A stretch of DNA of 64,000 nt from a virus, in the IMG/VR virus record IMGVR_UViG_3300037452_000118, positions 64,814-128,813 of that record; one strand, given 5' to 3'. Under the pieces are notes generated by a model. The model was not told where the DNA came from. It saw only the letters and a list, made by a program, of their open reading frames with translations, and did no database searches. A program made the position numbers and the translations under genes. Shown piece after piece: positions 1-64,000 of the stretch. Positions within the stretch are counted from its first letter, which is position 1; every line of letters begins with the position of its first letter.

Positions 1-284
1 ACGCCTTTCTTGGACGCGGTGAGCAGGAATAGCGCGGCAAGCCACTTGGACAAAGGGATTTTGCTGCGCTCGAATACCGTCTTGACCGTGACCGTGAATT
101 GCTCGCGGCACTGGCTGCACTGGTAGAGGCCCGGACGGTGGGCCTTACCCTGGAGCGCCGTCACGTCATCGCCTGTAGCGCCACAGTGAGGGCATACAGG
201 ACCATTCGGCCAAACCCGTGCCTCCAGCCACTCCCTGGCCTTGGTTTCGTCGGTGAAAATGGGGTTTTGGAGGTTCGCGGTCAT
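1..284 (-). CDS. IS1595-family transposase, N-terminal part (runs off the window edge)
   Basis: Manual translation from ATG at 284: MTANLQNPIFTDETKAREWLEARVWPNGPVCPHCG...YQCSQCREQFTVTVKTVFERSKIPLSKW; Zn-ribbon, clearly homologous to 43269..44192. Confidence 0.9.
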   Translation of the reverse strand, partial: MTANLQNPIFTDETKAREWLEARVWPNGPVCPHCGATGDDVTALQGKAHRPGLYQCSQCREQFTVTVKTVFERSKIPLSKWLAALFLLTASKKG

Positions 285-351
285 AGGAAAGGCCCTTGTT
301 TATGCGCCTAACCTATATCCTGTGGTCTGCTTTGTCAAGGTTATAATCCCC
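1..351 (-). mobile_element. End of an IS1595-family element
   Basis: Terminal sequence read from 351 on the minus strand, GGGGATTATAACCTTGAC, matches the TIR of the second element (GGGAATTATACGCTTTAC) at 14/18. Confidence 0.8.
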
Positions 352-551
352 ACCTGACCGGCGAAGCGGAGATCACTCTCCATCAGGCCGATCCGACGAA
401 GGACTGCCGCATCGACATCGTTCCAGCGGACCGAAAGCGGCAAGAAGATTGGCCCCCAGTTTTTCAATGGGCTTACATCGAGAACGCCGCCGGCAAAACG
501 GTCGAGCGGCTTCATCTGCTCCCCGTCGACCTGCCGTCGAAGGCCGCATAA
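352..551 (+). pseudogene. 3' part of a small phage gene, probably interrupted by the IS
   Basis: Open frame LTGEAEITLHQADP...WAYIENAAGKTVERLHLLPVDLPSKAA* begins right at the IS end with no start codon. Confidence 0.5.
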
Positions 552-561
552 AATCCAAGTT

Positions 562-746
562 TCGGCGGATGTGCCCCGTACCGCCCGGCGATGTAGGCCG
601 GTGTCGACGCGAACGGCTCGCGAACGAAGGGGGAAGCATCTCATGGCGCTGCGGCGCGTAGGCGCCCGTCAACGAGTATGGACGGCGCTTTGGCGCTCGC
701 GATGGCGACCTCACGACGCGGGGATGGCGCCCCGCCCGTCCGCCGA
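562..746 (+). ncRNA. Candidate structured ncRNA (unassigned)
   Basis: Intergenic; TCGGCGGATG 562-571 pairs with CGTCCGCCGA 737-746; nested CCCCGT/GCGGGG, GTCG/CGAC, CCGTC/GACGG. Confidence 0.4.
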
Positions 747-763
747 TTTTTTCCTCCGCCAAA

Positions 764-988
764 TCATCGGCCGATGATGATCGTCACCGTGCCGTTGCGG
801 ATGACCTGCTCCTGTTGCGGCTGCGGGGGCGGCGCGTAACAGCACCGGCGGTACGCGTTCAGGCAATAGTCCGACGTGGCCGCCTGCGGGCGCAACGCGC
901 AGTCCCTGGCCCAGACGGCGTATTGCGCCGTCGCCGGCGATGCGGCGAGGGACGCGAGCAGCGCGGCGGCGAGGCAGATGCGGGTCAT
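764..988 (-). CDS. Small Cys-rich protein with signal peptide
   Basis: GGAG SD, MTRICLAAALLASLAASPATA-Q signal-like N-terminus. Confidence 0.6.
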   Translation of the reverse strand: MTRICLAAALLASLAASPATAQYAVWARDCALRPQAATSDYCLNAYRRCCYAPPPQPQQEQVIRNGTVTIIIGR

Positions 989-1162
989 GTTGGTCGCTCC
1001 TTGGGTCAATTTGGGAAAAACTCGTCCGCCGCAGACTGCCACACAGGCCAGGCGAATCAACGGCTTGCATTTTCGGTAGGCGACATCTTGGGAAAATCCG
1101 GGTGAATCGTCCATCCCTCCTGCCATATTGCCAACCCCTGCCCGGACGTTCACATTGCGCCG

Positions 1163-1402
1163 ATGATCGATCCCAAGAAGCTGCAGGAGGCGCTGGACTC
1201 CGCGATGGCCGACAACGTCGGCGGCGAGTTCAGGGGCCTGATCACCAACCTCATCGAGGCGCGCTCGAAGCATCCCTCCCCGGCGGCGCCGAACGAGCAG
1301 CAGTCCATCGTCGTCTTCACCAACGGCGTCCGGATGATCTGGGACGCCTACCTCAAGGCCTCCGACATCGTCGCCGGGATCGCCAAGCCCCCGGTGGCGT
1401 GA
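1163..1402 (+). CDS. Hypothetical protein
   Basis: 79-aa ORF with high-GC3 codon usage. Confidence 0.65.
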   Translation: MIDPKKLQEALDSAMADNVGGEFRGLITNLIEARSKHPSPAAPNEQQSIVVFTNGVRMIWDAYLKASDIVAGIAKPPVA

Positions 1403-1450
1403 CGCGCCGAAGGCCGGTAGGATGACCTTCCCCCAAGGAGGATTCCCCCC

Positions 1451-1758
1451 ATGAGCATCGTCGGCAAGTTCTTCTGCTTCTGCGGCGAGGAATACCTGCA
1501 CACCGGGGAGATAGTCGAGCAGCTCGACGCCGCCACGGTGCTGGTGCGGTTCACAAGTGCAAGCACGTTCCGGTCGCCAGCACGGTCGCGCTGGCGACGT
1601 CTTCGATGATCTCGAAGATGGATAAGGATGGCGACTTGAACGCCACGTGGGAGTTCTTCGACACCCGCGCCGACCTCGACGCCTGGATGACGTGGCTCGG
1701 CATGCCGGACGACGACCGCCACAAGGACGCCGGCGAAGAAGTGCCGAAGCTGAACTGA
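1451..1758 (+). pseudogene. Small phage gene with a 1-nt frameshift near 1553
   Basis: AGGAGG SD; MSIVGKFFCFCGEEY...VRF continues in another frame as KCKHVPVAST...WEFFDTRADLDAW...KLN*; span 308 nt. Confidence 0.5.
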
Positions 1759-1760
1759 CC

Positions 1761-2558
1761 ATGCGCCGGCGCAAGGGCGAGAAGGTGCTGCGGCCGGTGT
1801 TCGCCAACGCCGGCATCGCGGCGCTCTACCGCAAAAAACTTCGCGCGCTGATCGAGGAGATGCAGGCGTCGTACGCCCACTTCCTCAAGGCGCAGTACCG
1901 CCGAACGCCCCCGATCATGGCGCAGGACGACTCGCCGGCGAAGGAGCTGGAGCGCGAGCTGCGACGGCTCGGCGTCCAATGGCGGAAGAATTTCGACGCC
2001 GCAGCCCCGGCGCTGGCGGCATGGTTCGCGAAAGCGGCCTGGAAGCGCTCCGACGCCGCGCTACGGAAGATTCTGAAAGACGCCGGAATTTCCGTGGAAT
2101 TTCAGATGACCCGCGCGATGCGCGACATCCTCAACGCGACCGTCGCACAAAATGTCTCCCTGATAAAATCCATCGGCAGCGAGTACCATACCGAGGTCGA
2201 GGGGCTTGTGATGCGTTCAGTAACAGCCGGCCGCGACCTCGGATTCCTGGCTAAAGAACTCCAGCACCGCTTTGGCGTTACGCAGCGCCGAGCGGCGTTT
2301 ATCAGCCTTGACCAGAACAACAAGGCGACCTCTGCGCTGATGGCCGCGCGGCAGACGAGCCTCGGCATCGAAGAGGGGACATGGCTTCACTCTGGGGCCC
2401 GCAAACACCCTCGACCCAGCCATGTACGCAACAACGGGAAACGATTTAGTATCCGTGATGGCTGGCCCGATCCAGCGCTGAAAGGCAAGCGGATATGGCC
2501 CGGAACGGAGCCAAACTGCCGCTGTACCTGGAAACCCGTCGTCTTCGGATTTAGCTAA
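1761..2558 (+). CDS. Phage Mu gpF-like head morphogenesis protein (MuF)
   Basis: RRAAFISLDQNNK, WLHSG..HPRPSH, PGTEPNCRC motifs. Confidence 0.9.
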   Translation: MRRRKGEKVLRPVFANAGIAALYRKKLRALIEEMQASYAHFLKAQYRRTPPIMAQDDSPAKELERELRRLGVQWRKNFDAAAPALAAWFAKAAWKRSDAALRKILKDAGISVEFQMTRAMRDILNATVAQNVSLIKSIGSEYHTEVEGLVMRSVTAGRDLGFLAKELQHRFGVTQRRAAFISLDQNNKATSALMAARQTSLGIEEGTWLHSGARKHPRPSHVRNNGKRFSIRDGWPDPALKGKRIWPGTEPNCRCTWKPVVFGFS

Positions 2559-2626
2559 GTAGGGAAATAGGGGGGGGTTGTTTTTCGAGTTTGGGCATGG
2601 CATATCCCCCAGACAACGAGGAAATC

Positions 2627-2758
2627 ATGCTTTCGATACGCTCATATATCGCGCCAACAGCCGCCGCCCGACCGAGCAATCGGTTCAGGACGTGGGCGTT
2701 GTCGCGCGTGTGTGATTTCCAGACGAAGCCCGAACAAGGGCTAGAGACCAAGGACTAA
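2627..2758 (+). CDS. Putative 43-aa leader peptide upstream of the tRNA array
   Basis: GAGGA SD, ATG 2627, TAA 2756-2758 (MLSIRSYIAPTAAARPSNRFRTWALSRVCDFQTKPEQGLETKD). Confidence 0.35.
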   Translation: MLSIRSYIAPTAAARPSNRFRTWALSRVCDFQTKPEQGLETKD

Positions 2759-2974
2759 ACGGCAGGGGCCAATCTCCCTCTGCCGAGACAGGCAGAGAGG
2801 ATCGAGACGGCCCGCAAAGTCCAAGTTAGAAACACCTCCCAAGCGAGCCGATACCTTCCGAACTGCCTGACGACCTCGCAAGAGCGTCGTGATGTTGCTC
2901 ATCGTGAACGTCCAGAATTTTGGACGGGTGTTGTGCGACCGCCTCCTAACGGATGCTCAGCGGAACGCCCGTCC
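2688..2974 (+). ncRNA. Candidate multi-stem structured RNA or leader of the tRNA array
   Basis: Closing helix GGACGTGGGCGTT/AACGCCCGTCC, nested GTCGCGC/GTGCGAC and AACACC/GGTGTT, four hairpins including a GCAA tetraloop. Confidence 0.6.
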
Positions 2975-2987
2975 GTTTGTCAATTTT

Positions 2988-3062
2988 GCTGGCATAGCTC
3001 AGATGTAGAGCAGCTCCCCTGTAAGGAGACGCGCGGAGACTCAAGCCCTCCTGTCAGCACCA
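2988..3062 (+). tRNA. tRNA-Thr(UGU)
   Basis: Cloverleaf, anticodon loop cc-TGT-aa, encoded CCA, atypical T-loop. Confidence 0.8.
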
Positions 3063-3065
3063 TTC

Positions 3066-3140
3066 GGCCCCTGAAGCATTGTGACGATGCAGCCGCCCCG
3101 TAAGCGGCAGAGCCGTGTTTGATTCACGGCTGGGGCTCCA
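3066..3140 (+). tRNA. tRNA-Thr(CGU)
   Basis: gccgc-cc-CGT-aa-gcggc, CCA. Confidence 0.8.
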
Positions 3141-3141
3141 T

Positions 3142-3217
3142 GCTCTCTTAGCTCATTTGGTAGAGCACCGAGTTGGTATCTCGGAGGCGGGTGGATCGAA
3201 GCCACCAGGGAGCACCA
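3142..3217 (+). tRNA. tRNA-Thr(GGU)
   Basis: ccgag-tt-GGT-at-ctcgg, CCA. Confidence 0.9.
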
Positions 3218-3222
3218 TTTTC

Positions 3223-3299
3223 GGCCTCGTAGTCCAACTGGCAGAGACGACGCCCTCAGAAGGCGTGCGTTGGGAGTTCGAATCTCCCCGAGGCTACCA
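3223..3299 (+). tRNA. tRNA-Leu(CAG), short variable region
   Basis: acgcc-ct-CAG-aa-ggcgt, TTCGAAT, CCA. Confidence 0.9.
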
Positions 3300-3303
3300 A
3301 TTC

Positions 3304-3380
3304 GCTCGCGTATGCAAATCGGTAAAGCAGCGAAGCTCAAACCTTCGTGTTTGGAGATTCGAGTTCTCCCGCGAGCACCA
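3304..3380 (+). tRNA. tRNA-Leu(CAA), short variable region
   Basis: cgaag-ct-CAA-ac-cttcg, CCA. Confidence 0.85.
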
Positions 3381-3381
3381 T

Positions 3382-3458
3382 GCCGCAGTAGCCCAATTGG
3401 CAGAGGCATCCGGCTTAAACCCGGTTCAGTGCGGGATCGTGGCCCGCTTGCGGCACCA
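3382..3458 (+). tRNA. tRNA-Leu(UAA), short variable region
   Basis: ccgg-ct-TAA-ac-ccgg, CCA. Confidence 0.85.
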
Positions 3459-3464
3459 TTTCAC

Positions 3465-3536
3465 GGGCGCTTAGCTCAGAGGAAGAGCGTCGCGTTTACA
3501 CCGCGAAGGTCGAGATATCATAATTCTCAGCGCCTA
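3465..3536 (+). tRNA. tRNA-Val(UAC)
   Basis: tcgcg-tt-TAC-ac-cgcga; no full CCA. Confidence 0.8.
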
Positions 3537-3537
3537 C

Positions 3538-3612
3538 GGGCTGTTAGTTCAGCGGCAGAATGCTTGCTCGACACGCAAGAGGTCCGGTGTTCGATTCACC
3601 GACAGCCCACCA
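3538..3612 (+). tRNA. tRNA-Val(GAC)
   Basis: cttgc-tc-GAC-ac-gcaag, CCA. Confidence 0.9.
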
Positions 3613-3616
3613 TCAT

Positions 3617-3690
3617 GGTCCTGTATCTCAGTGGCAGAGAACGCGGCCGATAACCGTGAGACGCGGGTTCGATTCCCGACGGGACTACCA
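3617..3690 (+). tRNA. tRNA-Ile(GAU)
   Basis: cgcgg-cc-GAT-aa-ccgtg, CCA. Confidence 0.9.
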
Positions 3691-3737
3691 ACGAAAGGAA
3701 CTAGGAAAATGCTCTATCCGCTCAAACGCGGGTCTGC

Positions 3738-3812
3738 GGACCCGTGGTGTAATAGGTAGCACACGAGACTTTTAATCTTGGAGCCAGAGTTCAAATCTCT
3801 GCGGGTCTACCA
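3738..3812 (+). tRNA. tRNA-Lys(UUU)
   Basis: cgaga-ct-TTT-aa-tcttg, CCA. Confidence 0.9.
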
Positions 3813-3818
3813 AATAAC

Positions 3819-3894
3819 GGACGACTAGCTCAATTGGCAGAGCATCCGCCTCTTAAGCGGCAGGTTCGGGGATCGTGGCCCCGGTCGTCCTCCA
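3819..3894 (+). tRNA. tRNA-Lys(CUU)
   Basis: ccgc-ct-CTT-aa-gcgg, CCA. Confidence 0.85.
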
Positions 3895-3895
3895 T

Positions 3896-3971
3896 GTGCC
3901 AGTACCCCAACGGTAGAGGGATCGCCCTGAGAAGGCGTTCAGTGGGCGTTCGAATCGCCCTTGGCACACCA
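3896..3971 (+). tRNA. tRNA-Leu(GAG), short variable region
   Basis: cgcc-ct-GAG-aa-ggcg, TTCGAAT, CCA. Confidence 0.85.
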
Positions 3972-3972
3972 T

Positions 3973-4046
3973 GCGGCTATAGCTCAAAGGCAGAGCGTTC
4001 GGTTGTCAACCGAGGGACCGGGGATCAATACCCCGTAGCCGCGCCA
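3973..4046 (+). tRNA. tRNA-Asp(GUC)
   Basis: ttcgg-tt-GTC-aa-ccgag, G73 CCA. Confidence 0.85.
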
Positions 4047-4052
4047 ATTCAA

Positions 4053-4129
4053 CAGGGTGTAGCTCAGTCTGGTAGAGCACTTGCTTCGGAAGCAAGGGGC
4101 CGCAGGATCGAAGCCTGCCACCCTGACCA
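4053..4129 (+). tRNA. tRNA-Pro(CGG)
   Basis: cttgc-tt-CGG-aa-gcaag, C1-G72, CCA. Confidence 0.9.
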
Positions 4130-4133
4130 ATTC

Positions 4134-4208
4134 GGCCGTCTAGCTTAACGGCAGAGCCCGCGCCTCATAAGCGCAGTGATGCGAGTTCGACTCTCGCGGC
4201 GGCTACCA
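4134..4208 (+). tRNA. tRNA with CAU anticodon (Met or Ile2)
   Basis: gcgc-ct-CAT-aa-gcgc, CCA. Confidence 0.85.
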
Positions 4209-4218
4209 GGAGGCGGCC

Positions 4219-4545
4219 ATGCGCTGCATCGTCAAATACGAGCATCCGAAAAGATTGCTCCGCGTCTACGTGCACGGCGCGCCTCATCGGCGCGTCCATC
4301 GCGAAGTGCTCAAACGCTACCGCGAGGAATTGTGGAAGGCGGCGCAGGCTGCGGGCATCACGGCGGCGATGACCCATCAAATAACTTTGTCGGCGACGTT
4401 CATCGACCCGACGGGACCGGACTTGGACAACCTCATCACGGCGCTGTTTCAGGCGCTGGACGGCAAATGCGGGAAAGGTCCGACGATCTTGAAAGACGAC
4501 AAACAGATCGTCTACATCGAAAAAACTGGGATCATCTTCCCTTAG
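4219..4545 (+). CDS. RusA-like nuclease inside the tRNA array
   Basis: AGGAGG SD; PDLDNLITALFQALDG...ILKDDKQIVYI resembles the RusA DxDN...DD motif. Confidence 0.7.
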   Translation: MRCIVKYEHPKRLLRVYVHGAPHRRVHREVLKRYREELWKAAQAAGITAAMTHQITLSATFIDPTGPDLDNLITALFQALDGKCGKGPTILKDDKQIVYIEKTGIIFP

Positions 4546-4612
4546 CTCATTTGGACAGAGCACCCGGTTCCGAACCGGGAGGTACGGTGTTCGAATCACC
4601 GAGGGAAGGCCA
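4536..4612 (+). tRNA. tRNA-Arg(CCG)
   Basis: cccgg-tt-CCG-aa-ccggg, CCA; overlaps the stop of the upstream ORF. Confidence 0.9.
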
Positions 4613-4616
4613 ACAT

Positions 4617-4701
4617 GGATGGTTTGCCGGCGGCCCGGCGGCGAGTTTTGAAAACTCGTAGCACCGAAAGGTGTGGCGATCGACACGTCAACCATCCGCC
4701 A
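4617..4701 (+). tRNA. tRNA-Ser(UGA)
   Basis: Loop tt-TGA-aa, long variable arm cacc-gaaa-ggtg, G73 CCA. Confidence 0.75.
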
Positions 4702-4705
4702 ATAC

Positions 4706-4791
4706 GGAAGGCTAACCGAACAGGGTTCGGCGTCGCCTGGAAAGCGCACGGCTCGGCAACGAGTGGAGATCGTGTCTTCAGCCTTCCGCCA
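4706..4791 (+). tRNA. tRNA-Ser(GGA)
   Basis: Loop ct-GGA-aa, long variable arm, GCCA. Confidence 0.75.
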
Positions 4792-4795
4792 TTAC

Positions 4796-4885
4796 GGAAA
4801 GTCAACGCGGCGAGTGCCGCGCGCCCGTTCGAAGCGGGATGGAACGCGCATAGCGTTTGGGGATCAAGACCTCGGCTTTCCGCCA
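4796..4885 (+). tRNA. tRNA-Ser(CGA)
   Basis: cccg-tt-CGA-ag-cggg, long variable arm, GCCA. Confidence 0.75.
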
Positions 4886-4889
4886 TTGA

Positions 4890-4963
4890 CGCGCGATGGA
4901 GGAGGAGTTCCTTGCTAGGCTCATAACCTGGAGACGTCGGTGCAAGTCCGGCTCGCGCAACCA
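4890..4963 (+). tRNA. Initiator-type tRNA-fMet(CAU)
   Basis: C1:A72 mismatch, ct-CAT-aa loop, ACCA. Confidence 0.8.
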
Positions 4964-4968
4964 ACTAA

Positions 4969-5055
4969 GGGCAAGTATGCAAGAGGCCAAAGCAGCGGCG
5001 CTGTAAACGCCGTCCCGAAAGGGTTCGCAGGTTCGAATCCGTGCCTTGCCCACCA
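4969..5055 (+). tRNA. tRNA-Tyr(GUA)
   Basis: cggcg-ct-GTA-aa-cgccg, variable arm ccc-gaaa-ggg, CCA. Confidence 0.9.
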
Positions 5056-5056
5056 T

Positions 5057-5130
5057 GCGGACAAAGGATTACGGCAGTCTCCCTCGTTGCCAACGAGGTG
5101 GCGGGAGTTCGACTCTCCCTGTCCGTACCA
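5057..5130 (+). tRNA. tRNA-Gly(GCC)
   Basis: cctcg-tt-GCC-aa-cgagg, CCA. Confidence 0.85.
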
Positions 5131-5132
5131 AC

Positions 5133-5208
5133 GCCCACTAAGCTAATCTGGTGAAAGCGTCTGCCTGAAGAGCAGAAGAGCGTGGCTCGAAACCACGAGT
5201 GGGCACCA
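5133..5208 (+). tRNA. tRNA-Phe(GAA)
   Basis: tctgc-ct-GAA-ga-gcaga, CCA. Confidence 0.9.
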
Positions 5209-5212
5209 ATCT

Positions 5213-5284
5213 GGGCCGGGCGTCGGGACGCAGTGATGCCTTGCAAGCAACGCGTTGGGAGTTCAACTCTCCCTCGGTCCACCA
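5213..5284 (+). tRNA. tRNA-Ala(UGC)
   Basis: Loop ct-TGC-aa, G3:U70 pair, reduced D-arm, CCA. Confidence 0.75.
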
Positions 5285-5291
5285 ATTTTAT

Positions 5292-5365
5292 TCCCCTCTC
5301 GTTCAACGGTAGGACACCTGACTGTTAATCAGAGAATTGTGGTTCGATTCCACGGAGGGGAGCCA
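5292..5365 (+). tRNA. tRNA-Asn(GUU)
   Basis: ctga-ct-GTT-aa-tcag, GCCA. Confidence 0.92.
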
Positions 5366-5368
5366 ATT

Positions 5369-5443
5369 GCCGCCATCGTCTAGTGGCTAGGATATTTGGT
5401 TCTCAACCAAATGAAGCGGGGTCGGAACCCGCTGGCGGCTCCA
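5369..5443 (+). tRNA. tRNA-Glu(CUC)
   Basis: tttgg-tt-CTC-aa-ccaaa, CCA. Confidence 0.85.
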
Positions 5444-5449
5444 TTTTAC

Positions 5450-5526
5450 GGTGGGCGTAGCTCAATCGGTAGAGCACCAGATTGTGAATCTGGTGGCCAC
5501 GGGTTCGATCCCCGTCGCTCACCCCA
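5450..5526 (+). tRNA. tRNA-His(GUG)
   Basis: G-1, ccaga-tt-GTG-aa-tctgg, C73 CCA. Confidence 0.92.
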
Positions 5527-5527
5527 A

Positions 5528-5604
5528 GGTCCCATAGCTCAACTGGACAGAGTGCCAGATTACGAATCTGGGAGATCGGGGTTCGAATCCTCGTGGGATC
5601 GCCA
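5528..5604 (+). tRNA. tRNA-Arg(ACG)
   Basis: ccaga-tt-ACG-aa-tctgg, CCA. Confidence 0.92.
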
Positions 5605-5609
5605 TTTAA

Positions 5610-5686
5610 CAGGGAGTGGGAAAGTCTGGTAATCCGCTTGCCTTGGAAGCAAGAGATCGCGGGATCGAAGCCCGCCTCCCTGACCA
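5610..5686 (+). tRNA. tRNA-Pro(UGG)
   Basis: cttgc-ct-TGG-aa-gcaag, CCA. Confidence 0.88.
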
Positions 5687-5689
5687 ATT

Positions 5690-5763
5690 GCCCCTTTCGC
5701 TCAATGGTAGGGCGCTGCGCTCTGAACGCAGATACGGTGGTTCGATTCCATCAAGGGGTGCCA
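5690..5763 (+). tRNA. tRNA-Gln(CUG)
   Basis: ctgcg-ct-CTG-aa-cgcag, GCCA. Confidence 0.9.
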
Positions 5764-5767
5764 TGAT

Positions 5768-5842
5768 GTTGCAGTGCCGAGAGTGGCTATCGGCCGGTCT
5801 GCAAAACCGAGAACGCGAGTTCGATCCTCGCCTGCAACTCCA
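5768..5842 (+). tRNA. tRNA-Cys(GCA)
   Basis: cggt-ct-GCA-aa-accg, U73 CCA. Confidence 0.88.
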
Positions 5843-5846
5843 TCTT

Positions 5847-5922
5847 GCGCTCGTAGCTCAGTGGACAGAGCGGCCGGTTTCTACCCGGTTGGTCCGGGGT
5901 TCGAATCCTCGCGAGCGCGCCA
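5847..5922 (+). tRNA. tRNA-Arg(UCU)
   Basis: gccgg-tt-TCT-ac-ccggt, CCA. Confidence 0.92.
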
Positions 5923-5923
5923 C

Positions 5924-6000
5924 GGTCACGTAGCTCAATTGGACAGAGCCGCAGTTTCCTAAACTGCCGTGTGGGGGTTCGAGTCCTCCCGTGATCGCCA
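5924..6000 (+). tRNA. tRNA-Arg(CCU)
   Basis: gcagt-tt-CCT-aa-actgc, CCA. Confidence 0.92.
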
Positions 6001-6005
6001 TTTTT

Positions 6006-6089
6006 GGAGAGTTAATTCGGCAGGGACCGAACGCGGTTTGCTAAACCGTTGGTGCCGCAAGGCATGGGAATCGTGCTCTCAACTCTCCG
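6006..6089 (+). tRNA. tRNA-Ser(GCU)
   Basis: gcggt-tt-GCT-aa-accgt, variable arm tgcc-gcaa-ggca; no full CCA. Confidence 0.78.
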
Positions 6090-6090
6090 C

Positions 6091-6164
6091 GCGGGTATGG
6101 TATATAGGCTGTGCCCAAGGCTTCCAACCTTGTGAACGGAGTTCGAGTCTCCGTGCCCGCACCA
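6091..6164 (+). tRNA. tRNA-Gly(UCC)
   Basis: caagg-ct-TCC-aa-ccttg, CCA. Confidence 0.88.
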
Positions 6165-6170
6165 AATAAC

Positions 6171-6245
6171 GGCCCCTTAGTTTACTGGCTAGAATCTCCG
6201 GCCTTCACCCGGAAGGAAGCGGATCGAAACCGCTAGGGGCTGCCA
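6171..6245 (+). tRNA. tRNA-Glu(UUC)
   Basis: tccgg-cc-TTC-ac-ccgga, GCCA. Confidence 0.85.
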
Positions 6246-6249
6246 AAAT

Positions 6250-6323
6250 AGCCGGTTCGTTCAACGGTAGGACGTGGGACTTTGAATCCCACTATGAGGG
6301 TTCGATTCCTTCACCGGCTGCCA
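6250..6323 (+). tRNA. tRNA-Gln(UUG)
   Basis: tggga-ct-TTG-aa-tccca, GCCA. Confidence 0.92.
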
Positions 6324-6324
6324 T

Positions 6325-6398
6325 GGCGGCAGAGCGCTGGGTCTCAGCGGTTCCTCATAAGGACCGTGTGCGCGGATCGTCACCGCGGGCCGCTACCA
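6325..6398 (+). tRNA. Third CAU-anticodon tRNA (Met or Ile2), atypical arms
   Basis: ggttc-ct-CAT-aa-ggacc, CCA. Confidence 0.7.
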
Positions 6399-6401
6399 AA
6401 T

Positions 6402-6476
6402 ACGGGTGTAAGATAACGGTAGTCGGCAGGTCTCCAAAACCTTGCAGTCCGGGTTCAAATCCTGGCACCCGTGCCA
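6402..6476 (+). tRNA. tRNA-Trp(CCA)
   Basis: aggt-ct-CCA-aa-acct, GTTCAAAT, GCCA. Confidence 0.88.
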
Positions 6477-6563
6477 TTCCTTTCTGGACGTTTACTGCCT
6501 GCTTCATTTCTGGCGATAGGCTGGTGACGGGAATCGCGGGGCGTGCTAAACGCCTTCCCGGCC

Positions 6564-6794
6564 ATGCAGATCATCCCCAGCGGCTGCGCGTCCCCCGGCG
6601 TCGTCCTCTCGATCGCCGCGCTGGCGCCGTACTCGTTCTGGACGCGCAACGAGATGATAGGGTCGAGCAACGAGGAGATGCTGGCGGTCATGCTCAACCA
6701 GGTGCCCGCGGCGCGGATCGCCGAGATCAACGCCGCGCACGCCGCCGCGCTGAACCGGCTCGCCGGGATGCCGGTCGAGGGGAGGCCGTCGTGA
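6564..6794 (+). CDS. Hypothetical protein
   Basis: High-GC3 ORF, overlaps next gene by GTGA. Confidence 0.5.
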   Translation: MQIIPSGCASPGVVLSIAALAPYSFWTRNEMIGSSNEEMLAVMLNQVPAARIAEINAAHAAALNRLAGMPVEGRPS

Positions 6795-6988
6795 GCGCGC
6801 TGGTCCCGAAGACGGCGGCGCGGCGCAGGATGCTGATGGGCACCGCGATCTACCACGCCGGCGCCGCCCCGCACCTCTTCGGCACGATCCCGCGGGCGGT
6901 CGTCGTCCCGGAGGGGACGCCGGAGCGCGTCGTCGAGAGGCTCAGCAAGGCTCAGATCAAGGCGGCGCGGAAAGAGGAGAAGCGGTGA
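6791..6988 (+). CDS. Hypothetical protein
   Basis: GGAGG SD, GTG start, coupled to 6985. Confidence 0.55.
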   Translation: MSALVPKTAARRRMLMGTAIYHAGAAPHLFGTIPRAVVVPEGTPERVVERLSKAQIKAARKEEKR

Positions 6989-9099
6989 TGCAGCCGGCGA
7001 TGAGCACTTCGGCGAGCAGCGGCTTCCCTGCCGGCGCCAGGCAGGCCGACGACATGACGCCGGAGGGCTGGGCCGGCCTGATCGGCGGGCTGATGGAGTT
7101 CCTGGGCGAGGAGGTCAAGGAGCCGGAGCACGCCGCGGACGCGCAGCCGCACGGCGCCGGCGTCGCCTTCGTAACCCCGGAGGGGCACGCTCTGTTCCTG
7201 AAGAGGTCGGCCGCAGGGGACCACCCCAACGAATTTTGTTTTCCAGGCGGCGGCGTCGAGCCCGGCGAGAACGCCGTCGAGGCGGCGCGCCGCGAGGGCG
7301 CGGAGGAGACCGGCCACCCGACCGATGGCGAGCTGCAGCCGATCGACCGCCGCAGCACCGCTGGCGTCGACTTCATGACCTTCGCCCATCCGGTCGACGA
7401 GAAGTTCGAGCCGAAGCTCAACGGCGAGCACACCGAGCACGTCTGGGCGCCGCTCGACTCGCCGCCGTCCCCGCTGCACCCCGGCGTCGAGGCGACGCTC
7501 AAGGGCGCCGACGACTCGATGCCGGTCAAGGGCGGCAAGCAGAGCCCGTTCGACCCCGGCACCGACCCCGAGGTCAGCCTGGACGACGAGTACCGCCGCG
7601 ACGCGAAGGGCGAGTTCGCCAGCGCGGGCGAGGAGTCCGGCTCCGGCACCTCCCGCCGCGAGAGGGAGGACGGGGAGGGCCGCGGCCGGCGCCTCGACAA
7701 GGGCCGCGAGGGCGGCTCCGGCTGGTCCGAGCAGGACCTCGCCGACTACGCCGACGAGAAGCCGGAGGATGTTGCCGCCGCCGACGCGGCGAAGGAAGCG
7801 GAGCACACCGCGACGATCAAGTTCAACGGCGACTTCGACATGGCGGGGCTGCTCAAGCACCTGCACCACCTCGGCGCCATCGGCGCGTCGCGGGCGGTGG
7901 ACGCGATAGACGCCGACGACAAGCCGGTCCACTTCGGCTGGGACGGCGACGGCGCCGACAAGATCGTCGAGGCGCAGATCGACGGGAAGGACGTCCTCGC
8001 CGGCGACGAGGCGATCGACGGCATCGAGGTCGATGCTACGCACGACGGCCCGTGGATGTCGTGCATGTCCAAGGACCGGCGCCGGATGTACCGCAACAAG
8101 AATGTGCCGGCCCAAGCGGACGTCGACGGCAAGTCGGTGCCGGTCGACCCCATCCTGGCCCGCCACGAGAAGGCGGAGGTCGTCGAGCTTGAGCGGCTGC
8201 TCGCGGAGTTCAAGGAGAAGAACGGCCGCGAGCCGGACGAGGAGGAGCGCAAGGCGCTCTACCTCAAGGCCCACAAGGCGAAGGGCACGCCGGCGGAACG
8301 GGACTTCGTCGAGCAGACCTACGGCCCCGGCTTCTGGACGAAGTGGTCGGCGTGGTGCCGCGGCGAGGAGGCCAAGGTCGAGAAGATGCCGGTGACCAAC
8401 GCGCCGGCCGACGCCGATGTCAAGCCGATCCCGCACGGGCACGGCGACCTCGAGGCCGAGGACGCCGCGTGGGACGCCGCGATCGACATCGCGACGGACT
8501 GGGCGCTGCGCATGGCGCTGGACCGCGAATCGGTGCGCTCGATCGACCACGACGGCCGCCTCCACATCGAGGTCGCCAACATCTGCAAGGCGAACGTCTG
8601 CCCGTACAAGGGCGACGAGATCCCGGGATGGGAGGAGCTCGGCCTCGACCCTGACAAGATCTACCGGCTGCTGCGCGACCCCGAGGAGCTGGAGAAGGCG
8701 CTGCCCTCGGCGAACAGCCTCCAGATCCTCAAGCGCCACGTCCCGGTTAACGCGGACGACCACCAGCCGTGGGAGACCGTCGGCGCGACGGGGAGCACGG
8801 CGACGTGGGTCGCCCCTTGCATCCAGAACAGCCTCGTCATCTGGGCGCAGGACGCCATCGACGACATCGAATCGGACGCGAAGCGCGAGCTGTCGCCGGG
8901 CTACCACTACAGGCCGGACATGACGCCGGGCTCCTACCAGGGCGAGGCGCACGACGGCGTCATGCGCGAGATCAAGTTCAACCACCTCGCGCTCGTCGAG
9001 ACCGGCAGGCAGGGCGACGACGTCGTGATCGGCGACACCGACGAGGTGCTGTGGGCGATCGCGGAGCGCGCCATCACGGAATTTTTGCAGGATGTCTGA
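6985..9099 (+). CDS. Nudix hydrolase fused to DUF2213-type prohead protease
   Basis: Nudix box FPGGGVEPGENAVEAARREGAEETG; C-terminal RSIDHDGRLH..NICKANVCPY..RELSPGY..NHLALVETGRQG. Confidence 0.85.
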   Translation: MMQPAMSTSASSGFPAGARQADDMTPEGWAGLIGGLMEFLGEEVKEPEHAADAQPHGAGVAFVTPEGHALFLKRSAAGDHPNEFCFPGGGVEPGENAVEAARREGAEETGHPTDGELQPIDRRSTAGVDFMTFAHPVDEKFEPKLNGEHTEHVWAPLDSPPSPLHPGVEATLKGADDSMPVKGGKQSPFDPGTDPEVSLDDEYRRDAKGEFASAGEESGSGTSRREREDGEGRGRRLDKGREGGSGWSEQDLADYADEKPEDVAAADAAKEAEHTATIKFNGDFDMAGLLKHLHHLGAIGASRAVDAIDADDKPVHFGWDGDGADKIVEAQIDGKDVLAGDEAIDGIEVDATHDGPWMSCMSKDRRRMYRNKNVPAQADVDGKSVPVDPILARHEKAEVVELERLLAEFKEKNGREPDEEERKALYLKAHKAKGTPAERDFVEQTYGPGFWTKWSAWCRGEEAKVEKMPVTNAPADADVKPIPHGHGDLEAEDAAWDAAIDIATDWALRMALDRESVRSIDHDGRLHIEVANICKANVCPYKGDEIPGWEELGLDPDKIYRLLRDPEELEKALPSANSLQILKRHVPVNADDHQPWETVGATGSTATWVAPCIQNSLVIWAQDAIDDIESDAKRELSPGYHYRPDMTPGSYQGEAHDGVMREIKFNHLALVETGRQGDDVVIGDTDEVLWAIAERAITEFLQDV

Positions 9100-9304
9100 A
9101 GTCGTGGTAATCGACGTGAAAACCCTGCGTTTGCGGCTGCAACTGACGCAGGAGCAGTTCGCGTTGCGCTTCGGATTCAACGTCACGACCTTGCGCCAAT
9201 GGGAGCAGGGACGCCGCTGTCCGGACAGAGCAGCTAGGGCCTTCCTCGCCGTCATCGCGCACTCCCCCGAGATCGTGAGCGACGCGCTCCGCGCGGCATC
9301 TTGA
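9092..9304 (+). CDS. XRE-family HTH protein (HigA/MqsA antitoxin-like)
   Basis: LRLRLQLTQEQFALRFGFNVTTLRQWEQGRRCP. Confidence 0.85.
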   Translation: MSEVVVIDVKTLRLRLQLTQEQFALRFGFNVTTLRQWEQGRRCPDRAARAFLAVIAHSPEIVSDALRAAS

Positions 9305-9405
9305 GCGCCGCCGCCCGCGCTAATGCAATGACGCACTATCGAATTTAGAAAAAATGCGTCATTCATAGCCGAAGTCTTTTTCTTCGGGATGCAGGACGCC
9401 GCCCA

Positions 9406-10521
9406 GTGACCACCAAGCTCGGTGCAGCCCTCCGCGAGAAGTTCGGCGACCCGAAGAAGTTGCTGGAGGCCCTCGGCCTCGACGAGAGCGTCCTCGACGC
9501 GCGCAAAACGGAGAGCCACATGTCGACGAAGCCGACGCGCCTTGCCTACGCGGTCCTCATGAATACCGCCCGCGCCGTCAACCCGCTCCTGGCCTTCGAC
9601 GCCCAGGTCGACTACGCGCCGATCGTGGCCGGGCTGACGATGAAGAACTTCAAGGCGCGGAAACCGGAGATCGTCAAGCAGCTCGGCGCCGCGCTCAAGG
9701 GCAAGCTGGCGATCGACGAGGGCGTCACAATGGGCCACGTCGGCAAGATGCTCGACCACATCGAGAAGGAGGGCATGTCGAAGCCCGAATCGCTCGACGA
9801 GTCGGTATCGCCGGAGCAGCACGGCGCGATGGAGGCGGCCGCGCACGGCCACTCCAACCTCGGCATCCCCAAGGACGTCGGCAAGGAGTTTGCCGACGCC
9901 GACAAGGGCAAGACGTTCGACGCCGGCGGCCTGGAGAACCTCAAGGGGTTCCTGAAGTCCAAGGGCGTCAGCGACGAGGACATCGCGACGGGCTGCGACA
10001 TGATGTTCAAGAAGACCGTCGGCGACGCCGAGGCCGGCAAGGAAGACAAGGAAGAGCGCGAGAGCGCCCAGGCCGCCGTCGGCGACGAGACGCCGGAGGA
10101 GAAGGCCGCCCGAGAGAAGAAAGAGGGCGAGGACAAGGCCGCCAAGGACGCCGCCGACAAGGCCGCGCGCGACAACATGGTCACCAAGGACGAGATGAAC
10201 AAGTCGATCTCCGCCGCCGTGAGGGCGTCGCGCGAGAACGACCGCCAGACCTTCGCCGCGCTGGAGGACGTCCGCCCCTACGTCGGCGAGCTCAAGGGCA
10301 TGACCTTCGACAGCGCCGAGAAGGTCTACAGCCACGCGCTCAAGACGCTCGGCGTCAAGGTCGACGGCGTCCACCCGTCCGCGTTCAAGACGATCCTCGA
10401 CCTGCAGCCGAAGCCCGGCGCGAGGCCGGCGCACGTCGCGCAGGACGCCGCGATCGACGCGACGGCGCGCAGCGACTTCAACACGATGTTCCCGGGCGCG
10501 GCCCGCATCCAGGCGGGCTGA
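9406..10521 (+). CDS. Capsid scaffold-like protein
   Basis: Acidic helical protein between protease and capsid genes; VRPYVGEL..FDSAEKVY..AL motif. Confidence 0.7.
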   Translation: MTTKLGAALREKFGDPKKLLEALGLDESVLDARKTESHMSTKPTRLAYAVLMNTARAVNPLLAFDAQVDYAPIVAGLTMKNFKARKPEIVKQLGAALKGKLAIDEGVTMGHVGKMLDHIEKEGMSKPESLDESVSPEQHGAMEAAAHGHSNLGIPKDVGKEFADADKGKTFDAGGLENLKGFLKSKGVSDEDIATGCDMMFKKTVGDAEAGKEDKEERESAQAAVGDETPEEKAAREKKEGEDKAAKDAADKAARDNMVTKDEMNKSISAAVRASRENDRQTFAALEDVRPYVGELKGMTFDSAEKVYSHALKTLGVKVDGVHPSAFKTILDLQPKPGARPAHVAQDAAIDATARSDFNTMFPGAARIQAG

Positions 10522-10530
10522 AAGGCAAAA

Positions 10531-11217
10531 ATGAGCCCCGACGCGAACTTCTACGTCTACGCTTACCTCCGCCCCGACGGGCGCCCCTGCTACGTCGGCA
10601 AGGGGAAGGGCAAGCGTTGGCAGCATCGGGGAAAGTGCGGGCGCAACAAGCATTTCCTGAGCATCCGCGCGCAGGCCAAGGCCGCGGGCATGGAGATGCC
10701 CTGCATCAAACTCGTCGAGGGCTTGACGGACGAGCAGGCCAAGCAGATCGAGCGCGACCTTATCTTGCTCATCGGTCGCGAGGCCAACGGCGGTCCGCTC
10801 GTCAATCTGACGGACGGCGGGGACGGGGCGTCGGGCTACAAGCCGACCCCGGAAACGTTGGCGAAGCATAGCGCGAACCGAAAGGGCCGCACTCTTTCGC
10901 CGGAGTGGTGCGCCGCGATCAGCGCCGCGATGCCGAAGACCAAAGCCCCAGAACACGTTGCGAGTCAGGCCGCCAGCCAACGCGGCGGCACCAAAAAAAG
11001 CGGCTGGTGGTCTACTGAGGAAGGCCGCGCGAAACAACGAGCCAACAACCCCGGACATACCGGACATCACCACTCGCCGGAGACTAAGGAAATCATTCGT
11101 CGCGCTACCATACGGCAGAACGCGCGCAGAGCGGTGATCACTTCACCCGCTTGGATGATCCAAAACGCGGTCCGGTATCCTCAGCCTACGGCTGTTTGCA
11201 CAGGAGAAATTCGATGA
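10531..11217 (+). CDS. GIY-YIG homing endonuclease with NUMOD3-like repeats
   Basis: FYVYAYL..CYVGKG..R, LVNLTDGGDG, GHHHSPETKEII. Confidence 0.85.
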   Translation: MSPDANFYVYAYLRPDGRPCYVGKGKGKRWQHRGKCGRNKHFLSIRAQAKAAGMEMPCIKLVEGLTDEQAKQIERDLILLIGREANGGPLVNLTDGGDGASGYKPTPETLAKHSANRKGRTLSPEWCAAISAAMPKTKAPEHVASQAASQRGGTKKSGWWSTEEGRAKQRANNPGHTGHHHSPETKEIIRRATIRQNARRAVITSPAWMIQNAVRYPQPTAVCTGEIR

Positions 11218-12191
11218 GCGGTTCTGGTGGATTCCAGCAGCAGGCGTTCCCCCAACCTTCTATGGCGGTGGCGGGCGACTTCGCCAGCCAGAACCCGTAC
11301 TTCACCTACGACGCCGGCCCCGGCGGCCTCGTCGCCGGCGTCGGCGGCCTGACGGTCGGGCGCTTCGCCTGGGCCTACCCGCCGTCGGACCCCGACGGCA
11401 CGCCGACGATCGCGCTGAACTCCGGCAGCGGCCCGGTCTCCGGCTTCGTCCACCGCGAGCAGCAGGCGCTCATCACGCCCTACCTCGCCGTCGCCTCGCA
11501 GGTCGTCCCGGTGGGCTACGAGGCCACGCTGTGCACCGGCGGCGACTTCTGGGTGGTCAACGACGGCACCTCGCAGGCGCTCCCGCAGAGCCCCGGCCAG
11601 GCGGCGATGAAGGCCTACGCCAACCTCGCCACCGGCAAGGTCAGTTTCGCGCTGACCGGCGCGCCGACGAACGCGGCGACCTCGACGGCGTCCTCGATCG
11701 CCGCGGCGTCCTCGACGTTCACCGGCTCGATCACCGGCAACGTGCTGACGGTCACCACGGCGCCGACGACGACGCTCCAGCCCGGCGCGACGATCACCGG
11801 CACCGCGGGCACCATCCCGGCGACGACGCAGATCGTCTCGCAGCTCAGCGGCTCCGTCGGCGGCATCGGCACCTACCTTCTCAACAACCCGGAGGGCAAC
11901 TACGCCTCCGGGCCGCTCACGGCGACGTGGGGCATCCTCACCGTCGGCGGCTCCGTCACCGGCACCTTCGCGGTGGGCGAGACGCTGTCCGGCACCGGCG
12001 TGGCGGCGAACACCAACATCACGGCGCTCGGCACCGGCACCGGCGGCGCCGGCACCTACTACGTCAACAACAACGCCGTGGTGGGGTCGTCCACGATCAA
12101 CGTCGTCGGCAACGTCGAGACGAAGTGGATCGCGATGTCGAGCGGCCTGCCCGGCGAGCTCGTCAAGATCAGCGATCACGCCCTCGGGTAA
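11214..12191 (+). CDS. Capsid decoration/cement protein with two inserted repeat modules
   Basis: AGGAG SD; FQQQ..AVAGDFASQNP..GFVHREQQALI..GDFWV..ETKW..GELVKIS; directly upstream of the capsid gene. Confidence 0.75.
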   Translation: MSGSGGFQQQAFPQPSMAVAGDFASQNPYFTYDAGPGGLVAGVGGLTVGRFAWAYPPSDPDGTPTIALNSGSGPVSGFVHREQQALITPYLAVASQVVPVGYEATLCTGGDFWVVNDGTSQALPQSPGQAAMKAYANLATGKVSFALTGAPTNAATSTASSIAAASSTFTGSITGNVLTVTTAPTTTLQPGATITGTAGTIPATTQIVSQLSGSVGGIGTYLLNNPEGNYASGPLTATWGILTVGGSVTGTFAVGETLSGTGVAANTNITALGTGTGGAGTYYVNNNAVVGSSTINVVGNVETKWIAMSSGLPGELVKISDHALG

Positions 12192-12233
12192 CAGAGCTGA
12201 TTTGACCCTGGGATCAAAATAGGAGCAACGGCG

Positions 12234-13328
12234 ATGAATTTGCAGGAAGCCCGGACGAAGTTCCAAGAGCACAAGCCGATGCTCGAGGAGCGGGGCGTCT
12301 TCCTCCCCGGCGTCACGATGTACCTGCCGGACGAGTGGAAGAAGGACTGGCGGCTCGCGATGGACGCGCAGCCGACGCTGTCCACGGACCCCAGCTCGGG
12401 CATCCCGTCGCTGCTGACGACGGTCATCGACCCGAAGGTCATCCGCATCGTCTTCACGCCGCTGAACTTCGCCAAGATCCTCGGCGAGCAGAAGGCCGGC
12501 GACTGGCTCGAGGAGACCCGCATCTTCCCGGTCATCGAGGAGACCGGCGAGGTGTCGAGCTACGGCGACTTCAACAACAACGGCCGCGCCGGCGTCAACC
12601 TGAACTTCCCGAACTTCCAGGCCTACCTCTTCCAGACCTTCGTCCGCTACGGCGAGCGCGAGCTGGAGAGGGCCGGGCTGGCGAAGATCAACTACGTCTC
12701 CGAGCTCAACGTCTCGGCGTCGGACCTGCTGAACCGGTACCAGAACCTCAGCTACGCCTTCGGCATCAACGGGCTGCAGAGCTACGGCATCATCAACAAC
12801 CCGTTCCTGTCGGCCTACATCACCCCGGCCACCAAGGCGAACGGCGGCACGGCGTGGTTCACCGCGGGCGGCGCGCCGAACGCCACGGCGAACGAGGTCT
12901 ACAACGACGTCGTCGCGCTGTTCAACAAGCTGATCTCGCTGACCAACGGCACGGTCGAGCTCGACGCCAAGTGCACGCTCGTGATGGCGCCGATCTCGGC
13001 GCTGGCGCTGCGCTTCGCCAACACCTTCGGCGTCTACGTGAAGGACCTCCTCAAGGAGGGCTTCCCGAACATGGAGGTCATGACGGCGCCGCAGTACGGC
13101 CAGAACACCTCGACCAACCCGCAGGGCTACTCCGCGGCCGGCAACGCGATGCAGCTGATCGTCAAGGACATCGCCGGCCAGGAGGTAGCCTACGCGGCCT
13201 TCAACGAGAAGCTCCGCGCCCACAAGATCATCCCGGAGCCGTCCGCCTGGCAGCAGAAGATGACGTCCGGCACCTGGGGGACCATCACCAGGATCCCGAT
13301 GGGCGTCGTCGGGATGCTCGGCATCTGA
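12234..13328 (+). CDS. Major capsid protein (DUF2184-like)
   Basis: AMDAQPTL, GEVSSYGD, YGERELERAG, EKLRAH, QKMTSGTWG; position and strong codon bias. Confidence 0.9.
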   Translation: MNLQEARTKFQEHKPMLEERGVFLPGVTMYLPDEWKKDWRLAMDAQPTLSTDPSSGIPSLLTTVIDPKVIRIVFTPLNFAKILGEQKAGDWLEETRIFPVIEETGEVSSYGDFNNNGRAGVNLNFPNFQAYLFQTFVRYGERELERAGLAKINYVSELNVSASDLLNRYQNLSYAFGINGLQSYGIINNPFLSAYITPATKANGGTAWFTAGGAPNATANEVYNDVVALFNKLISLTNGTVELDAKCTLVMAPISALALRFANTFGVYVKDLLKEGFPNMEVMTAPQYGQNTSTNPQGYSAAGNAMQLIVKDIAGQEVAYAAFNEKLRAHKIIPEPSAWQQKMTSGTWGTITRIPMGVVGMLGI

Positions 13329-13355
13329 TCTTTTCGACCCGGCCTGCCTGGCTGA

Positions 13356-13385
13356 GGCCGCCCCTGCGAATCGGGGGCGGCTTTT
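13356..13385 (+). terminator. Rho-independent terminator after the capsid gene
   Basis: GCCGCCCC/GGGGCGGC stem followed by TTTT. Confidence 0.7.
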
Positions 13386-13462
13386 CCGTTCGCTGGTGAC
13401 AAAGCCCGCGCGACGGAGTATGGGTGAACCCCAGTGGAAACCCGCGATCCGGAGAATCACCG

Positions 13463-14035
13463 ATGGCGACGCCGAAGAGGAAGCAGCCGACCCCCGCCGC
13501 GAAGTCGGTCATCGACGCCCCCCACGTACCGCCGGCCGCGCGGCCGACCCGCTCCTACGCCGGCGGCAAGGTGACGGTCTGCAGCAAGCTCCCCTTCGCG
13601 CTGGAGCTCCAGCTCTGCGAGCCGACGCAGGTCCAGATGCGCTACAAGCAAGAGGCTTGGTTCGAGCAGGTCTTCGCCAAGACCGGACCCGTCGTCGTGA
13701 TCCAGGGCACCAACTACCCGATCGGCGCGCCGCCGGAGGGCGTTGTGTGGCCGGAGCGGCCGACGATGGCCGGCGGCTACGCGCTGACGTTCGGCGTCGA
13801 CGCCGACTTCTTCGAGGTTTGGCTGGAGCAGAACAAGACGACCGACATGGTCAAGAACAAGATGATCTTCGCCCAGGAGAAGGTCGATGACGCCAAGGCC
13901 GAGGCGGTCGAGAACAAGTCGCGCGACAGCGGCTTCGGCCCGCTGCGGCCGGACAATGACAAGCGGATGCCGAAGAAGACCCGCGTCAACCCGATGAGCC
14001 GGCCGGCGGAAGACGCGCTGCTCGCCGACGCCTGA
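13463..14035 (+). CDS. Conserved head-region protein
   Basis: GGAG SD; VTVCSKLP..GGYALTFGVDADFFEVWLEQNK; synteny. Confidence 0.75.
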   Translation: MATPKRKQPTPAAKSVIDAPHVPPAARPTRSYAGGKVTVCSKLPFALELQLCEPTQVQMRYKQEAWFEQVFAKTGPVVVIQGTNYPIGAPPEGVVWPERPTMAGGYALTFGVDADFFEVWLEQNKTTDMVKNKMIFAQEKVDDAKAEAVENKSRDSGFGPLRPDNDKRMPKKTRVNPMSRPAEDALLADA

Positions 14036-14048
14036 CGGGAGGGGCCAG

Positions 14049-14543
14049 ATGGGTCCCCCGGCCGCGCCGACGGTCACCTTCGACCCCGCGGCCTTCATCG
14101 CCGCTTTCCCGGACTTCGCCGGCTGCTCCGCGCCGCAGCTGCAGGGCTACTTCAACCGGGCGACGCTGCTGTTCGCCAACGCCGGCTGGACCGGGGCGCT
14201 GCCGCAGGCGGCGACGCTCCTCGACCTCCTCACCGCCCACATCGCCTGGCTCAACGCGCCGCGCGACGCCAACGACAACCCGTCCTCGCAGGGCCAGCCG
14301 GCGTCCCCGCTGGTCGGCCGCGTCACCAACGCCAGCGAGGGCTCCGTCTCCGTGCAGGTCGACATGGGCGAGGCCGACGCCGGCAGCCCGTCGCAGGCAT
14401 ATTTTATGCAGACCAAGTGGGGGGCGGAATTTTGGGCCGCGACCGCCCAATTCCGCACCGCGTTCCCGGTCATCAGGCCCCGCGTCGCGCCCGGGCTCGC
14501 CGGCAGCTACCCGTTCTTCCCGCGCGGCAGGCGCATCTACTGA
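14049..14543 (+). CDS. Head-tail adaptor (DUF4054-like)
   Basis: FIAAFPDF..LLTAHIA..VGRVTNASEGSVSV..QTKWGAEFW. Confidence 0.85.
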   Translation: MGPPAAPTVTFDPAAFIAAFPDFAGCSAPQLQGYFNRATLLFANAGWTGALPQAATLLDLLTAHIAWLNAPRDANDNPSSQGQPASPLVGRVTNASEGSVSVQVDMGEADAGSPSQAYFMQTKWGAEFWAATAQFRTAFPVIRPRVAPGLAGSYPFFPRGRRIY

Positions 14544-14557
14544 GGGAGGCCGTGGCG

Positions 14558-14755
14558 ATGGCCGAGGCCATGAAGAGTCACCGCTTCGTGTGCGCGGCCT
14601 GCCGCGCCGAGACCGTCGTCAAGAACTCCCTCTACGCGGCGGCGAACGTCGCGGTCGGGGCGCTGGGATGGGGGATCGGGCGCCACCCGAAGCAGCCCGG
14701 CGACTTCTGCCTGCAGTGCCCGAAGTGCTTGGCGCCCGCCGCAGAGGCGGCCTGA
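14558..14755 (+). CDS. Small Zn-ribbon-like protein
   Basis: GGAGG SD; CAAC...CPKC. Confidence 0.55.
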   Translation: MAEAMKSHRFVCAACRAETVVKNSLYAAANVAVGALGWGIGRHPKQPGDFCLQCPKCLAPAAEAA

Positions 14756-14792
14756 GATGGCGACGATCAGAAAGCCATGATAAACTCCGCAG

Positions 14793-15530
14793 ATGATCGC
14801 ACTCCGCAATCGCGCTGGTATTTATCGGATCCGGATTGATCGTCCCGGATTGCCGCCGAAGTTCTACATCGGCCAAGCCGCCAAGTTTCGCGTTCGCAAA
14901 GCAACTCATTTTCGAGATTTGCGCAAAAATAAGCATTGCAACTCATTTTTGCAGAGAGCTTATTTGAAGTATGGCGAAAATGCTTTCAGTTTCGAAATTA
15001 TAATAGTCTGTCCAAAAGACAAAGAAATGCTGAACTTCTATGAACAATTGATTTTGGATACTTATGATGGAGCGATTGTCTACAATATTCTTCGAGAATG
15101 CGTATATTCCAATCTCGGTCGATCACAGTCGGCGATTACTCGTCAAAAAATTTCAACGAAACTTACAGGACTCAAACGAACAGAAGAATATCGCGAAGAG
15201 TGCAGAAAGCGCCAGATTGAGCGTATGAGCGACCAATCGAAACGTGATGCTATAGCTGAAAAAGTCCGCAAGATTATGGAAGATCCAGAACGTAGAGAAT
15301 CTGCGGCTCAATTGCTGCGTAGCATGCGATCATCGCCAGAGCATATGGATTTTATGAGGTCATTTCTTATTGGTCGCACGGTACCGCAGGAACAAATTGA
15401 TCGGGCGCGGGAAACATTCAAGAAAAATTATATTCCAAGGCCGGGACGAAAACTATCCGCAGAAGAAATTGCTCGGCGACAGGCTACACGACTAGCTAAT
15501 CGTCAAGCACAAGGGATTGACAGGTATTAA
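14793..15530 (+). CDS. GIY-YIG homing endonuclease
   Basis: GIYRI..FYIGQA..R..HCNSFLQRAYLKYG; low GC. Confidence 0.9.
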   Translation: MIALRNRAGIYRIRIDRPGLPPKFYIGQAAKFRVRKATHFRDLRKNKHCNSFLQRAYLKYGENAFSFEIIIVCPKDKEMLNFYEQLILDTYDGAIVYNILRECVYSNLGRSQSAITRQKISTKLTGLKRTEEYREECRKRQIERMSDQSKRDAIAEKVRKIMEDPERRESAAQLLRSMRSSPEHMDFMRSFLIGRTVPQEQIDRARETFKKNYIPRPGRKLSAEEIARRQATRLANRQAQGIDRY

Positions 15531-15532
15531 AG

Positions 15533-15982
15533 ATGGCTAAAATTGTAGGAGGGCAAAAATTGGCCGCGGCGCTGGCCAAAATCTCGAAGGGCGTGAGCCA
15601 GCCGGCGGTGCTCCGGGTCGGATTTTTGGCCGGCGGAACTTATCCTGACGGCACTTCGATCCCGCTTGTCGCCGCTGTCAACGAATTTGGTGCGCCGTCG
15701 CGCGGGCAGCCACCTCGGCCGGCGTTCCGCAATATGGTTGCGGCCAAAAAGGGGGAATGGCCATCGGCTATTGCCGGCCTTTTGAAAGCCAATGATTACG
15801 ATGCTGTAAAGACGCTGCAACAGGCTGGCGAGGCCATTGCCGGGCAGCTCAAGCAGTCTATTATACAGATTACCTCTCCTCCTCTGAAACCGAGTACGAT
15901 CAAGAGGAAAGGGTTCGACAAGCCTTGGATAGAGACGGGGCACCTCCTTAACTCCGTCGCGTATGAGGTCAAGACAAAATGA
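15533..15982 (+). CDS. Neck/tail-completion protein
   Basis: LRVGFL..YPDGT..NEFG..PPRP..KGFDKPWIETGHL; synteny. Confidence 0.8.
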   Translation: MAKIVGGQKLAAALAKISKGVSQPAVLRVGFLAGGTYPDGTSIPLVAAVNEFGAPSRGQPPRPAFRNMVAAKKGEWPSAIAGLLKANDYDAVKTLQQAGEAIAGQLKQSIIQITSPPLKPSTIKRKGFDKPWIETGHLLNSVAYEVKTK

Positions 15983-16668
15983 CATTTATTGATCTGACCG
16001 GGAAAAAATTTGGTCGCTTGACAGCTATCCGCCGCGTTGAGAATCGAGGTCATCGTCGCCCGCGCCCTCATTGGCTTTTCAGATGCGATTGCGGAAATGA
16101 GGTAATCCGATCTGCTGAACGCGTCAGAGAAGGGCGCACAAGATCGTGCGGATGCGCGTGGGTAACGCCTCATAAGCATGGTCATAGTTATGATGAGAAT
16201 GGCCAACAATCTCGCACCTATAGAGCTTGGGCCAATATGAAAACCCGCGTTAGACCCGGCAAAGAATGGAGTCGATATTACGCTGACAAGGGGATTACGG
16301 TTTGTGAACGATGGGAAAAAGATTTTCGGGATTTTTTAGCCGACATGGGTGAATGCCCGCCAGGCATGACCCTTGATCGTATTAACAACGATGGCAATTA
16401 TGAGCCTGGAAATTGTCGTTGGGCGACTACTGCTGAACAGAACAGAAATCAAAGTCGCACAAAATTAGTGCCAATGAAGGACGATGAGATTTGTTTAATG
16501 GACGCCTGCATTCGGGCCGGTATAAATTATACGACCGTTCGGAGCCGCATAAATAATGGAATGAGTATAGAAGAGGCGCTGTCAATGGCGCCTCTTAAAC
16601 GGACTCGACGCAAACTGTCGCTTGATGTGATGGTTTTAGAACGCGGTTCCGAATGGATGATGTATTGA
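15979..16668 (+). CDS. HNH homing endonuclease
   Basis: DLTGKKFGRLT, CDCG, SCGC, TLDRINNDGNYEPGNCRWAT. Confidence 0.9.
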   Translation: MTFIDLTGKKFGRLTAIRRVENRGHRRPRPHWLFRCDCGNEVIRSAERVREGRTRSCGCAWVTPHKHGHSYDENGQQSRTYRAWANMKTRVRPGKEWSRYYADKGITVCERWEKDFRDFLADMGECPPGMTLDRINNDGNYEPGNCRWATTAEQNRNQSRTKLVPMKDDEICLMDACIRAGINYTTVRSRINNGMSIEEALSMAPLKRTRRKLSLDVMVLERGSEWMMY

Positions 16669-16693
16669 TCTTGGTCGACCGCAGGAGGCGGAA

Positions 16694-17284
16694 ATCAATC
16701 TTCACTCGATCGTAGCCGGCGCCGTAGGCGCCATCAACCCGCGCATCTACGTCGCGGTCCGGGTCAGCGTCGGCCAGACGACGGCCGCCGACGGCACGCC
16801 GCGGCCGGCCTACGCGACGCCGGGGTCGTTCGTCGGGAGCATCGCTGGCAACACGCTCACCGTCTCCTCCGTCGCCTCCGGGGTTCTCCAGCCTGGCCAA
16901 GCCATCTTCGACGGCTCCGGCGCGGTGCTCCCGGGGACGACGATCGTCGGCGTCGGGAGCGGCGGCGGTCCAGGCACCTACGAGGTCAGCGAGGAGCAGA
17001 ACGTCCCGTCGACCGCGATGCAGTCGTCGCTGACGCTGCTCGCCCAGGCGCAGGCGCTGAGCACCCGCGACCTCCGCCAGATCGAGATGCTGAACCTCCA
17101 GGGCACGCTCAAGGCGTTCTACGTCAACGGCGCGCTCGACGGCGGCGTGCGGGTTCAGCTCAAGGGCGGCGACCTGCTCACGCTCCAGGACGGCAGCGTC
17201 TGGCTGGTCACTATCGTGCCGGAACCGTGGGTGATCACCGCAGGCTGGACGAAATTGATCGCCACGCTCCAGACCGGGGCATAG
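16694..17284 (+). CDS. Head-closure-type virion protein, apparent ATC start
   Basis: AGGAGG 5 nt before ATC-AAT-CTT-CAC ((M)NLHSIVAGAVGAINP); in frame with ORF 16925..17284; in-frame TGA at 16658. Confidence 0.75.
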   Translation: MNLHSIVAGAVGAINPRIYVAVRVSVGQTTAADGTPRPAYATPGSFVGSIAGNTLTVSSVASGVLQPGQAIFDGSGAVLPGTTIVGVGSGGGPGTYEVSEEQNVPSTAMQSSLTLLAQAQALSTRDLRQIEMLNLQGTLKAFYVNGALDGGVRVQLKGGDLLTLQDGSVWLVTIVPEPWVITAGWTKLIATLQTGA

Positions 17285-17348
17285 TGCGCGTCACGGCGCG
17301 ATGTAGTAATGATTCCGGCCGTCGACATTTTCGGAAGGGATCGCGCAA

Positions 17349-17732
17349 ATGAAGAAGCTCTCGCTCGCGGTGGCCGCAGTGCTGCCGCTGCTCTGCTCTG
17401 CGGCGGGGTCGCAGACGCCGATGGTCGGCGTCCCGTGGGTGCCGCTGGGCTTCTGCCAGCTCTCGCCGACCGCGGCGACGAAGCTGTCGGCCTGCAGCAT
17501 CAACAACGTCGTCGGCATCCCGGCCGGGGCGAACCTAGTCGTGGTCAGGGCGGAGGGCCAGACCGTGCGCTACCGCGACGACGGCATCGCGCCGAGCTCC
17601 GGCTCCGGGCAGCCGATCCTGACCACCGACCCGCCGTTCGTCTACGAGGGCAACCTGGCGGCGCTCCAGTTCATCCAGGCCAGCAGCTCGGCGACGCTCG
17701 ACGCGACGTTCTACAAGATCCCGGCGCAGTGA
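17349..17732 (+). CDS. Small protein with signal-peptide-like N-terminus in the virion cluster
   Basis: MKKLSLAVAAVLPLLCSAAGS; VRYRDDGIAP motif. Confidence 0.75.
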   Translation: MKKLSLAVAAVLPLLCSAAGSQTPMVGVPWVPLGFCQLSPTAATKLSACSINNVVGIPAGANLVVVRAEGQTVRYRDDGIAPSSGSGQPILTTDPPFVYEGNLAALQFIQASSSATLDATFYKIPAQ

Positions 17733-18710
17733 ATGGTCGCGATCTCCCCGACGCAGTCGAACGTCCAGCAGGCGCTCATCGCCTTCCTGGGCGCGGTGCT
17801 GCCCGGCCTCCCCGGCCAGCCGCCCGCGGTGTTCGTCGGCTCGATCGCGGGGAACGTCCTCACCGTGGCGCCGCTGCCGGGGAAGGTGCCGGTCGGCATC
17901 CAGGGGACTGTCCAGGTCAACGCGCCGCTGCTCGGGCTCGGCGTCGCGCCCGGAACGACGATCTCGGCGCAGCTCACCGGGGCCGGGGGCGTCGGCACCT
18001 ACCAGGTCTCGATCTCCCAGACCGTCGACGCGGCCACGATGTCCACCGGGGTCTCCGCGGTGCCCGGCCAAGTCAACCGGGTGCCGGAGCCCGTAAACCC
18101 GTTTTTCGCGATCGCCACGCCGATCAGGATCGAACGGCTGCGGACCAACGTCGACGCCTCGGCGGACGTCAAGCTGGTGGGGTCGATCGCGGGCGGCGTG
18201 CTGTCGGTCTCGCAGGTCGTCTCCGGCCAAGTCCAGGCCGGCGCCGCGCTCTTCGGCACCGGCGTGGTGCCGAACACCGCGGTGACCGGGCTCATCTCGG
18301 GCGTCGGCGGCACCGGAACCTACGCGGTCTCGCCCTCGCAGAGCGCGGCGGCGCAGACGATGTCGGCGGGGGCCAAGACGCTGACGCAGTCGGCGGAGAT
18401 CACGGTCCAGGTGGATTTTCATTCAAGCGACACGATGGCCGGGGACTTCGCGCAGACCGTCTCGACGTGCCTGCGCGACGAGTTCGGGGTCAACTTCTTC
18501 GCCGGGCTGGCGCCCCCGCTGAACGGGGTCGTGCCGCTCTACGCCGACGACCCCCGGCAGGCCCCCTTCGTTAACGCCGAAGGGCAATATGAATATCGGT
18601 GGACGCTCGACGTCTGCCTCCAGATTTACCAAACGGTGCAGGTCCCATCACAGTACGCCGACTCCGCGACCGTCGCGGTGGAAGACGTCAACGCGCTTTA
18701 CCCGCCCTAG
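17733..18710 (+). CDS. Tail terminator/neck protein with two inserted repeat modules
   Basis: GQVNRVPEP..RLRTN..VQVDF..PLYADDPRQAPFVNAEGQYEYRW; precedes sheath. Confidence 0.8.
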   Translation: MVAISPTQSNVQQALIAFLGAVLPGLPGQPPAVFVGSIAGNVLTVAPLPGKVPVGIQGTVQVNAPLLGLGVAPGTTISAQLTGAGGVGTYQVSISQTVDAATMSTGVSAVPGQVNRVPEPVNPFFAIATPIRIERLRTNVDASADVKLVGSIAGGVLSVSQVVSGQVQAGAALFGTGVVPNTAVTGLISGVGGTGTYAVSPSQSAAAQTMSAGAKTLTQSAEITVQVDFHSSDTMAGDFAQTVSTCLRDEFGVNFFAGLAPPLNGVVPLYADDPRQAPFVNAEGQYEYRWTLDVCLQIYQTVQVPSQYADSATVAVEDVNALYPP

Positions 18711-18790
18711 CATTTGTCGTGCGCCCCGCGCCGTGTTAATTGGTGCGCGGTGCGGTGCGCCGACTCAGGGGCGCCAAGGGAGACTTCGCG

Positions 18791-20740
18791 ATGTCAACGA
18801 TCCCGGCAAGCACGATCGTCAGCGTCGTCCCGAGCGTGCTCGCCGCCGGCGGCACCGGCCTGACCGGCACCGGCCTGATGCTCACCCGCAACACGCGGGT
18901 TCCGGTCGGCACCGTCGCGAACTTCGCCAACCAGGCCGCCGTTTCCGCCTTCTTCGGCGCCAGCGACGCGCTCACCGCCGAGGCCGGGATATACTTCGCC
19001 GGCTTCACCGGGGCGTCGATCCAGCCGTCGTCGCTCCTGATGGCGCAGTTTCCCGCGACAGCAGTCGCCGCCTACCTCCGCGGCGGCAACATCTCCGGCC
19101 TGTCGCTGCCCCAGCTCCAGGCCATCAACGGCACGCTGACCGCCGTATTTGAGGGCTACAGCCGCTCCGGCAACGTCAACCTGGCCGCGGCGACCAGCTT
19201 CTCCAACGCCGCCACGCTCATCCAGACCGCGCTGAACTCCGCGCTGCCGAGCGAGGCCAGCGTCACCGGTACGATCGCGGCGCAGACCGCCAGCTTCGTC
19301 GGCTCCATCGCCGGCAACGTGCTGTCCGTGACGCAGGTCACCGCGGGGCCGATCGTGACCGGCGGCGCGCTCAGCGGCTCCAGCGTCGCGGCGAACACCA
19401 CGGTCACCGGCCAGCTTACCGGTACGCCGGGCGGTATCGGAACGTACGCCGTCTCCGTCGCCCAGATCCTCGCCTCCGAGGCGCTCACCGAAACCTACGG
19501 CCTGCTCAACGTGACCAACGTGGCCTCCGGCGCGCCCGCGATCGGGCAGGCGCTGTCCGGCACCGGGGTCGCCGCGAACACGTCGATCGTCGCGCTGGGT
19601 ACCGGCGTCGGCGGGACGGGGACGTACTACGTCAGCCCGTCGCAGTCCGCTGGCTCCGGGGCGATGACCGGCGCCGCGATCGCGCTCGCCGTCACCTACG
19701 ACTCGGTCTCCGGGGCGCTCGTCGTCACCTCCGGCGTCAACGGTCCGGCCTCCACGGCCGCCTTCGCCACCGGCACCGCGGCGGCGCCGCTGCTGCTGAC
19801 CTCCGCGACGGGGGCGGTACTGTCGCAGGGCGCGGCCCCGCAGACGCCGGCGGCCTTCATGACGGCGCTGATCGGGCAGAACGTGAACTGGGTCAACTTC
19901 ATGACCCACTTCGACCCCGACGGCGGCTCCGGCAACGCGGTCAAGCAGCAGTTCGCGGCGTGGAAGAACACCGCGCTGGGCGGCAACCGCTTCGGCTACT
20001 TCTGCTGGGATCCCGACGCCAGCCCTGCGGCGTCGAACCCCGCCGCAGCGAGCCTCGGCCAGATCCTCAAGGCGAACAACGATTCCGGCACGCTGCTGAT
20101 CTGGGAGGGCGGCGCCACCGTCGACACCGGGCTCTGCGCCTTCGCGCTCGGGCTCGCGGCGTCGATCAACTACCAGCAGACCAACGGCCGCACCGACTTC
20201 GCCTTCCGCCAGGGCGCCGGCGAGATCGCCAACGTGACCGATATCAACACGGCAACGAACCTGCTCGCCAACGGCTACTGCTTCTACGGCGCCTACGGTG
20301 CCGCGAACGCCTCGTACGTCTGGTTCCAGAACGGCCAGATCACCGGCCCGTTCGCGTGGGCGGACAGCTACCAGACGCAGGTCTGGCTCAACAGTTTCTT
20401 CCAGACCCAGCTACTGGCGTTGTTCCAAAACTCGCTCTCGGTGCCGTTCACTCAAGCTGGCGTTTCGCTCATCCAACAAGCGTGTCAGACCGTCATCCAG
20501 CAAGGCCTCGCGTTCGGCGCCTTCGCTCCGAATACGCTGACTGCATCGCAAGTCGCGGAGGTCAACAACATGGCCGGCGCAAATATTGCCGGAACGCTGC
20601 AGGCTCAAGGTTATGCTTTGGTCATCAATATCCCCAGCCAGATAGTACAGGCGGCGCGCGGACCTTGGCCGATGCAGTTTTTTTACATCGACCGCAATTC
20701 GGTGCACTCGCTCGACTTGTCCTCGGTCTTGGTGCAATAG
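18791..20740 (+). CDS. Tail sheath protein (DUF3383-like)
   Basis: MSTIPASTIVSVVPSVL, GRTDFAFR, NGYCFYGAY, WADSY..QVWLN. Confidence 0.9.
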   Translation: MSTIPASTIVSVVPSVLAAGGTGLTGTGLMLTRNTRVPVGTVANFANQAAVSAFFGASDALTAEAGIYFAGFTGASIQPSSLLMAQFPATAVAAYLRGGNISGLSLPQLQAINGTLTAVFEGYSRSGNVNLAAATSFSNAATLIQTALNSALPSEASVTGTIAAQTASFVGSIAGNVLSVTQVTAGPIVTGGALSGSSVAANTTVTGQLTGTPGGIGTYAVSVAQILASEALTETYGLLNVTNVASGAPAIGQALSGTGVAANTSIVALGTGVGGTGTYYVSPSQSAGSGAMTGAAIALAVTYDSVSGALVVTSGVNGPASTAAFATGTAAAPLLLTSATGAVLSQGAAPQTPAAFMTALIGQNVNWVNFMTHFDPDGGSGNAVKQQFAAWKNTALGGNRFGYFCWDPDASPAASNPAAASLGQILKANNDSGTLLIWEGGATVDTGLCAFALGLAASINYQQTNGRTDFAFRQGAGEIANVTDINTATNLLANGYCFYGAYGAANASYVWFQNGQITGPFAWADSYQTQVWLNSFFQTQLLALFQNSLSVPFTQAGVSLIQQACQTVIQQGLAFGAFAPNTLTASQVAEVNNMAGANIAGTLQAQGYALVINIPSQIVQAARGPWPMQFFYIDRNSVHSLDLSSVLVQ

Positions 20741-20752
20741 GAGCCCGCCGTT

Positions 20753-21181
20753 ATGCTCACAGCCGCCAACGCCGTCATTACATTCTCGCAGGCAACTTTG
20801 TTTCCAGTCCCGCAGCAGCTTCAGGGCTTCGCGGCGGACGACGTTACCGACATGGACAACGCGAAGGTCCTCGAGCACGTCATGGGGGTCGACGGCGTAC
20901 TTTCTTTCGGCTTCGTCTACGTTGAGCGGATGCAGAACATAACTTTGCAGGCGGACTCGGCATCGAACTCGTTCTTCGACATCATCAACGCCAGCCAAGA
21001 GGCGGCGCAGACCGCCTACCCGCTCACCGGGGTCATCATCCTCCCCGCCATCGGGCTGATGTTCAGCTGCATCAACGGCGGCCTTGATACCTACAACCCG
21101 ATGCCGCCGGTGCGTAAGATCATCCAACCGCGCAAGTTCCGCATCGTCTGGAACAAGGTCATCGCGGCGCCTGCGGCCTAG
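20753..21181 (+). CDS. Tail tube protein
   Basis: LQGFAADD..MGVDG..ITLQADSAS; follows sheath. Confidence 0.8.
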   Translation: MLTAANAVITFSQATLFPVPQQLQGFAADDVTDMDNAKVLEHVMGVDGVLSFGFVYVERMQNITLQADSASNSFFDIINASQEAAQTAYPLTGVIILPAIGLMFSCINGGLDTYNPMPPVRKIIQPRKFRIVWNKVIAAPAA

Positions 21182-21182
21182 G

Positions 21183-21407
21183 ATGCCATCCGTCCCGCTG
21201 AAGGACGGTGAGTGCCGGTGGTGCGGCGAGGTACATCCGACGCCCTTCCTCTGCCCCTGGGTCAAGGCGCTGGAGTTCGCGCACGGCGATGAACGGGTGA
21301 CACGCGTCGAGTTCTTGACCGCGGCGGACTTCCCGAAGGATGACCAGAAGTCGACGCCGCCGGAACAACCTGATTATCCGCGGCTGAGGCCGATCGAAGG
21401 AGGTTGA
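21183..21407 (+). CDS. Small hypothetical protein
   Basis: CRWCGEVH...CPWV; coupled to next gene. Confidence 0.5.
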   Translation: MPSVPLKDGECRWCGEVHPTPFLCPWVKALEFAHGDERVTRVEFLTAADFPKDDQKSTPPEQPDYPRLRPIEGG

Positions 21408-21955
21408 GCGTGCGCAAGGAGAAGATCGTCAAGGCGCCGGACTACTGCGGACGCGATTACGCCGCCGGCAGAATTTACAAACTCAAGGAATGGCCAGCCG
21501 CCCGAGCGGAGAAATGGGGCATTCGCGCCGCGCTCTCGTTCAACAGCAAGGGGACAGTCCAGATCCCGATGTCGTGGGCGGGTATCGGATGGGAGGGGCT
21601 CGCCGTCTTGGGCATCAACGCTTTCCTCGGCGGCGGCATGGACCCTGACGTAGTGATCCCCATCCTCGACGAGCTGCTGGAATGCGTTACTATCATCCGC
21701 GATCCCAAGATACGCGATGCCCAGCATCAAGTTCTCGCTACCCCTCTGGTCAGCGACGACGACATCGAGGAAGTTATCACCCGGGGTTGGCTGCGCAGCG
21801 AAGTTTTCGAGCTCCACTCGGGTTTTTCGCCGGCCGACGCCCTGTCGAAGTGGCTATCGACAGTGGAGCGCCGGCAGGACTCGTCGAAAGCTACCTCGGA
21901 TATCCAAACCTCAGCCCCAAAATCGGACTCGCCCTCTCCCGCTGCCCCGAGCTGA
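21404..21955 (+). CDS. Tail assembly chaperone (zero-frame product)
   Basis: Between tube and tape measure; DDIEEV..LRSEVFELHSGF. Confidence 0.75.
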   Translation: MSVRKEKIVKAPDYCGRDYAAGRIYKLKEWPAARAEKWGIRAALSFNSKGTVQIPMSWAGIGWEGLAVLGINAFLGGGMDPDVVIPILDELLECVTIIRDPKIRDAQHQVLATPLVSDDDIEEVITRGWLRSEVFELHSGFSPADALSKWLSTVERRQDSSKATSDIQTSAPKSDSPSPAAPS

Positions 21956-22080
21956 TAGGGCCGCTTAACGACACGTTGGGGCTGGAGGACTTGGAAGATA
22001 TAATCGAGGTCATCATGGTCGACTCGCACAACAAGTCGATCACGGCGGCAGCGATACGGCGCAAGCAAGAGAATCAGTAA
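21820..22080 (+). other. -1 frameshift site G-GGT-TTT and frameshifted chaperone extension
   Basis: X-XXY-YYZ heptamer at 21820-21826 in correct phase; -1 frame open to 22080 (..GLEDLEDIIEVIMVDSHN). Confidence 0.7.
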
Positions 22081-22111
22081 GATTCGGCAAATACAAAATA
22101 GGAGACAACAG

Positions 22112-22324
22112 ATGGGTCCCGGTGAACAACTTACAGTCGCTGATCTGATCAAAGAACTGCAAAAATTTCCGATGGATGGAAAATTAGAAATGAGGGACAT
22201 CAGCGTCGTTACCAAGGATGGCGCCGATCGTCCCAAGCTGATCCTCATCGTCCATGACCACGAGATGGACCCGGTTTTCCAATTTACGGGGCCGTTTGAG
22301 CGCGGTTTCAGGAGCAAGCCATGA
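22112..22324 (+). CDS. Hypothetical protein (moron)
   Basis: AGGAG SD, lower GC. Confidence 0.6.
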   Translation: MGPGEQLTVADLIKELQKFPMDGKLEMRDISVVTKDGADRPKLILIVHDHEMDPVFQFTGPFERGFRSKP

Positions 22325-22878
22325 ATCGCAGATCAATCGTCAAGGTGCTGGCCGCCGTCCTTCCCGCCGCCGTAGTTAGCAAGTTTGCAGCGGCCGAACC
22401 GGAAGCATCAACGCCTAACCATATTCGGAAATATGAGATGGAACTGGACAAGCAGCGCGATGGGAAGCTGCCACCAGTTATTTTCATGTCGCTACCACTG
22501 AATCGCGATGGCAGATGGTATCCGTCATACGAACCGGATACTGTGATGCACATCGAAGTCGCAGCATCAATAAACTGCACGATCGCCTTCGATACGCCGA
22601 GCAAGAGCGGCAAAGGTACCTATCATCAGTATTTTATGTCGGTTCCGCAGATGGTAAAGAACTGGCACGATCCGAATTGGCGCCAATACTATGGTATGCC
22701 GCGCTTCAATATCGTCGATAGGGAGCCGGATCAAATTGAAGCCAATCATAAACTTTGGGAAGAATGTGAAGCAGGCGGCATCCCGCTCAAACAGCGACCG
22801 ATAGATCTACAGGTTGAGCCGACGATAGCTAACTATCGTGCGCTCGATGAGCGTATTCTAGAGGATATTTTCGGATAG
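22321..22878 (+). CDS. Hypothetical protein with twin-arginine-like N-terminus
   Basis: MNRRSIVKVLAAVLPAAVV; lower GC. Confidence 0.65.
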   Translation: MNRRSIVKVLAAVLPAAVVSKFAAAEPEASTPNHIRKYEMELDKQRDGKLPPVIFMSLPLNRDGRWYPSYEPDTVMHIEVAASINCTIAFDTPSKSGKGTYHQYFMSVPQMVKNWHDPNWRQYYGMPRFNIVDREPDQIEANHKLWEECEAGGIPLKQRPIDLQVEPTIANYRALDERILEDIFG

Positions 22879-22890
22879 GGGTAAAGGAAC

Positions 22891-24315
22891 GTGGCCGTCC
22901 TAGACTCGCTCGTCTTGGAATTTTCTCTCGATCCCAGCAAGTTCGAGCGCGGGCGGGAACAGATTGAGTCGGATGTCAAAAAACTGAAGGAAGGGACGCA
23001 GCGCGACGCCGCAGAAACCGAGGCGTCGACCAAGAAGCTCACCGAAGTTTTCACCGGGCTGAAGCGCGAGTTCCTCGGCTTCCTCGGCATCGCCGTCGGC
23101 GGTGCCGCGGCCCGGCAGTTTTTCGACTTCCTGGTCAATCTCGACGCCTCGACATCTCGTCTGAGCCGTACGCTCGGCATCAATATCTCAGAATTAAATG
23201 CTTGGTCGATGGCGGCCAAACAGTTCGGTGGTACTGGCCAAGAAGTCGCCGGTACCATCCAGAGGCTAGGGCAAGAGATATGGAGTTTTAGATTCGGCGT
23301 CCCCAGCAATCTCCCGGGCCAGCTTAATCAACTCGGAATTGACGCTTTCGACGAAAAACGTAACCCAAAAAGTGGTGTGCAGGTATTACGCGATCTAGCT
23401 GATTGGGCAGATCGAAACCAAATGCCGATGGCTGGCAAAGCAGCATTTTTGCAGCGCGTAATTGGCCTCGACGAAACGACCATCAACATGATCATCCGCG
23501 GCCGCGCGGAGCTGGAAAAGACGCTCGCGACGGTGCGGCAGAGCGAAGCGGAAATGAAGGAGGCCGGTCGCACGGCAGAGGAGTTTCAGAAAAATTGGGC
23601 GACGATTGAATCGGGGGCGATTAACGCAGGGCGCGCTATCGCAGGCCCCTTCATGAGGTCGCTGATTGACGCCGTTGCCAAGTTGAAAGAATGGACAGGT
23701 CTGTTAGACAAAAAAAAAGATCTGTCCTCGTCGTTTCTGCTGGGTGAGGGTTGGGGTACTACTGAGCCTGAAGCGCCATCTGGCAAAGCCGCGCCGGGGA
23801 GAGGAGGATCGAACTGGGGCAATTTCCTCTCTGGCCTGTCCTTTCTCGAATCGTCGCAGACTGGCGGCGGCAACGCTGGCAGCACCGCGCAAGGATTTTT
23901 TCAGTTTCTCAGAGGGACCGCCGCAAGGGCTCGATCTGCCGGTATTGCCGACCCACGATTCGGAAACTATGCGAACCAGGCAGACAGGACGAAGCGGTAC
24001 ATCGAGAAGTTCTATCCCGGCGCGGCGGCGGCAATCGAAAAGGGGGACTTCAAGTCAGCATCGGCCGCATTGAACAAGGAATGGCCTAGCCTGCCCGGGG
24101 GAAGCCAGCCACAGAGCGCCGCGCGCTATTCGACCTTCGCTCAAGAGCTTCAAGGCGGCGGCCCGCGGCCGCCGGGAGGCGGCGGCGGAAACATCACCGT
24201 GCAAAATATGAACGTCTATTCCAAAGCCGACGACGCGGCCGGGATCAGCCGCGACATCAAGAGCAACCTCGAACGGAATCAGTTCACGGCGCAGGTGCCG
24301 CAGGGGACGCAGTGA
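22891..24315 (+). CDS. Short tape-measure protein with C-terminal lysozyme-like domain
   Basis: VLDSLVLEFSLD N-terminus, helical body, LESS..STAQGFFQFL..LNKEWPSLPG. Confidence 0.8.
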   Translation: MAVLDSLVLEFSLDPSKFERGREQIESDVKKLKEGTQRDAAETEASTKKLTEVFTGLKREFLGFLGIAVGGAAARQFFDFLVNLDASTSRLSRTLGINISELNAWSMAAKQFGGTGQEVAGTIQRLGQEIWSFRFGVPSNLPGQLNQLGIDAFDEKRNPKSGVQVLRDLADWADRNQMPMAGKAAFLQRVIGLDETTINMIIRGRAELEKTLATVRQSEAEMKEAGRTAEEFQKNWATIESGAINAGRAIAGPFMRSLIDAVAKLKEWTGLLDKKKDLSSSFLLGEGWGTTEPEAPSGKAAPGRGGSNWGNFLSGLSFLESSQTGGGNAGSTAQGFFQFLRGTAARARSAGIADPRFGNYANQADRTKRYIEKFYPGAAAAIEKGDFKSASAALNKEWPSLPGGSQPQSAARYSTFAQELQGGGPRPPGGGGGNITVQNMNVYSKADDAAGISRDIKSNLERNQFTAQVPQGTQ

Positions 24316-24977
24316 TGGCGAACATCGAGCTGCTTGTGGCCGACGCCGCCGACCTGTTCCTCGGCGCCCTGCTGGGACCGTCGTGGGGCATCTACCAGAA
24401 CGGGCAAGCCGTCATCCAGCCGGCGAACCAATTCAGCGGACTGGTCACGTCGGCGCTGAGCACGCTATCGGACATCGCCTCCATCATCGGGGTTCCCGGC
24501 CTTGTTCCGGTCGTCGCGTCGACGGTGTCCTTCGACTTCGCGCAGGACTGGCCGATCTCAAATTATCCGCAGGAACAAGGCGCATTCCAGAGTTACAACA
24601 AGGTAACGTTGCCCTACGACATCAAACTCCGGATGACGTGCCAGGGAGACGAAGCAACTCGCCAGGCCTTTCTGAACACCTGCATCGCCATCGCGAACGC
24701 GCCGGCGCCGACGGTCTTTGATATCCAGACGCCGGAAATCGTCTTCACGAGCTGCAGCGCAACGCACATCAGTTGGCGCCGGGAATCCGATCATGGTGCC
24801 ACGCTGATAGTTGTCGAACTCTGGTTCCAGAAAATTGCGGTGACCTCAAGTACGACGTTCGAAAACACCCAGCAGCCCGGAGATGCCTCGCCTCAATCGC
24901 TCGGCAACGGCCAAGCGAAGGCGCCGGGCCAAGACATCAATCAACAGCTCACGGCGGGCACATTGGCGGTCCAATAA
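24315..24977 (+). CDS. Baseplate/tail-tube initiator protein
   Basis: WGIY..ISNYPQEQGAFQSYNKV; synteny. Confidence 0.75.
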   Translation: MANIELLVADAADLFLGALLGPSWGIYQNGQAVIQPANQFSGLVTSALSTLSDIASIIGVPGLVPVVASTVSFDFAQDWPISNYPQEQGAFQSYNKVTLPYDIKLRMTCQGDEATRQAFLNTCIAIANAPAPTVFDIQTPEIVFTSCSATHISWRRESDHGATLIVVELWFQKIAVTSSTTFENTQQPGDASPQSLGNGQAKAPGQDINQQLTAGTLAVQ

Positions 24978-25297
24978 TGCTCATAGTCCCCTTGCAAACG
25001 CTGCCTAACCAAACGCTTCAGGTCCAGCTCAACGGCCAAGCCTGCACGCTGAATGTCTTCCAATATGCTTACGGGCTTTTTACCTCGATCACGGTAGGGG
25101 CGATACCGATCGTCAACAGCGTGATATGCGAGAATTTGGTGCGGCTGGTACGCGACGTGTATCTTGGCTTCGTCGGCGATCTTGTATTCGTCGATACGCA
25201 GGGCAGCGAAAACCCAAACTATACCGAACTCGGTACGCGATGGCAGCTCGTCTATCTCGACCCCGCTGACCTTGCCGCTCTCAACATAGCGGGGTGA
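24977..25297 (+). CDS. Small baseplate protein
   Basis: VPLQTLPNQTLQVQLNGQ..YLGFVGDLVFVDTQG..LGTRWQLVY. Confidence 0.75.
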   Translation: MLIVPLQTLPNQTLQVQLNGQACTLNVFQYAYGLFTSITVGAIPIVNSVICENLVRLVRDVYLGFVGDLVFVDTQGSENPNYTELGTRWQLVYLDPADLAALNIAG

Positions 25298-25298
25298 C

Positions 25299-26318
25299 AT
25301 GGTCACCCGCATCACGATCAACAAGGCGTCGCCGGCCGCGGTCCAGCAGCGCAGCCTGTCGAGCTTCACTCAAAAGCTGATCAGCGTCTCGATTCAACTG
25401 GCCGACAATCCCGGTACTAATCAGCCTAATTTCTTCAATCTGCCCGACGGGTCACAGGCATCATCGGCGACCTTTTCCAACCCTACTACCGGTCAGCAGT
25501 TGCGCACCAGCGTGAGGATTCAAAATTCGGGATCACCATCCTACAGCGCCGCGCAAGTTCGTATCTGGGGGCTGCCGCTATCGGTAGTGAACCAACTTTC
25601 GACGCTGGGTATGCAGCTCAACCTGATCCCGAAAAACAACATCGCGGTGATGGCCGGTGACAGCATTTCCGGACTTTCGACGGTTTTCACCGGGACCATC
25701 CAACAAGCCTACGCCGACTTCAACGCGATGCCGGATACACCGATGTGCTTTGAGTGTCGCTTCGGTCTCGGTCCAGGAACGGCGCTGGCGAAGCCGGGCA
25801 GCTTTCCCGGCTCGCAGAGCGTGGCGAGCATCATGCAGACCTATGCCAAGGCTCTGAGCCTCAATTTCGAGAACAACGGCGTCAACGGCAACCTTTCAAA
25901 GTCATACTTCAAAGGATCGCTGATCGATCAGGTCGCCGCGTGCCGCGACGCCGCCGGCATCGGCGCCGAGTTTGTCGACGGCGGAACGACGCTTGCCATC
26001 TTTCCAAAGTTTGGTTCCCGCGCGACGCAACCTATCCCGGTTATCTCCGCCCCACTATCAGACGGGACCGGCACGATGATCACTTATCCGTCCTACACCC
26101 AGCAAGGTATTTTGGTTCACACGCTGTTCGATCCCGCGATCAAGTTCTTCGGACAAGCGCAAGTCCAAAGCAGCCTATACAAGGCGAGCGGACTCTGGGT
26201 AGTGCACAAGCTCGATCTGGCGCTCGATGCCATGCTGCCGAACGGCGAGTGGAAGGCCGATGTCTACTGCTACGCGCCGGGCAACAAAACCTCGACGCCG
26301 ATCATGCCGCCGCCATGA
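25299..26318 (+). CDS. Baseplate hub protein
   Basis: AQVRIWGL..VFTGTI..AYADF..FENNGV; synteny. Confidence 0.75.
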   Translation: MVTRITINKASPAAVQQRSLSSFTQKLISVSIQLADNPGTNQPNFFNLPDGSQASSATFSNPTTGQQLRTSVRIQNSGSPSYSAAQVRIWGLPLSVVNQLSTLGMQLNLIPKNNIAVMAGDSISGLSTVFTGTIQQAYADFNAMPDTPMCFECRFGLGPGTALAKPGSFPGSQSVASIMQTYAKALSLNFENNGVNGNLSKSYFKGSLIDQVAACRDAAGIGAEFVDGGTTLAIFPKFGSRATQPIPVISAPLSDGTGTMITYPSYTQQGILVHTLFDPAIKFFGQAQVQSSLYKASGLWVVHKLDLALDAMLPNGEWKADVYCYAPGNKTSTPIMPPP

Positions 26319-27028
26319 CCCAAACCGCAGACCAAGGCAGCATCGGGGCCAGCCAGCAGGGGCCGAACGACTCCTCGTCGGAGTACAGCAAGGTCGCCTT
26401 CCTGGTCCGCCAGATTCAGGCCCAGCTCGAGATAATGATGCCGGTCGAGGTTGTGACCTTTCATGCCGGCTCCGGCTCGCCGCCGGGGCCGGGTACCGTC
26501 GATGTTCAGCTCCTCGTCAGCCAGCTCGACGGCAACGGCAATGCGGTACCGCACGGCATCGTTTATGGTCTGCCGTATTGGCGACTACAGGGCGGTCCCT
26601 GGGCCGTGATCCTCGATCCGGCGGCGAACGACTTCGGCTTCATCATCGCGGCATCGCGGGATATCACGTCGGTCCAGGCCAACCCAGGCATCCAGAACCC
26701 GGGATCGCTGCGCAAATACAGCTACAGCGACGGAATTTACCTCGGCGGCATCTTCAACGCCGTCCCGGCGGCGATTCTCTGGCTAAAGTCTGACGGTACC
26801 CTCCAGGTGACCGATGCGCCGGGAAATGTCATAAGCACTTCGGCGGCAGGAATCACGGCGACGCCGGTCAGCGGGGGAGCTTTCATCGTGAACGGTCCGA
26901 TCAACGCTACCGGCAAGATCACGGCGCCCGACTTCTCGGACGGCACTGTCATCAGTATCCTGACCCACACGCATGGCGGCGTTCAAACCGGTAGCGGTAC
27001 GACCGGGCCGCCGACGCCGGGGAGCTGA
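26315..27028 (+). CDS. Baseplate central spike protein
   Basis: VDVQLLVSQLDG..LPYWRLQGG..SDGIYLGG; C-terminal HTHGGVQTGSGTTGPP. Confidence 0.85.
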   Translation: MTQTADQGSIGASQQGPNDSSSEYSKVAFLVRQIQAQLEIMMPVEVVTFHAGSGSPPGPGTVDVQLLVSQLDGNGNAVPHGIVYGLPYWRLQGGPWAVILDPAANDFGFIIAASRDITSVQANPGIQNPGSLRKYSYSDGIYLGGIFNAVPAAILWLKSDGTLQVTDAPGNVISTSAAGITATPVSGGAFIVNGPINATGKITAPDFSDGTVISILTHTHGGVQTGSGTTGPPTPGS

Positions 27029-27034
27029 TGCGCG

Positions 27035-27424
27035 ATGGCAAATGCCTCCCTGCTTTTGGACGCAACATGGGATTTGACGCTCGATAGCAGCGGGAACATC
27101 GCCGTCGTACTGTCGCCGACTTCGCTCGCGCAGGACGCCGCGTCGGCAATCCAAACCTACCTCGGTGAAGTATATCTCGATACCACGGTCGGCGTGCCGT
27201 GGCTGACGCAGGTCCTCGGCGTCAATCCGCCCCCTACGCTGTCGCTGCTGAAGCAGATTTTGGTCACCGCGGCGCTTTCCGCCAACACCGAGATCGCATC
27301 GGCGCAAGTCTTTTTGACCAGCTTCTCAAACCGTTCCGTTGGGGGCCAGGTCCAAGTGATTAGTACGGCTGGCCAGCTTACCGCGGCGGACTTTTCCGTG
27401 GTGAATCCGCAGGGGGCCGGCTGA
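27035..27424 (+). CDS. Baseplate wedge (gp25/gp46-like)
   Basis: [32 protein letters not shown]. Confidence 0.75.
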
Positions 27425-27425
27425 G

Positions 27426-29315
27426 ATGGCAAACATCGGAACGACGAATGTCCCGGGAATCGTGTGGGGAGCTAATGGCCCGCAGGCGCCGTCTACCGCG
27501 GCTATCCTTGGCGGCGTTCAATCTGACTACAATATAGCCTTCAATATCTCATTCAATTGGAACGGTACGACCCCGCAAGGGCAGTTGACGACGACGACCG
27601 CTGCACTGCTCGCCAATTACAACCAGGTCCTAATTTACTACGCCTCGCAGGTCGACCCGGCCTTCTCGCAGGGCCGGATGCAGGACGCCATCCTGCGCAT
27701 CAACTTCCTCACCCGCAAGCCGGCGCAGTCGACGGTGCTCCAGATTTCCTGCAACGGCGCCGGGGCGTCCATCCCGGCCGGCCCGCTCGTCTACGGCACC
27801 GTCGTCGATTCATCGGGCAACCTCTACCAGTGCACCGGGTCCGGCACGCTGCCCGCGGCCGGCGGCTCGATCGTGCTGTCCTTCGCCGCGGTCACCCCAG
27901 GCCCGATCGCGGTGCCGAGCTCGGTGAAGATATATCAAGCCATCCCTGGGTGGGATTCGGCGGCCGTGATCTCCGGCGTCGTCGGCAACAACACGGAAAC
28001 CTCGCAGCAGGCCGAGCTGAGGCGGCAGCTCTCCGTGGCGGCGAACGCCCGCAATACCAACTCCGCGGTCCTGGGCGCCGTTCTCTCCGTCCCCGGGGTG
28101 CTCGACGCCTACGTCATCGACAACCCGACGAACTCGCCGGCGACGATCGGCGGCTACACCTTGGCGGCGCGCTCGATCTACGTCGCCGTGACGGGGGGCA
28201 TCGCGCAGGCAGTCGGCAACGCGATCTGGACGAAGAAGCCGCCTGGCATCCCGATGAACGGCAACACGTCGGTGACGGTGACCGACCAGAACCCGGCCTA
28301 CTCGCCGCCCTACCCCTCCTACACGATCACCTTCGAGACGCCGGCGCCGCTGCCGGTCTACTTCGCGGTCAACATCGCCAACAGCGGCCTCGTGCCGTCG
28401 AACGCCGCCGCGCAGGTCCAGACCGCCATCGTCAACGCCTTCAACGGGGCGAACACCGGCTCGAGCTTCACCGGCTCCATATCTGGCAACGTGCTCAACG
28501 TGACGGCCGTGGCGTCGGGGACTATCGTCGTCGGCCAATCGCTCGGCGGGGCCGGCGTCGTCCCCGGCACCACGATCTCGGCGCTGCTCACCGGGGCCGG
28601 GAACGCCGGCACCTACATCGTCAGCACGCCGCAGAACGTCGCCTCGACGGCGATGACTACGGCGCCGACGACGAACTTGACGGTGCCGCCGAAGGCCAGG
28701 ATCGGCTCCGTGGTCTACGCCAGCCAGTACGGCGCCGCGGTCGCCGCGCTGGGCTCCTGGGCGGCCGTGAAGTCGATCCTGTGCGGCTCCGCCAACGACT
28801 CCGACGCCGCCTCCGTGGTCGGCTCCATCTCGGGCACCACGCTGACGGTGAGGTCCGTCACGTCCGGCGCGCTCGTCGTCGGGCAGTGGCTCACCGGGTT
28901 CGATTCCAACGGCGCCATCACGCCCGGGACGACGATCGCGGCCTTCAACACCGGGGTCGGCGGCACCGGGACTTACACCGTCAGCAACCCGCAGAACCTC
29001 GGCGGCGCCATCTTCACGGGGACCAACGGGACCGGGGCCACGCTGACCGCGACCGGGGTCAGCGGCACCGTCGGCGTCGGCGACGTCATCTCCGGGATCG
29101 GCGTCCCTTCCGGCACCACGATCACCGGCCAACTGTCCGGCACCATCGGCGGCAACGGCGTCTACACGACGTCGGTCCAGACCAGCTCGTCCGGCGCCAC
29201 GATCACCTGCGGGATACAGATAACGGCGGTCGCCGCGACCCAGAACTTGGTCGCCGTCGGCATAGCGCAGGAGCCGACGATCGCGCCTCAGAACATTTCC
29301 GTAAGCGTCACATGA
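27426..29315 (+). CDS. Baseplate J-like protein with three inserted repeat modules
   Basis: [36 protein letters not shown]. Confidence 0.85.
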
Positions 29316-29404
29316 ACGAACTCGCGAACCACGCTACAATGCAAGACCGCCGATTCCTTGCAGGGAATCGACGGCCTCTAACCTCAATCCGAACGGAGCG
29401 GACT

Positions 29405-29974
29405 ATGGCTGCACGTGAAGATATTACCGCCGCACTTGTGCGGCAACTGCTCGATTACAATCCACAAACCGGAGAATTAATTTGGAAAATCCGTACGCCG
29501 GATATGTTCTTTAGTTCTGGCAATTGGTCAGCAGAATTGAAGTGCAAGCGCTTCAACGAAACGACCGCAGGGCAGCGCGCCGGATGCTTCAGTAAGGAAG
29601 GCTATTTGCAAGTCAAATTTGGCGGACGCCAATATCGCGCTCACAGGCTGATATGGCTGATCGTATTCGGAGAATTTCCGGCAGAAGAAATTGATCACCT
29701 CAATGGTAAAAGAGATGACAATTCTTTGGCAAATCTTCGTTTGGCCAACCGCTCTGGAAATATGCAAAACAAAGGAAAGGGCGCAAATAATACGAGTGGC
29801 GTCATCGGCGTATATTGGCATAAACCGAGAAACAAATGGCGCGCCATTATCCGGTATAATGGACGAAGAATTGATTTGGGGCGGTTTGATCGAATCGAAG
29901 ATGCTGCCAACGCCTATTTAGAAGCAAAGAAAAAATATCATTCATTTCAGCCGGTCCCGCGGGAGCTTCTCTGA
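29405..29974 (+). CDS. HNH homing endonuclease with AP2-like domain
   Basis: LLDYNPQTG, AHRLIW, IDHLNGKRDDNSLANLR, NTSGVIGVYW..LGRF. Confidence 0.9.
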   Translation: MAAREDITAALVRQLLDYNPQTGELIWKIRTPDMFFSSGNWSAELKCKRFNETTAGQRAGCFSKEGYLQVKFGGRQYRAHRLIWLIVFGEFPAEEIDHLNGKRDDNSLANLRLANRSGNMQNKGKGANNTSGVIGVYWHKPRNKWRAIIRYNGRRIDLGRFDRIEDAANAYLEAKKKYHSFQPVPRELL

Positions 29975-30651
29975 TGCCATATAGCCCAGGGCCCCCGGTA
30001 CCCCACCCCAATCCGGTCCCCGGCAGCAACGCCATCGGGACCTTCGTCATCGGCACATCGCCGATCGGGACGATCCCGCCGTTCGATTGGCTGCAAACGC
30101 TGCTAATGCAGTATGCTAATTCCAAAATTCTTTTCACGCTCTGCAACAACATGGCGCAATACATTGACCCGACGCTAAACCTCGACGAGTTCTTCGATGT
30201 CCTTTGGAATGTGGATACCGCCATCGGAGTGGGTTTAGACAACTGGGGCGCCATCGTCGGCGTCGGCCGCGTTCTGCAGCTGCCCAACATTTCCAGTTTT
30301 TTCGGTTTCGAGGAATCCGGGACGCCGACGACGCGCACCGGGTTCGGACAGTCGTCGTTCTTCAGCGGCCAGAGCGTCACCGGCAACTTCACGCTCACCG
30401 ACGCCGCGTACCGGCCGCTGGTCCTGACGAAGGCTTTGGCGAACATCTGCGACGGATCGATCCCGGCGGTGAACCAGATCCTCATCAACCTTTTCCCCGG
30501 CATCGGGAACAGCTATGTTGCCGACGGGCTCGACATGACGGAAACGTACACCTTCTCGGCGCCGCTCTCCGCGCTCCAGCAGGCGATCGTGCAGAACTCC
30601 GGCGTTCTGCCGCGCACCGTCGGCGTCACCGCCAACGTCTCCTTCCCATGA
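29974..30651 (+). CDS. Baseplate protein (DUF2612-like)
   Basis: QYANS..WNVDTAIGVGLDNWGAIVGV..LTDAAYR..KALANI..VLPRTVGV. Confidence 0.85.
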   Translation: MPYSPGPPVPHPNPVPGSNAIGTFVIGTSPIGTIPPFDWLQTLLMQYANSKILFTLCNNMAQYIDPTLNLDEFFDVLWNVDTAIGVGLDNWGAIVGVGRVLQLPNISSFFGFEESGTPTTRTGFGQSSFFSGQSVTGNFTLTDAAYRPLVLTKALANICDGSIPAVNQILINLFPGIGNSYVADGLDMTETYTFSAPLSALQQAIVQNSGVLPRTVGVTANVSFP

Positions 30652-30666
30652 CGAGGGGAAAAGAAA

Positions 30667-31836
30667 ATGCAGTCCGCTAACATCCCGGTGAAAATAACGG
30701 TGACGTGGGGAGCCTCCGCCCCCGCCGGCGACATCACCTACCCGATGCCGGTGCCCTCGCAGATTTCCATCACCCCGGGGCGGGCCTCGTTCACCGACGG
30801 TTTCCCGCCGGACAATTTTTTGCCGCCGGGAGGCGGCGGCGTCCCGCCGTTCGGGCAGGACTTCAACGGCATCGTGTCGCAGATCACGCGCTGGACGCAG
30901 TGGCAGAACGCCGGGGCGCAGATTCTCTACGATCCTTCGTTCTCCTCCGCCGTCGGCGGCTACCCGAAGTGGGCGATGCTCGCCAACGCGGCGACGCCCG
31001 GCCTGTTCTGGGTCTCCACCGTCGAGAACAACACCAGCGACCCAGATACCGGCGGCGCGAACTGGGCCAACCCAGGCCTTTTCGCCGGCGGCACCGTGGT
31101 CGGCACATGGCCGTCGCTGACCATCACGAACTCGGGGGTGACCGCAGGGACTTACACCAACCCGACCATCACGGTCGGCGCCGACGGCCGCGTCTCGGCG
31201 GTGGCGAGCGGCACGTTCCCGACGTACTCGACGCTGACCAGCGGGACGAGCGCGACGTACACTACCCCGGCCGGGGCGAAGCGGCTCAAGATCAGGATGG
31301 TGGGCGGGGGCGGCGCCGGGGAGAACCCGCCCAGCACGGCCGGCGGCAACGGCGGCCAAACGTCCTTCGGCTCGACCACGGCGAACGGCGGGGCCGGCGG
31401 CGCCTCCAGCATCCCGTCCGCCGGCGGGACCGGCGGCACGACAGGGACCGGGACACAGATCGTTAGGTTCGCGGGCGGCGGCGGCGGCGGCGGCTGGAAC
31501 GTCAATGTGGCCGCCGCCAGCACCCAGGCCATCATCGCCGGCGCGGCCGGCGGCGTCAGCCCCTTCGGGGGCGCCGGAGCAAATTCTGGATACACCGGCA
31601 ACGGCGTCGCGGCGGCGGCGAACACCGGGTCCGGCGGCAGCGGCGGACCATACGCGGCCAACTCCACTGGATCGTTCACCGGCGCGTCGGGCGGGGGCGC
31701 CGGGGAATACGTCGAGTTCGCCATCAACAACCCAGCGGCGACCTACATCTACACGGTCGGGGCCGGGGGCGCCGCGACCGGAAGCGCCGGCGCCGGCGCG
31801 GCGGGGGTCATCGCGATCGAGGTGTGCTATGAGTAA
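30667..31836 (+). CDS. Tail fibre protein, Gly-rich C-terminus
   Basis: ASFTDGFPP..GGVPPFGQDFNG..GGYPK N-terminal anchor. Confidence 0.8.
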   Translation: MQSANIPVKITVTWGASAPAGDITYPMPVPSQISITPGRASFTDGFPPDNFLPPGGGGVPPFGQDFNGIVSQITRWTQWQNAGAQILYDPSFSSAVGGYPKWAMLANAATPGLFWVSTVENNTSDPDTGGANWANPGLFAGGTVVGTWPSLTITNSGVTAGTYTNPTITVGADGRVSAVASGTFPTYSTLTSGTSATYTTPAGAKRLKIRMVGGGGAGENPPSTAGGNGGQTSFGSTTANGGAGGASSIPSAGGTGGTTGTGTQIVRFAGGGGGGGWNVNVAAASTQAIIAGAAGGVSPFGGAGANSGYTGNGVAAAANTGSGGSGGPYAANSTGSFTGASGGGAGEYVEFAINNPAATYIYTVGAGGAATGSAGAGAAGVIAIEVCYE

Positions 31837-31865
31837 GGCCAGAATCCGCGGTACGAGGTGAAGGC

Positions 31866-34800
31866 ATGAACAGGATCGCATCGCTCATCTTCGGCATGTT
31901 GGCGCTGTTCTTCCTCGCCGCCCCGGCCGCCGCGCAATCTGGATGCCAATATATCGCCCCTGGCGCCATCCTCACGACGGCGCAGTGGCAGTACTGCTTC
32001 CAGCAGAAGGAGGACTTCCTCGGCTTCACGCCGATCAACCCCGCCAACCTCGTCGGCGTCCCGCCGATCACGGTGACGCCGACGGCCGGCGTCGTCCAGG
32101 TCGGGATCAACAACTTCACCGGAGCCAGCTCGCTGCTCAACGGCGCCGCCGGCGTGGTACCTATGCCGCTCGCCGGCCAGCAAAGCTACGTTCTCCTCGG
32201 CTCGGGTGGGTGGGGAGCGCCTCCGGTCGGCGGTTACGCCAGCGTCGGGGCATATGGAGTCCTCTTCGACGAATACCAATACACCGGCACCCTCACGGTG
32301 GCGGCGTCCGCCAATCCGACCCTCACGCTCGGCGGCGGCGGCGTCGTGGCGGGAAGCTGCAACGCCGGGTCCGGCATCTCCATCCCGGGAGCGGGATCGA
32401 CGACCTACAACACCGGCCCGTCGCATCCGACCCCGTTCAACACGACGGTCACGGCCAAGACTGACGCGAACCATCTCGTCATCAGCGGCACGCCGGGAAC
32501 GGCGCTGTCCGGCGGCACCGGCACGATCACCTGCGGCACCGACAACACCGTCAATCTTCAAAAGGCATATACGGCCAACAACGGCGTCTATTATCCGGCG
32601 GGACAATCCTTCTACGTCGCCGGCAAGATCACGGTGCCGGGAGGGCGCGCCACCTGGGCGCAGACCGCGTCGCTTCTGGTGAGCGGCGGCCGCTTCACGT
32701 CGTGCAACGTCAACAACGTGTCGTATTTGCTCGATCAGGGCGCGACGATGCAATCGCTTGGGATGGAGGACGAGACCTCGTATCCGACCGGCTGCTCGGG
32801 ATGGGTGATCCCAGAACGCGGTTTCATCGAGTTCGGCGGCGTCGGCCCGGCGCCTTCGACTATCTCCATCGGCTTCACGGTGCGCGGTCCCGGCCTGATC
32901 ACCGGGCCATGGTCCGGCACGCCGAGCTTCAGCGATCCCAACTTCCAACAGAATCAAATGGGAGTGACGATCCAGTTCGCCGACCTCGTCCGCGTCGAGG
33001 GCGTCGAGATTTCGCACTTTCAGGGCCAGGGCGCGTTCTTCCAAGGCTATTACGTCTCCGGCGCGGCTCCGGCCGTTTCGGTCCAGTTCAACTACAACAA
33101 CATCCACGACATTCGGGGGCCCGACGGGGCCAACTTCAACCTTGCCTGCTCGACGGTGCCGCAAAACGGCTTCGCGATGATCGGCAACCATTTCACGAAC
33201 ACTTACACGGCGATCGAGTCGCCGGCCGGCACGGTCCTCGGCAACTGGACCAACACCTCGTACTATTCCGGCATCCTCGACGGCTTCGGCTGCGGCATCG
33301 GCCCGAGCACGAAGATCGCCAACGTCGTCACCGGCGTCCTCGGCATCGGCGACAGCACGCACGGCGTCGGCATCGACGCGCGCTATGCGCCGCCCAACAC
33401 GGGTTACGGTGCCTTCATCCCGATGGTCAACGAAACGATCCAGAACAACTTCGTCTCGCAAGCGGCGGGGGACTGCTACGGGACGCTTGAGATCACGCAG
33501 TGGTCGTTCGAGGGCAACACCTGCGATGCCTGGGGCTCGACGGGCGGCTCGTTCACGAACAATCCGGGTTGGGCTTCGCCGGCGACCCTGTCGAGCGCGA
33601 CATGGGTGACGACCGGCACGAATACCGGCACCGTTACCTTCACGTTCGCGACCAACTCTGGCATCGTCCCAGGAGATTATTTCAACATCACCGGAATGAC
33701 GACGGTCGGCTACAACGGTTATTTCGTGGCCACCACGGTCGGCTCTGGAGGAACCGTCGTCACCGCGCCGCTCGACGTCGCCAGTCTGACGTCGCCGGCA
33801 ACGGTAGGTGCGGGCCATCTTCTCGCTTACACGCCCTACGCCTTCAACATCGAGTACAGCACCTACGGCAACGTCGGCATCAACAATCTTGCGGTGAACC
33901 CCGGCGGCCAAGCCGGACAGGCATGGTTTGCCAACGCCGCCATCACCGGCAACCAGTTCGCGCCGAACTGCCAGCTCAACACCGGCGAAGTTTACGTCGG
34001 CGCAAGCGGGCAAGCTCCGCTGTGCGCGGCGAACCCGACCCTCGGCTATCCCGGCGCTTACGGTTCGTTGTCCTTCGGCAACATCGGCGCTTCGATCTTG
34101 GAGAACTCCTCCGGACAGCTGGTGATACAGCTTGGGACGAGCAACAAATTGCTCTTCGAGACGAACGGTGCCGCGGAGATTTTCGACTTCGGGGTCACGA
34201 CATCCGGCAAAATCACGATCGCGACGGTGACGGTCGTCACGAACACCATGACGTTCAACACCGGGGATCTGATAATCAACGGTGGATCGGCCACGGCGGG
34301 AATAGCGACCGTCACATCTGGTGGTGTCGTCAGCAGCGAGGCGGTTGCGACTAATTTTGTCACGTCGCTCGGGAATGCCTCTGCCGACACGACCTTGACG
34401 ATTGCCGGGACCGGAAGCGGTCCCTGGACCGGCGCGGTGACGGTGAAATGCACGGTCGCGTCGTCGTCGCAAGTCGGCTGTTCTGAGCCGGACAATGTGA
34501 CGATCAAGATCGCCGGCGGCAACCAATATGCCGCTCAATATCCGACGTCCGGCGATCTCATGTTGTCTGCTGGCAACGGCGCAGTTCCGACGGCATATGG
34601 CGGTACTTCGAGCGCGGGCAACGTCTTGACTGCACTTAGCGCCGCAGGTGCCGGCAGCTTTCTTGCTTATACCAATCTCAATACAGCCTCGACGCTTGTC
34701 GAACGCGATGGAAGCGGCAACTTCTCTGCAGGAACGATCACGGCGTCGTTGACTGGCGGCGCATCGCTTGATCTTCCGCTCACGGCTGGCAGCGGTTCTC

Positions 34801-35282
34801 CACTAACTGGAGGCCTTTACACCATCGCCGGGACGGCGGCGGCTCCCGCGATCCATCTTGGCAGCAACGCGACCGGGCTTTATTCGACTGCCGTGGGAAA
34901 CATCGCCATTTCCGTCAACGGCTCCGTCGCGCTCGACTACAACATCACGACGGCGAGCCTGTGGACGTTTAACAATAATATCAACGTTCCAGTCAACGAC
35001 GGCTATTTCATAGGCGGATCAGGCGTCCTGTCGGCTGGGTCGGTGTTCACGACATTGCAAGCCGCGGCGGCCACAACGCCCTCTACCATCGTGCTCGGCA
35101 GCGCCGTCATTTATGAGCGGACCAATACGTCGGGCGTGCTCTACACGAACAACGGCCTCGGCGGCGGCGACATAGCCAGCGTGGCCAGCAAGACATGCAC
35201 GATCAGCACGGCGGGGTTGGCCAGCGCCAATACGGTGCTCACAATCGTCAACGGCAGAATTGTCGGAACAACCGGATGTTGA
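31866..35282 (+). CDS. Tail spike/adhesin-like protein with probable beta-helix and signal-peptide-like N-terminus
   Basis: CGTDNTVNLQKA..VYYPAG, Asn/Gly/Thr-rich repeats, TLVERDGSGNFSAGTITA. Confidence 0.7.
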   Translation: MNRIASLIFGMLALFFLAAPAAAQSGCQYIAPGAILTTAQWQYCFQQKEDFLGFTPINPANLVGVPPITVTPTAGVVQVGINNFTGASSLLNGAAGVVPMPLAGQQSYVLLGSGGWGAPPVGGYASVGAYGVLFDEYQYTGTLTVAASANPTLTLGGGGVVAGSCNAGSGISIPGAGSTTYNTGPSHPTPFNTTVTAKTDANHLVISGTPGTALSGGTGTITCGTDNTVNLQKAYTANNGVYYPAGQSFYVAGKITVPGGRATWAQTASLLVSGGRFTSCNVNNVSYLLDQGATMQSLGMEDETSYPTGCSGWVIPERGFIEFGGVGPAPSTISIGFTVRGPGLITGPWSGTPSFSDPNFQQNQMGVTIQFADLVRVEGVEISHFQGQGAFFQGYYVSGAAPAVSVQFNYNNIHDIRGPDGANFNLACSTVPQNGFAMIGNHFTNTYTAIESPAGTVLGNWTNTSYYSGILDGFGCGIGPSTKIANVVTGVLGIGDSTHGVGIDARYAPPNTGYGAFIPMVNETIQNNFVSQAAGDCYGTLEITQWSFEGNTCDAWGSTGGSFTNNPGWASPATLSSATWVTTGTNTGTVTFTFATNSGIVPGDYFNITGMTTVGYNGYFVATTVGSGGTVVTAPLDVASLTSPATVGAGHLLAYTPYAFNIEYSTYGNVGINNLAVNPGGQAGQAWFANAAITGNQFAPNCQLNTGEVYVGASGQAPLCAANPTLGYPGAYGSLSFGNIGASILENSSGQLVIQLGTSNKLLFETNGAAEIFDFGVTTSGKITIATVTVVTNTMTFNTGDLIINGGSATAGIATVTSGGVVSSEAVATNFVTSLGNASADTTLTIAGTGSGPWTGAVTVKCTVASSSQVGCSEPDNVTIKIAGGNQYAAQYPTSGDLMLSAGNGAVPTAYGGTSSAGNVLTALSAAGAGSFLAYTNLNTASTLVERDGSGNFSAGTITASLTGGASLDLPLTAGSGSPLTGGLYTIAGTAAAPAIHLGSNATGLYSTAVGNIAISVNGSVALDYNITTASLWTFNNNINVPVNDGYFIGGSGVLSAGSVFTTLQAAAATTPSTIVLGSAVIYERTNTSGVLYTNNGLGGGDIASVASKTCTISTAGLASANTVLTIVNGRIVGTTGC

Positions 35283-35343
35283 GGCATCTAGATATTTGAC
35301 GACGCATAGGATAAACGTCTTTCCGTCAACAGGGAGAAAGTTC

Positions 35344-35826
35344 ATGCGCCTTTCGGTTCTTGCCGCCGTACTTGCCGCCGCACTCGTCGTTTCCGCTTCG
35401 GCTGAGGACGCCCCGAAGCCCAAGCTGACTATCCTGCAATGCCTCACCGTCCTGAAGGGGCTCGCGGCGCTGAACTGCGTCGGCCAGCAGCTCGACGCCG
35501 TTTGCCCGGCGGACGCGAAGCAGTACAAGCTCGGTTCGCTGCGCTTGGTCGTCGCCATGAACACAGCGCGGCTTCAGGACGTGGCGAACTCAGTGCAGCG
35601 CGCCCGCGACGGCTTCAACGCCGAGCAGCCGATCCCGAAAGATACCGACGGCGTCAACGAGCGTGGCAAAAAAATTCAGGATAACTGGAACAAGATCATC
35701 GACGCCGAGTGCCCGGTCGCGCCTGGCCGCATCAAACTCGATGAGTTGAAAGTCGGAGACGGGCCGGATCAGAACGCGATCCCGCCCGGCGTCATCGGCG
35801 CCTTGGAACCCATCATCGATCCCTGA
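35344..35826 (+). CDS. Hypothetical protein with signal peptide
   Basis: GGAG SD; MRLSVLAAVLAAALVVSASA. Confidence 0.7.
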   Translation: MRLSVLAAVLAAALVVSASAEDAPKPKLTILQCLTVLKGLAALNCVGQQLDAVCPADAKQYKLGSLRLVVAMNTARLQDVANSVQRARDGFNAEQPIPKDTDGVNERGKKIQDNWNKIIDAECPVAPGRIKLDELKVGDGPDQNAIPPGVIGALEPIIDP

Positions 35827-35850
35827 TCTACATATAACGGAGTTTGACGG

Positions 35851-36174
35851 ATGAAGACCACCATCCTCGCAATCATCGCGTTCCTGTTCACCTCCGCAGC
35901 TTTCGCGCAGCCGACAACGCCGCGCTCCGTTCCTATTCCCGGGGCGTGGTGGAACACCCTGGAGAGCGTCAAAGGGAAGTGCGGCCGCATCGAACTGAGC
36001 GAGCCGTTGACGCCGGACAAGGTGAAGAACGAGAACGGCGCCTACTCGATCATGCTCGGCGGCGCCTGGACGGACGTGTCCCCGGACGCGGTAGTGAAGG
36101 CCGACAACCCCTACAAGAACTCGCTGCTCTGGACGGTCCCGAACACTCAGACTATCCTTTGCTTTCTGCCGTGA
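35851..36174 (+). CDS. Hypothetical protein with signal peptide
   Basis: MKTTILAIIAFLFTSAAFA-Q. Confidence 0.7.
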   Translation: MKTTILAIIAFLFTSAAFAQPTTPRSVPIPGAWWNTLESVKGKCGRIELSEPLTPDKVKNENGAYSIMLGGAWTDVSPDAVVKADNPYKNSLLWTVPNTQTILCFLP

Positions 36175-36192
36175 TCAAGTTGGAGGATTGAA

Positions 36193-36417
36193 ATGGTCAA
36201 GAGCGAAGCTACAATCATCACCGTCATCGCCCTTTTGCTGGCCGTTATTCTGACGAGTGTGGCACTTCAGGACGAGTCCGGCAACGTCATCTTTTTCGGC
36301 TGCGGCGGATTGGCCGCGTTGGGTGCCCGCGAACTGGTCGAACGGGTCGCGCAAAAACTACGTCTTGCTACAGCGAGATTCGTCCCGTCCGACCGCGATT
36401 ATCCCGTGTACGATTGA
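36193..36417 (+). CDS. Small membrane protein
   Basis: GGAGG SD; two hydrophobic segments. Confidence 0.55.
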   Translation: MVKSEATIITVIALLLAVILTSVALQDESGNVIFFGCGGLAALGARELVERVAQKLRLATARFVPSDRDYPVYD

Positions 36418-36600
36418 GATGACGGCGGCGTCCGCGCTCGCCATCGCCGGCATCGTCTTCGCCGCCGCCGCAGCCGGGCTCTGGTTCCTGCGCAAGGTGG
36501 GAAAGGTGCCCCGATCAAGATGACGCGGTGAGGGAGCTGCAACCGTTGTGGTCAACCGAAAATCTGAGAAAGAACAAATACTTTTAGGGAAACCGTAACT

Positions 36601-37452
36601 ATGCAGCACCCCTTCGAAGTCCTCCGTCCGGAGTACGAGCGCCTCCTCTCCACCGCGAAGGTGACGCGGCCGCAGGTCGTCTCCCGCGGCGTTGACGAGA
36701 TCGAGCGGGTGCTGGCGAGCTACGAGGACACCGGGGCCGTCACCAACATCCCGGCGGCCTGGATCGGCCCGACGGACTGCCGCGAGAGCGACTGCAATCC
36801 CCGGTGCGGCATCGGCCAGGGCGATCCCTACAGCCGGGTTTCGGTGCACGTCCCGGCCGGCCACGGTCCCTTCGCCTCGAAGGCGGCGGCCGACGAGTTC
36901 TATCTGCACTACGATCACATCGATGCGGCCCCCGTCGGCGGCGCGTGGTCGCCCGCTTACGCGGTTTTTTGTTGGGAAGCCTGGAACGGCTGGGGCCCGC
37001 GCAACCACGGCCGGCTCAGCGGCTATCCGTGGTCATGCACCGACGCCTACGACACGCCGGCCTATGGCGGGCATGGCCTCGGCGGCAAGTATGTGGCCGA
37101 CGGCGTGTGGGATCCCGGCAAGCTCGACCCGCAGCCCGGCGCCGTCGCGCTCTACATGGAGCTCGTCCGCCGCCACCCCAGCCTGGCGATCGCCGGGGCG
37201 CCTCCGCTCGTCGCCGTCGCCGCCCCGCCGCTGGTGGTGCCGGCGCCGCCGCCGGTCGGCGTGCACGACGGCGAGGCGCTCCAGGTCGCGCTGAACAAGC
37301 TCGGGGCCGATCCCCAGCTCGCCGTCGACGGTTCCTATGGAAGACTGACAACAAGAGCGGTACGATCTTTCCAAGCGAAAACTGGAATCACCGTCGATGG
37401 ACTGGCCGGTCCAGCAACATGGCAGGCAATTAACAAAGCATTGGTATCATGA
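36601..37452 (+). CDS. Endolysin: lysozyme-like domain plus PG_binding_1 domain
   Basis: RES..GQGDP..VHVPAGHGPF..EAWNGWG..GGKYVADG; LQVALNKLG..VDGSYG..AVRSFQ..VDGLAGPATW. Confidence 0.85.
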   Translation: MQHPFEVLRPEYERLLSTAKVTRPQVVSRGVDEIERVLASYEDTGAVTNIPAAWIGPTDCRESDCNPRCGIGQGDPYSRVSVHVPAGHGPFASKAAADEFYLHYDHIDAAPVGGAWSPAYAVFCWEAWNGWGPRNHGRLSGYPWSCTDAYDTPAYGGHGLGGKYVADGVWDPGKLDPQPGAVALYMELVRRHPSLAIAGAPPLVAVAAPPLVVPAPPPVGVHDGEALQVALNKLGADPQLAVDGSYGRLTTRAVRSFQAKTGITVDGLAGPATWQAINKALVS

Positions 37453-38003
37453 CGACCCTCGACCACAGCCGCCTGCTAGCATTATTGTCTTATGATCCCC
37501 AAACCGGCATTTTTATTTGGCGTTGTAATAGGCCGGGAGGGGTAAAGGCCGGCGCACAGGCCGGCTATGTTCATAAGAAACTCGGTTATGTTCTCATCGG
37601 GATCGACGGAGAGGTTTTCCTAGGTCACAGGTTAGCCAGGTTTTATATGACCGGAAGTTGGCCTCCCGAGGAAACAGATCATCGTGATCTAAGAAAATCA
37701 AACAATAAATTCGACAATTTGAGAGAGGCGACGAGCCTCCAGAATAAAGGCAACAGGACAACTATATGTTCCAATACTTCAGGTGTTACAGGCGTTTCGT
37801 TTGTTGCTCGATTGAACCGATGGCACGCCTATATCGGGTGTCCGAGAACTAATTTGGGATGGTTCAAGTCATTCGATGAAGCAGTAGCCGCCCGTCGGCT
37901 TGCCGAAATAAACCGCTATGGCGCCTTTGCTCATACAAAGTCTGTCGATGTAGGCCGCGATCAATGCCAGGCTCGCCGCCTGAACGAGGGAGAGGGAACA
38001 TGA
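37449..38003 (+). CDS. HNH homing endonuclease with AP2-like domain
   Basis: LSYDPQTGIFIW, GHRLA, TDHRD..NNKFDNLREAT, NTSGVTGVS. Confidence 0.88.
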   Translation: MTTLDHSRLLALLSYDPQTGIFIWRCNRPGGVKAGAQAGYVHKKLGYVLIGIDGEVFLGHRLARFYMTGSWPPEETDHRDLRKSNNKFDNLREATSLQNKGNRTTICSNTSGVTGVSFVARLNRWHAYIGCPRTNLGWFKSFDEAVAARRLAEINRYGAFAHTKSVDVGRDQCQARRLNEGEGT

Positions 38004-38674
38004 AGCGTTTCATCGTCGCAGCCGCGGTCGCCGCGCTGCTGCTCGCCGGCCATGCCGGGGCGCAGTTCGCGGAGGCCCAACCCTCGGCGACAGCGCCGCC
38101 AAACCTGCTCGTCACCACCAACCTTCCCGGCACCGTCGCGGCGCCCGGCGCCAAGCCCGACGGCCCGCTCGGCGCGCTCGCGGTGGCGCCGCCGCCGGCG
38201 CAGTCCGGCGGCATCATCAGCCTCGGCCCGATCTTCGGCAACCCGCAGATCGACCAGGCCGCGCAGGACCTCGTCAACGGGCTCATCCTCGCGGCGATGT
38301 CGTGGCTGTTCTGGCTGCTCAAGAACAAGTTCAACATCGACGTCGACCAGGGCCATCGAGATGCCTATACTGCGGCCGCGCAGCGCCAGGCGTCGTCGCT
38401 CGTCGCCGACGGCATGGTCTCGCTGAGCGGCAAGACGATCAACGTGAACGACAAGGCGATGTATCAGGCCGTTCACGCCCTGCAGATGGCCGTGCCCGGG
38501 GCGCTCAAGAATTTCGGCATCACCGACCCGGAGAAGATCGCTGACCGCATCAAGGACATGATTCCGCAAGTTCCCGCGATCGCCCCGGCGGTCGCCGCCG
38601 CGCACGCCACTAACGGGAATGGAAACGGGATCGCCACGCTCCCCCCTCAGCCCCCGCAGGAGAAACCGTCATGA
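38000..38674 (+). CDS. Membrane protein of the lysis cassette (holin-like)
   Basis: Signal-like N-terminus, TM segment GLILAAMSWLFWLL; next to endolysin. Confidence 0.6.
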   Translation: MKRFIVAAAVAALLLAGHAGAQFAEAQPSATAPPNLLVTTNLPGTVAAPGAKPDGPLGALAVAPPPAQSGGIISLGPIFGNPQIDQAAQDLVNGLILAAMSWLFWLLKNKFNIDVDQGHRDAYTAAAQRQASSLVADGMVSLSGKTINVNDKAMYQAVHALQMAVPGALKNFGITDPEKIADRIKDMIPQVPAIAPAVAAAHATNGNGNGIATLPPQPPQEKPS

Positions 38675-38829
38675 ACCCCGCGCTCGCCGCCGTCCTCGCC
38701 AACAACAAGGCCGACGTCCTGGCCATCGTCCAAAAGATCGGATTGGAAGTGATCATCGAGCTGGCGCCGCACTTCGCCGCCATCTTGGCCACCGCCCAGG
38801 CGGCGGCGCAGCCGAAGCCGCCGGCCTAA
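38671..38829 (+). CDS. Small hypothetical protein
   Basis: AGGAG SD, ATGA overlap. Confidence 0.55.
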   Translation: MNPALAAVLANNKADVLAIVQKIGLEVIIELAPHFAAILATAQAAAQPKPPA

Positions 38830-38954
38830 GAGTTGGTGCCGAAATATCACACCAATCAGGAAAGTGGCGGCGCGCCCTCCTGGACCTAGTGACTCCCCCC
38901 TCGGCCCGCGCCACCATGCACGGGTAAATTCATCCATCGTCAGGGGACACCACA

Positions 38955-39767
38955 ATGCGCAAACTTCTCCTCGCCTCAACCGTGCTCGCCGCGATCGCGG
39001 CTGGCCCGGCCCTCGCCGCCGACATGCCGCTGAAAGCTCCGCCGCCGGTGGCCGCGCCGTCCGGCTCCGGCTGGTACGCCGGCATCTTCACCGAGGCCGA
39101 CGTCGCCCAGTCGAAGGTTAGCGGCAACAACCTCTTCGCCTCGAGCCTCGTCACCGGCGACCTCACCGCCACCGGCGGCTCGATCGGCGGCGCCTTCGGC
39201 TACATGGGCTATACCGCGAGCTACTGGTACCGCCTGCAAGCCACCGGGGCATGGTCGAACATCTCCGGCACCAACAGCGTCGCGTCGACCGCCACGACCT
39301 CGGCGTCGTCCGCCTCCGTCGCGAGCCGGTGGGCCGCGACCTTCGAGGCCGACGTCGGCATCGAGTTCCTGCAGGCGCTCTACTCCAGGCTGCCGACGCT
39401 CCCGGCCATCAGCTTCCCGACGTTCGCCCCGATCACCCCTCCGAATACCCTCGGCGTGCCGCGCCAGTACGTCGGCGGCGGGCTGAAGGTGGCCGGCCTG
39501 TCCGGGAACTTCGGCAACGCGAACGGCCAATCGGTCGGCCTCTACCCGTTCATCTCGAGCGGCTTCATCTGGCAGACGGTCAACTCGGCCGGCAAGTCCG
39601 ACGGCGGCTCCCTCGACGCCTCCGCCGGGGTCGCGTTCCCGGTCAAAGGCTTCCAGTTCAACAACGTCTTCGCGACCAACGGGCTGCCGATCACCACCAA
39701 CGCCGGGATCAACCTCGGCACCCAGTATTGGACCCGGCTGACCTACAACTTCCGGGTCGGCCAGTAA
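38955..39767 (+). CDS. Outer-membrane beta-barrel protein (Omp25/RopB-like N-terminus)
   Basis: Signal peptide + ADMPLKAPP..SGWYAG; amphipathic strands; C-terminal TRLTYNF. Confidence 0.75.
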   Translation: MRKLLLASTVLAAIAAGPALAADMPLKAPPPVAAPSGSGWYAGIFTEADVAQSKVSGNNLFASSLVTGDLTATGGSIGGAFGYMGYTASYWYRLQATGAWSNISGTNSVASTATTSASSASVASRWAATFEADVGIEFLQALYSRLPTLPAISFPTFAPITPPNTLGVPRQYVGGGLKVAGLSGNFGNANGQSVGLYPFISSGFIWQTVNSAGKSDGGSLDASAGVAFPVKGFQFNNVFATNGLPITTNAGINLGTQYWTRLTYNFRVGQ

Positions 39768-39875
39768 GCCGACGCGGGGGGTGGACATTCGCCCCGAAGC
39801 ATCTTTTTATTGACCGGGCCGCCGCGGAGGATTCCCCGCGGCGGCCTTCAAAACGAGGAGAGAGGGGTAAATCAG

Positions 39876-40382
39876 ATGGCCGAGTTTTCAGACCGCGCCA
39901 GGAACATCCAAGACGCAGCGGAGAACATGCTGCAGGCAGTGAGGGCCCAGGTCGGTCCCCTGCTCGCCGAGCTCGACGATGCCGACCTCAAGTTCGAGGA
40001 GCAGGCCAACCTGATCGCGTCGCTGCAAGAAACGGTGAGGATGCAGCAGGCGGAGATAGAGCGCATCTCGACCGACCTCCAGGACAAGGTCGACCGACGG
40101 GACGACGAGATCACCGCCCTGCGCAGCAGGGCCGGCGAGAAGGACAAGAACTTCAGCATCCTCTCCCGCGCGGTCGGCGACATGATGACCTCCGCCAAAC
40201 GCCTCGCCGCGGTCGGCGCGCACGCCTTCAACATCATCAACCGCGACGCCGTGGGCGACAGGATCGTCACGCAGCTCCGCAGCCACCCGCAGCGGCCGCT
40301 GCGGCCGCAGGAGGCGCCGTCCGGCGATGACGGGCGCGTCGACGACGATCCCTACGCCCCGCGCCAGCGGGCGGCGAGATGA
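39876..40382 (+). CDS. Coiled-coil protein
   Basis: Heptad-like composition, high GC3. Confidence 0.7.
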   Translation: MAEFSDRARNIQDAAENMLQAVRAQVGPLLAELDDADLKFEEQANLIASLQETVRMQQAEIERISTDLQDKVDRRDDEITALRSRAGEKDKNFSILSRAVGDMMTSAKRLAAVGAHAFNIINRDAVGDRIVTQLRSHPQRPLRPQEAPSGDDGRVDDDPYAPRQRAAR

Positions 40383-40491
40383 CCGACGCCGGTGGCGGCC
40401 AAGGGGCGGTCCTTGGCCGGCGCACAATTTCGACGATCGTGATATAAACCCGGCCTTCGATTCATCGAATCGGCGAGGGGGCCGTGGACCC

Positions 40492-40770
40492 GTGAATTTC
40501 AGCATCGTCCTCGCGATCTTGATGTTCTTGACGCCCCCGGCGCAGGCCTACCAGCGGCTCCTGTGGTCCTGGGAGCCGCAGCCGCGGCACCATCGTCCCC
40601 ATCCCCCCGTCGCCGACGACAAGGCGGCGGGCAACGCGGACTGCGTCAAGATAAAGGAGGCCATCGGGATCCTGAGCAAGCCGAACCGCGACGCCGCCCT
40701 GAAGGGCTTGACGGCGGCGCAGCGAGGAGTCGTCGCCCGCTGCATGGGATGGCCGACCGATGAGCCTTGA
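40492..40770 (+). CDS. Small exported protein
   Basis: FSIVLAILMFLTPPAQA signal; two Cys. Confidence 0.5.
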   Translation: MNFSIVLAILMFLTPPAQAYQRLLWSWEPQPRHHRPHPPVADDKAAGNADCVKIKEAIGILSKPNRDAALKGLTAAQRGVVARCMGWPTDEP

Positions 40771-41089
40771 GTCTGCGGCCAAGGCTCCGACGAACGGCGG
40801 CGGCATACACGTCAGCATCGCCACGATAGTCGTCATCGCCAGCGCCCTCCTGAACATCGCCACGATGGGGATAGCCCTGTCGTCGGGGTACGTCAGCTCG
40901 AGGACGAAGCTAGAAACGTCCCAAGAGAACATGAGCGCCCGCCTCACCGAGATACAGAACAGGCTGGACGCCCAGAACTCGACGGTCAACAGCCTTCAGT
41001 CGGAGCTGGCCGGGATCAACACGAGCATGGACTTCATCAAGCAAGGCCTCGCCAGGCTGGAGTTGTCGGTCTCGTCGACGAAGCGGTAG
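40760..41089 (+). CDS. Membrane-anchored coiled-coil protein
   Basis: N-terminal TM then heptads. Confidence 0.65.
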   Translation: MSLESAAKAPTNGGGIHVSIATIVVIASALLNIATMGIALSSGYVSSRTKLETSQENMSARLTEIQNRLDAQNSTVNSLQSELAGINTSMDFIKQGLARLELSVSSTKR

Positions 41090-41099
41090 GAGAAGGGAA

Positions 41100-41567
41100 A
41101 TGGACGCAACCTACGTTCCCATAATCGTGTCTGGAACCGTGATCGTGGTGACGACGATCATCGCCGTGGCGTTGCTCCGCTTCTTCAACAACAGGGAGAA
41201 CGCGCGGTTGCGGGAGAAGATCGGCATCCTGAGCCTCCCGGTGCAGCAGATGAGCGCCGCATTTCAGATTTCGCTGGTCAGGCAACTGACCCATTTCCAC
41301 ACGCCCAGATTGGACGCGCTGCTGGCCAAGCTGGGGCCGCCGTTCACGCTGACGGAAAGCGAACAGGGCGAACTGATCGCGGCGCTGAAGGAGCGCGAGG
41401 CGGACATGGGCGCGCTCATCGACGACAGCGAGCGCGAGGCGGCCAAGATGCTGCCGGCCGTCATGCGGCGGGTGGCCGTCGAGATGGGGCAATCGATGGA
41501 GATGTTCGACCTGATCCTCGTTGCTGTCCCAAAGGCTTCCGACGCGATCAGCGGAAAGGCCAGTTAG
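41100..41567 (+). CDS. Membrane-anchored protein
   Basis: N-terminal TM segment. Confidence 0.65.
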   Translation: MDATYVPIIVSGTVIVVTTIIAVALLRFFNNRENARLREKIGILSLPVQQMSAAFQISLVRQLTHFHTPRLDALLAKLGPPFTLTESEQGELIAALKEREADMGALIDDSEREAAKMLPAVMRRVAVEMGQSMEMFDLILVAVPKASDAISGKAS

Positions 41568-41582
41568 TGGCTATGGTGGCTA

Positions 41583-41780
41583 ATGGCCGATCCTCTAAAA
41601 TTCTATTGGCCGCAGCCGCTGACCTGCCCGAAATGCAGAAAGGACACGGTCAGGCTTTCCTACATCGAAGCTGACAATGGCCAAGCGATTCTCAACTATG
41701 CGTGCCCGACGTGCGACATGGTGAAGGCGGCGGTGATCGACATCACGCCGCCTGAGCGGCCCGAAAGGCAGGGAGGATAG
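41583..41780 (+). CDS. Small Zn-ribbon protein
   Basis: CPKC...CPTC. Confidence 0.6.
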   Translation: MADPLKFYWPQPLTCPKCRKDTVRLSYIEADNGQAILNYACPTCDMVKAAVIDITPPERPERQGG

Positions 41781-41783
41781 ATC

Positions 41784-42176
41784 ATGGGTCAACTGACGGC
41801 GTTGATATGGGGGAGCGGGCTGCGGAAGACGCTCACGTCTTTCGTCGCGTTCGTCGCGGCGGCGGCGGGGGCCGTCACCGCGGTCCCTCCGGCCTGGTCT
41901 TCGATGGGGCTGCCGGAGGTCGCGTTCAAGACCTACGTGATGGCCGCCATCCAGGCGAAGATCGACCCGATGCTGCAGACGGAGTCGAAACTGCTGGTCG
42001 CCCAGGCGCAGCAGCAGCAGACTTTGAACCAGATCCTCCTGTCGCAGCTTCAGTCGTCGCTGTACTCCGCCCAGCACGACATGCAGGTGGCGCCGAGCGA
42101 CACCGTGAGGCAGCGCATCGACGACCTGCAGAGGCAGATCCAGGCCTTGCAGACCCAGACGGGGAGCTCGCGCTAG
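41784..42176 (+). CDS. Membrane-anchored Gln-rich coiled-coil protein
   Basis: GGAGG SD, hydrophobic N-terminus. Confidence 0.65.
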   Translation: MGQLTALIWGSGLRKTLTSFVAFVAAAAGAVTAVPPAWSSMGLPEVAFKTYVMAAIQAKIDPMLQTESKLLVAQAQQQQTLNQILLSQLQSSLYSAQHDMQVAPSDTVRQRIDDLQRQIQALQTQTGSSR

Positions 42177-42266
42177 GGCGGTACTTTAGTATGGGAATTA
42201 TACGCTTTACTCCCGTAGGGCCGATTGAGGGGCAAAACCATGAATAAGTTCCCTACAACCGACGAT

Positions 42267-42710
42267 TCAGCGGTAAGGGCCGTGGCCCCGGATGCCCACT
42301 ACGCTATGCCGGGGCGAGCGGATATTCGGCTTCCGTTTCTTGAGTTTTGTTGGCTTGTACTTCGGCCGCTTAGAGTAATTCTTGAATTGAAGCGACGACT
42401 GAATCGGGGGGAACTGATACTCTCCCGGCTCAAAAGTGCCACCCCGGTCGAATCCGATGATCTCGCCACGTACTGCGTCCGGAGTTTGGAAGCGGACCCA
42501 TTGTTCTTTCTTGGTCTTTTTATCCTTATATTTCAGATAGGTTCGCGTAATGTGAACCTTCGCAGCTACAACGCCTTCCATTTCACAAAAGGCGCGTGCG
42601 GCGGCGCACCCGTTCGGATTTTTGTTGTCCCCTCTTTTGACATTCTGAGGCGAGATCGTGACTTTGAGTTTTTTGGTCGCGTCAACTACTGGAATGCCGT
42701 CGATTTTCAT
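42267..42710 (-). CDS. IS passenger, basic hypothetical protein
   Basis: AAAGGA SD, 147 aa, inside TIRs. Confidence 0.7.
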   Translation of the reverse strand: MKIDGIPVVDATKKLKVTISPQNVKRGDNKNPNGCAAARAFCEMEGVVAAKVHITRTYLKYKDKKTKKEQWVRFQTPDAVRGEIIGFDRGGTFEPGEYQFPPIQSSLQFKNYSKRPKYKPTKLKKRKPNIRSPRHSVVGIRGHGPYR

Positions 42711-42812
42711 GGCGTTGTCCTTTCCGTCTTCTTCGTAGAGCAGGCTTGCTCCTTGGCTTTGGCCGGTAGGCCAAAACCACCTTCACCATCGCGTCGAACG
42801 CCTTGGGCGTTT

Positions 42813-43259
42813 TCACGCGACGGTCTTTTCGGTCTTCGGCCACGTCCGCGCTCCCGCCTCACTGGGAACTGCATAGCCTTCATTCGTCCACAGGTTCCGC
42901 TCCGGTTCTCCGGTACAGACTGCAAACGTCTCATTATCAATTTCCAGCGTAAAAGGATGCCGGGCTTTGCCGTCTGGTCCCACCGTCTGGTAAACGTCTC
43001 CGGGCTTGAGGTCGCGGTATTCTATGAGGACTTCGTTGCCGTCCCGGACGACGCGCGCTACGAGGCGCCTATCATCTGGAGTCGGTTTCCAAAGATCAGC
43101 CACCTCCTCCGGCGAAAACCCTTCCAGAGAGAACGGGCGCCCTTCCAGCGTAGTATCGAACAATCGCGGCAGCTTTACCGTTACCGCCTGTCTCGACGGC
43201 CATATCGAGAAAGCCGCGATAGCCGCACCAAAAAATCCAAGCAAATGTCGTCTGTTCAT
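42813..43259 (-). CDS. IS passenger with twin-arginine-like N-terminus
   Basis: AGGAGG SD; MNRRHLLGFFGAAIAAF. Confidence 0.65.
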   Translation of the reverse strand: MNRRHLLGFFGAAIAAFSIWPSRQAVTVKLPRLFDTTLEGRPFSLEGFSPEEVADLWKPTPDDRRLVARVVRDGNEVLIEYRDLKPGDVYQTVGPDGKARHPFTLEIDNETFAVCTGEPERNLWTNEGYAVPSEAGARTWPKTEKTVA

Positions 43260-43268
43260 TTAGTCCTC

Positions 43269-44192
43269 CTATGCGATCAGATTTGCGTAAGTCAGCCGCT
43301 TGCCCTTGGTCGCGCCGATCAGGCTTCGCAGCCGCGTCATCGTGTGATTGGCGACGTTGCCCTCGTTGAGCCGGAACGCGAACTCATCGACGTAGCGGGC
43401 AAGGTGTTTTTTGCTCGCATGGTGATACACGCCCATGAGGCCGCGTTTGAGGACCGCGAAAACGGACTCGATGGAATTGGTGGTCACCCCGTCGCGGACG
43501 TATTCGCCAGCCGAGTGATTGATGGTCGCGTGATCGAAGAACAAGCCGCCGATGTCCCGGTAAGCGCCGTGCTCGTCGGTGTGCAGCATCGTCCCGACTT
43601 CGACCGCCTGCACGATCTCGTCAACGATGGTGCCCGCTTCCGTGTCCGGGATGACCTTGGCTTTCGTCCGGCCGCCCTTGCCGCGTTCCTTCATGCCGAG
43701 CACGGCCGTCTTGCCGACCGGGCCGCGCCCCATCCGCAGCTTGTCGCTTTCGTGCTTGTTCGATTCTAGGCCGCCGACGTAGGTCTCGTCGATCTCGACG
43801 ATGCCTTGCAGCTTGGTCAGGTCGCCGCCGCAGGCTTCCCGGATGCGGTGAAGCATGAACCAAGCCGACGCCTGCCGGACGCCGATCTCCTTCGCCAGTT
43901 GCAGGCTAGAGATGCCCTTGCGGGCCGTCAGGAGCAGGTACATGGCGTAAAGCCACTTATGGAGCGGAATATGGCTCCGCTCGAAGATCGTGCCGGTGCG
44001 CACCGTAAAGTCCTCCTGGCACTGGTTGCAGCGGTAAAAGCCGCCCTTCCGCGTCGTGATCCGCTCGCCCAGGCCGCAAACCGGGCATGTCGGGCCGGAC
44101 GGCCAAAGCTGGCCTTCAAGGTACGTCCGGGCCGCTTCCTGGTCCGGGAACATGGCGAACAACTGGAACGTCGAAATGGTGGATTTGCTCAT
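43269..44192 (-). CDS. IS1595-family DDE transposase
   Basis: CPVC..CNQC Zn ribbon, VEIDETYVGG, HTDE, TNSIES, YVDEFAFRLN. Confidence 0.95.
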   Translation of the reverse strand: MSKSTISTFQLFAMFPDQEAARTYLEGQLWPSGPTCPVCGLGERITTRKGGFYRCNQCQEDFTVRTGTIFERSHIPLHKWLYAMYLLLTARKGISSLQLAKEIGVRQASAWFMLHRIREACGGDLTKLQGIVEIDETYVGGLESNKHESDKLRMGRGPVGKTAVLGMKERGKGGRTKAKVIPDTEAGTIVDEIVQAVEVGTMLHTDEHGAYRDIGGLFFDHATINHSAGEYVRDGVTTNSIESVFAVLKRGLMGVYHHASKKHLARYVDEFAFRLNEGNVANHTMTRLRSLIGATKGKRLTYANLIA

Positions 44193-44846
44193 GGCTCAGT
44201 CCTCAATCTACCCCCGAACTATAGCCCAAAACGCCAAGGGCGTAAAGCGTATAATTCCCTTTAGTATCGGGCCGCCCGCCGACGTCCAGACCATCGGATG
44301 AGTGAGTCCGAGACTAAAATCTGGTAAAACCAATACATTAGTATCGTGCCCGCCGAACGACACCCACGGCTGCACTGAGACGAAGGGCAACCCGCCGGTC
44401 GTGACCGCCAAAGAGGGCGGCGAGGTCGTCCGCAACCGTCAGGTCGATTTTTTCCGTGTCGGTTGCCATATCATGGTCACCGGGCACGTCGCGGGCCCGA
44501 CCGGCGACGTCGAAGATGTCGATCATTTCGACGTCTCAATGTCGCGGCAGGCAGAATGGGTCGCGAATACTGCGGCGAAAAAGCCTAACCCATTCAACAA
44601 GAGGATGCCGGTGATCGTTCCGGCCGACAAGGTCGGCGTAAAGCACTACGGCAACATTTGCTATTTCAGCGTCGACTACGCGGACATGCAACTGGGTTCA
44701 GCGGCTCTGGCCTTTCAAGCTCGATCCGATCCGCATCGACGGGCCGATGATGTGCTACCAGGTTGAGCGGCCGAACTAGACCAAATCCCCTCTCCACGCC
44801 AGCCGATACCTGCGTTGAACTTTGAGTTTTTCTGGATACATGCATG

Positions 44847-47722
44847 TCAGGGACTAGTCGAAATGGTCTTATTGCGAAAGGACCAAAGTGCTAATGAACT
44901 GAATGGAGCATCTACCGGGACGAGGCGAGAAAAATAACTGCAACGCTCGACCCATTCGAGCCATACCCATTCGCATTCTATAGTTTTGACCGGGCGCCAT
45001 GCAAACCACGGTTGCCATTGGGATTCTGATTTTAGAATTTTCTTTCTACCTTTCCAGCGCATCATCGTTTCCTCCGACTATCTCGGCGTCAGTCGCTTTG
45101 CACCGGACAAAATTCTCCCGTCCAGTTTTTGTTTGCGCGTTGGTCCGTCAATGCGCAATCGCAGCATAGCCATCACTCGACCTTCTCTGTCTGATGCCAA
45201 TACGACCGGCCCAGGATGACCGTTCCGCACATTTCACATTCATCTGGCGGTGGTGAGTAAGTCATCGCTACTTCGCCTTTGTCTTCTGCCGCAGCGCCCT
45301 CACAATATGCTCGGCATCCGCCCGCTCCAATCTTATGCAGAATGTGGACCGTGACGGGATACGCCCACTGATCCAGGGGCGCTTGCTGGCGGCATGGATG
45401 ATGGTGATGAGTTCGGCCGCACATTTGGTCATCGTTAGTGCCATCCTCTCAGTTCGCGCCGGACTGCAATGATAGGACGCGGCGGCTTACGCGGCTTGCG
45501 CCCGCAATTATTGTTTTCTCGACCGTTGATGTACCCCTGCACAATACATCGGCATTGCGGCCAGTTAGAACACTTCGCAAAAAGTAGTTTGGATTTTGCC
45601 ATGTGGCTGCTCATGGGGGTTCAGTCGGTTACGTGTTCATCTTCCCATTCGCAGACAAGCCGCTCGGCAACGAATGACTCAAAGCCGAGTTTTTCGAGCC
45701 GCTGAATGGCGTCGATGTAGCTCAACTCTCTTGCCTTGAACTCGCGCTTAACTACATCTTCACTGTCCATCAGAATCTCCCTGCATTGGACGGGTTTAAC
45801 CGCCTGTTGCTTCGGCAATGATACTCAGAAGTGCATCCTCGGCTTTGGTCCATTGTTGCTCGCCAGCCCATACCTCGTAGCTCAATAGAGCCGCGCGTAG
45901 ATGGTGGACCGGGACCTTAGACGCATACTCTAGCGCCCGCACGCCGTCGCATTGGTGGTGCTGGCACATGGCGGCAAAGTGCAACTTGAGTTGGCCTGGC
46001 GTCATCTTATCGACGGTCGGCGACTGGCGCATCTTTAGTTCCCGGTTGTTGTGATGTTATTGCGTTGCATTTACGATGTGCCTCGCGTCTTCTGGATATT
46101 TATGTCGCGCAGATATTCCAACCAACAGTGCCTCCAAATCGCAGCCCTTTCGAAAGAAAGTTCGCGGAGCAATTAAAACGTCGCATGGCAGAGGATTTGG
46201 CCGAGCCAACTCTACCAGCGCGGCAAATTCTTCTTCTGATAGGCAAAAATTGCCGTCTCCGCTGATTCTGGCACATATCTTGCGGATATTTTCCAATGTC
46301 ATCGTGACCGCTCCATTGACTACTGATCAGCGCGGCGCTTTGCTAAATCTGGCCGCACGCCCGTTCCCTTACACGCATAACAGACCGTATTGACCACAGC
46401 GTTCACGCCGTAGGACCAAATACGTCCCATGCCGTCGCACAACTCACAAATCGGAGGATGATCTTTTTGATCCATTTGTTACCTGCTTTGGACGGGACAA
46501 CCGCCAACTACCACCAATCGGCGGCATTATAGAAAACGTGGCCACCTGGTGTAACCGTGACTTCGCAGCCATCACCAGCAACATAGGTAACGGATTTTTT
46601 GAGGCGCTTCGCTTGCTCAATCGCCCGCTGCTCACGCTCCGTATCGGCTCGGTCTTGCATTTGTTCTTTCTCATAAGCGCCCATGTTCCGAGTCCTGTGT
46701 GTTTATTGGCGGTCAGTCGGTTGCTTCTAGTAGACGATGTAGCAACGCGAGCCTTAGCATTTGGGCTGCTTCATCCTCTTGTCCTCGTTCGCGAGATTCA
46801 AAAGCCATTTGCTCCAGGACTTCGGCGCAACGCGCGTGGCCAACTGCGTTCCAATCTATTAATCCAGGTTCGCTCATGGCGACATACGTCCTGTTATCGC
46901 CTGTTTGCGGAGAATAGGCGCCGTAATCTCCGCACATTCCATCTGCGGCGCTCCCAGCGGGCGACCGCGGCCCAACCCCATTGATCGAGAGGTCCGAATT
47001 GCGCATTGGCATCTTCTAGCTGGCGCCGGTTGAATGGCGGCGGAATAAGGTAGTAGAGCCACGGGCGCGGCGTCCATCTAAGTTCTGGGATTTCGGTTTC
47101 GATCATTGGCTGGCGTTCCTAGTCGCGCCGCTGCGCAAAAGATATAACCAGATCACGCAACCGATCATAAACGCCGCGCGATATGACAACGCTATCATTG
47201 TCAGGTTTTTGTCGGGTCTTGAGTTTGGAAAGTTCTTTGTGGGCGCGGTGCCCCGCCGGCAGGACACCCACATACTCGTCAAGGGTCATTTCTTCCTCAA
47301 CCATTGGTACAGCTCCATGTTAACCCCGTGCAGTTCTCGATCATGTCTCTGCTTGGTCATCAAGAAACGTGTTGTTGATAATGGCCTCGGCGCAGTTCTG
47401 CACGTCGTCCTCAGACAAACCACTTTCGACGGCATCCTCTAGGAGCTTGAGCAGGGCGTTTTCAAATTCTTCAAGCGTCATGGCTGTTAACCCCGTGTCA
47501 GGCGGTCGCTTTCTGCCGCGTCGGCAGAAACAGCCGTGTGTACCAATCGACGTTCTGCTCAAACGTCCGCTTGCCGCGCTCGCGTACCACCTCATCATCG
47601 GACGCCATCAGGTCTAGATTGGCGATGAAGACCTTGCACCAATGCTTCTCGCCGGGATCGTCGGTTGTTCTGGCGACGGCCAGAAGTTCGGCGCGCTTGG
47701 TTCGGATTTCGGAGGAGGTCAT
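44847..47722 (-). other. Cluster of short lower-GC hypothetical phage genes
   Basis: Tightly packed minus-strand ORFs such as 44847-45065, 45621-45818, 45796-46032, 46057-46302, 46894-47106, 47119-47304, 47498-47722. Confidence 0.55.
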
Positions 47723-47735
47723 TTTCGCGTTGCCA

Positions 47736-49307
47736 TCAACGGTGCTGCGGGACGCGCAGCGGGTTAGGGAACTGGCGCACCATCAGATGCGGCGGGATCG
47801 GGGCTTTGCCGGCCATTTGTTTCATAAATGCGGCGACGTTTGCCTTGTTGCATTGGCGCAAGATGCTCGCGGCCCACGCCTCCTCCATCGGGCGGTGCTT
47901 CGGCCCGCTCTCTCCACCAATAATTATCCAACTCAGGTGAGGCTGGATCGGATCGCCGGTCTCGGTATAGCCGAATTTTCCTCCGTGCCCGCGAACGCCG
48001 GTCAGCGCGTTGATGGTTCTGAAGACGGTGTTCTCGTCTGGCGCCGACATCGGGATGTGGCAGAAGTCGATAGGTCCGATCAGGGGCTCAGCGCTGACGA
48101 ACCTGATCGCCGCCGGCGTCTTCAAAAGGAGCGGCACGCGCTCGTCGGCTTCCTGCTGGCGCTCTGCGGAAATGCCCAACCATACATTAGGCAGTGGCCA
48201 TATCAAACGTGAGGCCAAGTTCTCCCGGTACAGATCGCCGAAACCGCCCTCGGTTTCATTTGATATTTTTCCGCAATGTCCTTCACCATTGCGCCGGCCT
48301 TCCGCATCTGCCTCATCAGTAAAACGTCGGCTTCGGTTAAATGCGTCTTCGGATGCTTGCTTCCTTTGGGCCGATTGCGGTTCACGTTCAAGACTTCGAT
48401 CGCGTGGCGGCGCTGTTCCGAATAAGTCGCCAGCTCCAGATTGTCCGGGTGGTTGCGCTGTTTGTTCCCGTCCTCGTGCTTGTGATTGATCGTCAGACCA
48501 TCCGGTATTGGGCCGTTGAAATAGGTCCAAATGACTCGGTGTGCGCCCGTCACCGTCTTTACGCCGTTGATCGTCGTCGTAATCAACAAATAGCCGTCCC
48601 GAGTCGGATATTCGGCTCGCACCCGTTTGCAATCTGTCAGCCCCACTCTCTTTTGATAATCGCTCTCCCCCTTCTGACGTGGCTTCCCGTGTCGCTTCTT
48701 GAGCCGCCATATCTGGCCCTCCGCGTCGATTTCCAGTTCGCCGGCCGTTACTAGCGAGAGGATGATCTCTTCCTTGTTCATATCTTGCCTTATACACTAA
48801 AGCGGACACGCGGTCTATCGTTTCGGGCGATGAGCAATAGGCTCTCATACGTTCTGCTCTTTTGCTCAAAACTTGGAACGTGTGCTGCGGGCACAGCGCC
48901 ATGACGGCTAAGATTTTATCGATCGCCTCATCGGGCAGGGACTCGTGGAAAATGTCGCTGGTCGAGCTGGCGAATATCTTGGCCGGCTTGCGCCAGTTCA
49001 TCGGCAGCGCCAGGCGATCCTCTTGCAGCTCGACCTTGCCGGTCCAACGCGGCTTCCCGTTCTGCATCTCGGCAAAGCCGTGGCCCCATTGGTCCTTGAA
49101 CGTCGGCGGCTTCTTGCCGGAGTTCTTCGGGTCGGCGCGCCATCGGGCCTCGACCTCCGCTGCGGACAAGGAGAACCGCGCCGCCAAACCTTCCGCGTAG
49201 CAGCCGCCGTGAGGTCCCGGACCGCCGCAGCCGGGCGAGACTCTGGTGCAGCCCCGGATCGGGTTCCAGTCGGACCGGTCGGTCCACTCGATTTTGCTCT
49301 CAGCCAT
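47736..49307 (-). CDS. DUF5131 (phage Gp37/Gp68-like) protein with a ~195-aa insertion
   Basis: SKIEWTD..WNPIRGCTRVSPGC..CYAE, SDIFHE, HTFQVLSKR, WPLPNVWLGISAE, FVSAEPLIG, WIIIGGESG, FMKQ. Confidence 0.9.
   Translation of the reverse strand: MAESKIEWTDRSDWNPIRGCTRVSPGCGGPGPHGGCYAEGLAARFSLSAAEVEARWRADPKNSGKKPPTFKDQWGHGFAEMQNGKPRWTGKVELQEDRLALPMNWRKPAKIFASSTSDIFHESLPDEAIDKILAVMALCPQHTFQVLSKRAERMRAYCSSPETIDRVSALVYKARYEQGRDHPLASNGRRTGNRRGGPDMAAQEATREATSEGGERLSKESGADRLQTGASRISDSGRLFVDYDDDQRRKDGDGRTPSHLDLFQRPNTGWSDDQSQARGREQTAQPPGQSGAGDLFGTAPPRDRSLEREPQSAQRKQASEDAFNRSRRFTDEADAEGRRNGEGHCGKISNETEGGFGDLYRENLASRLIWPLPNVWLGISAERQQEADERVPLLLKTPAAIRFVSAEPLIGPIDFCHIPMSAPDENTVFRTINALTGVRGHGGKFGYTETGDPIQPHLSWIIIGGESGPKHRPMEEAWAASILRQCNKANVAAFMKQMAGKAPIPPHLMVRQFPNPLRVPQHR
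48203..48781 (-). CDS. HNH endonuclease nested in the +1 frame of the DUF5131 gene
   Basis: AHRVIWTYFNGPIPDGLTINHKHEDGNKQRNHPDNLELAT, KGSKHPKTHLTEADV, C-terminal HTH ..ICTGRTW. Confidence 0.9.
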   Translation of the reverse strand: MNKEEIILSLVTAGELEIDAEGQIWRLKKRHGKPRQKGESDYQKRVGLTDCKRVRAEYPTRDGYLLITTTINGVKTVTGAHRVIWTYFNGPIPDGLTINHKHEDGNKQRNHPDNLELATYSEQRRHAIEVLNVNRNRPKGSKHPKTHLTEADVLLMRQMRKAGAMVKDIAEKYQMKPRAVSAICTGRTWPHV

Positions 49308-49578
49308 CTGCGCTCTCGATGATCTTGCGGAGGTCCCCGCAGCGGGGGCAGTTCAGGGTGATCGTCGTCCGGTCGATGCTGACGGTGCCGGCGCAGCGGT
49401 GGGCCGGCCGCTTGTCGGCGCAGTGCGCCCTGACGAGGAGCTCGCGGAGATGGCGGTAGACCTCGGCCACCTTCGGCTCCTCCGCCACCGGCATGTGGCA
49501 GCAGGTCGCCGGGATCTCGCCGGGGACGGCGTCGACCGGGATGATGCCCTCGCTGGTCGGCTCCTGGCGCTTCTTCAT
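49300..49578 (-). CDS. Small Cys-rich protein
   Basis: MKKRQEP..CAG..CPRCG; coupled to neighbours. Confidence 0.55.
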   Translation of the reverse strand: MKKRQEPTSEGIIPVDAVPGEIPATCCHMPVAEEPKVAEVYRHLRELLVRAHCADKRPAHRCAGTVSIDRTTITLNCPRCGDLRKIIESADG

Positions 49579-50117
49579 CGCCCGTTCCTTATCTTGCGCT
49601 TCGGCCATTTCATCGTGCCATGCAGCGGCCTGGAAGGCCACTTCCGTCTGGGGCGCCTAGCCTTGGCGGCGGAATCGGGAGCGCGCTTGACCTGAGACGG
49701 CCTTTTCGGGAATCCAGTTGACCTAGCCGGTGCAAAACCTCGGCGGGACACTTTACTTTTTCGGCCAGAATGTGCGCCACGCTTAATTTGATCAACCCCT
49801 GAAGCGAGGAACTCATCGTAGAACGCCGCCGCCGCCGCGAAAGGATCGATGCCGGCATTGTCGAAGAACCAGCGCTCACTGGTGCGGTGGAGCGCGTACA
49901 TCCCGTTGCGGTGGCAGTCCGCGCAGAGCGGGACGGCCCACCTGTCGCTCGGCTTCTCCTGGCCGGTCTCCCGCTTGCCGCGCGCCGGGCAGGCGCCGCG
50001 GATGTGGGCTGCCTCGACGCGGGGCGGGGCCGAGCAGGCGCAGCAGCGCTGCCCCCGCAGGAAGGCGAGGAAGGCGCGATCCTCGACCCGCGGCTCGCGC
50101 TGGCGGAGCTCAGGCAT
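49575..50117 (-). CDS. DUF968-like HNH-type nuclease
   Basis: CCAC..EAAHIR..KPSDRWAVPLCADCH. Confidence 0.75.
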   Translation of the reverse strand: MPELRQREPRVEDRAFLAFLRGQRCCACSAPPRVEAAHIRGACPARGKRETGQEKPSDRWAVPLCADCHRNGMYALHRTSERWFFDNAGIDPFAAAAAFYDEFLASGVDQIKRGAHSGRKSKVSRRGFAPARSTGFPKRPSQVKRAPDSAAKARRPRRKWPSRPLHGTMKWPKRKIRNGR

Positions 50118-50589
50118 CTTGCTTTTCCTCGGCCGGCGCGTCGGCGGCGATCAGCAGCAGCTCGATCCACCGGCAGATGCGCTCCGGGCCAGCCCCGGCG
50201 ATGCCGTCCCATTGGCCGGGATAGTCCGGCCCGTCGCCTCGGCGCTCGCCGTGGAACGACATTTGGCCAGTGGGGATGTCGCAGTAAAGAACGTGCTCGA
50301 AGCCGATGGCCTTCGCGTCGAAGCCCCAGCCGAACTGGATGCCGAGGCCTTCGCCGTCCGCGATCAGGACGCGGCAGAGGTTGTCCATCGACCAAGCCTT
50401 CTTGTCGTACGCGGCGTCGCGATAGCCGCGCCCTCGGTACACCTTCGCCCTGGACGACGCTTTCAACGCGCGGAAGAGGTTGAGCGCTACGACGCCGAGC
50501 GGGCCGATCTTCTCCAGCTTGGCGTACAACGCTTTGGTCGCGTCGCCGTTGGAGCCGTTGTAGACGACGGCAATGTCGACGTACTTCAT
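50110..50589 (-). CDS. Conserved phage hypothetical protein
   Basis: GGAG SD; VLYCDIPTGQMSFH..WDG. Confidence 0.7.
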   Translation of the reverse strand: MKYVDIAVVYNGSNGDATKALYAKLEKIGPLGVVALNLFRALKASSRAKVYRGRGYRDAAYDKKAWSMDNLCRVLIADGEGLGIQFGWGFDAKAIGFEHVLYCDIPTGQMSFHGERRGDGPDYPGQWDGIAGAGPERICRWIELLLIAADAPAEEKQDA

Positions 50590-50967
50590 CGGCACTTCTC
50601 CATCCTGGCCGCGCGGTAGTCGAGGAAGTCGGCGGCGGCGTCCATCTCGCGACGCACCGCGTTGGCGATGATCTCGCCGCTTGAGCCCAGCATCGGCGGC
50701 GCTACAACAATCTTCGCGTAGAACTCGCGGAAGGTCAGCGCGGGATCCTGGCAGGACAGCGACGCGATCAGCAGGGTGACGGCGGGGTTCATTTGTCATC
50801 CTCCGCCGACAGCGTCGGGAACTTCGGGAAGTTCTTGAAGTCGGTGATTATCTCGATGGCGAAGAAGATCAGGGGAGTCTCCAGCGTCAGCATCGGGTCG
50901 GGCTCGCGGACCGGCCGTGAGCTGGCCAGCAGCGCGGTGACGGCCAAGGCGGCAGCGGCGAGCGGCC

Positions 50968-51327
50968 TCATTTCCTGCGCTCCGGGATCTTGATCGTAAC
51001 CATCCCCGGCTTCGCCTCGTGGACGGCGTCAATCATCTCGCGGCGATCTTCCTCATTGCCGAAGTACATGACCAGCGGCATCAGGTGCGGCGCGATGCCG
51101 TGTTTCTTGGATGCCTCATCGCCGCCAGCGACGGCGTGCTCGAAGCCGATCCTGAACCCGCGCTCCGTCGCGGTGTCGAGCATCTCGATGATCGTCCCGA
51201 GGATTTCGGCCTCCTCGCCGGCGCCAGACACGGTGCGCTCCATCTGCTTCGCCCGCCGCAGCCCGGATTCGAGCCACCGCCGCGCGGTCTGTTGCGCGCT
51301 GGGGGTCATGACCGGTTTCGCGCTCAT
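50968..51327 (-). CDS. Hypothetical protein
   Basis: ATGA-coupled ORF. Confidence 0.6.
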   Translation of the reverse strand: MSAKPVMTPSAQQTARRWLESGLRRAKQMERTVSGAGEEAEILGTIIEMLDTATERGFRIGFEHAVAGGDEASKKHGIAPHLMPLVMYFGNEEDRREMIDAVHEAKPGMVTIKIPERRK

Positions 51328-52862
51328 GATTCCACCACGTTGACCTTCATGCCCTCGACGGCCTTGTAGCCGCCGCTGGGCTCCTTCGTCAGGAACCCCA
51401 TCGTGGCGAGTTTGTCGCACTCCCGGTAGACGTTGGGCTTCGCGGAGCCGCGGCCGAGGCGTTGGAGCTCGGTGTGCGCCGCCGATCCGGTGGCGCCGTC
51501 GTCGAAGAAGCCGCCGGCGATCAGGCCGGCCAGGCGGCCAGTAAGCGTCTCGTCCGTCATTTGCACCTTCTGGCGCGTGACCTTGAGCTCAATCTCTGGG
51601 ACGGCGCGCAGGAGCTGGAGTACGCCGGGATCGGTGACCGCGCGCCGCTTCACCTCGGCGTAGATCGCGTCCATATCGGGATAGAACTCGACGGACTCGT
51701 CGCCGACCGTTGCCTTGCGCATCTGCTGCGGCGGCGTTGCGTCGGTCACGGGAACCTTCGCGAGCAACCCCTCCAGCCGTTGCACGCGCGTTTTCAGGAT
51801 CGCGTTCTCCTCGCGTAGCGCCTTCGCTTCTTTCTCGTTCACTTGCTTCTCCTTCGGTGGCATGACGCCTGATCCGGTTTTCGGTGGCGCCGGACGCGAG
51901 CCGCCGCCTTCTGGTTGATAGCCGCCCTGCACTTTCACAGTCGGCGCCGGCTTCTTGCCCTCCAGCGCGGCCCTCATCTTGGCGACGAAGGCGGAGATGT
52001 CGACGGCCTGGGGGGCCGCCCCCGCCTTCTTCGCCATCTCGCGGCGGTTGGGGTCGAACGAGCACTTCGCCGACACCTTGATCCTGACCGGCTTGCCTAC
52101 CTCGCGGAACCACGCCCAGCACTCCCCGGTGGGGAGGTCGGCGATGCTGTCGGTGATCTCCTTCGGCGGGTTGACGTTGCCGGCCTCCAGCCACTTCCGC
52201 AGCGAGAGCAGCGAGTTCTTGCCGCGCTGCCGGTGGAGGAGGAGGTTGTCGCACAGCTCGAGGACGGCCTTGTTGACCTCCTCGGCGCGCTGGTTGATCA
52301 GCGTCACGCCGACGCCGGCGTTGCCGCCCATGCGCGCCAGCTTCTCGACGGCGGCGTAGGTCTGCCCGTCGTAGACCCGCTGCGGGACGAACTCCGCGGC
52401 CTCTTCCAGGAAGACGTGACGCAGGCCTCCGCCGTGCTCCTCGTTCTCGTAGAGAATCGTCTCGATCGACGACCGCACGATCTTGCGCCAATCCCCCTTG
52501 GACAGCTTGACGTCGTAGAGGTCGATCACCATCGACACGCCGCTCTGCATCGCGGCGCGGATCATCTTCGGCGCCGACTCCGGGGTCAGCGGGAGGTCCG
52601 GCGCCGCCCCGCCGAGGACGACGACGGGGTAGCCCCTGGAATCCTTCGCGGTGCCGGGCGAGCGCAGGAAGCGCCAGCGCCCGATCGGGTCGAAGGCGAA
52701 GAACGGGATGCCGTGCTCGAACAGCCGCTCCGCGATCATCGTCGCGGTGTAGGTCTTGCCGCTGTCGCGGATGCCGAGGACCGCGTTGGCGCGGCTGGCG
52801 TACTCGACGGCGTCGACGGTAAAGTTCGCCGCCAGCATTATCCTCTTGGAGCTCAAGCTCAT
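51324..52862 (-). CDS. HerA/FtsK-superfamily P-loop ATPase
   Basis: Walker A GIRDSGKT, Walker B VFLEEA, ARMGG..TLINQR; start MSLSSK after GAGG. Confidence 0.8.
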   Translation of the reverse strand: MSLSSKRIMLAANFTVDAVEYASRANAVLGIRDSGKTYTATMIAERLFEHGIPFFAFDPIGRWRFLRSPGTAKDSRGYPVVVLGGAAPDLPLTPESAPKMIRAAMQSGVSMVIDLYDVKLSKGDWRKIVRSSIETILYENEEHGGGLRHVFLEEAAEFVPQRVYDGQTYAAVEKLARMGGNAGVGVTLINQRAEEVNKAVLELCDNLLLHRQRGKNSLLSLRKWLEAGNVNPPKEITDSIADLPTGECWAWFREVGKPVRIKVSAKCSFDPNRREMAKKAGAAPQAVDISAFVAKMRAALEGKKPAPTVKVQGGYQPEGGGSRPAPPKTGSGVMPPKEKQVNEKEAKALREENAILKTRVQRLEGLLAKVPVTDATPPQQMRKATVGDESVEFYPDMDAIYAEVKRRAVTDPGVLQLLRAVPEIELKVTRQKVQMTDETLTGRLAGLIAGGFFDDGATGSAAHTELQRLGRGSAKPNVYRECDKLATMGFLTKEPSGGYKAVEGMKVNVVES

Positions 52863-53185
52863 CGTTCGACCTCTGTGAGTTCCGCCTCGAAGCGCTCCAG
52901 GCATTGCCGGATCCTCGGCCACCGCCCGATGACGAACTGCGCGATGGCCTGCATGGAGCCGGCGCTCCAGCCCAGCGCGGTCCTCGACGCCGCGGCGTCG
53001 GCGAGGAGCCGCTGCAGCCCGGCCAGCGTCTCGCCGGACTCCTCGGGGAAGCGGGCCCGGATGTCGTCGACGATCGACTTGACGACCTCGACGCTGACCG
53101 CAGGCCGGCGCCCCAGGCGGGCGTCGCGGATCAGGTTCTCCAGCGCCTCGACCTGCTGCTCGGCGGTGAACATGCGCAGCGTCAT
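52859..53185 (-). CDS. Hypothetical protein
   Basis: Coupled ORF, high GC3. Confidence 0.6.
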   Translation of the reverse strand: MTLRMFTAEQQVEALENLIRDARLGRRPAVSVEVVKSIVDDIRARFPEESGETLAGLQRLLADAAASRTALGWSAGSMQAIAQFVIGRWPRIRQCLERFEAELTEVER

Positions 53186-53529
53186 GGCGATGCCTTTTTG
53201 ACGTAGTCGGTCCCGGCAATCCATCGCTCAGCTTCTCGATCGGCCGCCTCGGCCGTTTGTTCTGCATTTCGCGCTAAACTGAGGAAGCGATCACGTTCCT
53301 GCCGATAATATCGTGCGCGTTCGATGGCATCTTCAATCTGACCAACGATAAAGGGACCAGCTTTCATGGCAGTCGCTCCGGGCAACCGGCGAGCAGCATC
53401 GAGCCGCCCATAGTGATCGTCCTGACGCCGTCGCAGCCCGGCAGCCATCCCGCCAGCGCGATCAGCGCGCCGACGTAGATCGCAGCCGCGGCGGCACAGC
53501 CGGCCACCTTGATCCATTCCTTCTGACTC

Positions 53530-54087
53530 TCAATCGGCATTCATGCCTCCTTCGCGCCAATGCGTCCCCGGCGCGACGCCGGTCATGCTATCGGCCAGAT
53601 CAAGGACGTCTTTTTTCGACGCTTCGAACCTGGCCTTTGGCATCGCCGGTACGGCCTGGGATTCGGCTTTCCTGATAATGATCTTCGTTCCCCGCACGAC
53701 GATCCGCGCATAAGCATCCTCAGTTCGTACGAATGTCGCCAATGCTTTCGCATGCTTTTCCGAGGCCATGTCGAACTCTTTTTCGGTAAAGTAGCCACAC
53801 TCTATAAGGCACCACTTTCTGTAAAACTCCGCAGAAGGCCAGCGCGCTGCGATCTTTTCCGGTAGATTGTCATAGGCTGACTTGAGTGCTGCAAAAAATT
53901 GCCGGTGGCTCGCCATCGAGCGCTCCTCGACAGGCGCCAGCGTGTAATCTTCGCCTTTCTCGTATTGGCGGCCGCAGAGGTTGGCGTAACGCGGCAACGG
54001 CACCATTGCCATGCGGCGCGTCGCGACGCCGTCCTGGTCGACGACGTCCACCTCGCGCCAGACGAAATTGATCGGGTAAATCCTCAT
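53530..54087 (-). CDS. Recombination-region protein (NinB-like, tentative)
   Basis: GGAGG SD; RSMASHRQFFAALKSAYDNLPE; next to YqaJ/ERF. Confidence 0.6.
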   Translation of the reverse strand: MRIYPINFVWREVDVVDQDGVATRRMAMVPLPRYANLCGRQYEKGEDYTLAPVEERSMASHRQFFAALKSAYDNLPEKIAARWPSAEFYRKWCLIECGYFTEKEFDMASEKHAKALATFVRTEDAYARIVVRGTKIIIRKAESQAVPAMPKARFEASKKDVLDLADSMTGVAPGTHWREGGMNAD

Positions 54088-54237
54088 CTTACCTCCCGAA
54101 GACCATCAAGGCGGGGATGTACAGGAGCGCGGCCAGCATCAGGAGCATGACCAAGAAGCTGACCGCAGTCAGCATGAACGCGACGTAGAAAACCAGCGCA
54201 AATACGATGGCGCAGACGCCGAGCGCTTTGAGGATTT

Positions 54238-54930
54238 TCACTGGTTTCTCCACTGCGCGACGAGCTGGCGGAGCTCATAGCTGAAGGCGTCGAGCGCGTC
54301 GCGGAGCTTGGCGATGTCGGCATCGACGCGCGTCATCGGGAACTTCAACGCCATTTGTTCCTTGCGGCCGTCGTAGAACAATAGCAGATCGACTTCATCG
54401 AGGTCGGCGACGAGCATCGTCCCTTGGCATTGCCAGCGATATTCCGTCGGTGGGAGGCCGCGCTTCTTGACCGCCATCAGCAATTCTGGCCGCATTGTTT
54501 TAATTTCGAGAGCCTTGCGTTTGCCGATCAGCCCGTCCGGTGAGGCGCCGATCACGAACTCCTTGGCGGCGATCGACAGCGGCCGCACGGTGCGCCGCAC
54601 AAACCCGACAGGCTCGACGTCGACGAGGTTGGTGCGCTCGTAGTACGCCCGCGCGAGCGGCTCCATCTGATTCCCACGTTCCATAGCTGGAGAGCGATAG
54701 GTTTCGGCAGGTTCGCCTGTAACCTCCTCCCCGGCGAGTTGGTAGAGATATTTTAACCGCATCTTGCCATCGCCCTCGGCAAGAACGTCAGCAAACCGCG
54801 ATGCCGTGGGCAGGCCGATTCTGAGTTCATGCCATGCCTCGCTGCCCTGCTCGACGTCGAAAAACTCAATACCGTCGGACGGCATAGCAGTTTTCTTTTG
54901 GCGGCCTCGTCGTTCTGCGACGCTTGTCAT
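54238..54930 (-). CDS. YqaJ/lambda-type exonuclease
   Basis: QGSEAWHELRIGLPTAS, MERGNQMEP, GASPDG, LEIK, QCQG. Confidence 0.92.
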   Translation of the reverse strand: MTSVAERRGRQKKTAMPSDGIEFFDVEQGSEAWHELRIGLPTASRFADVLAEGDGKMRLKYLYQLAGEEVTGEPAETYRSPAMERGNQMEPLARAYYERTNLVDVEPVGFVRRTVRPLSIAAKEFVIGASPDGLIGKRKALEIKTMRPELLMAVKKRGLPPTEYRWQCQGTMLVADLDEVDLLLFYDGRKEQMALKFPMTRVDADIAKLRDALDAFSYELRQLVAQWRNQ

Positions 54931-55555
54931 AGGAACCCTTTGTCCATCGGTGGATTGTCACATCGCTAACGGAAAAGTAGGCAGCGGCTTCCTCTGCCGA
55001 TTCAAATCTGATGCCTTGGATAAACCAAATAAATGAAGACGTTCTATTCCTAGCCTGATCGCTCCACGTTCCCCAACATACGTTGCCCGGCTCATACCCT
55101 TTGGTGCCGTCTTTTCGCTCTAGCGTTGTCCCTTCAGGCCTCGGACCAAGATATTTGTAGAAAGCCTCGAACGATTCGATCCATTCTTGGCAGATGGAGA
55201 TTCCTTTGCCGCCCCACCGTGGAAAATCCTTGTGGTCTGGATTGAGGCACCTCGCTTTCATCGCTCCCCACGAAGAGTATTCCGGCGAGTATTTCATGCC
55301 ATGCGACTTCGGTGCATTCCAATCGGTCTGGCAGCCGCAATGAGTTTTCTTTTTGCCATCCAGAACGCGCCCGGCAGGAAATAGCGCAAGCACTCCGCAG
55401 TCGCATTTGAAATTGCCGAATATACGCTTGTTAGCGTCCGTCTTTTCAGCGACGCCAATGAAAGTCAGGGAGCCTATCCTCTCCCCGATGCGCGATCCAT
55501 ATCTGTTGAGCGCGAGACTCACAGTTCTATTCTCCCAAAATCGCTTTCGCCGCAT
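54866..55555 (-). CDS. HNH homing endonuclease
   Basis: CDCG..HCGC..HGM..EYSSWGAMKARC..TLERKDGTKGYEPGNVCW; start uncertain. Confidence 0.85.
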   Translation of the reverse strand: MRRKRFWENRTVSLALNRYGSRIGERIGSLTFIGVAEKTDANKRIFGNFKCDCGVLALFPAGRVLDGKKKTHCGCQTDWNAPKSHGMKYSPEYSSWGAMKARCLNPDHKDFPRWGGKGISICQEWIESFEAFYKYLGPRPEGTTLERKDGTKGYEPGNVCWGTWSDQARNRTSSFIWFIQGIRFESAEEAAAYFSVSDVTIHRWTKGSYDKRRRTTRPPKENCYAVRRY

Positions 55556-55827
55556 TGATGGCCGTCAATGGATCAATAACGGTACCGTCAGGACGCTTGC
55601 CGTGAACCAAGGCATAAAGAGCCGCCGCCATTTTCAAGCAGCGGTCTTGATAGCGCAGCATGGTTCCCCGGACCTCGTTATGCTTGCGTTTCCAGTCTTC
55701 GTCGTCGCTGATGGGTCTGATTACCTCCGCCGCCTCTTTCAGCGCGGCCGAAACGCGGCCATCTCCCTGCTGATCTGGCAGCGGTTTGGCGTCGAAAGCC
55801 ATCTCCAACAATTTACGCGCGCAAGCC

Positions 55828-56799
55828 TCACACATTGGGCGCCTTCTTGTTTCTCGATCCATAATCCGCGCAAGCCTTCATCGCCTCCGCGAACAGCTTG
55901 GCGGGGAGGTCCTTGACGGCGTCGATCTCGTACTTCTGGAGGAACGTCGCCGGCCCGACGCCGCAATCGTTGATGGCCTTGAGCAGCTCCTTCTCCTGCG
56001 AGCCGTTGATCGTCGTCGACTGCTCGTCGACCTGCTCCTCTGGCTTGGCGCCGCGCTTCGGTTTCGGATGGCCGTCACGATCTTTTTCGTCAGGCGCCTG
56101 GCTGATCAGATCGAGCAGCGTGTTCGTGTTGATCCGCTTCCCGTAGGAGATCGAGGAGTTGACGCCCTGGATGTCGTTCTTGCTGCCAGAGTTTTCGATC
56201 TTCAACGGGAGCGTCGCGGTCTTGGTGTGGCGGTAGTCCAGCCCGTGGCTGTAGGATAGCGTCGAGATGACGACGATGCCGACGCCATCCTTGCCGGGCT
56301 CGGTTGTGTGCTCCAGCGTAAAATCGTGCTTGTGCAGGATCGGCCGCGTAATGATCTGCATGTTGTCGTAGGAGGCATAAGGCGTCGACTGGATGACCCT
56401 GCCGCCCTTCTCGATCACGATCTTGTTGTCCTTGTTGATGATCGGCAGGTCTTGCTGCAGCGCGTTGTAGGCCTTGTCGTAGTAGATTTTGGCGCGCCTC
56501 GCGCGGGCTCGCTCCAGCATTGCCTCGACCATCTGCGCCTTCGCCGGATCGTTCTCGACGACGCGCAGGAGCACGGAGACTTCGTCGGCGCCTTCGTCTG
56601 TCAGAGCCCCGCGTCGTTCGGCTTTGGCGACCGCCGTCCCCGGCTTCTTCGGCGCGACTTGGGACTTCGGCGCCGGCGGCCGCTCCGTCGTCGGGGGCGG
56701 GTTGGTGTTCTTCTTCACGCTGCCCTCGTTGATCTCGACGCGCGGCTTCTGCTCCTGCTCGAACAGCGCCGGCTGCTCCTTCGCTTTGGCTCTCGTCAT
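55828..56799 (-). CDS. ERF-family ssDNA-annealing protein
   Basis: YASYD..RPILHKH..SKNDIQGVNSSISYGKR. Confidence 0.8.
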   Translation of the reverse strand: MTRAKAKEQPALFEQEQKPRVEINEGSVKKNTNPPPTTERPPAPKSQVAPKKPGTAVAKAERRGALTDEGADEVSVLLRVVENDPAKAQMVEAMLERARARRAKIYYDKAYNALQQDLPIINKDNKIVIEKGGRVIQSTPYASYDNMQIITRPILHKHDFTLEHTTEPGKDGVGIVVISTLSYSHGLDYRHTKTATLPLKIENSGSKNDIQGVNSSISYGKRINTNTLLDLISQAPDEKDRDGHPKPKRGAKPEEQVDEQSTTINGSQEKELLKAINDCGVGPATFLQKYEIDAVKDLPAKLFAEAMKACADYGSRNKKAPNV

Positions 56800-57146
56800 C
56801 TCGATGCTCCTGGTTCGATCTCTTTCCACGCGACAGCCTGGAGGTCGCCGGTCCTGCCGTCCCGCCGCCAGCAATGGATCCTACCGTGCCGCATCCCGGC
56901 GCCGCGCGACACCCCCGCTATCCGCTCGAGCCCGTTGACGGTCTTGACCAGCACCTTGCGGTCGCGCGGGATCGTCTCGATCGAGTTCCAAGTCTCGTCC
57001 GGCGGCGCCCCTTTGCCTTCCCTCAGCGCGACGATCCCCTGCTCGCGGATTTCCCTCAGCCGCCAGAGTAGCCAATCGTCATGTTTGCCGCTGGTGGCGG
57101 AGACGAAGTCCTCGAGGACCTGGCGGATGGTCGGCCTGCGCTTCAT
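56796..57146 (-). CDS. Hypothetical protein
   Basis: Coupled ORF; WNSIETIPRD motif. Confidence 0.6.
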   Translation of the reverse strand: MKRRPTIRQVLEDFVSATSGKHDDWLLWRLREIREQGIVALREGKGAPPDETWNSIETIPRDRKVLVKTVNGLERIAGVSRGAGMRHGRIHCWRRDGRTGDLQAVAWKEIEPGASR

Positions 57147-57149
57147 CCG

Positions 57150-57452
57150 TCAAATCTCTAGTTCAATCATCGGCCATTTGCCGCCGTCGATCGCCAACTT
57201 GGCCGGCATCATCGGGCCGTCTTCGGAAAGTGGGAGCGCCGCGCGATCCATCGCCAGCGCGATCGGCTTGACTTGGGTCGCTTTTATAAATCCGACGTGC
57301 TGCCCGCGCGCCCAGACCTGGACGGCGAACGGGTCGAACTTGTTGCCGTGCTCGCGGACGAGCGTCAGCGGCTCGCCCTGGGGGAGCGACGCGACGAGCG
57401 CCTCGGTCCCGCGGTGCTTCATGCCGACCAATGCAACAAGCGACTTCGTCAT
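57150..57452 (-). CDS. HIRAN-domain protein
   Basis: LVGMKHR..LTLVREHGNKFDPFAVQV..HVGFI. Confidence 0.85.
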   Translation of the reverse strand: MTKSLVALVGMKHRGTEALVASLPQGEPLTLVREHGNKFDPFAVQVWARGQHVGFIKATQVKPIALAMDRAALPLSEDGPMMPAKLAIDGGKWPMIELEI

Positions 57453-57820
57453 CGCGGCGCCCTCGGTTTTGGATCGTCGATCACCATCCCGCCGGCGGAG
57501 CGGATTCCAGTCTCGAAGGCGTTGTCGATCGCCACGGTGAGTTGCTGGAACGCCCGCTGATATTCGGCCTCGGTCAACTTGAGGCGGAAGGATTCCAGGA
57601 GGTGGGCCACCCGATCTCCGGCGGCGACCGAAGCGTCCTCGGCGTACCCCGTGGGGGGATCGAACTCGACCCGCGATCGCGTGGCCCAGGCAAACTGCTC
57701 GAACTCATCGGCGCGCATGGTGAGATCGCCGCACTTGCCGAGCGCGCCCTCGTGCGGGCCAGCAAAAAGGCGGCAGTGGACGTGGCCGCCCTTCGTCTCA
57801 TGGTAAAGTCGAAAGATCAT
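57449..57820 (-). CDS. Hypothetical protein
   Basis: GGHVHCRLFAG..CGDLTM. Confidence 0.65.
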   Translation of the reverse strand: MIFRLYHETKGGHVHCRLFAGPHEGALGKCGDLTMRADEFEQFAWATRSRVEFDPPTGYAEDASVAAGDRVAHLLESFRLKLTEAEYQRAFQQLTVAIDNAFETGIRSAGGMVIDDPKPRAPR

Positions 57821-58044
57821 ATTTTGCGCTCCCCAATCATCGCGTCGGCCGCCCGGTAGGCTTTATCGGCGATGTCACGATAGGTGGCGTCGGAAGGAGC
57901 GCCGCCCGCGATGTAGCCTTGCATCGCCGCCGCAGCGAAGTAGTCCCGCAGCGTCATGCCGTGGTTATCGTCGTAGGCCTGCGGCCCTGACGGCGTGGCG
58001 TAGCTGGAGGGAAAGGCCGCGCCTCCGTTTTCTTTTTCGCTCAC
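57817..58044 (-). CDS. Conserved phage hypothetical protein
   Basis: GGAAFP..GMTLRDYFAAAAMQG..AYRAADAMI. Confidence 0.8.
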   Translation of the reverse strand: MSEKENGGAAFPSSYATPSGPQAYDDNHGMTLRDYFAAAAMQGYIAGGAPSDATYRDIADKAYRAADAMIGERKI

Positions 58045-58363
58045 AGCTCAATCTCCCCGTTGTTGCGCCAGACCACCTCGTAGACGATCTTCGCCAGGAC
58101 CGTCGGCCAAACGGCGCCGAAGAAGACGACGAAGAAAATCTGGACGACCAGCGGCATGTCGTGGCGCAGCCAGCCGAACGGCTTCGGCAGGAAGCCGGAG
58201 CTCAGCCACAGCACCCCGATGACCCAGTAGAGCGCGAGGCCGTTGGCGACGTCGGGCGGGATCATCAGGCGACCTCGAAAAGATGGAAGATGAGCGCGCC
58301 GCCGCGAAGCATGAACGATCCCACGTATTTGCAATCATGCTTATCCGGTTGCCACACACAGCC

Positions 58364-58699
58364 CTACATCTTGTGTTTGCGTTCGGCGGGTTGCTCGGCC
58401 GCTTCATTGAACGCTCGCCGCGCCTCGGCTTCCTTGTCGATTTTTGTGTAGCCCTCGCGGAAAGCCTTGGCAGGCGAGAACGACTTGTAGCCGTCGTCGT
58501 AAACCACGTAGAAATCGCCAGCGACGGGCGTGTAGCGCGAGAACATTGGGGCGTCGCACATGATGGGGGCGTAGCCAGCGTCGCGGAACGTCAATTTGTG
58601 GCCGTTTACGGTGGCAATTTCGAGCGCCCAAACTTGCTTGTGCGAACGGTAGCGGGGCATTTCCATGGAGGTGCCAGAGTCATCGTCGGAAGGGTGCAT
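58364..58699 (-). CDS. Conserved phage hypothetical protein
   Basis: MPRYRSHKQVWALEI..YVVYDDGYKSFSPAKAFREGY. Confidence 0.8.
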   Translation of the reverse strand: MHPSDDDSGTSMEMPRYRSHKQVWALEIATVNGHKLTFRDAGYAPIMCDAPMFSRYTPVAGDFYVVYDDGYKSFSPAKAFREGYTKIDKEAEARRAFNEAAEQPAERKHKM

Positions 58700-58724
58700 G
58701 ATCTTCTCCTACATCTAGTGGGTT

Positions 58725-58964
58725 TCAGCGTTTGTGTGTCTTAACCGGATAAGCATGTTTGCAATCGAGATCGACCAGGTGGCCGGTTCCGCGAAGGCGG
58801 AAGCGCCGATCTTCGAGGCGGGCGCGATCGTCGGTTATGACCCGTGCCCAAAGGTATCCCTGCTCGTCCTGGGCTGCGACGAAAAGAAGCTCGGCATCGC
58901 GAGGCATCCTCAGCACAATTTCGTCCGAGATCGGGATCGGGAACTTCCAGACGGCGGCGCTCAC
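58725..58964 (-). CDS. Phage hypothetical protein
   Basis: GGAGG SD; VWKFPI..LWARV..GTGH. Confidence 0.65.
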   Translation of the reverse strand: MSAAVWKFPIPISDEIVLRMPRDAELLFVAAQDEQGYLWARVITDDRARLEDRRFRLRGTGHLVDLDCKHAYPVKTHKR

Positions 58965-59389
58965 ATCAACCTCCCCGGGATCATCTGGCCGCGCACGAAG
59001 TCCTCGACGTCGCGCAGCAGCACCGGCAGCTCGGCGAAGATTCCCATGTGGCCGGCGGTGCCGAGGGCTTGGCGGCAGATCGCGAGTGCCTGCTCGCGGC
59101 TATAGCGCCCGGCTTGGCTGACGCGGTCGAAGTAGCCGCATTGGCCCGGTCCCCACCAACGGCGGTGCTCGTTGGACCAGACGAGATAGGGATCGTCCGG
59201 GGCATCGACGCACGCCACGGCGGTCGGCGTCTCGACCTCGGCGTTCGCCGCGCGCAGCTCGGCGACGAGCGTCGGGTTCGGCTCGCAGAGGCCGTGACCG
59301 TGCCCAGACGCCAGCATGTTGACGCCGCCCTCGCCGCAGCGGGAGCAGAAGTAGCCTTCCATCAGGTCGCCGTTCGGACGTCGGTGCAT
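58961..59389 (-). CDS. Phage hypothetical protein
   Basis: YLVWSNEHRRWW..AGRYSREQALAIC. Confidence 0.65.
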   Translation of the reverse strand: MHRRPNGDLMEGYFCSRCGEGGVNMLASGHGHGLCEPNPTLVAELRAANAEVETPTAVACVDAPDDPYLVWSNEHRRWWGPGQCGYFDRVSQAGRYSREQALAICRQALGTAGHMGIFAELPVLLRDVEDFVRGQMIPGRLM

Positions 59390-60328
59390 TTACTTCACCA
59401 CCGACTTCGGCTTGCGGCCGCACTTGCCGCCTTCCATCTGCACGGAGTAATCGTTGCTCTTCGCCCAGGCGCGGTAGGCTTTCTCGATCGCGTCGAGCGA
59501 GAAGTGCGGCTTGAGCGCGATGAAGTCCAGCTTCGTGCGGTCCTCCACCACGGCGTAGGGCTCCGTCGCCATCGTCGTCATCGTGCCGTCGTCGCCGCGG
59601 GTCCGCATGATGTCGGCGGGCTTCTTCAGCGTATCGACGTGCGCGGCTTCGGCCTGCCCGGCCGCGATCGCGGCTCCGACTTTGGCGGTGCTGGCCTCGG
59701 TGGCAACCTCGGCGGCCTTCTCCTGCTTCTGCTCGACGATCTCCGGCTTGCGGGCGCGGTCGGCCTCCTCCTGCCGGAGGCGTGCCTCACGCGCCAACTT
59801 GTCGGCGGCGTCCTGCTCCTCCTGGGCCTTGCGGGCCGCCTCGGCGGCGATCTTGCGGAGCCGCTCCCGCTCCTGCTCCAGGACCATCGTGTCGAACGTC
59901 GTCAGCATCTCGCCGAGCACGTCGGCGGCGCCGGCGCGGTTCTTCTTGTCGCGCCGGGCCAGCTTGTCGATCCAGCCGAAAAACCGCTGGTCGACCGCCT
60001 GGCCGCCCCGGAGATATTGATTTTTTTCCTTGGCGTGGATGGCCTCCAGCGCCTTCGCCTCGTCGCGTATCCGCTTGATCAGCGAGGCGACCTTGCCCTT
60101 CTTCTCGGCGTCCTCGATCGGTTTCAGCTCGCCGGTTTCTGGATCGCGCACCAGCGCGGCGGCTTCGCCGAGCAGCGCGACGATGATCGTCTCATGCTTG
60201 CCGTAGGCCTCGTTGAGGTACCTCGTGACGTCGGCGGCGAAGTCGCCCTCGTAGCCGGCGATCAGCGCGGCGATCGGCGGATTGTTTCCCCCTATCCTCT
60301 CGCGGGGGTCGAGATCGGTGTTGCTCAA
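59390..60328 (-). CDS. Coiled-coil phage protein
   Basis: AGGAG SD, TTG start, IGGNNPP N-terminal motif. Confidence 0.75.
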   Translation of the reverse strand: MSNTDLDPRERIGGNNPPIAALIAGYEGDFAADVTRYLNEAYGKHETIIVALLGEAAALVRDPETGELKPIEDAEKKGKVASLIKRIRDEAKALEAIHAKEKNQYLRGGQAVDQRFFGWIDKLARRDKKNRAGAADVLGEMLTTFDTMVLEQERERLRKIAAEAARKAQEEQDAADKLAREARLRQEEADRARKPEIVEQKQEKAAEVATEASTAKVGAAIAAGQAEAAHVDTLKKPADIMRTRGDDGTMTTMATEPYAVVEDRTKLDFIALKPHFSLDAIEKAYRAWAKSNDYSVQMEGGKCGRKPKSVVK

Positions 60329-60744
60329 AACTGAATCTCCTCTTTGTCTTCGGATGGCGCCGGGGACGGCGCGGGTTCGATCTCGGGAGCGACCTCCGCG
60401 CCGGGCCACGGCAGCAGGTCGTTGCAGTGATAGATTATCAGGCCGCCGTCGATCTCTGGCTCGGCCGCCTTGGGGTCCAGCTTCATCACGACGTGCTCGC
60501 CGTGAATGCTGGCGGCGACGCCGAAGCAATTCTCGTCTTCCGTCGAGATTATACCTTCGCCCTCTTTCCACTTTCGCAGCGTGACGCCGATGACGTTGTC
60601 GAGCGGTATGGAGAAATCTCGATAGCGGGCGCCGACGGGGAAGACGTGAATGTTCTTGTCCTCAGCGTCGACGTCGTACTTGACCTCGACCTCGATCGTC
60701 AGCACGTCGCCCTCGCGGGGCAGGTATCCTTCAGGAAGTGGCAT
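60325..60744 (-). CDS. Hypothetical protein
   Basis: AGGAG SD, 139 aa. Confidence 0.7.
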   Translation of the reverse strand: MPLPEGYLPREGDVLTIEVEVKYDVDAEDKNIHVFPVGARYRDFSIPLDNVIGVTLRKWKEGEGIISTEDENCFGVAASIHGEHVVMKLDPKAAEPEIDGGLIIYHCNDLLPWPGAEVAPEIEPAPSPAPSEDKEEIQF

Positions 60745-61042
60745 CGGGTTCTCCTTTGGCTTTAGCGATGGCGGCGTCGAGAAGATCGACGACGTCGGTG
60801 AAGCTGTTGCGCGGCGCGATGGTGTTGACCATTTCGGCCAGCGCCGCCTCAGCTGCGGCCAGCAACACTGAGGCAGCGCCGATCAGCGCCGCGTTGGCGC
60901 GGCTTTCTTGCGCCCGGTGCTCAATGGGGTTTCGCGAGCAAATAATAAAGCGGTCAGCAAATTCCGGCGCCAAACTCCACACCTCGAAAGAACCATCCTG
61001 GCCTGCCCAAACCCACCACGTTCCCGGCGAATGCGCGCTCAC
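60731..61042 (-). CDS. Phage hypothetical protein
   Basis: HSPGTW..ANAALIGAA..AAIAKAKG. Confidence 0.7.
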   Translation of the reverse strand: MSAHSPGTWWVWAGQDGSFEVWSLAPEFADRFIICSRNPIEHRAQESRANAALIGAASVLLAAAEAALAEMVNTIAPRNSFTDVVDLLDAAIAKAKGEPDATS

Positions 61043-61260
61043 AGCGTCGGCCCCTCATATCCGAGCCGCCGCAGCGTCGCGGCCTGCCAGTCCAGATCGC
61101 AGATGTTGGTCCGCGACTCGAACGCGGCGTCGGCCGCCTTCTCGATGGCGGACTGCTCCAGGTCGGTCGGCTCGTCCCGGTCGGGGTGCAGCCGCGCGAA
61201 AACCTGCACGGCCACGCGGGCGCGGCGCTCCTCGTAGGGCGGGGCGGCGCGCTCGATCAT
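61039..61260 (-). CDS. Hypothetical protein
   Basis: Coupled ORF. Confidence 0.55.
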   Translation of the reverse strand: MIERAAPPYEERRARVAVQVFARLHPDRDEPTDLEQSAIEKAADAAFESRTNICDLDWQAATLRRLGYEGPTL

Positions 61261-61424
61261 GGCGCCGCCACCAGGATCAGCGCGGCCAAATATGGGAGAA
61301 CTTGCCAGCCGACGAAGCCGACGGCGGCGAGGAGGGCTGCGGCGACCGCGGCCCGCAGGCCGGGGTGCTCCCGGCGCGGCCCGTCGTTGAAACCTTCGAT
61401 GTTGCTGAAGTTGCCGTCTGCCAT
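61257..61424 (-). CDS. Small membrane protein, first gene of the leftward operon
   Basis: GGGGG SD, hydrophobic C-terminus. Confidence 0.5.
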   Translation of the reverse strand: MADGNFSNIEGFNDGPRREHPGLRAAVAAALLAAVGFVGWQVLPYLAALILVAAP

Positions 61425-61484
61425 TTCCGATCCCCCCTTTTCGGCCGAGGACGTGATTCCAATATGTGCACTCCGGGCGGGGAT

Positions 61485-61505
61485 GTCCACAGGCAAGTTG
61501 TGGAC
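61485..61505. promoter_or_regulatory. Operator-like inverted repeat in the divergent promoter region
   Basis: GTCCACA-N7-TGTGGAC between divergent operons. Confidence 0.55.
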
Positions 61506-61536
61506 GCCCGTACCGCCGTGTTAATGCTTTGGCGCG

Positions 61537-62010
61537 ATGCCCCAGGAAGAAGAGACCATCCGCCGCAACTTCGTCGCGATAGCGCGCGCCTACGCCGAAG
61601 GCTGCGGGGTCAGCCTGTCGACGGTGAGCGGGAAGTTCTACGGAAACGGGGCTTTTCTCGCCAAGTTCGGCGCCGGCGACGCGGCGCTGTCGACCAAGAA
61701 GATGCAGATCATGCTCGACGCCTTCCGGGCCGATTGGCCCCCGAAGACGCCGTGGCCCCAGATCAAGCCTGTCCTCATGACGCGGGGGAGGCCATCCTCG
61801 GCTGTGGAAAAAATTACCCGCGCCTGTTCCGATTCCCGCCCGAATCGCCTACCACCCTCCGGCCATGAGACGGAAGCAAAACGAGGACCTGGAGATCGTC
61901 CCGCTCGACGTCCCGCTGGACGCCGCCACGATCGCGTGGCTGGCGCGGCTGTCCCGCGCCACCGGGGACCACCCAGCGGACATGGTGGGGTCGATGCTGC
62001 GGACGATTAG
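61537..62010 (+). CDS. Cro-like HTH regulator (C-terminal extent uncertain)
   Basis: ARAYAEGCGVSLSTVSGKFYGNGAFL..WPPKTPWP; first rightward gene. Confidence 0.6.
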   Translation: MPQEEETIRRNFVAIARAYAEGCGVSLSTVSGKFYGNGAFLAKFGAGDAALSTKKMQIMLDAFRADWPPKTPWPQIKPVLMTRGRPSSAVEKITRACSDSRPNRLPPSGHETEAKRGPGDRPARRPAGRRHDRVAGAAVPRHRGPPSGHGGVDAADD

Positions 62011-62077
62011 GATCGACGACGAGGCCGCCGACCACGAGGGCCCGACGATGCCCCCGACGTCGCAGGCGAAGCACTGA
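61865..62077 (+). CDS. Small hypothetical protein
   Basis: High GC3 ORF. Confidence 0.5.
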   Translation: MRRKQNEDLEIVPLDVPLDAATIAWLARLSRATGDHPADMVGSMLRTIRIDDEAADHEGPTMPPTSQAKH

Positions 62078-62102
62078 ACCCCCAACGAGAGGAACGAGCG
62101 CG

Positions 62103-62516
62103 ATGGCGAAGGACAAGGTCGGCGAGGACGGCACGGAGCAGGTCACCGAGCAGGAGATCATCAGGCCGATCACCCCGGGCCAGCTCAAGACGCTTCTGAA
62201 GGTCCGCGACGAGGCGCGGGACGAGACGGCGGAGGCGCGCAAGAAGGTCAACGACGCCATCGAGAAGCTCCGCATGGAGAAGCACGTCCACGTCGACAAG
62301 TGGGCGCTGGGCATCGTCGAGCAGCTCCGCCAGATCGAGACCACGGAGAAGATGGCCGACAAGATCGACGTCCTGATGTACTACCTCGACGCCAGCGGGC
62401 TGACCGACAAGGCCAAGAAGGCGCAGCGGCTCGACCTCGGCGACTCCGCGCACCGGCAGCCGCCGCCGGCGGCGGCCAAGAACGTCACGACGATCCGCCA
62501 GACGGCGGAGGCGTGA
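62103..62516 (+). CDS. Helical DNA-binding-like protein (GapR/DUF2312-like, tentative)
   Basis: GAGG SD; QLKTLL..coiled coil..ALGIVEQLRQ. Confidence 0.55.
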   Translation: MAKDKVGEDGTEQVTEQEIIRPITPGQLKTLLKVRDEARDETAEARKKVNDAIEKLRMEKHVHVDKWALGIVEQLRQIETTEKMADKIDVLMYYLDASGLTDKAKKAQRLDLGDSAHRQPPPAAAKNVTTIRQTAEA

Positions 62517-62953
62517 TCGTCGTCACGCTGCCTGGCGAGCCGGAGGGGCGCAAGCAGCCGCAGCCGTTCGTCACACACAAGAACGGCCGGCCGATCGTCA
62601 TCCTGCACCCGGCCAGCGAGACCAAGAAGTACCAGAAGGCGCTCGCCTGGGCGGCCAAGGCCGCGATGGGCCAGCGCCCGCTGCTGACCGGGGCGCTCGT
62701 CGTGGTGGTCACCGCCGTGATGGGCGTCCCGAAGTCCTGGAGCAGGCGGGACCGCGACGCCGCCATCGCCGGCGTCATCCGCCCGACCGGCAAGCCGGAC
62801 TGGGACAACTTCGGAAAGCAGCTCGACGCCTTCAAGGGCGTGGTATGGGGTGACGACGCCGCAATCGTCGACGGCCGCGTAGTCAAGGTTTACGGCGAGG
62901 AGCCGCTGCTCCGCGTCGAGGTCGGCCCGGTCGAGAAAGGGACGCTGCTGTGA
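62513..62953 (+). CDS. rusA: RusA-family Holliday junction resolvase
   Basis: LPGEPEG..PTGKPDWDNFGKQLDAFKGVVWGDDAAIV. Confidence 0.85.
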   Translation: MIVVTLPGEPEGRKQPQPFVTHKNGRPIVILHPASETKKYQKALAWAAKAAMGQRPLLTGALVVVVTAVMGVPKSWSRRDRDAAIAGVIRPTGKPDWDNFGKQLDAFKGVVWGDDAAIVDGRVVKVYGEEPLLRVEVGPVEKGTLL

Positions 62954-64000
62954 CCGAGGGGCTTCGATCGATCCGCCCGCTGCCGCCGGAATCGCTGCGC
63001 GGCGTCGAGATGGCCCCCGTCGGCAAGAGGCTACCGAAGTTCGAGTGGGTCGACCCCCGGACGCTCCACGTCGAGGACTCCTACCAGCGCGCGATGGCGG
63101 GCGAGAACTCGACGCGGCTGATCCGCAAGATCGTCCGCGGCTTCAACTGGGCTCGATTTAAGGCTCCCGTTTGCGTGCGGCTACCGGAATCCGGCGACAT
63201 CCTGGTCTGCATCGACGGCCAGCATACCGCGACGGCCGCAGCGAGCCACCCCGGGGTCGAAAAGATACCGGTGATGATCGTGTCCGCGGAGGACGTCGCC
63301 GCGCGGGCCTCGGCCTTCGTCGGCCACAACCGCGACCGCCTCGGCCTGACCCAGATGGCGGTCTACCGCGCCGAGCTCGCCGCCGGCGACCCCGTCGCGA
63401 TCGTCGTCGACCGCGCCTGCCGGAGGGCCGGCGCGCGGATATTGACCAAGCCGGTCAACCTGAACCGGCCGACGACCCCGGGCGACACCATCGCCGTCGG
63501 GACGATCAGGACGCTGGCGAAGCAGCACGGCGAGGACGTCCTGGCGCGCGTGCTCGGCATCCTGACCAAAGCCGGCCGCGGCCCGATCAAGGCCGACGAG
63601 ATCGCGGCGGTGGCGATCGTCGTCATCGGCAGGGACGACCCGGCGCTCGACGGCCGCCTGGCGAGGCTGATCGCCTCCCAGAGCGCGGAGCGCTGGAAGG
63701 CCTCGGCGTCGTCGCTGACGGCCGACACCGGGGAATCGCTCCCCACCGCGATGGGCGCTGATGTGGCACGAGGCACTCGGCCTGAAGGGGACGCCGCCCC
63801 GCAAGAAGAGCACTTTCGGGGCGGCCAACTCGATCCCGGCCGCCCCCAAGGTCGTTGCAAAGCCCGCCCCGCAACAGAAGCCGAAACCTGAGCCGGAACG
63901 TCAGCCGGAGCCGAAAATCGAGCCGGCGCGCCAACGGGAACCGGAGCGGCCGGCGCCTCCTCCCGCGCCCAAGCCGTCGCCCCATGCGCCCGCGGCCGCG
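62950..64000 (+). CDS. ParB-N-like (DUF6551-like) protein with probable frameshift near 63753
   Basis: LHVEDSYQR..CIDGQH; after ATGGGCG the coding bias moves to another frame open to the window end. Confidence 0.7.

Follow-up and report, generated by a model that had tools for sequence, protein, structure and literature searches.

Phage tRNA arrays are increasingly viewed as tools for codon adaptation and as a survival aid against host defences that cleave tRNAs, and we know of essentially nothing on how their expression is controlled. In phage T4, the tRNA gene region also specifies small stable RNAs, which are co-transcribed and processed together with the tRNA cluster. Classic attenuators encode a leader peptide with a cluster of codons for the sensed amino acid, and processive anti-termination RNAs (put, EAR, boxA/nut) have characteristic stem-loops or a boxA and act on RNA polymerase. 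GOLLD (RF01998) and ROOL are described as structured RNAs with unknown function that occur beside phage or prophage tRNA genes (PMC5737381, PMC6582537), and GOLLD is reported inside a horizontally transferred cluster of 32 tRNAs with an HNH endonuclease (PMC6582537); an endonuclease gene, segB, is likewise mentioned as part of the T4 tRNA cluster (PMC2330249).

The window analysed here, a stretch of 64,000 nucleotides, makes up the second half of an IMG/VR virus record of 128.8 kb that is complete and has direct terminal repeats. It harbors, between a Mu-F-like head gene (MuF) and a co-oriented tRNA array, a segment that is best explained as the 5' leader of a mobile cassette of uncultured soil phages, consisting of the leader, about 31-33 tRNAs and a RusA-like gene (Table 1). 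It is firmly established that this leader is conserved, contains a mini-ORF whose frame is preserved, and travels with the tRNA-array cassette, and equally that it represents a conserved, structured RNA family that is new and absent from Rfam. The leader probably controls or accompanies the expression of the tRNA block. ARAGORN finds 31 tRNAs in the array and Rfam adds those at 2988-3059 and 3465-3536, so that our union of the two lists contains 33. The array is 3.5 kb long, untranslated and hairpin-rich, and a gene for a Nudix-DUF2213 protein lies downstream of it. Its first tRNA, placed by the initial annotation 14 nt after the structure, indeed starts there, and appears from the Rfam alignment to be Thr(UGU)-like with a C at position 33.

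Table 1. Features of the leader and its surroundings, with positions in the window
Feature	Position	Strand	Remarks
Mu-F-like head gene (MuF)	1647-2558		Pfam Phage_Mu_F, E = 3.4e-12; 5' neighbour of the leader
Leader	2610-2987	+	Between the MuF gene and the co-oriented tRNA array
Shine-Dalgarno-like GAGGA	2618-2622	+	4 nt 5' of ATG; from the sequence
Leader ORF	2627-2758	+	43 codons + TAA
H1, long irregular hairpin within the ORF	2642-2715	+	In the minimum-free-energy (MFE) fold; apical hairpin 2670-2685, loop contains AAUC
H2, hairpin AGCCC-GAACAA-GGGCU	2727-2742	+	-8.5 kcal/mol
Helix A:B	2760-2785 (2760-2768/2776-2785)	+	Begins 1 nt past the stop codon
Helix C:D, CAGGCAG/CUGCCUG	2789-2869 (2789-2795/2863-2869)	+	Encloses a variable hairpin domain, 2802-2858
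GNRA (GCAA) hairpin	2870-2890	+	-9.4 kcal/mol; one compensatory pair
W (GAUGUU) and X (AACGUCCAG)	2891-2915 (W 2891-2896; X 2907-2915)	+	Most sequence-conserved stretch of the leader
X:X' hairpin, CGUCCAG/UUGGACG	2909-2926	+	Excludes the base of P1
3' domain, three-tier hairpin	2922-2974	+	Covariance model R1, alignment A8
P1	2922-2932/2964-2974	+	
P2	2939-2942/2960-2963	+	
P3	2944-2946/2951-2953	+	
U-rich spacer, GUUUGUCAAUUUU	2975-2987	+	Separates P1 from the first tRNA
First array tRNA	2988-3059	+	Rfam tRNA, 44.4 bits; missed by ARAGORN; 14 nt past 2974
RusA-like ORF inside the array	4219-4545		PHROG 140, E = 5e-4; Pfam RusA below cut-off; weak similarity

The initial annotation had suggested an unassigned class of non-coding RNA, and this suggestion is borne out by compensatory changes across about 11 lineages and by the scans of the window and its homologues against Rfam 15. 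At the gathering threshold, the window and the homologous loci L015, L016 and L019 gave tRNAs only, and at E-values up to 10 no consistent match was obtained on window 2400-3100, L037 1180-1545 or L016 3530-3910; the T-box, riboswitch and cis-regulatory families of Rfam, likewise at E up to 10, returned isolated chance-level matches only, which differed among the homologues. In the full-text literature, supplements aside, we found no description of such a leader, and a full-text search for attenuation of phage tRNA operons by a leader peptide returned nothing relevant. The comparison with GOLLD and ROOL, also made in the initial annotation, holds for the genomic context, as the leader too lies near tRNA genes in phage DNA, but not for homology (no Rfam match at E up to 10) or for a nested architecture. 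Unlike these RNAs, which are much larger, the leader measures about 230 nt of non-coding sequence, or about 370 nt when its ORF is counted; this ORF is conserved and looks translated, and the leader always opens the array on its 5' side, directly against tRNA-Thr.

The closest syntenic relative of the window, L002, has a MuF protein 71% identical to that of the window, whose gene is followed by a small ORF and then by a homologue of window 6543-6794. As the leader and the tRNAs are missing from L002 together, the segment from about 2559 to 6505 is an insertion relative to it. Leader homologues were not found in any of the syntenic relatives identified via MuF (L002-L008) or via Nudix-DUF2213 (L009-L014), and the corresponding site of these relatives lacks a tRNA array, apart from two tRNAs in L011. 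A blastn search of 2540-3000 against 50,697 phage records yielded no match, and the tRNA array matched only single tRNAs in these records. Using the RusA-like ORF of the array as an anchor, we recovered two leader-bearing relatives, L015 and L016, both with syntenic 31-tRNA arrays; L015 can be aligned with window 2618-5444 at 75% identity, and the L016 leader is more diverged, with an internal deletion. Ahead of the leader, the window, L015, L016 and L019 carry genes that are unrelated to one another.

Scanning metagenomes with the RusA alignment led to 42 loci, in which the leader was sought by nhmmer and a covariance model. Leader homologues head the RusA-marked tRNA arrays of 23 other contigs, which together with the window fall into about 11 lineages by our own grouping (the window, L015, L054, L056, L061, L019, L027, L016, L030/L033, L031, and the L037 group, whose 12 contigs are nearly identical). 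The leader ends no more than 120 nt from the first array tRNA in 22 of the 44 RusA-anchored loci, as well as in the window; the diverged copy in L019 falls beyond this adjacency limit. ARAGORN calls a tRNA-Thr first in each of the 22 positive loci, with the anticodon cgt in 20 and tgt in L056 and L050. Three loci, L045, L048 and L064, clearly lack the leader although 400 nt or more of their DNA precedes the array, L058, which also has such a stretch, gives no leader match and is ambiguous, and the remaining leader-negative loci are truncated by contig ends. Since all members except the window were found through a gene inside the arrays, the association between leader and array is in part a matter of ascertainment. 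Further scans gave few loci: an exact-motif scan of viral contigs matched L015 and L016 only, a leader-motif scan of viral contigs returned 14 stretches, comprising two known copies and 12 chance matches rejected by model R1, and a scan of genome contigs found a single array, that of L064, in which the leader is absent.

The + strand of 2627-2987 folds with an energy of -145.5 kcal/mol (z = -4.70), which none of 100 shuffles equalled; the z-score of the - strand is -1.77. The part downstream of the ORF folds better than its dinucleotide shuffles in all nine lineages folded (z from -3.1 to -6.6), and the signal of the ORF part is less marked (z from -1.0 to -3.8). The initial annotation described the region as one large nested stem with internal hairpins. 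All of its pairings are complementary in the window, and its hairpins at 2727-2742 (-8.5), 2775-2801 (-17.0), 2870-2890 (GCAA loop, -9.4) and 2909-2926 (-7.9 kcal/mol) are real, as is the ability of 2776-2785 to pair either with 2760-2768 (-16.4 kcal/mol) or with 2791-2801 (-16.9 kcal/mol). In contrast, the global nesting is not supported, and we rejected its long-range closing helices. The proposed closing helices have favorable energies in the window (2688-2700/2964-2974, -16.0; 2701-2707/2933-2939, -10.2; 2831-2836/2927-2932, -6.1 kcal/mol), but they are neither conserved nor used in the MFE fold, which pairs 2964-2974 locally with 2922-2932 and not with the ORF region. Only in the window, L054 and L016 does the ORF region pair with the 3' strand better than mononucleotide shuffles do; in six of the nine lineages this pairing is at chance level. 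Moreover, 2831-2836 sits in a variable domain, which several lineages have deleted. Covariation is found instead in local elements, namely P1 and the 3' domain, A:B and C:D.

For the 3' domain, we built model R1 and realigned 17 distinct sequences. In this alignment 91.7% of the cells are paired and 11 of the 22 pairs show compensatory changes, with a covariation score of 0.378 against 0.153 for shuffles (0 of 500 as high) and 0.045-0.123 for slid controls; for P1 alone, 9 of the 11 pairs are compensatory. The folding energy of the domain ranges from -29 to -37.5 kcal/mol (11 sequences). Its internal loops, GUGCGA and UGCUCA, are asymmetric and conserved, and its apical loops are UUCG, GAAA or similar. 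A search of the window for a second copy with R1 at E up to 1 returned 2885-2988 only. Every lineage but L056 has, by our reading, a U-rich tail behind P1, its tract being short or interrupted. A consensus terminator scan picks 2959-2977 plus the tail, in a region where the count of such hits, 4 against 4.4 in shuffles, shows no enrichment. The conserved internal loops of P1-P3 would be superfluous in a plain terminator, which speaks against attenuation.

A hairpin of this elaborate, conserved kind, with its conserved internal loops, might instead belong to an element of processive anti-termination, or of processing or folding, with a role like that of put RNA or of rRNA-operon leaders. Such an element would help RNA polymerase across the 3.5-kb array or set up the first RNase P or RNase E cuts. 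The location of the leader at the head of a long untranslated operon, flush with the first tRNA, agrees with this possibility, and the leader-less arrays of L045, L048 and L064 indicate that the leader is optional and not part of the tRNA genes. The likeness to put and boxA would be one of role. We consider this explanation unlikely, as the leader has no Rfam match to cis-regulatory or anti-termination families and as its conserved ORF would be left unexplained.

Upstream of the 3' domain, the middle part of the leader was aligned for eight lineages (alignment A10). Taken together, A:B, C:D and the GNRA hairpin reach a covariation score of 0.134 in this alignment, versus 0.068 for shuffles (0 of 500 as high), with four compensatory pairs. 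Helix A:B can form in all 13 sequences (-9.8 to -15.4 kcal/mol, the window having -15.4), and one of its pairs has changed from A-U to G-C in L016; the same compensation seems to have occurred in the L037 group and L027, as we read their sequences. In C:D, 98.2% of the cells are paired and two of the seven pairs are compensatory; the domain that it encloses is shortened in the L016 group and missing from the L037 group. The hairpin at 2870-2890 has a GNRA loop in the window, L015, L016, L030 and L033, a loop of the GAUGUAC type in L054, L056 and L019, and GAUGUUAAG in L061, and is missing from the L037 group. The conservation of W, whose GAUGUU is invariant, and of X is seen in alignments A5, A6 and A8. 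These two segments pair with each other as W:X or form a small hairpin of local GAUG/CAUC pairing; the MFE folds of the window, L015, L054, L016, L033 and the L037 group include W:X, with energies between -3.5 and -10.2 kcal/mol overall. Within the ORF, a long hairpin comparable to H1 forms in all nine lineages folded, and we count seven different sequences for its apical stem in these folds; MAFFT and RNAalifold returned only A:B for this region because its alignment is poor. The CCCnnnnAAGG motif of H2 is found in seven of the nine lineages, being missing from L016 and L061.

The 43-codon ORF of the initial annotation, led by a Shine-Dalgarno (SD) sequence, is present in the window, its TAA ending 1 nt before 2760. 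All nine full-length lineages have an SD-led ORF of 36-45 codons that ends at the homologous TAA, 1-3 nt 5' of helix A, and most have purine runs of the GGAG, GAGG or GGAA type 5-10 nt 5' of the start codon; L035 lacks the ATG. Three internal anchors lie at distances from the start that vary by lineage (45-69 nt for the AAU loop, 66-78 nt for TGCGTG, 87-111 nt for CCCnnnnAAGG) and are always 0 mod 3, so that at least nine indels, by our count, are all multiples of three. This pattern suggests that the reading frame, i.e. translation, has been under selection, and the peptide much less so. A loop containing CCUCC had appeared able to pair with the SD sequence, and was rejected by eye, since its polarity is wrong in L015.

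The SD sequence, the start codon, the in-frame conservation and the peptide motifs that the homologues have in common (AARPSN, W, CV and PEQG) would also fit an ordinary gene for a small protein whose 3' UTR is structured, the conservation of the RNA then being secondary. We regard this as very improbable for several reasons. The codon-position GC signal typical of genes is missing, the GC3 of the ORF being 0.54-0.68 versus 0.72-0.95 in the neighbouring genes, so that its composition is not gene-like, and the close relatives within the L037 group differ by three synonymous and seven non-synonymous changes. The product matches no Pfam or PHROG family and has a single homologue (P0001) among 5.8 billion proteins. 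Moreover, the strongest conservation and covariation are found downstream of the ORF, and the AAUC loop is kept at the RNA level while lying in a different reading frame in the L037 group.

The leader shares several properties with the attenuators of amino-acid operons (trp, thr, his and pheA type), namely, a short ORF with an SD sequence in front of an operon, a stop codon beside the leading helix of a chain of overlapping, potentially alternative helices, and a GC-rich hairpin with U residues that closes the leader just before the first structural gene. It differs from them in that the putatively regulated genes are tRNAs, in a phage, in that the final hairpin is separated from the stop codon by about 230 nt and at least six helices, and in that this hairpin is three-tiered with conserved loops, its role as a terminator being a prediction. 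The conserved run of regulatory codons is missing as well: the nine leader peptides contain no conserved run of any codon such as the codon cluster of attenuators. Sensing of Thr codons in particular was considered and rejected, as the Thr residues are scattered, use mixed codons, and form no conserved pattern.

Alternative pairings are available along the whole leader. The second strand of A:B can pair with segment C (2791-2800) in all 13 sequences (-9.4 to -17.8 kcal/mol), and A:B and B:C are near iso-energetic in each of them. The CCUG of D can extend the GNRA hairpin via the G-run ahead of W, and X:X' can form in all 12 sequences that have X' (-6.0 to -9.5 kcal/mol; L040 lacks the entire X'-X'' hairpin). 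Since successive helices share strands, the overlap is unbroken from the stop codon to P1. In the L016 group, X, X' and X'' have changed together (GUCUCC/GGGGAC/GUCCCC), which counts as one evolutionary event. For each alternative pair, covariation supports one member only, A:B and P1 (and also C:D). In B:C, 94.6% of the cells pair with no compensatory pair, B and A being altered in two lineages and C unaltered, and the covariation score of B:C plus the extended hairpin is 0.092 versus 0.070 for shuffles, 48 of 500 of which score as high. When the stop codon and the following 13 nt (16 nt in total) were forced to be single-stranded, A:B gave way to B:C in all nine folds, and P1 remained intact in the MFE folds. 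Any switch or coupling to P1 would therefore be kinetic, a kind of switch that thermodynamic masking is incapable of revealing.

Our tentative reading, to which we give somewhat less than even confidence, is that of a translation-linked cis-regulatory leader that couples the expression of the tRNA array to translation. Because the stop codon lies 1-3 nt before A, a ribosome terminating there would occlude A; B, freed from A, would then pair with C, and the change could be relayed from C:D to the pairing of D with the G-run before W, from there to W:X, and on to X:X'. The relay would end in a choice between X:X' and the base of P1, and P1 with the U-rich tail would serve as a terminator or a processing hairpin right before the first tRNA. 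In its full form, a phage ribosome-sensing attenuator for the whole array, in which an ORF of about 40 codons reads translation capacity and a six-helix relay gates about 33 tRNAs, this mechanism is possible but rather unlikely. With the translation-sensing switch suggested by the initial annotation, the conserved frame and stop position of the ORF and the formability of both alternatives are compatible, whereas the lack of compensation in B:C, the persistence of P1 under masking and the missing codon run argue against it.

The leader is represented in two soil metatranscriptomes of different studies (X4 and X6) among the 24 sequencing runs listed; these two were compared with the window over 2200-3700. 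In run X4, a contig of 288 nt matches 2626-2913 without a difference, and in run X6 one of 188 nt does so for 2728-2915; in both, the upstream MuF region 2200-2625 is uncovered, and the probable source DNA run spans the whole interval. The 3' hairpin and most of the tRNAs are also not covered by the RNA contigs, gaps in contigs not being equivalent to absence. Both contigs break off where the W:X helix ends, about 70 nt 5' of the U tract, and stops near 2914 and not near 2985 fit processing better than termination, which we take as a weak hint since contigs do not prove the ends, strand or abundance of an RNA.

These contigs bring up the possibility that the leader is a stable, processed RNA that has its own function, trans-acting or dual, such as a decoy, a sponge or the mRNA of a micro-peptide. 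Transcribed together with the array, it would be released by an endonuclease that cuts the AU-rich linker following X and by RNase P acting at the tRNA, and the alternative pairings would be incidental. This is quite possible, and nearly as likely as the translation-linked leader, because there are no regulatory codons, the alternatives do not covary, the final hairpin is elaborate, and the contigs end where they do. The MFE state (A:B, C:D, W:X and P1) is also the state supported by covariation, and the internal loops of the 3' domain are conserved. The small stable RNAs of T4 are comparable, likened by description only, as non-tRNA RNAs that accompany a phage tRNA cluster, and large structured RNAs beside phage tRNA genes, such as GOLLD, are described precedents (PMC6582537). 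On the other hand, a purely non-coding RNA would not account for an ORF whose frame is conserved and whose stop codon always lies beside helix A, and a stable RNA has no known partner or target here.

Under either the translation-linked or the stable-RNA interpretation, the leader offers a testable handle on the regulation of phage tRNA arrays, be it a switch acting in cis or an RNA that accompanies the array. Structured RNAs next to phage tRNA genes (GOLLD, ROOL) form a recurring pattern, to which the leader adds a compact example, and this pattern suggests that such RNAs and tRNA clusters are functionally linked. If the attenuator were true, tRNAs could be supplied when those of the host are scarce or have been destroyed by defence nucleases, and the leader would be the first case of leader-peptide control of a tRNA operon.

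A relation to Y-RNA and Ro60 (YrlA type) was considered and rejected: TROVE and Ro60 vWA domains are encoded upstream of the leader in L019 only, which has no Rfam Y-RNA match, and a search of the complete 128.8-kb genome of the window for TROVE gave no match, whereas control genomes responded. Finally, a candidate promoter, TTGACA-N17-TATGTC by our reading of the sequences, is located just upstream of the leader in L016, L030 and L033.

In the leader, the folded RNA that heads the tRNA array, the hairpin formed by the ORF has a 3' half that resembles the stretch made up of the linker, the 5' strand of P1 (the outer helix of the 3' domain) and its loop (window 2688-2707 and 2922-2939, respectively), the two having GAAUUGG...GUGCG in common. 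A comparable likeness between the ORF and the 3' domain is found in the related contig L037. These resemblances hint at a duplication inside the leader. The initial annotation had paired 2688-2707 with the 3' side of the leader (2933-2939 and 2964-2974) in long-range stems; this complementarity is accounted for by the resemblance seen in the window.

Features of the array in the window
Feature	Position	Strand	Remarks
First tRNA	2988-3059		found by Rfam alone, 44.4 bits
108-aa ORF	4219-4545	+	within the array, tRNA-Met on one side and tRNA-Arg(ccg) on the other

As read from the Rfam alignment, the first tRNA has the anticodon loop CCUGUAA with the anticodon UGU, and C rather than U at position 33; the first tRNA in the relatives is Thr(CGU). 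ARAGORN and Rfam together give 33 tRNAs for the array, and neither detected one in the array gaps at 4209-4218 and 4612-4890. The 108-aa ORF is kept in all related arrays with an identity of 47-84% and is weakly RusA-like (PHROG 140, E = 5e-4), its score against the Pfam RusA model (15.6 bits) being below the cut-off of 22.8. Its location is reminiscent of the tRNA clusters of T4 and mycobacteria, which contain internal endonuclease genes. At the same site in L002, the closest syntenic relative, the block of leader and array (window 2559-6505) is missing; a small hydrophobic ORF is found there and, further on, an ORF that may be TnpB-like, judging by its N-terminal sequence.

Several related arrays differ in or around the leader. 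In L056, whose lineage is devoid of the U-rich tail, the 3' domain is separated from the first tRNA by an insertion, an additional long and nearly perfect hairpin (2833-2884; CUCUCUACUUCUUCUC... and its complement). The whole X'-to-X'' hairpin is missing at 591-639 in L040, and a 7-nt deletion at 5615-5625 in L035 takes out the leader ATG; these two variants are either assembly errors or a sign that the missing parts are dispensable. In L019 (region 2588-5280), genes for Ro60 (TROVE plus vWA) and a PNKP-type phosphatase lie upstream of a diverged leader core (5006-5142), whose 3' domain is unlike that of the rest of the family; a tRNA-Thr(UGU)-like sequence, seen by eye near 5204-5279 after the core, was called by neither ARAGORN nor Rfam. 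Finally, L064, a gammaproteobacterial MAG contig, contains a tRNA array and the RusA-like gene without the leader. Ahead of this array (5450-5975) are three hairpin-rich tandem units of ~100 nt each, all resembling ...CCGGGTGGTGA...CTTCG...GAAGGCC...CCGGAAGCC, which may be a different structured element heading a tRNA array.

Follow-up and report, generated by a model that had tools for sequence, protein, structure and literature searches.

A putative HNH homing endonuclease gene lying out of frame within an uninterrupted DUF5131 gene of an environmental virus

Homing endonucleases were long thought to persist in conserved genes only by way of introns, inteins or the splitting of the gene that they occupy. 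I-HmuI, the HNH homing endonuclease of Bacillus phage SPO1, is encoded in a self-splicing group I intron; the title of its PDB entry, 1u3e, likewise calls it a homing endonuclease. In free-standing genes of the Aeh1 nrdA/mobE type, a homing endonuclease is found inside a conserved phage gene with neither intron nor intein, and the host gene is divided into two ORFs, the products of which come together again. In a cyanobacterial dnaX intein, the homing endonuclease reportedly occupies an alternative frame of an in-frame insertion, and the surrounding element splices itself out. Closest to the case considered here is the ShiLan domain, which reportedly also appears in a 2023 forerunner (PMC9957025) of the 2025 paper on hidden endonuclease genes.

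In that 2025 paper (Arsenault, Gosselin, Gogarten, Genes 2025, PMC11855218), the ShiLan domain and the Pacc40 gp60 insertion were described as HNH endonucleases hidden out of frame within the DNA methylase genes of mycobacteriophages. The locus described below has much in common with the ShiLan type as presented there: an insertion in a phage gene, one of whose alternative frames on the same strand holds an HNH gene of ~190 aa; a host frame free of stops; an HNH stop codon at the extreme 3' end of the insertion; no sign of an intron or intein; a host-frame product predicted as a loop; a disjunct distribution, as for a homing element; and a proposal of leaderless translation. The strategy that an earlier note on this DNA had inferred had already been published in 2025 for mycobacteriophage DNA methylases. 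The two differ in that the host gene here encodes DUF5131 rather than a methylase, and in that the HNH gene starts with ATG at host codon position 2, whereas ShiLan starts with GTG at position 3. The ShiLan enzyme is described in PMC11855218 as having zinc fingers that flank the HNH, whereas the present one combines an I-HmuI-like body with a C-terminal helix-turn-helix and has two Cys only. Furthermore, two insertion sites are used here, unlike in ShiLan as described; the sequences come from environmental viral contigs and two MAGs rather than from cultured actinophages; and codon statistics are given, of which the text of the 2025 paper contains none. By its section 4.4, the production of a full-length host protein with a loop from an unspliced mRNA is for ShiLan, too, a prediction rather than an experimental finding. 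The words 'gp37', 'gp68' and 'radical' are absent from its main text, but its supplementary survey of 'several' similar insertions may include DUF5131. Among the papers listed by a search of the literature on Gp37/Gp68 with homing endonucleases, none was relevant by title or by the start of the abstract.

The locus lies in a window of 64,000 nucleotides, positions 64,814 to 128,813 of IMG/VR virus record IMGVR_UViG_3300037452_000118. Contigs from two soil runs show 0 differences over the whole stretch, and these runs may be the record's own source. As the earlier note had proposed, a complete HNH ORF of 192 aa, from ATG to TGA, lies wholly within an uninterrupted DUF5131 ORF of 523 aa (Table 1; the coordinates include the stop codon), a layout that the ORF listing, the Pfam matches and the relative phase all bear out. 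The two ORFs share a strand, and the HNH ATG begins one base past the start of a host codon (offset 526, 526 mod 3 = 1). The Pfam match to DUF5131 (PF07505; E 9.4e-67, 225.5 bits against a cut-off of 28.9) is split over two stretches, profile positions 1-123 and 119-217 of a profile of 243, yet both halves lie in a single open frame without stops, so that the proposed stop-free passage of the host frame across the insert is confirmed. Host residues 3-161 correspond to profile positions 1-123, and the protein also matches phrog_2045 over residues 1-508 (E 3e-81). HMMs built here for the two halves end the N part at 48843 and begin the C part at 48200, three bases past the HNH stop codon, in agreement with the claim that conserved host motifs end before the HNH gene and resume at its stop. 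The 61-nt leader between the last of these motifs and the HNH ATG reads in the host frame as the helix-forming peptide Y-C-S-S-P-E-T-I-D-R-V-S-A-L-V-Y-K-A-R and also holds a promoter-like site; since a similar peptide is present in one insert-free relative, P0067, the leader may be partly host-derived.

Table 1. Features of the nested locus, in positions of the window, with the evidence for each
Feature	Position	Strand	Evidence
Host gene, DUF5131 (phage Gp37/Gp68, radical-SAM-like), 523 aa	47736..49307	-	PF07505, phrog_2045, AlphaFold2 model, fold search
Host N-terminal half, up to K-R-x-x-R-M-R motif	48843..49307	-	DUF_N HMM positions 1-132, 227 bits
Leader, 61 nt, from last host-wide motif to HNH ATG	48782..48842	-	sequence, junctions in relatives
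Promoter-like site upstream of HNH ATG	48789..48817	-	TAGACC, 17-nt spacer, TATAAG
Nested HNH_3 + C-terminal helix-turn-helix homing endonuclease gene (putative), 192 aa	48203..48781	-	PF13392, phrog_59, I-HmuI fold
Host-frame read-through peptide, ~193 residues, stop-free	48204..48782	-	composition, frame identity, pLDDT
Host C-terminal half, starting at W-P-L-P-N-V-W motif	47772..48200	-	DUF_C HMM positions 1-132, 172 bits

The nested ORF belongs to HNH_3 (PF13392; E 1.7e-13, 50.4 bits against a cut-off of 24.8) and to phrog_59 (E 5.2e-26). Residues N99, H100, N110 and H126 are invariant in 56 sequences. A profile comparison aligns the ORF with I-HmuI over the core (E 9.4e-7), and the same structure, 1u3e, is the top Foldseek match of the predicted model (E 2.7e-5, probability 1.00, 187 columns, identity ~16%). 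The model has a pLDDT of 84 and ends in helices at residues 150-161, 166-173 and 177-184, the helix-turn-helix. Judged by its invariant catalytic residues and the I-HmuI-like fold of the model, the enzyme looks active. It shares with I-HmuI the HNH_3 catalytic core and a two-part architecture, but no intron is detectable here and the HNH gene is overprinted on host codons. Similarly, the locus resembles the Aeh1 type in placing such a gene inside a conserved phage gene with no intron or intein, but the host ORF here is single; and it resembles the dnaX case in its use of an alternative frame, but lacks a splicing domain. Within the same host family, two relatives (P0069 and P0111) carry at the same site as the window, site A of the two insertion sites, a similar module of HNH_3 and helix-turn-helix, again in an unbroken host ORF with no splicing signature. 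This module, which is 27% identical over 113 residues to the window HNH, is encoded in the host frame and forms a domain of the host protein, whereas in the window the nuclease lies in a shifted frame and the host sees a low-complexity linker. A candidate second nested case in the same genome, an HNH_3 match in an 815-aa open frame, was rejected, as the match belongs to a free-standing HNH-AP2 gene situated where a spurious G+C-rich frame ends.

The host protein, for its part, is predicted to be a radical-SAM-type enzyme; DUF5131 is said to be named in the RadicalSAM.org perspective. Its N half carries a motif of three cysteines, C20/C27/C36, that is invariant in 114 aligned sequences. When the AlphaFold2 model was compared with known structures in a VIA wide search, the top match was spore photoproduct lyase (4fhc; Z 12.1, rmsd 3.2, 204 residues); the next 13 chains, at Z 8.3-9.1, are all radical SAM enzymes by title, and the alignments cover host residues 1 to ~500; Foldseek found no match to the whole host model at E <= 0.001. 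The model has a pLDDT mostly >90 for residues 11-170 and 371-510, and block means of only 33-55 for residues 181-360, that is, for the insert. These models suggest that the two halves fold as one radical-SAM-like partial barrel, with the three-Cys motif near its N-terminus, around a low-confidence insert. The earlier note had remarked on the disordered look of the read-through peptide, which is rich in R, G, D, A, S and E, and the model accords with this, although low pLDDT is by itself no proof of disorder. We infer that the barrel tolerates the insert as a loop; an unspliced message probably yields the host protein in one piece, including ~190 residues of floppy loop.

How the host frame stays open can be read from the HNH codons. 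A stop arises in the host frame wherever an HNH codon ending in T precedes AA, AG or GA; in the window gene, 27 of the 192 codons end in T, but none of the 55 that precede an AA/AG/GA codon does so. When synonymous codons were permuted within the HNH gene, the check that the earlier note had called for, only 100 of 200,000 permutations were free of host-frame stops (P = 5e-4; mean 5.9 stops), while the other sense frame contains 15 stops where 14.9 are expected. Openness alone is nevertheless weak evidence, because open alternative frames of this length are common in so G+C-rich a genome: 2,678 of 16,147 windows of 193 codons (16.6%) are open in the same relative frame, in 104 greedily chosen ORFs. 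The window elsewhere contains a spurious open frame of 805 aa.

Stronger evidence comes from relatives. A census retrieved these by patterns in the HNH frame, and was consequently not selected for an open host frame; it comprises 89 stretches with 93 HNH copies in 74 clusters at 90% nucleotide identity. It leaves out L003 and L004, two weak loci from a viral scan with a single HNH protein, and the weak loci L011-L031, with identity <=38% and no DUF5131 flank by tblastn; HNH matches below 100 bits were left out of the stop counts. The search that had been proposed for other alternative-frame HNH inserts in DUF5131 genes thereby found 63 nested clusters that share one phase, of which 36 occupy site A and 27 occupy site B. 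The host frame is open in 63/63 of these, with 0 real interruptions against ~325 (325.2) expected stops, a comparison to be read with the clusters taken as relatives, heavily diverged at third positions, rather than as independent events. Host-frame stops in nested relatives, which would have spoken against the proposal, are therefore not seen. One apparent exception, L076, was rejected, as its 3 counted stops all lie at or past the host gene's own stop; L005 and L039_749 are both nested, the former in a DUF5131 remnant and the latter at site B of a doubly invaded gene. In 47 full-length copies pooled, 0 of the 2,188 codons before AA/AG/GA have T at the third position, as against 1,070 of 6,611 elsewhere. 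By comparison, 8 clusters of the HNH family that lack DUF5131 flanks or lie downstream of the gene all have stops in the same relative frame, numbering 3, 3, 3, 8, 8, 9, 14 and 18. In the single copy in the other phase, L084 (1 of 66 nested clusters), the host frame is closed and the layout is split. Several copies have a decayed or truncated HNH gene while the host frame is still open: L007/L042, with a premature stop, and L076, L053, L104 and L110. By these codon counts, the openness of the host frame is not due to chance, and the overprinting is kept by strong purifying selection against one class of codon pairs.

The same relatives indicate which frame encodes a conserved protein. Nucleotide entropy at HNH codon positions 1, 2 and 3 is 1.09, 0.91 and 1.55 bits, and translation of nested relatives in the HNH frame gives a mean pairwise amino acid identity of 48.5%, as compared with 24.2% for the host frame and 27.0% for the third. 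On these alignments, the HNH frame is the only one that is conserved as protein.

The distribution of the HNH gene does not follow that of its host. Insert-free proteins of 353-419 aa supply the four closest host N-parts (89, 86, 82 and 77% identity), and the closest HNH (77%) is found together with a host N-part of just 49% identity. Of 171 pairs, 35 have an HNH identity >15 points above that of the host, and 0 show the reverse. Nested elements were found in viral contigs from soil and other environments and in two bacterial MAGs. Among cultured phages of the searched collection no insert was seen: blastn of the region returned 10 records and tblastn of the 523-aa protein 147, none of which covers 80% of the query. 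A tblastn search with the HNH gave 906 records, all at <60% identity, and none of them bears on nesting. Four soil DNA runs, two of which may be the source of the record, contained no joint skipping the insert and no insert-free allele, and no RNA run is listed as containing the stretch. This disjunct distribution, discordant with host-gene relatedness, indicates from sequence comparison that the HNH gene is moving between hosts.

Expression of the HNH gene may be provided for within the leader. The promoter-like site consists of TAGACC (48817-48812), a 17-nt spacer and TATAAG (48794-48789), 7 nt from the HNH ATG, and agrees with the consensus at 9/12 positions. Among 55 copies, 15 have a -10-like hexamer at a distance of exactly 7 nt upstream of the start, whereas each of 24 other offsets has 0-1; 25 have the full geometry (-35, 17, -10, 7, ATG) at >=8/12, whereas shifting it gives 0-1 copies at nine positions and 6 at a tenth. 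In all, 27/55 copies have a promoter-like site at the fixed distance upstream of the start, and 22 of the other 28 have a Shine-Dalgarno-like motif. In the window itself, a promoter tool passed over the site on account of the final G of the second hexamer; the only promoter that it did call (48206 to 48179) lies within what shuffled sequence yields (1 against a mean of 0.6). Thus, about half of the copies have what resembles a sigma-70 promoter, placed such that a transcript would start at the HNH ATG. Compared with the AAGG that had been read as a ribosome site, the -35/-10-like pair at fixed distance may matter more.

Taken together, these results have led to a model that we hold with considerable confidence as the best explanation: a splicing-free, dual-coding HNH homing element overprinted on a permissive DUF5131 loop. 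It is the reading that the earlier note favored, and it is best supported by the purged stops, the conservation of the HNH frame, the lack of an intron or intein signature and the AlphaFold2 halves. In this model, an I-HmuI-like HNH gene was inserted into a permissive loop of DUF5131, in the orientation of the host gene and with a frame offset of one base. Ribosomes translating the host gene would read through the insert without splicing to give a full-length enzyme, with the two barrel halves joined by a disordered linker of ~190 residues, and this would work only because the HNH gene avoids a T-ending codon before AA, AG or GA. The endonuclease would be made separately from its own ATG, probably from an internal sigma-70-type promoter whose transcript starts at or beside the ATG (a leaderless mRNA), or else by internal initiation. 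The enzyme would cut insert-free DUF5131 alleles beside the W-P-L-P-N-V-W codons, and repair would copy the element in.

Other explanations have to be weighed against this model. An unrecognized self-splicing intron, of group I or II, might carry the HNH gene, such that the host mRNA is spliced and the open frame is irrelevant; HNH_3 enzymes such as I-HmuI are classically intron-encoded, and covariance models can overlook an intron when one of its loops contains a large ORF. Yet a search with Rfam found no family up to E 10 at 47500-49500 except one chance lncRNA match, and none at gathering score in 20 related loci. Furthermore, the 3 nt from the HNH stop to the host motif and the 61 nt before the ATG are too short for a ribozyme core to fit beside the ORF, and splicing gives no reason for purging in 63/63 clusters, unlike in free-standing relatives. 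An intron is consequently judged highly improbable. An atypical intein, in which the host-frame peptide is spliced out of the protein and the HNH gene is an out-of-frame passenger, as in the dnaX case, would also need the open frame, but is less probable still. Pfam detects no Hint or intein domain in the 523-aa protein, and the residues that follow the insert are L-I-W-P, with no C, S or T at the junction, so that here too the earlier finding of no group I core and no intein termini holds. In addition, the host-frame peptide, with an identity of 24% against 27% for the unused frame and pLDDT of 33-55, is no more conserved than that frame and so cannot hold conserved splicing blocks. Model libraries would, however, miss RNA or protein processing of a kind not yet described.

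Least probable, in our estimation, is that the open frame is a by-product of G+C-rich composition in a DUF5131 gene that is disrupted or dying, with no selection for read-through. Such frames do arise, as the 16.6% of open 193-codon windows and the spurious 805-aa frame attest, but this explanation is countered by the permutation within the gene itself, by the absence of interruptions in 63 clusters where ~325 stops are expected and free-standing relatives have 3-18, and by flanking host halves that are conserved and confidently folded. One further possibility accepts that read-through is needed but has the HNH made by a programmed +1 ribosomal frameshift, as a fusion with the DUF5131 N-half. 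The frames are indeed one base apart, ribosomes already traverse the start region, and the 2025 paper (PMC11855218) leaves open how hidden HNH genes are translated. Nested copies, though, retain an ATG (rarely GTG) at the family N-terminus, and a promoter-like site at fixed distance (27/55) or a Shine-Dalgarno-like motif (22 of the other 28) precedes it; we regard a frameshift as very unlikely.

Within the dual-coding model, a more specific version can be tentatively suggested, one to which we give slightly less than even odds: the element may be a frame-proofed portable cassette, with a stop-purged alternative frame and a sigma-70 promoter written in host codons for a leaderless mRNA. The purged frame would let the element land in any permissive loop, provided that the phase is right, which would explain why sites A and B are occupied in identical phase and why the sole out-of-phase copy broke its host. 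The near-consensus promoter, its -10 box exactly 7 nt before the ATG, would give a leaderless mRNA that starts inside the host gene, and such a transcript would uncouple HNH expression from the ribosomes reading the host frame. If true, this version would answer the question of how hidden HNH genes are expressed, which the 2025 paper left open.

Even apart from that version, the locus offers a concrete candidate model of expression, an internal promoter with a leaderless mRNA, and the free-standing, unpurged relatives constitute a natural control. The two insertion sites mark loops of the radical-SAM-like barrel that appear to tolerate ~190 extra residues. From such a locus, a gene caller will output an over-long DUF5131 protein whose middle is of low complexity, or else a nuclease, but never the two together, which is why these elements systematically escape notice. 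Overprinting on a tolerated loop would be a further route by which homing endonucleases persist in conserved genes, known so far from the one 2025 paper on methylases (PMC11855218), and the ~65 sequence clusters of relatives suggest that this route is widespread in environmental phages.

The observation in the earlier note proves correct in every element. In a viral record of 128.8 kb with direct terminal repeats, of which the window is the second half, and whose region is matched by identical contigs in soil metagenome runs, ORF coordinates and Pfam agree that a 192-aa HNH ORF lies wholly within a stop-free 523-aa DUF5131 ORF on the same strand, with its ATG one base past a host codon start. 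In a genome search, the two halves of DUF5131 correspond to profile positions 1-123 and 119-217 and share one open frame. The insert was delimited by alignment to insert-free homologues, using N-half and C-half HMMs made from 109 insert-free DUF5131 relatives; the host N half ends at 48843 and the C half starts at 48200, three bases past the HNH stop codon, so the host motifs do end just before the insert and resume at its stop.

Coordinates of the nested gene, its neighbors, and related features (window positions unless a locus or the record is named)
Feature	Positions	Strand	Remarks
DUF5131 host ORF	47736..49307	-	523 aa, stop-free; Pfam DUF5131 E 9.4e-67, in two stretches
Nested HNH ORF	48203..48781	-	192 aa, wholly inside DUF5131 ORF; Pfam HNH_3 E 1.7e-13
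ORF overlapping DUF5131 start	49300-49641		ends in ATGGCTGA
180-aa ORF two genes upstream	49575-50117	-	DUF968 borderline, 27.3 bits vs cut-off 27.8; PHROG matches to HNH endonucleases
Free-standing HNH_3 + AP2 endonuclease gene	29300-29974	+	Pfam E 1.6e-13 and 6.2e-10; 3' end of an 805-aa open frame
629-aa gene	27426..29315		805-aa frame is mostly its spurious, G+C-rich alternative frame
HNH_3 matches (record coordinates)	G000:C1 17853-17984, 23065-23193, 94446-94580, 102439-102558, 113220-113360		only the last, the present finding, shown nested
HNH nested in other phase	L084 158-727		host frame stops just before HNH
HNH in internally deleted host	L005 2329-3210		one open frame, 293 codons
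Doubly invaded DUF5131	L007 1467-2033 + 2190-2768; L039 14-580 + 749-1312		L042 has the L007 layout; also L053
Weak HNH-like matches	L037 2645-3025, L038 1403-1783, L009 3672-3812, L091 3473-3631		21-77 bits; downstream of invaded DUF5131 genes; left out of census

With five HNH_3 matches in the record, the phage is rich in homing-endonuclease-like genes, and the 180-aa ORF may be another nuclease-like gene of the same operon. Because the end of the preceding ORF overlaps the DUF5131 start, these two genes may be translationally coupled.

Taken alone, the open host frame is weak evidence, since the genome is G+C-rich and open alternative frames are frequent: the same relative frame is open in 2,678 of 16,147 windows of 193 codons (104 greedily chosen ORFs of this genome), and a spurious open frame elsewhere in the window reaches 805 aa. 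The HNH gene itself is less G+C-rich than the genome. For a stop to arise in the host frame, an HNH codon ending in T must precede one beginning with AA, AG, or GA, and in the window's gene T is present at 0 of 55 such junctions despite 27 T-ending codons. Permutation of synonymous codons within the HNH gene, a check suggested in the earlier note, left the host frame stop-free in only 100 of 200,000 trials (mean, 5.9 stops); a stop-free frame is thus rare, not common. The other sense frame has 15 stops versus 14.9 expected from the same permutation.

A protein search with the 523-aa product gave at least 120 DUF5131 proteins (P-numbers) among the matches listed. Among 11 of 120 inspected in sequence, the insert is absent from P0001-P0004, a low-complexity read-through like the window's is present in P0005, P0019, and P0086, and in P0069 and P0111 the same loop holds an HNH_3 module in the host frame. 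Because such a search returns unbroken ORFs only and is therefore biased, relatives were gathered via the HNH frame, whose family comprises at least 120 protein clusters at 48-79% identity. Fifty-six HNH clusters were aligned (alignment A2) and then used to find the relatives' DNA (L-numbers) in viral contigs (27 loci, 6 close), species-representative genomes (2 loci, both MAGs), and metagenome contigs (best 80 of 117 relatives kept).

This census yielded 93 HNH copies of at least 100 bits in 89 stretches (the window, L005-L010, and L032-L113), forming 74 clusters at 90% nucleotide identity, which are relatives and not independent events. Within DUF5131, the HNH occupies one of two places, directly upstream of the W-P-L-P-N-V-W codons (site A, the window's) or of the V-I-V-G-G-E-S-G-P codons (site B). 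Both flanks, where seen, share one frame, and the HNH is always off by the same single base, L084 apart. Across the 63 clusters nested in the same phase (36 at site A, 27 at site B), 3 host-frame stops were counted versus 325.2 expected, all 3 in L076 and none upstream of the host gene's own stop codon, where the HNH span was extended too far. Two clusters found nested on inspection (L005 and L039_749) have 0, and the 8 clusters in which the HNH lacks a surrounding DUF5131 or lies downstream of the gene have 3, 3, 3, 8, 8, 9, 14, and 18. Thus, the search for further out-of-frame inserts was productive, and relatives with an interrupted host frame, which would have counted against the proposal, are missing from the same-phase clusters; the frame is closed in L084, a split gene in the other phase. 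In 47 full-length nested copies pooled, T is the third base in 0 of 2,188 codons before AA, AG, or GA versus 1,070 of 6,611 others. Because third positions have diverged far (nucleotide entropy 1.09, 0.91, and 1.55 bits at HNH codon positions 1, 2, and 3 of nested copies), these sequences indicate that the lack of stops is maintained, not merely inherited.

Several loci depart from the common layout. In L084, the sole other-phase nested copy, an ATG past the HNH may serve to restart the host C part, giving either a classical split-gene layout or a dying gene. In L005, only the first ~20 and last ~50 DUF5131 residues flank the HNH, and the internally deleted host frame is nonetheless open. Doubly invaded genes carry an HNH at each site, the site-B one being the more distant, with the host frame open through both; in L007/L042 the site-A HNH is cut short by a premature stop after 14 codons.

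Averaged over pairs, amino-acid identity reaches 48.5% in the HNH frame. Because it is 24.2% in the host frame versus 27.0% in the unused third frame, the host-frame peptide is judged not to be conserved as protein but constrained only to be stop-free. In the window, R, G, D, A, S, and E are abundant in this peptide, and the impression that it looks disordered agrees with AlphaFold2 (114 aligned sequences), which gives block-mean pLDDT of 33-55 for residues 181-360 of the 523-aa product and mostly > 90 for residues 11-170 and 371-510. Foldseek with the whole model found no match at E <= 0.001. The top match of a VIA wide search was spore photoproduct lyase 4fhc (Z 12.1, rmsd 3.2, 204 residues), followed by thirteen chains at Z 8.3-9.1, all radical SAM enzymes by title, and three Cys are invariant in the DUF5131 alignment. 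Since the alignments span residues 1 to ~500, one barrel is predicted to require both host halves, with the insert in a barrel loop. Insert-free relatives (P0004, P0067, P0077) vary naturally in length at both sites and carry other insertions there. P0067 and P0077 share a common, apparently structured insertion of ~110 residues near site B, showing that this site also tolerates large natural insertions.

Could splicing instead restore the host product? Were the HNH carried by an intron, splicing at the RNA level would not select for an open host frame, and this is the most telling point. In addition, only 61 nt 5' and 3 nt 3' lie outside the HNH ORF, and the absence of a group I core noted earlier is borne out by Rfam, which gave nothing beyond one chance match over 47500-49500 up to E 10 and no match at gathering score in 20 related loci. 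An intein is likewise rejected: Pfam found no Hint domain in the 523-aa product, the host-frame peptide has no conserved blocks, and L-I-W-P directly follows the insert, consistent with the missing intein termini. The splicing-free, dual-coding reading, in which the invader's frame is tolerated as a host-protein loop, is thus supported by stop purging, HNH-only conservation, the lack of an intron or intein signature, and the low confidence of the modeled loop.

The nuclease looks functional and mobile. Its family profile matches I-HmuI (PDB 1u3e) at E 9.4e-7; the HNH model (pLDDT 84) has a beta-rich body, an HNH core, and three C-terminal helices, with 1u3e as its best PDB match (E 2.7e-5, 187 columns), and N99, H100, N110, and H126 are invariant in 56 HNH sequences. 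Insert-free proteins of 353-419 aa share 89, 86, 82, and 77% identity with the window's host N half. Among its first 40 relatives there is no out-of-frame HNH locus, the sole insert-bearing protein being P0069 (in-frame HNH, 59.9%). The window and L034 share 77% identity in the HNH and only 49% in the host N half, and similarity between HNHs is > 15 points above that between hosts in 35 of 171 site-A pairs, with the reverse in 0. These comparisons are evidence of HNH transfer between divergent hosts. Decayed or shortened copies still in open host frames (L007/L042, L076, L053, L104, L110) fit a cycle of homing where the host stays under selection after the nuclease has decayed. Separately, P0069 and P0111 have HNH_3 plus a helix-turn-helix in frame at site A without intein motifs, which makes the nuclease a host-protein domain; over 113 residues, P0069 and the window's HNH are 27% identical.

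How the nuclease might be expressed was approached by aligning the upstream regions of 55 nested copies on the HNH start codon. In 15/55, exactly 7 nt separate the start from the end of a -10-like hexamer (at least 5/6 matches to TATAAT), whereas 24 other offsets each have such a hexamer in 0-1 copies. With fixed geometry (-35, 17 nt, -10, 7 nt, ATG), at least 8/12 positions match in 25/55 copies (12 at site A, 13 at site B), versus 0-1 at nine shifts of the reference frame and 6 at one. Among those 25, -35 T1 and G3 and -10 A2 are present in 25/25 and -10 T3 in 23/25; these positions weigh most in sigma-70 recognition. Flexible geometry brings 27/55 to at least 8/12; of the remaining 28, 22 show a Shine-Dalgarno-like word instead. 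The window's own site (TAGACC, 17 nt, TATAAG, 7 nt, ATG) scores 9/12; a promoter tool did not call it upstream of the HNH ATG because the second hexamer ends in G. From this spacing, we infer that an internal promoter expresses the HNH: the transcript would start at or beside the A of its ATG, and the resulting leaderless mRNA would be produced independently of ribosomes on the host frame.

A comparable case is the ShiLan domain (Arsenault, Gosselin, Gogarten, Genes 2025; PMC11855218), described there as a 195-aa HNH in an alternative frame, inserted in mycobacteriophage DNA methylase genes, with a stop-free host frame, no sign of an intron or intein, a predicted loop, and proposed leaderless translation; Pacc40 gp60 is given there as a second case. 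By that description, the window's element is likewise a hidden out-of-frame HNH insertion, but differs in host family, nuclease architecture, and phase; its family also has two target sites and is widespread in the environment. In the papers searched, the main text of the 2025 one included, no link from DUF5131 or Gp37/Gp68 to such an insert was found. The element therefore belongs to a recently described kind and is not a new one. The lack of splicing, loop tolerance, promoter use, and cleavage are predicted functional steps. The family adds proof, at the population level, that host-frame stops are purged, with free-standing copies as a natural negative control; it also shows that conservation is confined to the HNH frame, gives evidence of transfer among divergent hosts, and yields a specific, predicted model of promoter-driven leaderless expression.
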